Positions 1 to 17,432 of a stretch of DNA of 17,432 nucleotides are shown here, one piece after another. The stretch lies in assembly GCA_048941265.1 (NCBI GenBank), contig JBHLNT010000079.1:1-17432 (forward strand). The letters are read 5' to 3'. This DNA comes from Promethearchaeota archaeon (GTDB lineage Archaea > Asgardarchaeota > Lokiarchaeia > Sigyniarchaeales > SOKP01). The notes under the pieces were generated by a model. That model saw only the letters and a program-made list of their open reading frames with translations, was not told the origin of the DNA and made no database searches. A program made the position numbers and the translations under genes. Position 1 is the stretch's first letter; the number at the start of each line of letters is the position of its first letter.

Positions 1-837
1 TTTCAATTTCTTGGTGATTTAGCTTTATTTTTAAATTATAAAAAAACGATAATAACTTGTCATGATATTTATAATTTCTTGCAAAGAAAATCCTTGAAAA
101 ATCCAATTTTTACCCAGAAATATGCATTAATGGGTTTAAAAAAATGTAGGATTATTATTGCTATATCTAATTTTACAAAAAATGAATTAATAGATAAACT
201 CAAAATTCCTGAAGATAAAATTGTTGTCATTAAAAATGCTATTAATAGAGAAATGTTTAAACAAATCCCAAAAAATAAAATTTCAGAAATAAAACCTTTA
301 TTTCCCAATTATAAAAAAATTCTATATGTGGGATCTGAGGCTGAAAGAAAAAATATTATTACACTATTTAAAGCATTTTACTTGATTAAAAGAAGGAGTA
401 AAAAATTTAAACTAATTAGAGTTGGTCCCTCAACTCATTCACATGTAATTAAATCATTAGGATTGGAAAAAGATGTTGTGTATTTAAAAAATATCACCAA
501 TCAAAGATTAACAGAAATTTATAATTTATGTGATCTATTTATAACACCCTCCTTATATGAAGGTTTTGGATTTCCAGGAATAGAAGCAGCTTCTTGTGGA
601 ACTCCTGTTATATGTTCTGAAATTCCTGTTTTTAGAGAAATTTATCAAGACTTTCCAATTTATTTTCCACCAAAAGATTATAAAACTTTAGCTAAAATCA
701 TTTTAGAAAGTATTGATAATGAGGTATTAAAAAACGAAATGAGTATGAAAGGGATTAATACTGTAAAGGCTTATTCATGGAAAGATTCAGCAGAAAAATA
801 TTTAAAATTGAATAAATTCATACTTGATAATCAGTGA
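1..837 (+). CDS. Glycosyltransferase family 4 (GT-B), 5'-truncated
   Basis: Frame 1 is open from base 1 (FQFLGDLALFLNYKKTIITCHDIY...), so the TTG at 79 is not the real start. GT4 motifs: TIITCHD, IAISNFTK, LYVGSEAERKN, PSLYEGFGFPGIEAASCGTPVI (ExFG-x4-E). TGA stop at 835-837. Confidence 0.93.
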   Translation, partial: FQFLGDLALFLNYKKTIITCHDIYNFLQRKSLKNPIFTQKYALMGLKKCRIIIAISNFTKNELIDKLKIPEDKIVVIKNAINREMFKQIPKNKISEIKPLFPNYKKILYVGSEAERKNIITLFKAFYLIKRRSKKFKLIRVGPSTHSHVIKSLGLEKDVVYLKNITNQRLTEIYNLCDLFITPSLYEGFGFPGIEAASCGTPVICSEIPVFREIYQDFPIYFPPKDYKTLAKIILESIDNEVLKNEMSMKGINTVKAYSWKDSAEKYLKLNKFILDNQ

Positions 838-838
838 G

Positions 839-846
839 TTTATATA
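839..846 (+). promoter_or_regulatory. Candidate archaeal TATA box for the FkbM gene
   Basis: TTTATATA centred about 31 nt upstream of ATG 874, with no SD sequence. The AT-rich background makes a chance match plausible. Confidence 0.3.
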
Positions 847-873
847 ATGTTGACTAAATAAAAAGAAATTAAA

Positions 874-1986
874 ATGTTAAAATTTATATCTTTAATGCTT
901 TTAAAATTTGTAGAAATTTTGCATAAGATTGTTTCATTTATACATTCTAAACTTTTCAATCAAATTCAAAATAAGAAGATTATTTTAGACCTTTTTTTTT
1001 TTGAATTTACTCAAAATTTTCTTGTGAAAATATATAACAGATTAAATCTCCAACCGAATCCTCCTTCAAAATTAACATATGACTATAAAAATATAAAGTT
1101 TATAATAAGAGACAAGACATTATTCCAAATAGCGAAGAGTATTGTGGATTATAAAATAATTCACAACATAAATATTAATGATTATATTAAAGAATTGGAT
1201 AAGAAAAGTAAAATAACAATACATACAATTATGGAAAGAATTTATTATTATTATACTCACACTCTAATGGATTTAAAGAAATTTTTCGATTTAGAAGACC
1301 TGAAGGAAAAAAGGAACGTTGATCAATTTATTGAAAATTTCAAAAAAGACTTCAAATTGCCAATTGAGAGATATGATCCCTCAGTTATTTATTATCAATG
1401 TGGATTAAAATTTATCCCAGCCAGAATAAAAAAGGGTTTAATGAATAAGGTTTTTCTGGATGGTGGTGCATTCACTGGAGATTCTTCCTTGATATTTGAA
1501 AAATACTATAATCCTAAAAAAATATTTGCATTTGAACCAGATTTTAAAAACAATAAATATATAAAAAAAACAATTGAATTAAATGATTTAAAAAAAGTAA
1601 TTCCTGTTCAATCAGGATTAAGTGATAAACCTGAAATATTGAAATTTAAATCTAGTGGAGGAACTTCACATATTTGTAATAATGGACAATTTAAAGTAAA
1701 AGTTATTACTATTGATGATTTCGTTGTAGAAAATAGAATAGATATTGGTTTAATTAAGTTAGATATTGAAGGTTTTGATTTAAAGGCCTTAAAGGGAGCT
1801 GAAAAAACGTTAAAGAAATTCAAACCAGTTTTGCTTGTTTCAATTTATCATAATGGTGAACAGTTTTTTGAAACTATAAACTATATCAAAAATCTCAATT
1901 TAAATTATAAATTTATAATAAGAAAATTAGATCCATCTCATATTTATATTGAGACTTTATTGATAGCATGGTATGAGGATAAGTAA
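874..1986 (+). CDS. FkbM-family SAM-dependent methyltransferase (probable glycan O-methyltransferase)
   Basis: VFLDGGAFTGDS (motif I), FAFEPD, TIDDFV, LIKLDIEGFDLKALKGA, KPVLLVSIYH; about 190 aa of N-terminal extension precede the catalytic domain. Confidence 0.92.
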   Translation: MLKFISLMLLKFVEILHKIVSFIHSKLFNQIQNKKIILDLFFFEFTQNFLVKIYNRLNLQPNPPSKLTYDYKNIKFIIRDKTLFQIAKSIVDYKIIHNININDYIKELDKKSKITIHTIMERIYYYYTHTLMDLKKFFDLEDLKEKRNVDQFIENFKKDFKLPIERYDPSVIYYQCGLKFIPARIKKGLMNKVFLDGGAFTGDSSLIFEKYYNPKKIFAFEPDFKNNKYIKKTIELNDLKKVIPVQSGLSDKPEILKFKSSGGTSHICNNGQFKVKVITIDDFVVENRIDIGLIKLDIEGFDLKALKGAEKTLKKFKPVLLVSIYHNGEQFFETINYIKNLNLNYKFIIRKLDPSHIYIETLLIAWYEDK

Positions 1987-2080
1987 ATTTACCTAAGGTG
2001 AAAATTCTATCAAAAGAACAATTAATTATAAAGTTATTTTTGAAAAGACTAAGAATGTCGATTTAATTAAAAGTGTTGGA

Positions 2081-3238
2081 ATGATTCCTTACTATTTACA
2101 TAAGAAATTTAATTTCAATTCAAGCATAATTACTTATAAAAATGAATCAAATTATCCCTATTTGGAAAAATATTGTAAAGGCTTAAATTTAGAGTTCATC
2201 AGAAGAAATAGAACATCCATGCATAGTATATTCTTTAGCTTCTCAATAATAAAATATCTAATTAAATATGCTAAAAAAATCGACTTTTTGAGCACATTTC
2301 ATTTAACTAATGGTTCTGTATTGTATACCATTATTTATAAAGTCTTAAACAGAAATGGATTTACATATTTAAAAACCGATGCTTTAGCAGATATTAAAGC
2401 TCATAATAAAATCAAGACCAATAATTATGTTAATTACGAGTATTATAAAAGAAATAATATAAGATCAAAAGTTAAAAATCAAATTAGATTAAAAATTGCC
2501 AAAAAAATCAATAAAATCTTTCTAAAGAGGATAAATCTGTTAAGCATTGAAAGTTCTGAAATTTATAATGAAATTAAGAATTATAACAAAATAGAAGGCA
2601 AAATAGTTTATATCCCAAATGGATTTGATGATAATCAAGTAAAAAATTTAAATCTTCATAAAATCCCTTTTAAACAAAAAGAAAACATAATTTTAACTGT
2701 AGGTAGATTAGGTACATATCAAAAAGCAACAGAGATTTTATTAGAAGCAATAACGAAAATAAAAGAATTAGGAAATTGGAAAATTGTTTTAATAGGTTAT
2801 GTTGAACCAAAATTTATGAAATACGTGGCTAATTTTTTCGAGCATTATCCTCACTTAAAAAACAAAATAGTATTTACCGGTAATATTTCTGATAGAAGAA
2901 GATTATTTGAATATTACCAAAAAAGCAAAATTTTTTGTTTACCATCAAGGTGGGAGAGTTTTGGAATAGTTTTAGTCGAGGCGGGGTATTTTGGAAACTA
3001 TATTGTAAGCACTAATATTCCTCCAGCTAGAGAAATTACTTTAAATGGAGAATTTGGAAGCTTGTTTAAAAAGGAAAGTGTTCAAGAACTAACAGAAATA
3101 CTTCAATTTTTAATATGTAATGAAAAAATACTTGAAGAAAGTTCTTCTAAAATCCAAAAACATATTGAAGAGAACTTTTTATGGCGAAATATTACTATAA
3201 ATTTATTTAAAGAAATAATTAAAAGAATTAGAACATAA
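2081..3238 (+). CDS. Glycosyltransferase family 4; true start probably upstream (about 2009)
   Basis: YIPNGFD, LTVGRLGTYQKA, CLPSRWESFGIVLVEA. The frame is open upstream to 1997 and encodes ...VIFEKTKNVDLIKSVG-MIPY, which looks like part of the N-terminal domain. Confidence 0.92.
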   Translation: MIPYYLHKKFNFNSSIITYKNESNYPYLEKYCKGLNLEFIRRNRTSMHSIFFSFSIIKYLIKYAKKIDFLSTFHLTNGSVLYTIIYKVLNRNGFTYLKTDALADIKAHNKIKTNNYVNYEYYKRNNIRSKVKNQIRLKIAKKINKIFLKRINLLSIESSEIYNEIKNYNKIEGKIVYIPNGFDDNQVKNLNLHKIPFKQKENIILTVGRLGTYQKATEILLEAITKIKELGNWKIVLIGYVEPKFMKYVANFFEHYPHLKNKIVFTGNISDRRRLFEYYQKSKIFCLPSRWESFGIVLVEAGYFGNYIVSTNIPPAREITLNGEFGSLFKKESVQELTEILQFLICNEKILEESSSKIQKHIEENFLWRNITINLFKEIIKRIRT

Positions 3239-3251
3239 AAATATTAAGAGT

Positions 3252-4472
3252 TTATTTATTTTTTAATCTTTTTCTTACGGAATTTAAACTGAAAATTGTA
3301 AGTACGTTGATAAATAATTCAATAATAATAAAATAGACCATTTTAATAAACAAACTTTTATTAAATTTAGGATATAACCCTCTCTTATAAATGCTTTTAA
3401 AAATTAGGATTCGTCTAATATTTTTAAGATAAAAGAAAAAAACCATTAATAGTCCAATTATAAACAATCCAGTATTAAAAAATAGAAAGATTGGAGATAT
3501 TAGAATATAAAAAGAAATTATTAATAAAAATATATATTTCATTACAGGAATGATTTTCCTATTTTTAACGGAATTGATTAATGAATTTGAGAGATACCTT
3601 TTTCTTTGTTCGTGTAATTCCCTAAAGTTTTTTGGATAATCAGTATAAATTGCGCTCCTATAATCAGTTAAGCAAAATATTTTATAGCCCTTTGAAATAA
3701 TATCATACCCTCTAGAGATATCTGTAGCTACAACTCGATCTTCTTCAAATTTTCCAATATCCTTTAAAACCTCATATTTCATACATGTATTAGCACCAGC
3801 TAACATTATATCATTATATCTTATGATTTTGAATCTTCCTATTCTACTAATTAAAACATATTGAACAAAATCTATATTCTCAAGAGCTTTTAATGGTCTA
3901 GATCCCGCTCCAGTTACAACTGCTTCATTTCCATTGACTATCGGATATAACATCCTTATAATAATTTCATCAGTAATATAGCAATCAGCATCAAAAAAAA
4001 ATACGATTCCTTTAGATACATAATTTAAACATTCATTTATCGCTCTAATTTTACCTTTTCCACGTATAAATTTTCCCGCTCCTCTTTTTTGCTCCAATAT
4101 TGTGAATTTTTCAAATTGTTTATAAGAATTTGCTATTTTAATTGTTTCCTCATTTCCCCCAGCATTAACAATAACATTTATATGAGGGTATGATAATTTT
4201 TCAATGGAGTATAAACAATCCTTAAATTCTTTTCCTTCGTTCCATGCAGGAATGATTATGGTTATATGAGGAAGCTCATTTAAATCATTAAGCATAATTG
4301 AATCAGGATCATAATTTTCTTTAAACCTTTTAATATATTTTCTATCCTTGGTTATTAATAGGAGGATATGATATACAATGACGAAAAATAAAGCAATTGA
4401 AGCAAATTCAATTGTATTAAATAATTCTAATAAATTATTAATACATTCTATCAAATTTTCATTAATATTCAT
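3252..4472 (-). CDS. Membrane-bound glycosyltransferase family 2 (cellulose/hyaluronan-synthase-like architecture)
   Basis: N-terminal TM helix, IIIPAWNE, GKIRAIN, FFDADC (DxD), LAGAN, QRKRY (QxxRW-like), C-terminal hydrophobic helices. Confidence 0.88.
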   Translation of the reverse strand: MNINENLIECINNLLELFNTIEFASIALFFVIVYHILLLITKDRKYIKRFKENYDPDSIMLNDLNELPHITIIIPAWNEGKEFKDCLYSIEKLSYPHINVIVNAGGNEETIKIANSYKQFEKFTILEQKRGAGKFIRGKGKIRAINECLNYVSKGIVFFFDADCYITDEIIIRMLYPIVNGNEAVVTGAGSRPLKALENIDFVQYVLISRIGRFKIIRYNDIMLAGANTCMKYEVLKDIGKFEEDRVVATDISRGYDIISKGYKIFCLTDYRSAIYTDYPKNFRELHEQRKRYLSNSLINSVKNRKIIPVMKYIFLLIISFYILISPIFLFFNTGLFIIGLLMVFFFYLKNIRRILIFKSIYKRGLYPKFNKSLFIKMVYFIIIELFINVLTIFSLNSVRKRLKNK

Positions 4473-4620
4473 TAATCCTGTATCCTGCTAATTTTATTAG
4501 ATCCAAATAATTTTTTTTTTTAAAAAATACTTAATAGGAGTGAAAATATTAATTCTAATTAGAAATTTTCTAAAGATAAATTAAACTTACCTTTTATATC
4601 TCTATAAAATAGTCTAAAAT

Positions 4621-5625
4621 TTATAAATTTCTTAAAGTAGCTTCAAGTTTTACAGATTCTTCCATAATTTGGAAGATATATTTGTCATTTTTAGTTCGAT
4701 ATAATTGAACTGCCTTTCGATTTTTAATTAAGGATTTTAAATTGAACAAATTCCAAAAAAAAGCTTTAATATATGAATAAAGAGATATAATAGTATTTTT
4801 ATCTAAATGAATAAATAATTTCAAAGTTAATCCTATTCTCTTTCCGAAATAAATAGGTAATATTTGAAATAAAGTTTTAAATTCATAATTTTTCAATACT
4901 GTTCTTAATAGATTTCTTTCACCTAAGAATTTTTTTCTAGGGGTTTCATTGCCTGTTAAATGTCCAATTTTATGAAATATAAAAGATTTTGGAGCATATA
5001 TAACCTTATATCCGAATATCCAGGCCCTCCAACAAAGATCTAAATCCTCACAATACATAAAATAATAAGGATCGAACAATGAGATTTTTTTATAAATTTC
5101 GCGCTTAATTAGTAAGGAAGCACCACAGGCATAGAAAGTTCTTTGAGCAACATTTAATAATTTATGATCTTTTTTATTTTCTCCAATATGGTGACTTTTT
5201 CCGTATTTATCACAACTACCCCCTGCATAATTGATTAAGTTTTTATCATTATAATAATATATCTTGCTTGCTACGATTCCAATATTTTGCTCAATTTTCG
5301 CTATTTTAACTAGTTCAGTTAGCCAGTTTTTATCAACATAAGTATCATTATTTAAGAATACAATATAATTACCTTTAGCTTTTGAAGCAGCTATATTATT
5401 TCCTTTGGCAAATCCATAATTGTCATTTAATTGAATAACCTTGACTTTATCATAATTACTTTTGATAAAACCTACACTATTATCTTTTGAATCATTATCT
5501 ATTAGAATTAATTCTGTATTTTCGTAATTCTGATTATATAGCGAATCAAAACATTCTTTTAGATGTTCTTGACCATTATAATTGATTACAATTACAGATA
5601 CTAATGACTCCTCCAAGGTAATCAT
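4621..5625 (-). CDS. Glycosyltransferase family 2 (WbbL/rhamnosyltransferase-like, soluble GT-A)
   Basis: VSVIVINYNG, LIDNDSKD, NYGFAKGNN, FLNNDT, CGASLLIKR, FDPYYFMYCEDLDLCWR. Confidence 0.93.
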   Translation of the reverse strand: MITLEESLVSVIVINYNGQEHLKECFDSLYNQNYENTELILIDNDSKDNSVGFIKSNYDKVKVIQLNDNYGFAKGNNIAASKAKGNYIVFLNNDTYVDKNWLTELVKIAKIEQNIGIVASKIYYYNDKNLINYAGGSCDKYGKSHHIGENKKDHKLLNVAQRTFYACGASLLIKREIYKKISLFDPYYFMYCEDLDLCWRAWIFGYKVIYAPKSFIFHKIGHLTGNETPRKKFLGERNLLRTVLKNYEFKTLFQILPIYFGKRIGLTLKLFIHLDKNTIISLYSYIKAFFWNLFNLKSLIKNRKAVQLYRTKNDKYIFQIMEESVKLEATLRNL

Positions 5626-5889
5626 CCAATATTCTAACTTACTTTATTACATTTCTTGAATTATTTAAGTATTATTATATTTTTTCAAATTGAAAATAAG
5701 AAAAAAGATCTCATCTGAGGGAATTACATTTTATAAGTAGATTAACTAAAATTCTCGTTTATTTAAATACATCTCTAACTGAACCATGTTGAATCTAATT
5801 TTTAATGGAAATTAATGATGTTCTTTAATTTAAATGAAAAATTATAGGGATTATCTAAAAATATTACTTTAAAGACTCAAACATTTATC

Positions 5890-6206
5890 ATGAAAGTACT
5901 AATTACTGGAGGAGCTGGATTTATAAGAAGCCATTTAGTTGATTTTGTATTAGCTAAAGACTATGATATCACTGTTTTTATTGTATTAAAACCTCAAGTT
6001 CATGGAATAGATGCTAAACCTCCGAACTACTTAGTAAAAGATACTAAATTCATAAAAAATGATATATGAAATAAAACCATTCTCTATATTTCTATAAAAG
6101 TAGTAGATGCCATTATCCATCTAGCAACGATGAGGGAGTTGGTCAATCAATGTATCAGATAGATAAATATGTTGATGCAAATATAACAGGTATCTCTCTA
6201 CCTTAA
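5890..6206 (+). pseudogene. Decayed N-terminal fragment of an NAD-dependent nucleotide-sugar epimerase/dehydratase (extended SDR, GxGQSMY subfamily)
   Basis: ATG 5890 gives MKVLITGGAGFIRSHLVD...KPQVHG...KFIKNDI, then in-frame TGA 6067-6069, then ...VDAIIHLAT, a frameshift near 6130, GVGQSMYQIDKYVDANITG and TAA 6204-6206. The remainder of the gene (YxxxK region) is absent. Confidence 0.9.
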
Positions 6207-6353
6207 GTTTTACTAGTAAACTAAACTCTTAAAATAAAATAAAACCTAAAATCATAATTTCAATTAAAGTAATAACAGTTTTGTTAGAAAAGATTAAAAA
6301 AAATGATTCATTTTAGCTATTCTAAAGATTAAAATAAGCATTCAGAAATTTAA

Positions 6354-7829
6354 ATGAAAAAAAGATTAATATTAATAACAATAGACTGCTTGCGAAGAGA
6401 TCGCTTAAAAGTATATGGACATAGTAAAAATATTGCACCTCATCTCAATAAATTAAGTGAGGGTGCATTTATCTTTAAAAATGCAGTAACTAATGGCCCA
6501 AATACCCCCCCATCCTTTTATGCTATGTTTACTTCCGAATTTCCATTGTTATACAATAATTATGTTCCATTACCCCCTTACAAGAAAAAAATTAGTGAAA
6601 TTCTTCAAAAGAACGGTATCACTACATGTGGAATTCATTCTAATGCTCATTTAGGCAAAATCTTCAATTATCATTTAGGATTTGATGAATTTATTGATGT
6701 AGTTGCAGAACCTCAGTTTTCTTTAAGAAGAAAATTATCAAATTCATTCTATTCATTCTTAAACCTTTTTGGCATTAAAAAACGGGTAATAAATAAGATA
6801 AAAGCCAGTATAATTAAGATATTAAATTTCGAATATATGGTTAACACATCTTATAGAGCAAATAAAACAAATTCCCCATATTCTAATGCAAAAACAATCA
6901 TAACTCACGCAATCAATTGGTTAGAGAATAATTATGAATCTAATTTTTTTTTATGGATTCATATGATGGACGTCCATGGTCCATATTATCCTCCTAAAGA
7001 ATATATTCAAAAAATTTCTAATGAGAATACATTGAAATCTTATTACCAATACTTCGAGCGTATTAATAATTTCTATCGACCAGTACCAGAGAGTTATGAA
7101 AAAAAAGATGATATGCTATGTGATATAATAACCACATTGTATAATGCTGAAATATTATATTGTGATCATTATCTTGGAATTTTATTTCAATATTTAAAGA
7201 ATAGAGATATTTATGATGGCACAACTATAATAATCACATCTGATCATGGAGAGGAGTTATTTGAACGTAATTACTTAGGTCATTCTGCCTCGCTTTATGA
7301 TGAAATTTTAAGAATACCTTTTATTTTTAAACTAGATAATTCATTAAATGAACAAAAAATAATAAATGAACAAGTACAACTAATTGATCTAGCACCTACT
7401 ATTCTAGATCTTCTTAATCTACCAAAGGAACAAGATTTCATGGGTTTAAGCTTAATTCCCTTAATAAATGGGGAAATAAATTATAAGCATACTAAATATG
7501 CATTATCAGCTTCACTTCAAAATAATAAGAGGAACTATAATGGTCTTATAAAAAGAATTAACGATTTTTATCTTTTTATTTCAGTTAGAACCTTAAACTG
7601 GAAGCTAATTTATTCAGATCAAGAGAAAAAGGTTCAATTTTTCAATCTTAAGGAAGATCCGGATGAATTAGTAGATCTGAGTGAGTCTTCTAATGAAGTA
7701 GTCTTACAATCTAAAAAAAAGCTCTTTGAAAAAATAGAACCTTTTCTAAAAAGATACAATTCAGAAGATGAAAAAATTAAAAGAGCTATTGATAAGAATG
7801 CTCTAAAATACCTAATAAAGAAACAGTAA
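6354..7829 (+). CDS. Sulfatase-like hydrolase/transferase (alkaline phosphatase superfamily)
   Basis: LITIDCLRRD, NAVTNGPNTPPSF, WIHMMDVHGPY, YNAEILYCD, TSDHGE, GHSASLYDEILRIP, IDLAPTILD, FNLKEDPDE. Confidence 0.9.
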   Translation: MKKRLILITIDCLRRDRLKVYGHSKNIAPHLNKLSEGAFIFKNAVTNGPNTPPSFYAMFTSEFPLLYNNYVPLPPYKKKISEILQKNGITTCGIHSNAHLGKIFNYHLGFDEFIDVVAEPQFSLRRKLSNSFYSFLNLFGIKKRVINKIKASIIKILNFEYMVNTSYRANKTNSPYSNAKTIITHAINWLENNYESNFFLWIHMMDVHGPYYPPKEYIQKISNENTLKSYYQYFERINNFYRPVPESYEKKDDMLCDIITTLYNAEILYCDHYLGILFQYLKNRDIYDGTTIIITSDHGEELFERNYLGHSASLYDEILRIPFIFKLDNSLNEQKIINEQVQLIDLAPTILDLLNLPKEQDFMGLSLIPLINGEINYKHTKYALSASLQNNKRNYNGLIKRINDFYLFISVRTLNWKLIYSDQEKKVQFFNLKEDPDELVDLSESSNEVVLQSKKKLFEKIEPFLKRYNSEDEKIKRAIDKNALKYLIKKQ

Positions 7830-7876
7830 CAAAAGATTTTAAGATTTTTAAAAATTTTTAATATTAGCAATAAAAA

Positions 7877-9127
7877 ATGAAAAATAGAAATATAATTTTA
7901 GGAATCGATGGTGTACCTTTTGAACTAATGGATAATTTATCAACAAAAGGGATAATGCCTAATTTTAATCAATTGAAAAAGAATTTCAATTTTAGAAAAT
8001 TAAGATCATCAATTCCATGTGTATCATCAGTCTCTTGGAGCTCAATAATAACAGGTAAAAATCCTGGAGAACATGGTATATATGGATTTACTGAAATTAT
8101 TAAGAATACTTACTCTTTAAGTTTCCCAAATTTTAATGCTTTAAAGAGTAAGCCATTCTGGATTGAGAATCCAGAGAAAAAACATATTATAATTAATGTT
8201 CCTTCCACTTATCCTGCAAAAGAAATGAATGGAATTCATATCGCAGGGTTCATTGCATTAGACCTTGAAAATGCAGTTTACCCTAAAAAATACGTACAAA
8301 AATTACATGAATTAGGATATGAAATAGATGTCGATACAAAAATTGCTCATCAACAGTCACCTGACCTTTTCTTTGATGAATTATTTAGGATATTAAATCT
8401 TAGGAAAAATACTTTTAATTTTTTATGGGAAGAGATAAAATGGGATACTTTTATGCCTGTCATAACAGGTAGTGATAGAATTGGACATTTTTTATGGCAT
8501 GTGTACGAAGATGATAAAAATCCACTTCATCATAGATTTTTAGAATATTTTCACGAAATAGATCAAATTATTGGAGAAATATATAATAAATTAAATGACG
8601 ATGATACCTTCATAATTTTATCTGATCATGGAATGGAAAAAATAAATTATAATGTAAATTTAAATACCTACCTGGAAAATCAAGGATTTTTAGTGCTAAC
8701 TGACCAATTTAAAAAGTACAATCGTATTAAAAAGGGTTCAAAAGCGTTTGTATTAGATTCTGGAAGAATTTATTTAAACAAGAGAGGCTATTATCCAAAT
8801 GGAACTGTAAAAGAAGAAGATGCAAAATTTTTGATAGAAGAATTAAATTCTCTCTTTATTGACTTAAAACTCAATAATAAAAAGATTATTAAAAAAGTTT
8901 ATAAAAAAAATGAGATATATAATGGAAAAATGATTAGTAATGCTCCAGATTTAATATTAGTAGAAAATAAGGGTTTTAATTTAAAAGCCGGAATTGGAAA
9001 AAAAGACGTTTTTGAAAAAGAAAAAGATTTTTCAGGAAAACATAATGAAAATTCATTCATTTTAACAAATAAAGAGATTGACATAAAAAATCCAACTGTA
9101 GAGGATGTTATAAGCTTATTGGGATGA
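7877..9127 (+). CDS. Alkaline phosphatase superfamily protein, type I phosphodiesterase/nucleotide pyrophosphatase-like
   Basis: ILGIDG, SSIPCVSSVSWSSIITGKNPGEHGIYGF, NVPSTYP, DRIGH, LSDHG, APDL, SGKH. Confidence 0.9.
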   Translation: MKNRNIILGIDGVPFELMDNLSTKGIMPNFNQLKKNFNFRKLRSSIPCVSSVSWSSIITGKNPGEHGIYGFTEIIKNTYSLSFPNFNALKSKPFWIENPEKKHIIINVPSTYPAKEMNGIHIAGFIALDLENAVYPKKYVQKLHELGYEIDVDTKIAHQQSPDLFFDELFRILNLRKNTFNFLWEEIKWDTFMPVITGSDRIGHFLWHVYEDDKNPLHHRFLEYFHEIDQIIGEIYNKLNDDDTFIILSDHGMEKINYNVNLNTYLENQGFLVLTDQFKKYNRIKKGSKAFVLDSGRIYLNKRGYYPNGTVKEEDAKFLIEELNSLFIDLKLNNKKIIKKVYKKNEIYNGKMISNAPDLILVENKGFNLKAGIGKKDVFEKEKDFSGKHNENSFILTNKEIDIKNPTVEDVISLLG

Positions 9128-9134
9128 GATTTTA

Positions 9135-10652
9135 ATGGTAAAGTTGCATAATGCTAAAAAAACATGTTGGAATTGTCCAGCAGCAAAATTGAAAGGAAAT
9201 GTGGATTTTAGAGCCTGCGGTCAGGCCAGAGATAAGGGGTTAGATTTAACCGAAGGTGAAGAAATAGTAATTGAATGCAGAAGAAGAGCGGAATTAGGTT
9301 ATTTTGAGCCGAATATTACGTTTGAGCAATGTCCTGAATGGGTGCCTAGCGATTATGGTTATATATTGAGAAATATGAAGGTGATGATTCTAGGGATTGA
9401 TGGGTACTTAGGTTGGAGTTTAGCTTTGAAATTAGCAAAATTGGGCTTTCAAGTAAGTGGACTAGATAATTTCACACGTAGAGATTGTGTTATGGAAAAG
9501 GGTGCGCACACTATTGTACCAATAGAAAGAATGACAACGAGATTACAATTAGCAAGAGAAGTTCATGGGATAACAATTAATTTTAGAAACATAAATCTTA
9601 GTGAATCAGCAAAATTGAGGGAATTTTTAGAAGAAATAAAACCAGAGTCTATTGTACATTATGCTGAAATTCCGAGTGCACCCTATAGCATGGCTGATAT
9701 GGAGCATGCTGTCAAAGTTCAAGAAAATAATGTACTTGGTACATTAAAATTATTATGGTTAATGAAAGAGATAGTTCCGGAATCAAATTTAATTAAACTA
9801 GGCACAATGGGTGAATATGGAACCCCCTTAACAGGTAGACCTCTATTTGAGGGATTATTTCCAGCAGATGCAAGTATAGAGTGGGATAACAGAAAATGGA
9901 GTTTAGGTGGTGAAACAACCCCAAGAGACCCTGCCAGTTTCTATCATGTAAGTAAAGTTCAAGATACATTTAATATTTTAGAAGCGTGTAAATATTGGTG
10001 GCTTCGATCCTATGATGTCATGCAAGGAGTTATTTTTGGAGTATTCACAGAAGAATTGGCAGTTGATAAAAGATTAAGAACACGTTTTGATATCGATGAG
10101 TGGTTTGGAACTGTAATTAACAGATTTGTTGCCCAAGCAGTTGCGGGGATTCCTTTAACTATTTATGGAAAAGGAGAACAAATAAGAGGATTTATTGCTC
10201 TAAATGATGCTATGCAATGTATGATAAGATTAATTATAACACCACCAGAACCTGGACAGTATGACGTTGTTAATCAAGTGTCTGGGCTATACAAGTTAGT
10301 TGATTTAGCAGAAAAAGTTGCACATGTAGGAAAAGTAAAATTTGGCTTAGAAACTAAACTACAAAGAATAGAAAATCCACGAGTTGAGGCAGATACCCAT
10401 CCGTTTGAGGTAGTATCCAAAAAATTACCCAGAGTTTTTGGTTTTACCCCACAAATCAAGTTAGAAGAAGAAATAGAAAGAATGTTTAAAGTATTATTAG
10501 AAGATGACATAAAGAATAGAATTGAATTGAAGCGGCATACAATATTACCTGTAACTACATGGCAGGGAGATAAACGTAATATGAGATTGTTAGAAAAATA
10601 TGATCCCGGCACTAAAGATTATAAAGGATATAAACCTATATTTGACACGTAA
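9135..10652 (+). CDS. sqdB: UDP-sulfoquinovose synthase (SqdB/SQD1/Agl3 family) with an extra N-terminal Cys-rich domain
   Basis: From M81: ILGIDGYLGW, DNFTRR, SAPYSM, NNVLGT, KLGTMGEYGTP, SFYHVSKVQD (YxxxK), QGVIFG, RFDIDEWFGTVINRF, GIPLTIYGKGEQIRGF, ENPRVE. These match SQD1/Agl3 signature segments. Confidence 0.92.
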   Translation: MVKLHNAKKTCWNCPAAKLKGNVDFRACGQARDKGLDLTEGEEIVIECRRRAELGYFEPNITFEQCPEWVPSDYGYILRNMKVMILGIDGYLGWSLALKLAKLGFQVSGLDNFTRRDCVMEKGAHTIVPIERMTTRLQLAREVHGITINFRNINLSESAKLREFLEEIKPESIVHYAEIPSAPYSMADMEHAVKVQENNVLGTLKLLWLMKEIVPESNLIKLGTMGEYGTPLTGRPLFEGLFPADASIEWDNRKWSLGGETTPRDPASFYHVSKVQDTFNILEACKYWWLRSYDVMQGVIFGVFTEELAVDKRLRTRFDIDEWFGTVINRFVAQAVAGIPLTIYGKGEQIRGFIALNDAMQCMIRLIITPPEPGQYDVVNQVSGLYKLVDLAEKVAHVGKVKFGLETKLQRIENPRVEADTHPFEVVSKKLPRVFGFTPQIKLEEEIERMFKVLLEDDIKNRIELKRHTILPVTTWQGDKRNMRLLEKYDPGTKDYKGYKPIFDT

Positions 10653-10653
10653 A

Positions 10654-10968
10654 ATGGAAATCAACGATAAAAATTTTGAACAAGAAATAATAAATTCCAA
10701 AATTCCAGTATTAATCGAATTTTGGGCTTCTTGGTGTGTCCCTTGTAAGATGATGGATTATCTCCTTAAAGATTTGGAGGAAGAATATAACGGAAAAATT
10801 ATTATCGCAAAATTAAATATAGATAGAAATAAATTAATACCAACAAAATTCAATCTTACAGGAGTGCCAACATTTATTTCATTTAAGAAAGGAAAACTTA
10901 TAGAATCGAAAGTAGGTGCATTAACAAAAGAAGATTTGATTAAAATGATTGAAAATATATTGGAATGA
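10654..10968 (+). CDS. trxA: Thioredoxin (WCVPC active site)
   Basis: MEINDKNFEQEIINSKIPVLIEFWASWCVPCK...KLNID...GVPTF. ATG 10654, 1 nt after the sqdB stop, gives a typical 104-aa thioredoxin and is preferred over the ORF-track start at 10600. Confidence 0.92.
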   Translation: MEINDKNFEQEIINSKIPVLIEFWASWCVPCKMMDYLLKDLEEEYNGKIIIAKLNIDRNKLIPTKFNLTGVPTFISFKKGKLIESKVGALTKEDLIKMIENILE

Positions 10969-11022
10969 TTAAAAAACTTCCAATATATTAAATAAATTTT
11001 TAATCCATAAAAGATGACTTAT

Positions 11023-11937
11023 TTACAATTTCTTTTCATTTATTAAAGCTCTTATACTCTTTTTTATAGATTTAATTTCATTACTTTTTTCATCTTCCAA
11101 TTTTAAATGTTGGCCAGGAATAAATCGATGTTTATCATTTTTTAATATTAACCAAGGCACTTTAACTAAATGTTTTACCCGCAAATGTGGTATATGACTA
11201 AATTTAAAGTATTCTCCCATCAAATTACCATGATCTGAAGAGATCACGACTTTTCCATTTAATTGGTCAACAAGTTTATAGATTTCATTCATAACTAATC
11301 TAAGAGTCCTTATATATGCAATCCATACTCTTCTAAGCGGGATTTTATTTTTTTTAATTACTTTCCATAAATCTAATTCACCAAGCTCAGGATTAATATA
11401 TTTAGATTCATTTCGCAAGTTATCTAAAATCTCAATAAACTCAGCATCACCGATGTATGGTCGGTGAGGTTGATTATAGTGTATCAAAATTCTTTTATTA
11501 GGATATTCCTCTACCATATTTAAGGTTGCTCTCGTAACTTCTTTGGGAGGAACAGTTCTTAATTTATTATCCCATCCATAATCCCAAACATCAATAGTTT
11601 TAAAGAATGGATTAAAACCAAATGTTTTCGCTAAGTTTAGATTTGATAGGCGAGGATTACTACTTATGCAGATTACATCATTATAATTTCCGTTAAAATT
11701 CCATTTTAACCATTCTTGTGTAGTAGAACCACCTGAAATAACATAGGGTGCATTTCTTTTTACAAACCGAGAAAAAAGATCATACCTACAGGCATCAATG
11801 ATAATAAGATAGTCCCAGTCTTGATCCATGATCCTTATAGCATTTCTTTTTGAATATTTTCTACTGAACTTACCAAAGAAGTTCAATAATTTTCGACGTA
11901 AAATCCTTCTAAGCCCCATCAGCTGTGATCTCAACAC
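11023..11937 (-). CDS. Small alkaline-phosphatase-core (sulfatase/LTA-synthase-like) protein
   Basis: DWDYLIIIDACRYD, SGGSTTQEW, IHYNQPHRPY, SSDHGNLMGE, H...VKVPW. This type is common in archaeal glycosylation clusters. GTG start; the exact start is uncertain. Confidence 0.82.
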   Translation of the reverse strand: MLRSQLMGLRRILRRKLLNFFGKFSRKYSKRNAIRIMDQDWDYLIIIDACRYDLFSRFVKRNAPYVISGGSTTQEWLKWNFNGNYNDVICISSNPRLSNLNLAKTFGFNPFFKTIDVWDYGWDNKLRTVPPKEVTRATLNMVEEYPNKRILIHYNQPHRPYIGDAEFIEILDNLRNESKYINPELGELDLWKVIKKNKIPLRRVWIAYIRTLRLVMNEIYKLVDQLNGKVVISSDHGNLMGEYFKFSHIPHLRVKHLVKVPWLILKNDKHRFIPGQHLKLEDEKSNEIKSIKKSIRALINEKKL

Positions 11938-11949
11938 ACTTATTAATTG

Positions 11950-13200
11950 TTAAAAATTTTTTAGGTATAGTTTTAGATCTTCAACTCTGCGATCCCATGA
12001 AAATTTTATGATTTTTTCTTTATCAATAGTATTAGAAAATTTATTAGAAAAAATATCAGAAATTAATTTTTCAAAAATTTTCTGCCCTTTATTTGTATTA
12101 TTTATCGGTATAGTAATTCCAAAATCATTCTCAATTAGAAATCTGGCCGTAAAGGAATTTTCACGACCTAAATAAATAATTTTTTTTCTACAACTTAAAT
12201 AATCCCAAACTTTGAATCCTATAGTTGGGTAATTCAAATTTTCGCCTATATGAACTGTTAAATAGCTTTTTTTAATTTCTTCATAAATCTGTGAACGTTT
12301 AAGAAATTTTCCCAAATATACAAGATCTGTAATATTATACAGTTTTAAGGTTGTATTAAGTGCACTTTCATCATAAATACCAAATATCTTAAATATAAAT
12401 TTATTTTTATTTAATTTGTTTTCTTTCTTGAGATTTGAAATTATTCTTAAAATGGGTTCAATGTTTCTACTTCCATATAATTTTCCTATAAAAGTAATAA
12501 TTATTCTTTTTTCATCATTTCCTCCAAAGCCATTATAATTTATTAAGTTTAACCCATTTGGGATAATATAAATTGGTTTATTACTAATCTCAGGAAAATG
12601 TTTTAGTAAGAATATTTTTAAAGGTTCACTTACCGTGATTATCATGTCTGATGACTTCAAAATTTTACGCTCTATTTTTAATTGTATAAAATGATTAAGA
12701 TTCTTTTTAAAGTTAAGTCCATGTGGATTAAAAGTCCATGGGTCCCTATACTCTATCAGTAAAGGAAGATTATAATTTTTTTTCAAAAGATATCCAATTA
12801 AATGAGAGTAATATGGCGGTCCTGTGGAATAAATAAATTTAATTTCATTATGAATTTGTAGAAGCTTACATCCCCGTATGTAACCAAATGGAACCCAATG
12901 TGTGTATGTATATAAGTTAAAGAATTTTCCGATAATTTTAAAAAACAAAGTTCTTAAACTAAACTTCTTTTTTAACTCAATAATAGCAGTTTTATGAACT
13001 TCTAAATTTGGGGGAAGTTCTTTAACCAATGAATAATCTTTTGGTTCTCTTATTTCAAGTCTTCGAGTTAGAATTATCGGAAGAAAGTCATCTTTAATTA
13101 TTCTTTTTGATATTTCTAAGGCACGAATACTATTTTGGTTATTTACGGGCGGAAAGGAATTAACGATAAATAAAAATTCCTTCTTGAATTTATTTTTCAT
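11950..13200 (-). CDS. Glycosyltransferase family 4 (WbuB-like)
   Basis: NSFPP, STGPPYYSH, EYRDPW, ITVSE, IPNG, FIGKLYGSRN, KVWDYL. Confidence 0.88.
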   Translation of the reverse strand: MKNKFKKEFLFIVNSFPPVNNQNSIRALEISKRIIKDDFLPIILTRRLEIREPKDYSLVKELPPNLEVHKTAIIELKKKFSLRTLFFKIIGKFFNLYTYTHWVPFGYIRGCKLLQIHNEIKFIYSTGPPYYSHLIGYLLKKNYNLPLLIEYRDPWTFNPHGLNFKKNLNHFIQLKIERKILKSSDMIITVSEPLKIFLLKHFPEISNKPIYIIPNGLNLINYNGFGGNDEKRIIITFIGKLYGSRNIEPILRIISNLKKENKLNKNKFIFKIFGIYDESALNTTLKLYNITDLVYLGKFLKRSQIYEEIKKSYLTVHIGENLNYPTIGFKVWDYLSCRKKIIYLGRENSFTARFLIENDFGITIPINNTNKGQKIFEKLISDIFSNKFSNTIDKEKIIKFSWDRRVEDLKLYLKNF

Positions 13201-13327
13201 TCTAAATTAAATTTATAGTCCACATTTTTTTTAATTTTATTTTTTTTGTATTTAAATTAAGAAAACTTAAATTATTTTTAATTTTATAAGATAAATTATT
13301 GAGTTAAAAAGCAGTTAAATAGTTTTT
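13201..13327. promoter_or_regulatory. Divergent promoter region
   Basis: 127-nt extremely AT-rich gap between divergently oriented genes, with several TATA-like words (TTTAAAT, TTTTATAA). Exact elements cannot be assigned. Confidence 0.45.
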
Positions 13328-15352
13328 ATGAACCTAATAAAAATTTTCAGGTTTTTCAATTTATTCAATTTAGTAAATCATTATAAACCCTATCTTTTAA
13401 ACCGATTTTTATATAGATATGACTTAAAAAAGCGGATGATTTTACTTAATTCGATAAAATCAGAATTATTTTTCGAGAAATATTTTAAGGAATCATTAAA
13501 TTATGATAAATTGAGAGAAAAATTTTTTAGTAGAAACCTTTTTGCATATTCCAATGATATTGAATATGAAGATCTAATTGAAAATCTCAATACGTACTGT
13601 TCTGATTCAATTAAAGGTTTTTTAAAGTATGCTGATGATATTTTAAATCGAACATTCAATATATACGAAAAAGACTACACATTTGATAGAAAAATAAATT
13701 GGCATTATAGTTTTTTCAATAATTACATTTGGGAATTAAAAAGATCAGATAAAATCAATATCCATCCCCAAAACAAAAATATTGATGTAAAATATGTTTG
13801 GGAATTCAACCGCCATCAGTATTTGACTTATTTAGGTTTTGCTTTTTACTTTACAAAAGATGAAAAATTCGCAATTAAATTCAAGAATCTCATTCTAAAT
13901 TGGATAAAAGAGAATCCCCCTTTATATGGAATTAATTGGATTTCCGGTCTAGAAATTTCGATTAGATTAATTTCATGGATTTTTACACTATTTTTTTTTA
14001 AGAATTCAAAAGAAATTAATAATAATGTTTTTTTTAGGAAAATTTTCAATTCAATGTTTCAGCATGCTTATTATTTGAGATACTTCTACATGCGTAGGTC
14101 ATTTAACCATACAATTGGAGATTTAACTGGTTTATACTTATTTTCCAAAATTTTTATGGATATTCGCCCGATTAAAAAATGGGAGAGATTTTCATTCAAA
14201 AAATTAATAAAACAAATTCACCTACAAGTTAGGGACGATGGCACGAATATAGAACAGTCTGTAAATTATCATAAGTTTGTACTCGAATTTTTTACTATTT
14301 TTCTTATTCTTAATTTAAATCGCTTAAATAAAAATACAATCCTATTAATTGAAAAAATGGTGGAATATCTTGTATACATAATAAAACCTAATAATTCATT
14401 ACCATTAATCGGAGATATTGATAATGGAAAAGTACTTCTATTGACTTACTATAACAATAATTCTTATATAGATTTAATTAATTTGGGATCTATCTTATTC
14501 GAAAGACAAGATTTTAAGAGCGTTTCCAAAAGTATATCTCCGATTAGCTTATTATTTTTAGGTGATAAAGGTCTTAAAATCTTTAATGCTCTTAAATACA
14601 AAGAACCTAAGGAAAAAGTTAAATATTTTGATAAAGGTGGTTTTGTTGTAATAAGAGATAATTGGAATGAGTATGCAAGTTATTTGTTTATAGATATGGG
14701 GAGATTTGGTCCCCAAAATGCTGCTCATTCTCATAGTAGCATAACTAATTTTATTTATACTTCAAAAGGTAAAGATATCATTATAGACTCTGGAACATAC
14801 ACTTACAATAAATCTTGGAATGAAAGAAATATTTTTAGAGGTAGTAAAGCACATAATGTGGTGGAGATTGATCACCAAAACCAAGCTAAAATTAATGAAT
14901 GGTTTTCTTGGAAGAAAAAACCAAAAGTTAATAGAAGAATGGATTATAAAAACAATAAAATAAAAGCAAAATGCTCTCATGACGGATATGAAGGATTTAT
15001 TGTCAAAAGAATTATTGATACTAATGAGGATTTGAGAGAAATAACAATTAGAGATGTTATATTATTAGTCCAAGATTCCCTAATTAATCAAAAACACGAT
15101 ATTAAAATATATTTTCATTTTAATGAGGAAGTTATTATAAAACAAAAAAACAACAAAATAATGATCGATGAAGATATAATTTTTGAAGTAGATGCAAGCC
15201 ATAAATATAATATTTTTATCCAAAAATCAGAATACTCTCCAAGATACGGATTTATTTGTAATAATCATACTTTAATAATCCATTTAGAAAGTTTTTTTCT
15301 AGAAACTAATAAGATCGAGGTTGAAACCAAAATAAAACTCAAAAGTCAATAA
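13328..15352 (+). CDS. Heparinase II/III-family protein (alpha-toroid plus beta-sandwich, lyase-like)
   Basis: INWH, DVKYVWEFNRHQ, WIKENPPLYGINW, NH, DGTNIEQSVNYH, PLIGDIDNG, AHSH, DSGTYTYN, FRGSKAHN, HDGY. Confidence 0.9.
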   Translation: MNLIKIFRFFNLFNLVNHYKPYLLNRFLYRYDLKKRMILLNSIKSELFFEKYFKESLNYDKLREKFFSRNLFAYSNDIEYEDLIENLNTYCSDSIKGFLKYADDILNRTFNIYEKDYTFDRKINWHYSFFNNYIWELKRSDKINIHPQNKNIDVKYVWEFNRHQYLTYLGFAFYFTKDEKFAIKFKNLILNWIKENPPLYGINWISGLEISIRLISWIFTLFFFKNSKEINNNVFFRKIFNSMFQHAYYLRYFYMRRSFNHTIGDLTGLYLFSKIFMDIRPIKKWERFSFKKLIKQIHLQVRDDGTNIEQSVNYHKFVLEFFTIFLILNLNRLNKNTILLIEKMVEYLVYIIKPNNSLPLIGDIDNGKVLLLTYYNNNSYIDLINLGSILFERQDFKSVSKSISPISLLFLGDKGLKIFNALKYKEPKEKVKYFDKGGFVVIRDNWNEYASYLFIDMGRFGPQNAAHSHSSITNFIYTSKGKDIIIDSGTYTYNKSWNERNIFRGSKAHNVVEIDHQNQAKINEWFSWKKKPKVNRRMDYKNNKIKAKCSHDGYEGFIVKRIIDTNEDLREITIRDVILLVQDSLINQKHDIKIYFHFNEEVIIKQKNNKIMIDEDIIFEVDASHKYNIFIQKSEYSPRYGFICNNHTLIIHLESFFLETNKIEVETKIKLKSQ

Positions 15353-15370
15353 ATTATATTAATAATTATA

Positions 15371-15378
15371 TTTTATAA
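15371..15378 (+). promoter_or_regulatory. Candidate TATA box for the oxidoreductase gene
   Basis: TTTTATAA ends about 30 nt upstream of ATG 15408; no SD sequence. Confidence 0.25.
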
Positions 15379-15407
15379 TCTCAATTTGCTATAATATTTC
15401 GAATTCT

Positions 15408-17432
15408 ATGAGAAAATTATACATTAACCCTAAGGGACAAGTTATTTTAAAAGCGGTAAATAAACCAATTTTAAGTACGAAGGGATCATTGGTAAAAACC
15501 AGATATGCGTTAATTAGTTCGGGAACAGAATTATCAGCAATCAAATCAAAAAAGGTTGATAATTTGCCGTTAATCAAAAGGTTCATTAAATCAAAAAATT
15601 TTAGAAAAAGGGTATTGTCGATTTTTAAATCGAGTAATTTAAAAAGTGTCCTTAAAACATATAAATCCTATTCTAAGAGGGCTGAACAAAAAAATTTTGT
15701 GCCCCCTATTAAAAATTTAAGTCCGATAGGTTATAGTTGTTCTGGCATAATTCAAGATAGTAATATTGAAGAATTCCAAATAAACGATAGAGTAGCATGT
15801 GCAGGTATTAATCATGCAGAAGATGTATTTGTTCCTAAAAATTTATGTTGTAAGGTTCCTAATAATGTTAGTCTTGAAGAAGCTGCATTTGCAACTTTGG
15901 GGGCTATTGCATTACATGGCATCCATCGAGCTGAAATTAAACCCGGCGAGTATGTGGGCATAATTGGAACCGGATTAATTGGACTAATAACGATCCAATT
16001 AGCTAAAATCGCAGGAGCTATAGTTTTAGCTTCTGATTTGATTAAAAAACGTCTAGAGCTTGCGAAAACTTTTGGTGCTAATTTAGTAATTAATCCTGAA
16101 TATGGTGATTCTAAAATAGAAGTCAATAAATTTACTAAAGGGCATGGTTTAGATTCTATTATAATTTGCGCAACATCCAAATCTTCAAAACCATTAGAAC
16201 AGGCGGTAGATTTGATCCGAGATAAAGGGAAAATTATTTTGCTAGGATTGTTTCCTATTAATATTGACCGCAGCCAACTCTACTATAAAGAAGCAGATTT
16301 ACTCATATCACGTTCTTATGGTCCCGGACGTTATGATCCGTATTATGAATTTGATGGGTATGATTATCCTAAAGATTATGTTCCATGGACAATAAAGAGG
16401 AATATGGAATACTTTCTTAAATTAATTTCAGAAAATCGAATAAATGTCAAACCCTTAATTACAGATATTATTCCAGTTAATCAAGCAAATAGAGCATATG
16501 AACGATTATTATTAGATCCCATAAATAATATTACTTTTCTTTTAGATTTCAAAAAAGATTGGGAAAAACCAGAAATAATCCAAGAGAAGCATGATCTTAG
16601 AGATAAATCTGAAAAATTAATTATAGGTTTAATTGGATGCGGTTCATTTGCTCAATCTTTTCATTTGCCTTATCTTATACAAAACCCAAATTGTAAGATA
16701 AAAGCTATTGCTACAAATCATAAGCAAACAGCACAAATTTGTAAAGAAAAATATCATCCTGATTATATCACAACAAATTATAAAGATATACTAAAAGATC
16801 TTGATATAAATACAGTATTTATTTACACTCGACATGACACACATGCCAAATTTTCTATTGAAGCTCTTAATAGTGGAAAGAATGTATATGTTGAAAAGCC
16901 AATGGCATTAACTATGAATGATTGTATAAAAATACATGATATTGTAAAAAATACAAAATTGAAGTATTCAATCGGTTTTAATCGAAGATACAGTCCTTTT
17001 ATTCTCAAAGCAAAAGAATTATTAGAAAAACGAGATAATCCGATTATTTTAAATTATAGAATAGCAAATCCTTATATCGCAACAGACCATTGGATCTATG
17101 ATCCCAATATTGGCGGTGGACCTCTAATTGGTGAATTATGCCATTTTACTGATTTAATTTTATATCTTATAAATTCTAAACCTAAAGAATTAATAGCTAA
17201 TGGAGGTTCAATTAGTCACAAAAATATTGAAGTATATGATAGTTGCATAGCCTTAATTGAATTTGAGAATAGGTCTATTGCAAACTTGATCTATACGGAT
17301 TTAAATGGACCGAATATGCCAAAAGAGAGAATAGAAATTTACTCCGGGGATTCTGCTATCATAATTGATGATTTTTTAATCATGAATACTTCAGGTTATG
17401 AATTTGGAAATTGGAGGTTGGACCAACAGGAT
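15408..17432 (+). CDS. Bi-domain oxidoreductase (MDR/alcohol-dehydrogenase-like domain fused to Gfo/Idh/MocA domain), 3'-truncated
   Basis: Absent from the ORF track because there is no stop in the window. ATG 15408 gives MRKLYINPKG...LISSGTE...PIGYSCSG...DRVACAG..HAE...GIIGTGLIG...SRSYGPGRYDPYYE, then IGLIGCGSFA, TRHDTH, VYVEKPMA, GFNRRYSP, GGGPLIGELCHFTD. The frame spans 675 codons to the window end. Confidence 0.93.
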   Translation, partial: MRKLYINPKGQVILKAVNKPILSTKGSLVKTRYALISSGTELSAIKSKKVDNLPLIKRFIKSKNFRKRVLSIFKSSNLKSVLKTYKSYSKRAEQKNFVPPIKNLSPIGYSCSGIIQDSNIEEFQINDRVACAGINHAEDVFVPKNLCCKVPNNVSLEEAAFATLGAIALHGIHRAEIKPGEYVGIIGTGLIGLITIQLAKIAGAIVLASDLIKKRLELAKTFGANLVINPEYGDSKIEVNKFTKGHGLDSIIICATSKSSKPLEQAVDLIRDKGKIILLGLFPINIDRSQLYYKEADLLISRSYGPGRYDPYYEFDGYDYPKDYVPWTIKRNMEYFLKLISENRINVKPLITDIIPVNQANRAYERLLLDPINNITFLLDFKKDWEKPEIIQEKHDLRDKSEKLIIGLIGCGSFAQSFHLPYLIQNPNCKIKAIATNHKQTAQICKEKYHPDYITTNYKDILKDLDINTVFIYTRHDTHAKFSIEALNSGKNVYVEKPMALTMNDCIKIHDIVKNTKLKYSIGFNRRYSPFILKAKELLEKRDNPIILNYRIANPYIATDHWIYDPNIGGGPLIGELCHFTDLILYLINSKPKELIANGGSISHKNIEVYDSCIALIEFENRSIANLIYTDLNGPNMPKERIEIYSGDSAIIIDDFLIMNTSGYEFGNWRLDQQD

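Follow-up and report, generated by a model that had tools for sequence, protein, structure and literature searches.

The synthase of sulfoquinovose, a major organosulfur compound, is believed to require free sulfite, which is both reactive and toxic. How might such a synthase be supplied? The question is raised by a contig from an Asgard archaeon (Promethearchaeota), which we analysed over 17,432 nucleotides (hereafter, the window). ORF calls place four co-oriented genes side by side: these encode a sulfatase-fold protein, an NPP-type enzyme, a long form of SqdB, and a thioredoxin (Table 1). A first-pass annotation had described this run, with intergenic gaps of 47, 7, and 1 nt, inside a glycosyltransferase cluster. 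The coordinates and family matches agree. The complete SqdB ORF (positions 9135-10652, forward strand, 505 aa) ends with a TAA codon at 10650-10652 and, one base later, the thioredoxin ATG begins at 10654. Genes flanking the run encode GT4, GT2, and FkbM proteins. It had also been remarked that the window has no PAPS or APS reductase gene and, consistent with this, PF01507 (PAPS_reduct) matches none of the 13 ORFs, cassette proteins included. Rfam detected nothing within the window.

Table 1. Features of the four-gene run, in window coordinates
Feature	Position	Strand	Evidence and remarks
Sulfatase-fold (alkaline-phosphatase superfamily) gene, 491 aa	6354..7829	+	PF00884, 145.5 bits; first in run; outside the conserved cassette
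NPP-type phosphodiesterase-like metalloenzyme, 416 aa	7877..9127	+	PF01663, 145.8 bits; cassette gene 1
Five-Cys N-terminal domain of SqdB, residues 1-80	9135..9374	+	C-x2-C-x13-C-x19-C-x17-C
SQD1/Agl3-type UDP-sulfoquinovose synthase core (SDR fold) with short conserved C-terminal tail	9375..10652	+	1i24 alignment; NF041015
Dedicated thioredoxin (WCVPC active site), 104 aa	10654..10968	+	TIGR01068, 100.4 bits

The core of the SqdB protein (residues 80-477) aligns with Arabidopsis SQD1 (1i24; E value 1e-77). The catalytic threonine (KLGTMGEYG) and the YHxSK triad of Y270, H271, and K274 (SFYHVSK) are kept, and are invariant in 84 homologues. In its SDR core, catalytic Thr, and YHxxK triad, the long form thus resembles Arabidopsis SQD1 (1i24/1qrr), cyanobacterial SqdB, and Agl3 of Sulfolobus acidocaldarius. 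As with Agl3, the gene is also placed in a glycan locus. Unlike all three, the long form adds an N-terminal domain with five invariant cysteines and a C-terminal tail. In a tree from a quick search with SH-aLRT support, the long forms make up a single group (support 99), which a long stem separates from the plain forms. Note that bacterial long forms nest among archaeal ones in the same tree. The NCBIfam model NF041015 matches residues 81-477 with 406.3 bits, under the 575-bit cut-off. Scores for long forms lie between 397 and 428 bits throughout, against 568-655 bits for plain Thermoplasmatota forms. Hence, the long form is a distinct subfamily, rather than an equivalog.

We compared the neighbourhoods of Cys-domain and plain sqdB genes. 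There are 36 distinct long-form genome loci (the window, 24 from a first set, and 11 further), which span related genomes and so are not independent counts. Thioredoxin is present in 35, the last being a cut locus. For NPP the count is 33, with two loci cut and one lacking the gene; at 32 loci it is directly upstream of long SqdB. Loci L020, L021, and L024 are of unpublished genomes. Metagenomes, searched with a 5-row alignment, gave a similar picture: where fused loci had enough flank, NPP was upstream in 39 of 41 and thioredoxin directly downstream in all 41. By comparison, neither thioredoxin nor NPP was within approximately 6 kb of plain SqdB at any of 38 control loci. The control HMMs do recover housekeeping thioredoxin, and NPP paralogues, in the window's own genome. 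Adjacency of thioredoxin and SqdB, universal among long-form loci whose flank is long enough and seen at none of the plain ones, is therefore far beyond chance. A dedicated thioredoxin partner for Cys-domain SqdB, as the first-pass annotation had suggested, is borne out in that the adjacency is kept across archaeal and bacterial phyla and strictly tracks the Cys domain; the annotation had named the opposite outcome as one that would refute its idea.

The archaeal hosts are Asgard, Altiarchaeales, Theionarchaea, Thermococci, Woesearchaeota, Thermoplasmatota, and Hydrothermarchaeales; bacterial hosts are Armatimonadota, Saccharibacteria, and Planctomycetota. Distance matrices for the three genes correlate pairwise (r = 0.80, 0.59, and 0.77), with none of 2000 permutations giving values as high, and the genes are thus co-inherited. 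We conclude that NPP, long SqdB, and thioredoxin are a conserved, horizontally spread, and widely shared three-gene cassette. The best explanation is a mobile unit, of which the genes at 7877-10968 are one copy. We found no account of the long SqdB form or of the cassette in the literature searched. The product of this undescribed cassette is probably a sulfonated sugar, and the sulfite for it may come from the cassette itself.

The sulfatase-fold gene does not belong to this unit. It scores 136.7 bits against the arylsulfatase model NF010322, for which the cut-off is 481. Alignment to solved sulfatases shows that the formylglycine motif, C/SxPxR, is replaced by TPPSF: Thr stands in place of Cys/Ser, and Phe in place of Arg. 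Among 25 related loci only one, the window's nearest relative (L008), has a homologue, and this is 6 kb off and on the opposite strand. The gene is best explained as a lineage-specific operon passenger. The first-pass annotation had placed two alkaline-phosphatase-fold enzymes in the module. One of these, NPP, does belong to the conserved unit, and a link to nucleotide-sulfates is plausible for it; the sulfatase-like gene, neither conserved nor equipped with the motif, drops out.

What is known of NPP? The protein clearly belongs with the NPP/ENPP nucleotide pyrophosphatases/phosphodiesterases (PF01663; 145.8 bits against a cut-off of 23). D11, S50, D200, H204, D250, H251, and H389 are invariant across 24 orthologues, giving a putative full Asp/His set and a putative hydroxyl nucleophile of the family's kind. 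No Cys is invariant in the same 24 proteins. The Asp and His residues may be ligands for two metals, and S50 may be the nucleophile; this mapping follows general family motifs rather than an aligned solved relative, since a phmmer search of the PDB with NPP gave no match. Lacking a solved relative by sequence, having Ser as its putative nucleophile, and being the obligate neighbour of a Cys-rich partner all set the cassette enzyme apart from its family. Between the genes for Sat (ATP sulfurylase) and CysC (APS kinase) sits a paralogue with Thr at the equivalent position, both on two contigs of the window's own genome and at 15 of 20 Asgard Sat loci. This paralogue could be a pyrophosphatase or PAP phosphatase. 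Because it resides inside Sat-CysC operons, a role with nucleotide-sulfates is plausible for the cassette NPP. Note that alkaline-phosphatase-fold enzymes normally hydrolyse their substrates, and we know of no NPP that transfers a sulfo group onto a thiol.

All 84 homologues share the five cysteines of the N-terminal domain (C11, C14, C28, C48, and C66). Pfam has no family for the domain at E values up to 10, and a search of 1.84 billion cluster representatives gave only 42 matches, among them free-standing proteins of 67-108 aa in which all five Cys are retained. An AF2 model of the domain has a pLDDT of 78.6. In the AF2 model of the whole 505-residue SqdB, made with 84 close homologues, residues 18-56 and 226-286 are below a pLDDT of 50 and domain packing is not usable. 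Compared with 48,161 chains, the domain model has three matches with Z of at least 2, all weak (Z 2.3-2.8 over approximately 41 residues). Each is a small [4Fe-4S] protein, either HiPIP or a HiPIP-like small subunit of a glycyl-radical enzyme (2y8n_B, 1isu, and 9o8u_F). With its C-x2-C start, the Cys pattern also resembles HiPIP. Unlike HiPIP, the domain carries a fifth Cys; the Z scores are below 3, and Foldseek found nothing in the PDB at E ≤ 0.001. Matches in the ESM Atlas were all below 0.9. The domain probably binds a metal or Fe-S cluster.

Overall, the free-standing relatives are 67-124 aa long. At 7 of 14 loci a strong NPP orthologue is directly upstream, its stop codon overlapped by the Cys-protein gene; 2 more loci have NPP fragments. 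No thioredoxin is downstream at any of the 11 loci with enough flank, SqdB was not seen, and no sulfite consumer was found near the paired genes. At one locus, sulfopyruvate decarboxylase alpha, which belongs to a different sulfonate pathway, comes after the free Cys protein. A PALP-like lead is suggestive; there is one locus of each kind.

The cassette thioredoxin passes the TIGR01068 cut-off (100.4 against 96.8 bits) and has both the CxxC and the cis-Pro. All of 25 cassette thioredoxins share S26, W27, C28, C31, and P72. The active site reads WC[V/P/L/I]PC in all 23 members of a first alignment, and WCPVC or WCTAC in 3 of 25 in another. WCGPC, the motif of the other thioredoxin in the window's own genome (contig C308), is in no cassette thioredoxin examined.

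A search of the same genome for sat, cysC, and cysH, which the first-pass annotation had put forward, recovered two copies of Sat, two of CysC, and one CysH on another contig (C313:901-1614). The latter is a bona fide thioredoxin-dependent APS reductase (TIGR02055; 272.5 bits against a cut-off of 235.3) and the only PF01507 copy. It is of the Fe-S type, with CC...CxxC and ECGLH motifs. Hence, sulfite could arise here by the ordinary route. Since NIR_SIR sulfite reductase was not found in this genome, at 91% completeness, sulfite is apparently made for something besides sulfide. More widely, sulfate-activation genes occur in the flanking DNA at 5 of 24 genome loci and at 3 of 80 metagenome loci.

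We consider it about an even bet (probability roughly 0.5) that NPP, the Cys domain, and thioredoxin supply the synthase with sulfite from activated sulfate. In this scheme, in which we infer substrate, chemistry, and every physical contact alike, the glycan locus around the cassette would receive UDP-sulfoquinovose, or a closely similar sulfosugar, from the long SqdB. The NPP-type enzyme, with its putative two-metal site and Ser nucleophile, would bind the APS or PAPS that the genome's Sat and CysC produce. Its sulfo group would then either move onto the Cys domain or undergo reduction there, with two electrons coming from the dedicated WCxPC thioredoxin. Sulfite would thus be freed beside the synthase active site. 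The chemistry proposed is like that of CysH-type APS/PAPS reductases and their thioredoxin. There, the sulfonucleotide reacts with an enzyme Cys to give S-sulfocysteine, from which thioredoxin frees sulfite. Fe-S type CysH also has five key cysteines. Unlike CysH, to which the cassette has no sequence relation, the nucleotide binder would have an alkaline-phosphatase fold and the Cys part would be an 80-residue module. The pairing of NPP with free Cys proteins, the place of its clade in sulfate-activation operons, and the rarity of CysH in long-form genomes favour the scheme. Weighing against it are the APS reductase of the window's own genome, the lack of an invariant Cys in NPP, the usual hydrolytic action of its fold, the free Cys-NPP pairs with no sulfite consumer near them, and the weak fold assignment of the Cys domain.

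As in the first option of the first-pass annotation, the sulfite could instead come from a CysH-type APS/PAPS reductase encoded elsewhere, with the cassette thioredoxin acting only as its electron donor. The window's own genome, with its Sat, CysC, APS reductase, and apparent lack of NIR_SIR, would suit this, as would one locus (L093) where a CysH-like gene is upstream of long SqdB in the usual place of NPP. However, PF01507 is in none of 8 Asgard cassette genomes, and CysH is above cut-off in only 3 of 35 long-form genomes; thioredoxin is kept in all 35, including the 32 without CysH. Furthermore, plain SqdB never has an adjacent thioredoxin, even in the 13 of 35 plain-form genomes that have CysH. 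This makes an ordinary reductase improbable as the general source. Note that loss of CysH is weakened as a cassette-specific trait, because 22 of the 35 plain-SqdB genomes likewise lack it. A different sulfur donor, or product, seems just as hard to favour. Here, the Cys domain and thioredoxin would take sulfite from thiosulfate or a persulfide, in the manner of rhodaneses, or a thio- or other 6-substituted sugar would be made in place of sulfoquinovose. Thiol-based release of sulfite from thiosulfate is established chemistry of GlpE-type rhodaneses and would need thioredoxin too; the low NCBIfam score and long tree stem also fit, and most of the hosts belong to uncultured lineages represented by metagenomes. 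Conversely, such a donor leaves NPP without a role, and all SQD1 active-site residues are kept. Sat is also found in 12 of 13 Asgard long-form genomes, compared with 179 of 400 Asgard genomes overall, and sulfate-activation genes are beside several cassettes.

Redox gating is a somewhat better alternative, though still an unlikely one. The synthase would use sulfite in the ordinary way, with the Cys domain as its regulatory switch, either a disulfide or a metal, that thioredoxin resets; NPP would be an accessory nucleotide hydrolase removing, for example, UDP, UMP, PPi, or PAP. The invariant cysteines and dedicated thioredoxin are as expected and, because the core holds every SQD1 catalytic residue, nothing new is needed for catalysis. 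In addition, G817, a near-complete genome from Thermoplasmatota, carries long SqdB and thioredoxin, with cassette-type NPP nowhere at E ≤ 1e-20, which also counts against NPP as part of the sulfite supply. On the other hand, gating explains neither the retention of NPP at nearly all genome loci nor its clade's place in Sat-CysC operons. Moreover, the free Cys protein is translationally coupled to NPP, with neither SqdB nor thioredoxin nearby, and this links the domain to NPP, not to SqdB regulation.

Extending sulfite supply by NPP and the Cys domain beyond SqdB is more tentative. It is possible, if doubtful, that NPP and the five-Cys module together form a new type of CysH-independent, thioredoxin-driven sulfonucleotide reductase, and so a portable sulfite generator that joins an alkaline-phosphatase fold to a small cysteine module, perhaps of Fe-S type. 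When fused to SqdB, such a generator would feed sulfite directly to sulfoquinovose synthesis; unfused, the pair would provide for different sulfonate pathways in anaerobic archaea and bacteria that have yet to be cultured.

The combination of synthase, cysteine module, phosphodiesterase-fold enzyme, and private thioredoxin points to an undescribed means of making or delivering sulfite. It reaches from Asgard and DPANN to other archaea and several bacterial phyla, and CysH is absent from most of these genomes. If our reading is true, the cassette would be a new enzyme solution for reducing sulfate to sulfite, and sulfonated surface glycans would be predicted in Asgard archaea and in symbionts with tiny genomes.

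The window is one entire contig (C3, 17,432 bp) from an assembly of 5.0 Mb, comprising 361 contigs with 30.5% GC, 91% completeness and 4.8% contamination. Best hits are to Promethearchaeota (Asgard) archaea. The first-pass annotation described a run of four co-oriented genes, from 6354 to 10968, with gaps of 47, 7, and 1 nt. ORF coordinates and family matches bear this out as described. Neighbouring genes encode GT4, GT2, and FkbM proteins, a heparinase II/III-like protein, and a fused dehydrogenase. The 304-aa ORF has DACRYD and SDHGN motifs and, judged by sequence, may represent a third gene of the alkaline-phosphatase fold, though a very divergent one; none of 25 related loci yielded a homologue. 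Over the synthase gene (8501-10500), GC content is 0.29-0.35, compared with ~0.23-0.27 in the flanks, and GC skew is strongly positive. The raised GC is compatible with very high protein conservation or foreign origin.

Features of the window, of other contigs in the same genome (G000) and of compared loci (L)
Feature	Position	Strand	Match or remark
Sulfatase-fold ORF	6354-7829	+	PF00884, 145.5 bits
NPP-type phosphodiesterase ORF	7877-9127	+	PF01663, 145.8 bits
UDP-sulfoquinovose synthase (SqdB) ORF	9135-10652	+	NF041015, 406 bits over residues 81-477, cut-off 575
Thioredoxin (Trx) ORF	10654-10968	+	TIGR01068, 100.4 bits, cut-off 96.8
304-aa ORF, convergent with Trx gene	11023-11937	-	Faint Sulfatase/PglZ matches, E 0.02-0.05
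Heparinase II/III-like gene, then zinc-type alcohol dehydrogenase/GFO/IDH/MocA oxidoreductase fusion	13328-17432	+	Fusion cut by contig end
Sat, NPP paralogue (Thr nucleophile), CysC operon	G000:C223:28549-31747		
Second copy of this operon	G000:C333:1601-4773		
Unclassified PLP-fold gene and divergent APS reductase gene	G000:C313:3-1614		APS reductase at 901-1614
CysH-like gene	L093:938-1573		PF01507, 135.9 bits; CC...CxxC, ECGIH
Long-form synthase with insert	L028:6312-8849		LAGLIDADG and Hint matches
Long-form synthase with insert	L126:5968-8484		LAGLIDADG and Hint matches

The synthase is a long form, with an N-terminal five-Cys domain that plain forms lack. A scan at one genome per species gave 25 loci, two being the same contig. 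A further 11 long-form loci, all new, and 38 loci with plain SqdB came from searches of 400 Asgard genomes and 401 genomes of Thermoplasmatota. All ORFs of the compared genome loci were scanned with HMMs made from the cassette genes (NPP, long-form SqdB, and Trx). With the window included, 35 of 36 long-form genome loci have Trx: 34 directly downstream and one upstream of NPP, the remaining locus being cut inside SqdB. NPP is present in 33 of the 36, directly upstream in 32 and two kb downstream in one; two loci are cut and one is without NPP. Note that counts over related genomes are non-independent samples, and that three genome loci (L020, L021, and L024) come from unpublished genomes. Conversely, Trx and NPP were each found at 0/38 plain loci, examined with flanks of up to 6 kb (SqdB ORF confirmed in 37). 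These HMMs have the sensitivity that the control requires, since from the genome carrying the window they recover both NPP paralogues and the housekeeping thioredoxin (WCGPC, 90 bits). In an independent metagenome scan, all 41 fused long-form loci with enough flank have Trx directly downstream, and 39 have NPP directly upstream. Hence, the proposed comparison of Cys-domain and plain sqdB neighbourhoods supports a dedicated thioredoxin partner for the Cys-domain synthase, with the NPP-like gene in the same unit.

Across 24 loci, distance matrices correlated for NPP and SqdB (r = 0.80), Trx and SqdB (0.59), and NPP and Trx (0.77); 0/2000 permutations matched these values. This fits inheritance of the three genes as a unit. 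The cassette Trx active site is WC[V/P/L/I]PC in one set of 23. Among 25 aligned cassette Trx sequences, three have WCPVC or WCTAC and none has WCGPC.

The sulfatase-like gene, also assigned to the module by the first-pass annotation, does not belong with the others. Its homologue appears at one related locus only (L008), on the opposite strand and 6 kb away. When aligned to solved sulfatases, the gene product has Thr at the formylglycine position and Phe in place of the motif Arg. Hence, a formylglycine sulfatase is ruled out. The product is predicted to be a Thr-type alkaline-phosphatase-fold enzyme, a passenger of the operon.

Arabidopsis SQD1 (1i24) aligns with synthase residues 80-477 (E 1e-77). 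The synthase retains the SQD1 catalytic Thr (within KLGTMGEYG) as well as the Tyr-His-x-x-Lys motif. The extra domain spans residues 1-80, has Cys at 11, 14, 28, 48, and 66, and has no match in Pfam even with E values of up to 10 allowed. All five Cys are invariant across 84 homologues, which share 66-86% identity with the window protein. In a quick maximum-likelihood tree of 69 synthase cores, a single branch (SH-aLRT 99, stem 0.93) splits 32 long forms from 37 plain forms. Branches inside the tree are very short, bacterial sequences nest among archaeal ones, and Asgard synthases occupy at least three separate places. The simplest reading is a single fusion event, then wide horizontal spread. 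Separately, two long-form synthases (loci L028 and L126) reach ~840 aa, with a ~330-residue insert near the catalytic Thr that, from its family matches, is probably an intein.

The Cys domain also occurs alone. An 81-residue query against 1.84 billion cluster representatives gave 42 hits: long-form synthases, fragments, and free-standing proteins of 67-108 aa keeping all five Cys. Among 80 metagenome loci, the domain is fused in 56, followed by a cut in 9, split in 1, and free-standing in 14. In seven of these 14, a strong NPP orthologue (~450 bits with the cassette HMM; PF01663 confirmed) ends 4 nt inside the Cys ORF start, and two more have NPP fragments at the same position. Trx was found at 0/11 free-standing loci with enough downstream sequence, and the SqdB core was not seen either. 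As a module, the Cys domain stands on its own and is linked to NPP. Six of the free-standing pairs (L161-L169) have a divergent CapA-like (PGA_cap) gene upstream; it scores 282 bits against the MslH epimerase model, below cut-off. Sulfopyruvate decarboxylase alpha (TIGR03845, 148.3 bits, cut-off 147.95) is encoded 12 nt downstream of another free-standing copy. With a more diverse alignment as input, the domain model (pLDDT 78.6) had no Foldseek match at E <= 0.001. Only three chains reached Z >= 2 (Z 2.3-2.8) in an exhaustive structural search. All are small [4Fe-4S] proteins (HPAD small subunit, HiPIP, and alkylsuccinate synthase small subunit), and an Fe-S domain is, from this model, a lead only.

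NPP orthologues share invariant D11, S50, D200, H204, D250, H251, and H389, and no invariant Cys. A 461-aa NPP paralogue (PF01663, 150.7 bits) lies between Sat and CysC on two contigs of the same genome. This order recurs at 15 of the 20 Asgard Sat loci sampled (9/10 in cassette genomes, 6/10 in cassette-free ones), and the paralogue may act as a pyrophosphatase, PAP phosphatase or sulfonucleotide enzyme. Sat is present in 15/24 cassette genomes, with CysD-type matches in most others, and in 12/13 Asgard long-form genomes compared with 179/400 Asgard genomes overall. Within fetched flanks, sulfate-activation genes occur at 5/24 genome and 3/80 metagenome loci; they include Sat with CysC (L016), CysD with CysN (L020, L024, and L027), and an ambiguous CysD/H-like gene (L029). 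In one case, on the short contig of L093, a CysH-like gene sits 370 nt upstream of the long-form synthase, at the usual place of NPP.

The canonical CysH route is one rival source of sulfite. The suggested genome search for sat, cysC, and cysH found two Sat copies, two CysC copies and, on contig C313, one bona fide thioredoxin-dependent APS reductase (TIGR02055, 272.5 bits, cut-off 235.3; CC...CxxC, ECGLH). Hence, the ordinary sulfite route is open in this organism, which counts against a sulfite supply built into the cassette. NIR_SIR sulfite reductase was not found in this 91% complete genome. Having APS reductase, the organism is unlike most carriers: CysH is above cut-off in 3/35 long-form compared with 13/35 plain-form genomes, and PF01507 in 0/8 Asgard cassette genomes. 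However, CysH is also absent from 22/35 plain-form genomes, a further point against the built-in supply. The PLP-fold gene adjoining the APS reductase shares 54% identity with the gene following a free-standing five-Cys protein (L159). It occurs in 5/301 Asgard genomes, elsewhere with another kind of small Cys-rich ORF before it.

Redox gating of the synthase and another sulfur donor are further rivals. A near-complete Thermoplasmatota genome (G817), its cassette contig being 1.92 Mb of 1.9 Mb, carries long SqdB with Trx, yet an NPP of the cassette type was not found at E <= 1e-20; this too counts against built-in sulfite supply. So do the possible pyrophosphatase or PAP phosphatase role of the Sat-linked paralogue and the non-independence of related genomes. 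Neither the long form nor the cassette was described in the literature searched, and the parts of PMC11284389 consulted mention sulfoquinovose only for Sulfolobus controls. At about even odds, the most likely mechanism is that NPP and the Cys module, driven by thioredoxin, would form a built-in source that supplies the synthase with sulfite made from APS or PAPS.

Follow-up and report, generated by a model that had tools for sequence, protein, structure and literature searches.

The window, by which we mean the whole stretch of 17,432 nucleotides analysed here, carries a gene for a UDP-sulfoquinovose synthase of the SQD1/SqdB type with an additional N-terminal domain, flanked by genes for an NPP-like enzyme and a thioredoxin (Table 1). 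The three genes are packed tightly. The TGA stop of the NPP-like gene occupies positions 9125–9127 and the sqdB ATG follows 7 nt later, and the thioredoxin ATG lies 1 nt past the sqdB stop, its position having been set from an alignment of 43 sequences. The stretch is present in five DNA sequencing runs from two studies of sediment metagenomes; no RNA run was found among the listed sequencing runs that contain it.

Table 1. Features of the fused sqdB gene and its two neighbours.
Feature	Position	Strand	Remarks
NPP-like alkaline-phosphatase-superfamily gene	7877..9127	+	416 aa; PF01663 match
Fused five-Cys SqdB open reading frame	9135..10652	+	505 aa
N-terminal five-cysteine domain, residues 1–80	9135..9374	+	five-Cys pattern; no Pfam/NCBIfam match
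SQD1/SqdB-type extended-SDR catalytic body, residues 81–477	9375..10565	+	NF041015 and PDB 1i24 alignments
Clade-specific C-terminal tail, residues 478–505, and TAA stop	10566..10652	+	past the ends of the NF041015 and SQD1 alignments
Dedicated thioredoxin	10654..10968	+	104 aa; WCVPC active site; PF00085, TIGR01068

UDP-sulfoquinovose synthase converts UDP-glucose and sulfite to UDP-sulfoquinovose. Residues 81–477 of the fused protein span all of the family model NF041015 (positions 1–384 of 384, E 1.2e-121) with 406.3 bits, short of the 575 bits required of an equivalog. The model finds matches in 7 of 151 Asgard genomes, all under the cut-off, and the Sulfolobus acidocaldarius control also matches only under it. 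This indicates that the cut-off is narrower than the functional family. Judged by its sequence, the protein is filed as SQD1-like and not as a strict NF041015 equivalog. The SQD1 structure 1i24 matches residues 80–477 at E 1e-77. The segments GIDGYLG, KLGTMGEYG and FYHVSK align with the equivalent SQD1 motifs and are invariant in 79 homologues; the NAD-binding GxxGxxG, the catalytic Thr in GTMGEYG and the Tyr-His-x-x-Lys presumably have the roles assigned to them in work on SQD1.

The body aligns end to end with the model of the family to which plant SQD1 (PDB 1qrr, 1i24), bacterial SqdB and Sulfolobus Agl3 belong, and with SQD1 itself, and it keeps the motifs. The fused protein differs from them by its 80-residue five-Cys head, by a 28-residue tail and by its place in a fixed gene cassette. 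Both the NF041015 model and the sequence of the SQD1 crystal structure begin at residue 80–82, in line with the first-pass annotation, which had stated that characterised SqdB and Agl3 start essentially at the Rossmann strand. To our knowledge, the characterised aerobic SQD1, SqdB and Agl3 all lack the five-Cys domain. Three SqdB-like genes of Asgard archaea without the domain encode proteins that are just 32–37% identical to the fused SqdB. In the tail, G478, K480, E487, Y489, P491 and G492 are each at least 90% conserved among the 79 homologues.

Translation of the reading frame confirmed the earlier reading of 80 in-frame residues with five cysteines ahead of the Rossmann start, which opens at M81 with MKVMILGIDGYLG. 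The cysteines are C11, C14, C28, C48 and C66 (spacings x2, x13, x19 and x17; codons 9165–9167, 9174–9176, 9216–9218, 9276–9278 and 9330–9332), the last of them within the motif C66-P-E-W69. This is a high density, 5 of 80 residues vs. 48 of 5252 (0.91%) in the other proteins of the window, with a binomial P of about 9e-4. All five are kept in 120 of the 120 homologues among the matches listed, and the pattern recurs in all 80 genome loci examined (71 by ORF calling and 9 by direct translation); some of the counts given here take in two unpublished genomes (G019 and G021). A score was computed for 325 candidate proteins, and 305 of them match residues 1–85 at E ≤ 0.01. The domain comes close to the catalytic body in its degree of conservation, the column mean being 0.74 for residues 1–80 and 0.81 for residues 81–477 in 108 full-length homologues, and its identity across archaeal and bacterial phyla is 60–86%. 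Besides the five cysteines, 15 further positions of the domain are invariant in 79 sequences, including W12, N13, P15, D24, F25, Q30, E47, R50 and W69. C48 lies in the invariant strand I-E-C-x-R-R-P-E-L-G, whose Arg residues after the Cys are invariant or near-invariant in these sequences. C28 is missing in three divergent homologues, each of which has a new Cys at position 9, a pattern that suggests a ligand swap; one homologue has both.

It could be argued that M81 is the true start and that residues 1–80 are never made, since this Met shows a conservation of at least 90% and marks the point where the family model sets in. The conservation of the extension at the protein level, in the 120 listed proteins and the 80 loci from archaeal and bacterial phyla alike, would be lost in untranslated DNA and leaves this explanation a negligible probability. 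No close homologue starts at M81; short matches of high identity are contig-end fragments that continue into the Rossmann strand. A search for short forms gave 43 matches, of which the six inspected turned out to be contig-end fragments of the fused gene and so do not demonstrate a split gene. Residues 1–80 form a genuine accessory domain that is translated as part of an SQD1-type UDP-sulfoquinovose synthase; the first-pass annotation had held the extension to be probably translated. Among the two matches longer than 884 aa, both intein-bearing, no fusion of SqdB to NPP or thioredoxin was found, which is weak evidence.

The architecture had been called unrecognised, and it stays so: no curated family covers the extension, and no description of it was found in the full-text literature searched. 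The domain has no match to sequence families of Pfam, NCBIfam or PDB. With 14 domain sequences, Pfam at E ≤ 10 returned just two single-member chance matches and no HiPIP (PF01355). The best results of a PDB profile search, an Spt4 zinc finger (E 0.3) and a methane monooxygenase component (E 0.43), are not significant, and neither this search nor Pfam gave a sequence-level match to an Fe-S family. An AF2 model of the domain has pLDDT of 82; residues 51–80 pack confidently on the catalytic body (pLDDT 83–95), and an inserted acidic loop is modelled with low confidence. Foldseek against PDB found no match to the model at E ≤ 0.001. In a VIA fold comparison with 48,161 PDB representatives, only four chains appeared at Z ≥ 2, all of them weak (Z 2.0–2.8 over 40–42 residues) and all HiPIP-type small proteins or subunits: the HiPIPs 1isu and 1hpi together with one small subunit each of 4-hydroxyphenylacetate decarboxylase (2y8n_B) and (1-methylalkyl)succinate synthase (9o8u_F). 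We take all four to bind [4Fe-4S]. In the ESM Atlas the best cluster for the domain scored 0.87; it is unnamed and serves as a lead only.

HiPIPs carry the motifs CxNC and CxxW. These resemble C11-W-N-C14 and C66-P-E-W69 of the domain, which is also similar in size and in its CxxC...C...C layout to HiPIP and to the small HiPIP-like subunits found in two kinds of glycyl-radical enzyme, 4-hydroxyphenylacetate decarboxylase and the X-succinate synthases. It differs from them by a fifth invariant Cys, by the acidic insertion and by the lack of any sequence match. The catalytic subunit of ferredoxin:thioredoxin reductase is a small Cys-rich [4Fe-4S] protein that trades electrons with a thioredoxin and is marked by CPC and CHC motifs. 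Both motifs are missing from the five-Cys domain, and no match in fold or sequence was found.

The five-Cys SqdB, the NPP-like enzyme and the thioredoxin were shown to be inherited as one three-gene unit, in the fixed order NPP-like gene, sqdB, thioredoxin gene. A homologue of the NPP-like gene is present in 71 of 80 loci, directly upstream and on the same strand in 69; of the nine loci without it, five have no upstream DNA at all and four do. Its product matches PF01663 with 145.8 bits (cut-off 23; profile positions 2–339 of 342), and no relative of it was found among PDB sequences at E ≤ 0.001. The thioredoxin has 97.4 bits for PF00085 and 99.7 bits for TIGR01068, the latter over its cut-off of 96.8. 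A homologue follows sqdB within 460 nt in 77 of 80 loci. Its active site is WC[TPLVIA][APV]C in 78 of 78 cases and never the canonical WCGPC (0/78). Neither partner gene was found near the three domain-less Asgard SqdB-like loci (0/3). For a complex of the full-length SqdB with the thioredoxin, structure prediction without controls gave scores of 0.19 and 0.03, the mark being 0.32.

The fused form matches 228 stretches from archaea and bacteria among contigs representing one genome per species. As inferred from the record titles, all named hosts belong to anaerobe-type archaeal or bacterial lineages. The cassette is often found within glycan clusters together with a GT2 gene, a second SDR gene, a flippase-like gene and methyltransferase genes. 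Most likely the enzyme product enters surface glycans by way of the GT2 whose gene often comes next.

Sulfate activation is a recurrent neighbour of the cassette. ATP sulfurylase genes lie within 6 kb in 13 of 80 loci (CysD with CysN in 8; Sat, alone or with CysC, in 5). Sat or CysD is over the cut-off in 47 of 50 cassette genomes, CysH in none of the 50. Sat also turns up in 69 of the 146 genomes that lack the five-Cys domain, so its genome-wide co-occurrence with the cassette is nonspecific. Eight small genomes have CysD and lack Sat, CysH and any convincing APS kinase (best score at most 30 bits). The absence of CysH was considered as cassette-specific support and dropped, since 140 of the 151 sampled Asgard genomes lack it anyway. 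The source genome itself encodes a canonical APS reductase (NF002537, 288 bits against a cut-off of 154; CC..CxxC..ECGLH motifs) on a 3-kb contig. It is an outlier, as 0 of 25 family members have one, and its possession means that this genome does not need a private route to sulfite.

We favour, with a probability of about 40%, the reading that the five-Cys head is a metal/redox module that works with the thioredoxin and supplies sulfite equivalents to SqdB. The domain would form a small HiPIP-like metal site, likeliest a [4Fe-4S] cluster. By analogy of motifs, the ligands would be C11, C14, C28 and C66, which leaves C48 as a candidate reactive thiol. The thioredoxin would be the two-electron or thiol-exchange partner of the head. 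C48 could then hold and release a sulfite equivalent, as an intermediate of the S-sulfocysteine type, beside the SDR active site, where it would add to UDP-4-keto-glucose-5,6-ene. The donor is unsettled; the likeliest ultimate sulfur source would be APS made by ATP sulfurylase and handled by the NPP-like enzyme. As for the earlier proposal of a metal-binding or thiol/redox domain, the thiol-redox part is favoured by the dedicated thioredoxin, and what speaks for the Fe-S part is the set of weak HiPIP-type structural neighbours.

A bolder version, which we regard as tentative and distinctly less probable than the general reading, makes the NPP-like enzyme, the [4Fe-4S]-bearing head and the thioredoxin into a sulfonucleotide reductase that is attached to SqdB and independent of CysH. 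APS from the neighbouring ATP sulfurylase would be turned into enzyme-bound S-sulfocysteine and then into sulfite within the synthase. As the thioredoxin would free sulfite inside the synthase, free sulfite would never appear. The arrangement would recall assimilatory APS/PAPS reductase (CysH), with a putative Fe-S cluster, one reactive Cys and a sulfite-releasing thioredoxin. No enzyme of the alkaline-phosphatase superfamily is known to us to act in sulfonucleotide reduction, which counts against the general reading too. A chemical precedent that favours the general reading as well is CysH, in which sulfite is released from a Cys thiosulfonate. CysH is described as thioredoxin-dependent (PMC1175818). 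No cassette protein matches CysH or PF01507, the PAPS_reduct ATP-pyrophosphatase fold, so the cassette could act like CysH by analogy alone, and the likeness is proposed as one of mechanism, not of homology.

Two explanations without sulfur transfer are each about half as probable as the favoured reading. The head could be a redox switch, i.e., a disulfide or Fe-S sensor gating an ordinary sulfite-using SqdB, which the thioredoxin reduces, so that the synthase would work in a reducing environment only; a separate task in the glycan pathway would fall to the NPP-like enzyme. The strict coupling of the thioredoxin, the CxxC pair with three further invariant Cys, the source genome's own APS reductase as a provider of sulfite and the location of the cassette in glycan clusters all agree with a switch. 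It leaves unexplained the equally tight NPP-like gene and the ATP sulfurylase genes nearby. Moreover, housekeeping thioredoxins are present in every cell, so regulation alone fails to explain why archaea and bacteria alike keep an atypical thioredoxin dedicated to the cassette. The other explanation, to which we give the same low standing, is a structural zinc held by four Cys that stabilises the fold or the oligomer, with no redox or sulfur chemistry and with a thioredoxin that serves another enzyme. A CxxC with distant Cys is a common zinc pattern, the best PDB sequence match is the (non-significant) Spt4 zinc finger, and the model sets the second half of the domain against the body with high confidence. 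However, the invariant cysteines number five, not four, and invariant charged and aromatic positions such as E47, R50, D24 and Q30 have no place in this explanation. The anaerobe-type hosts, set against the characterised aerobic enzymes, which are not known to carry the domain, and the structural neighbours, all of them HiPIP-type chains and presumably Fe-S-binding, also argue against it.

Thiosulfate is common in sediment-type habitats, which include the source of this stretch. C48 in its basic loop could attack thiosulfate in a rhodanese-like manner, sulfite passing to the SqdB site and the thioredoxin turning the persulfide to H2S. An invariant Cys followed by invariant or near-invariant Arg residues (E-C-x-R-R) and the tight thioredoxin coupling would fit such a splitting reaction. 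Neither the rhodanese family nor its fold was detected for the domain in Pfam or in the PDB fold comparison, and the NPP-like gene and the ATP sulfurylase neighbours would be without a role. We consider this route improbable, more so than the switch or the zinc site.

The supply of sulfite to UDP-sulfoquinovose synthases is poorly resolved, above all in anaerobes without assimilatory sulfite formation. A widespread form of SqdB, extended by a so far undescribed Cys domain and accompanied by two constant partner genes, offers a concrete three-protein system, which could bring to light a novel relay, of Fe-S or thiol type, that delivers sulfite. From the cassette one would also expect glycans that bear sulfoquinovose in Asgard, DPANN, Bathyarchaeia and CPR organisms, for which no report was found in the literature searched. 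The use of the head may extend beyond this enzyme. One stand-alone homologue of the domain lies between methyltransferase genes and a B12-radical-SAM gene, with no SqdB, thioredoxin or NPP gene beside it, which suggests that the five-Cys module may be generic.

The UDP-sulfoquinovose synthase (SqdB) ORF of the window begins with an undescribed, strongly conserved cysteine domain (residues 1–80, the head). The first-pass annotation had placed five cysteines here, at positions 11, 14, 28, 48 and 66, and translation of the ORF reproduces that spacing exactly; C66-P-E-W69 closes the series, and the Rossmann strand, MKVMILGIDGYLG, begins at M81. This amounts to 5 Cys in 80 residues versus 0.91% Cys in the other proteins of the window (P ~9e-4). 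As had also been claimed, the sqdB ATG lies 7 nt past the TGA of the upstream gene. The thioredoxin ATG at 10654 follows the sqdB TAA by 1 nt. Conservation is 90% or more at both M81 (window 9375–9377) and M84; M81 could be an internal start that yields a head-less isoform, or else a relic of the ancestral start codon.

Features and their coordinates (window positions unless a locus is named)
Feature	Position	Strand	Remark
Sulfatase-family gene	6354–7829		directly upstream of the NPP-like gene
Head-bearing SqdB ORF	9135–10652	+	505 residues
Clade-specific C-terminal tail	10566–10649	+	residues 478–505; past the SQD1 and NF041015 alignment ends
304-aa ORF	11023–11937		glycan island
Heparinase II/III-like gene	13328–15352		glycan island
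APS reductase, canonical Fe-S type	contig C313, L083:901–1614		CC..CxxC..ECGLH motifs
Divergent PAPS-reductase-family protein	L045:2536–3372		~280 aa; Saccharibacteria, adjoining the cassette
Divergent PAPS-reductase-family protein	L015:6371–7213		~280 aa; Hydrothermarchaeales, adjoining the cassette
PAPS-using module	L019:995–4378		Aenigmatarchaeota, directly upstream of the cassette
Stand-alone head homologue P0147	L094:6980–7252		83 aa; also on L093

A word-indexed search with residues 1–85 gave 325 scored candidates, 305 of them (277–884 aa) at E ≤ 0.01. Conservation of the cysteines had been proposed as a check, and the five-Cys pattern is present in 120 of the 120 proteins listed among these 305. 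Invariant in a 79-sequence alignment are N6, C11, W12, N13, C14, P15, G21, D24, F25, C28, G29, Q30, E47, C48, R50, P59, F63, C66, W69 and L78. Mean column conservation in 108 full-length homologues is 0.74 for the head vs. 0.81 for the body (residues 81–477). When one genome per species was scanned, 228 stretches proved to encode a relative, and the head is present in all 80 loci kept. By record title, 62 of these are archaeal (Asgard, Thermoplasmatota, Bathyarchaeia, several DPANN lineages, Hadarchaeota, Theionarchaea, Altiarchaeales, Hydrothermarchaeales) and 18 bacterial (Armatimonadota, Chloroflexota, Patescibacteria, Planctomycetota, Fibrobacterota, Lentisphaerae, Thermodesulfobacteriota, Acetothermia and others); judging by their names, these lineages would be of anaerobe type. 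Within the window's phylum the head is sporadic (5/151 sampled genomes, the window genome counted). A literature search of article full texts gave no account of the head or its gene cassette, in keeping with the claim of an undescribed architecture; matching passages of one article mention sulfoquinovose solely for Sulfolobus controls (PMC11284389).

The body is predicted to function like SqdB, because the full NCBIfam model for UDP-sulfoquinovose synthase (NF041015, 1–384) aligns to residues 81–477 with 406 bits, and Arabidopsis SQD1 (1i24) is the best solved relative (E 1e-77, residues 80–477). GTMGEYG and FYHxSK, whose residues have catalytic roles known from SQD1 work, are aligned. The only Pfam matches of the ORF are SDR epimerase families, starting at residue 83. 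The score stays under the equivalog cut-off of 575 bits, as does that of the genome of Sulfolobus acidocaldarius, a species with a characterised Agl3.

The head itself has no match among Pfam and NCBIfam models, nothing significant in a profile search of the PDB and no named neighbour in the ESM Atlas. When 1.84 billion cluster representatives were searched exhaustively with HMMER, only 42 proteins reached E ≤ 0.001: fused SqdB forms and fragments, together with a dozen divergent stand-alones (68–108 aa) and a few repetitive Cys-rich proteins. C28 is missing from three divergent members, which carry a new Cys at position 9 instead, and one member has both; this exchange is the pattern expected of a swapped metal ligand. 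AlphaFold gives a fair model of the domain alone (pLDDT 82); in the full-length model residues 51–80 reach 83–95, with low values in the acidic loop 22–42. Foldseek found nothing with the head model. Of the 48,161 chains compared in a full VIA scan, only four reached Z ≥ 2: two HiPIPs and two glycyl-radical-enzyme small subunits, the latter being HiPIP-like and [4Fe-4S]-binding. Their Z of 2.0–2.8 is weak, and the argument for a HiPIP-type fold is that all four are of one kind. HiPIPs carry CxNC and CxxW motifs, which resemble C11-W-N-C14 and C66-P-E-W69 of the head. On account of this likeness, the cluster ligands would be C11, C14, C28 and C66, leaving C48 (in I-E-C-x-R-R-P-E-L-G) free. A metal (Fe-S) and thiol module is the most likely identity of the head, which would act together with an NPP-like enzyme and a thioredoxin dedicated to it.

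These partners form a cassette with head-bearing SqdB. In a tblastn search of the window proteins against the 80 loci, the thioredoxin lies at most 460 nt downstream in 77; in two others (L055, L063) the DNA stops at or inside the gene, and L024 has no thioredoxin match in its 381 nt of downstream DNA. The NPP-like gene occurs in 71 loci, directly upstream on the same strand in 69; of the nine loci without it, five have no upstream DNA and four do. With the two loci of unpublished genomes (L025, L029) left out, the thioredoxin is present in 75/78 loci and the NPP-like gene in 69/78. In 78/78 thioredoxin sequences the active site reads WC[TPLVIA][APV]C, and in none WCGPC; W24, S26, W27, C28, C31 and P72 of this protein are invariant. 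Three domain-less SqdB-like genes of the same phylum are 32–37% identical to the window body, and no NPP-like or thioredoxin gene lies near them. The head module is not exclusive to SqdB, since the stand-alone P0147, traced to two metagenome contigs, has no SqdB, thioredoxin or NPP-like gene within 4–7 kb on either side; its neighbours are two flanking SAM methyltransferases, GT2s and a B12-binding radical SAM gene.

Clustering of all flanking ORFs revealed a small GT2, which is present in 41 loci and in most cases immediately follows the thioredoxin, as well as a second SDR, flippase-like genes, methyltransferases, a TrmB regulator and sugar-1-phosphate nucleotidyltransferases. Given these partners, the cassette most likely feeds glycan synthesis. 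In the window it sits within a glycan island, which also holds GT2 and GT4 genes, an FkbM methyltransferase and a 304-aa ORF with no family match. The sulfatase neighbour is retained in only 3/80 loci.

The window genome (5.0 Mb, 91% complete, 4.8% contamination) has two paralogous Sat-CysC clusters (contigs C223 and C333; loci L081, L082, L095, L096) in the order Sat, unknown gene, APS kinase, the 461-aa unknown gene being seen on C223 only; with these clusters it would make PAPS as well as APS. Its APS reductase, on a 3-kb contig whose GC content fits the genome, makes canonical sulfite formation possible; none was found in 25 same-family or two same-genus genomes. The window genome yielded no NIR_SIR sulfite reductase, and its sulfite apparently serves biosynthesis rather than assimilation.

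Within 6 kb of the cassette, CysD with a CysN-like GTPase occurs in eight loci (six without L025 and L029), Sat with or without CysC in five, and a divergent PAPS-reductase-family protein, under every CysD and CysH cut-off, in two. At L019, the sulfoquinovose module adjoins a PAPS-using one made up of a sulfotransferase, APS kinase, DHH-family phosphoesterase and Sat. Among 50 cassette genomes, including the unpublished G019 and G021, Sat is over cut-off in 38, CysD in 10, either in 47 and CysH in none. Sat and CysH are absent from eight small CysD genomes, which also lack a convincing APS kinase; APS in these genomes is without another known consumer, MAG incompleteness being a caveat. Six of them carry the CysD-CysN pair within 6 kb of the cassette. 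Phylum-wide controls weaken the genome-wide co-occurrence argument: Sat is found in 74/151 genomes (5/5 head carriers and 69/146 others) and CysH over cut-off in only 11/151, so Sat without CysH is common there, cassette or not.

Several positions of the C-terminal tail are at least 90% conserved, and it is modelled confidently (pLDDT 84–92). Residues 226–241 and 260–287 (window 9810–9995) have very low AlphaFold confidence despite many invariant residues (G234, R235, E239, W250, W255, S256, G259, E260 and R264 are listed), and they include insertions relative to SQD1. Eight fused homologues are 838–1009 aa long (P0049, P0059, P0062, P0065, P0067, P0078, P0165, P0166); LAGLIDADG or intein Pfam domains in six of them indicate that inteins repeatedly invaded the head-bearing SqdB clade.
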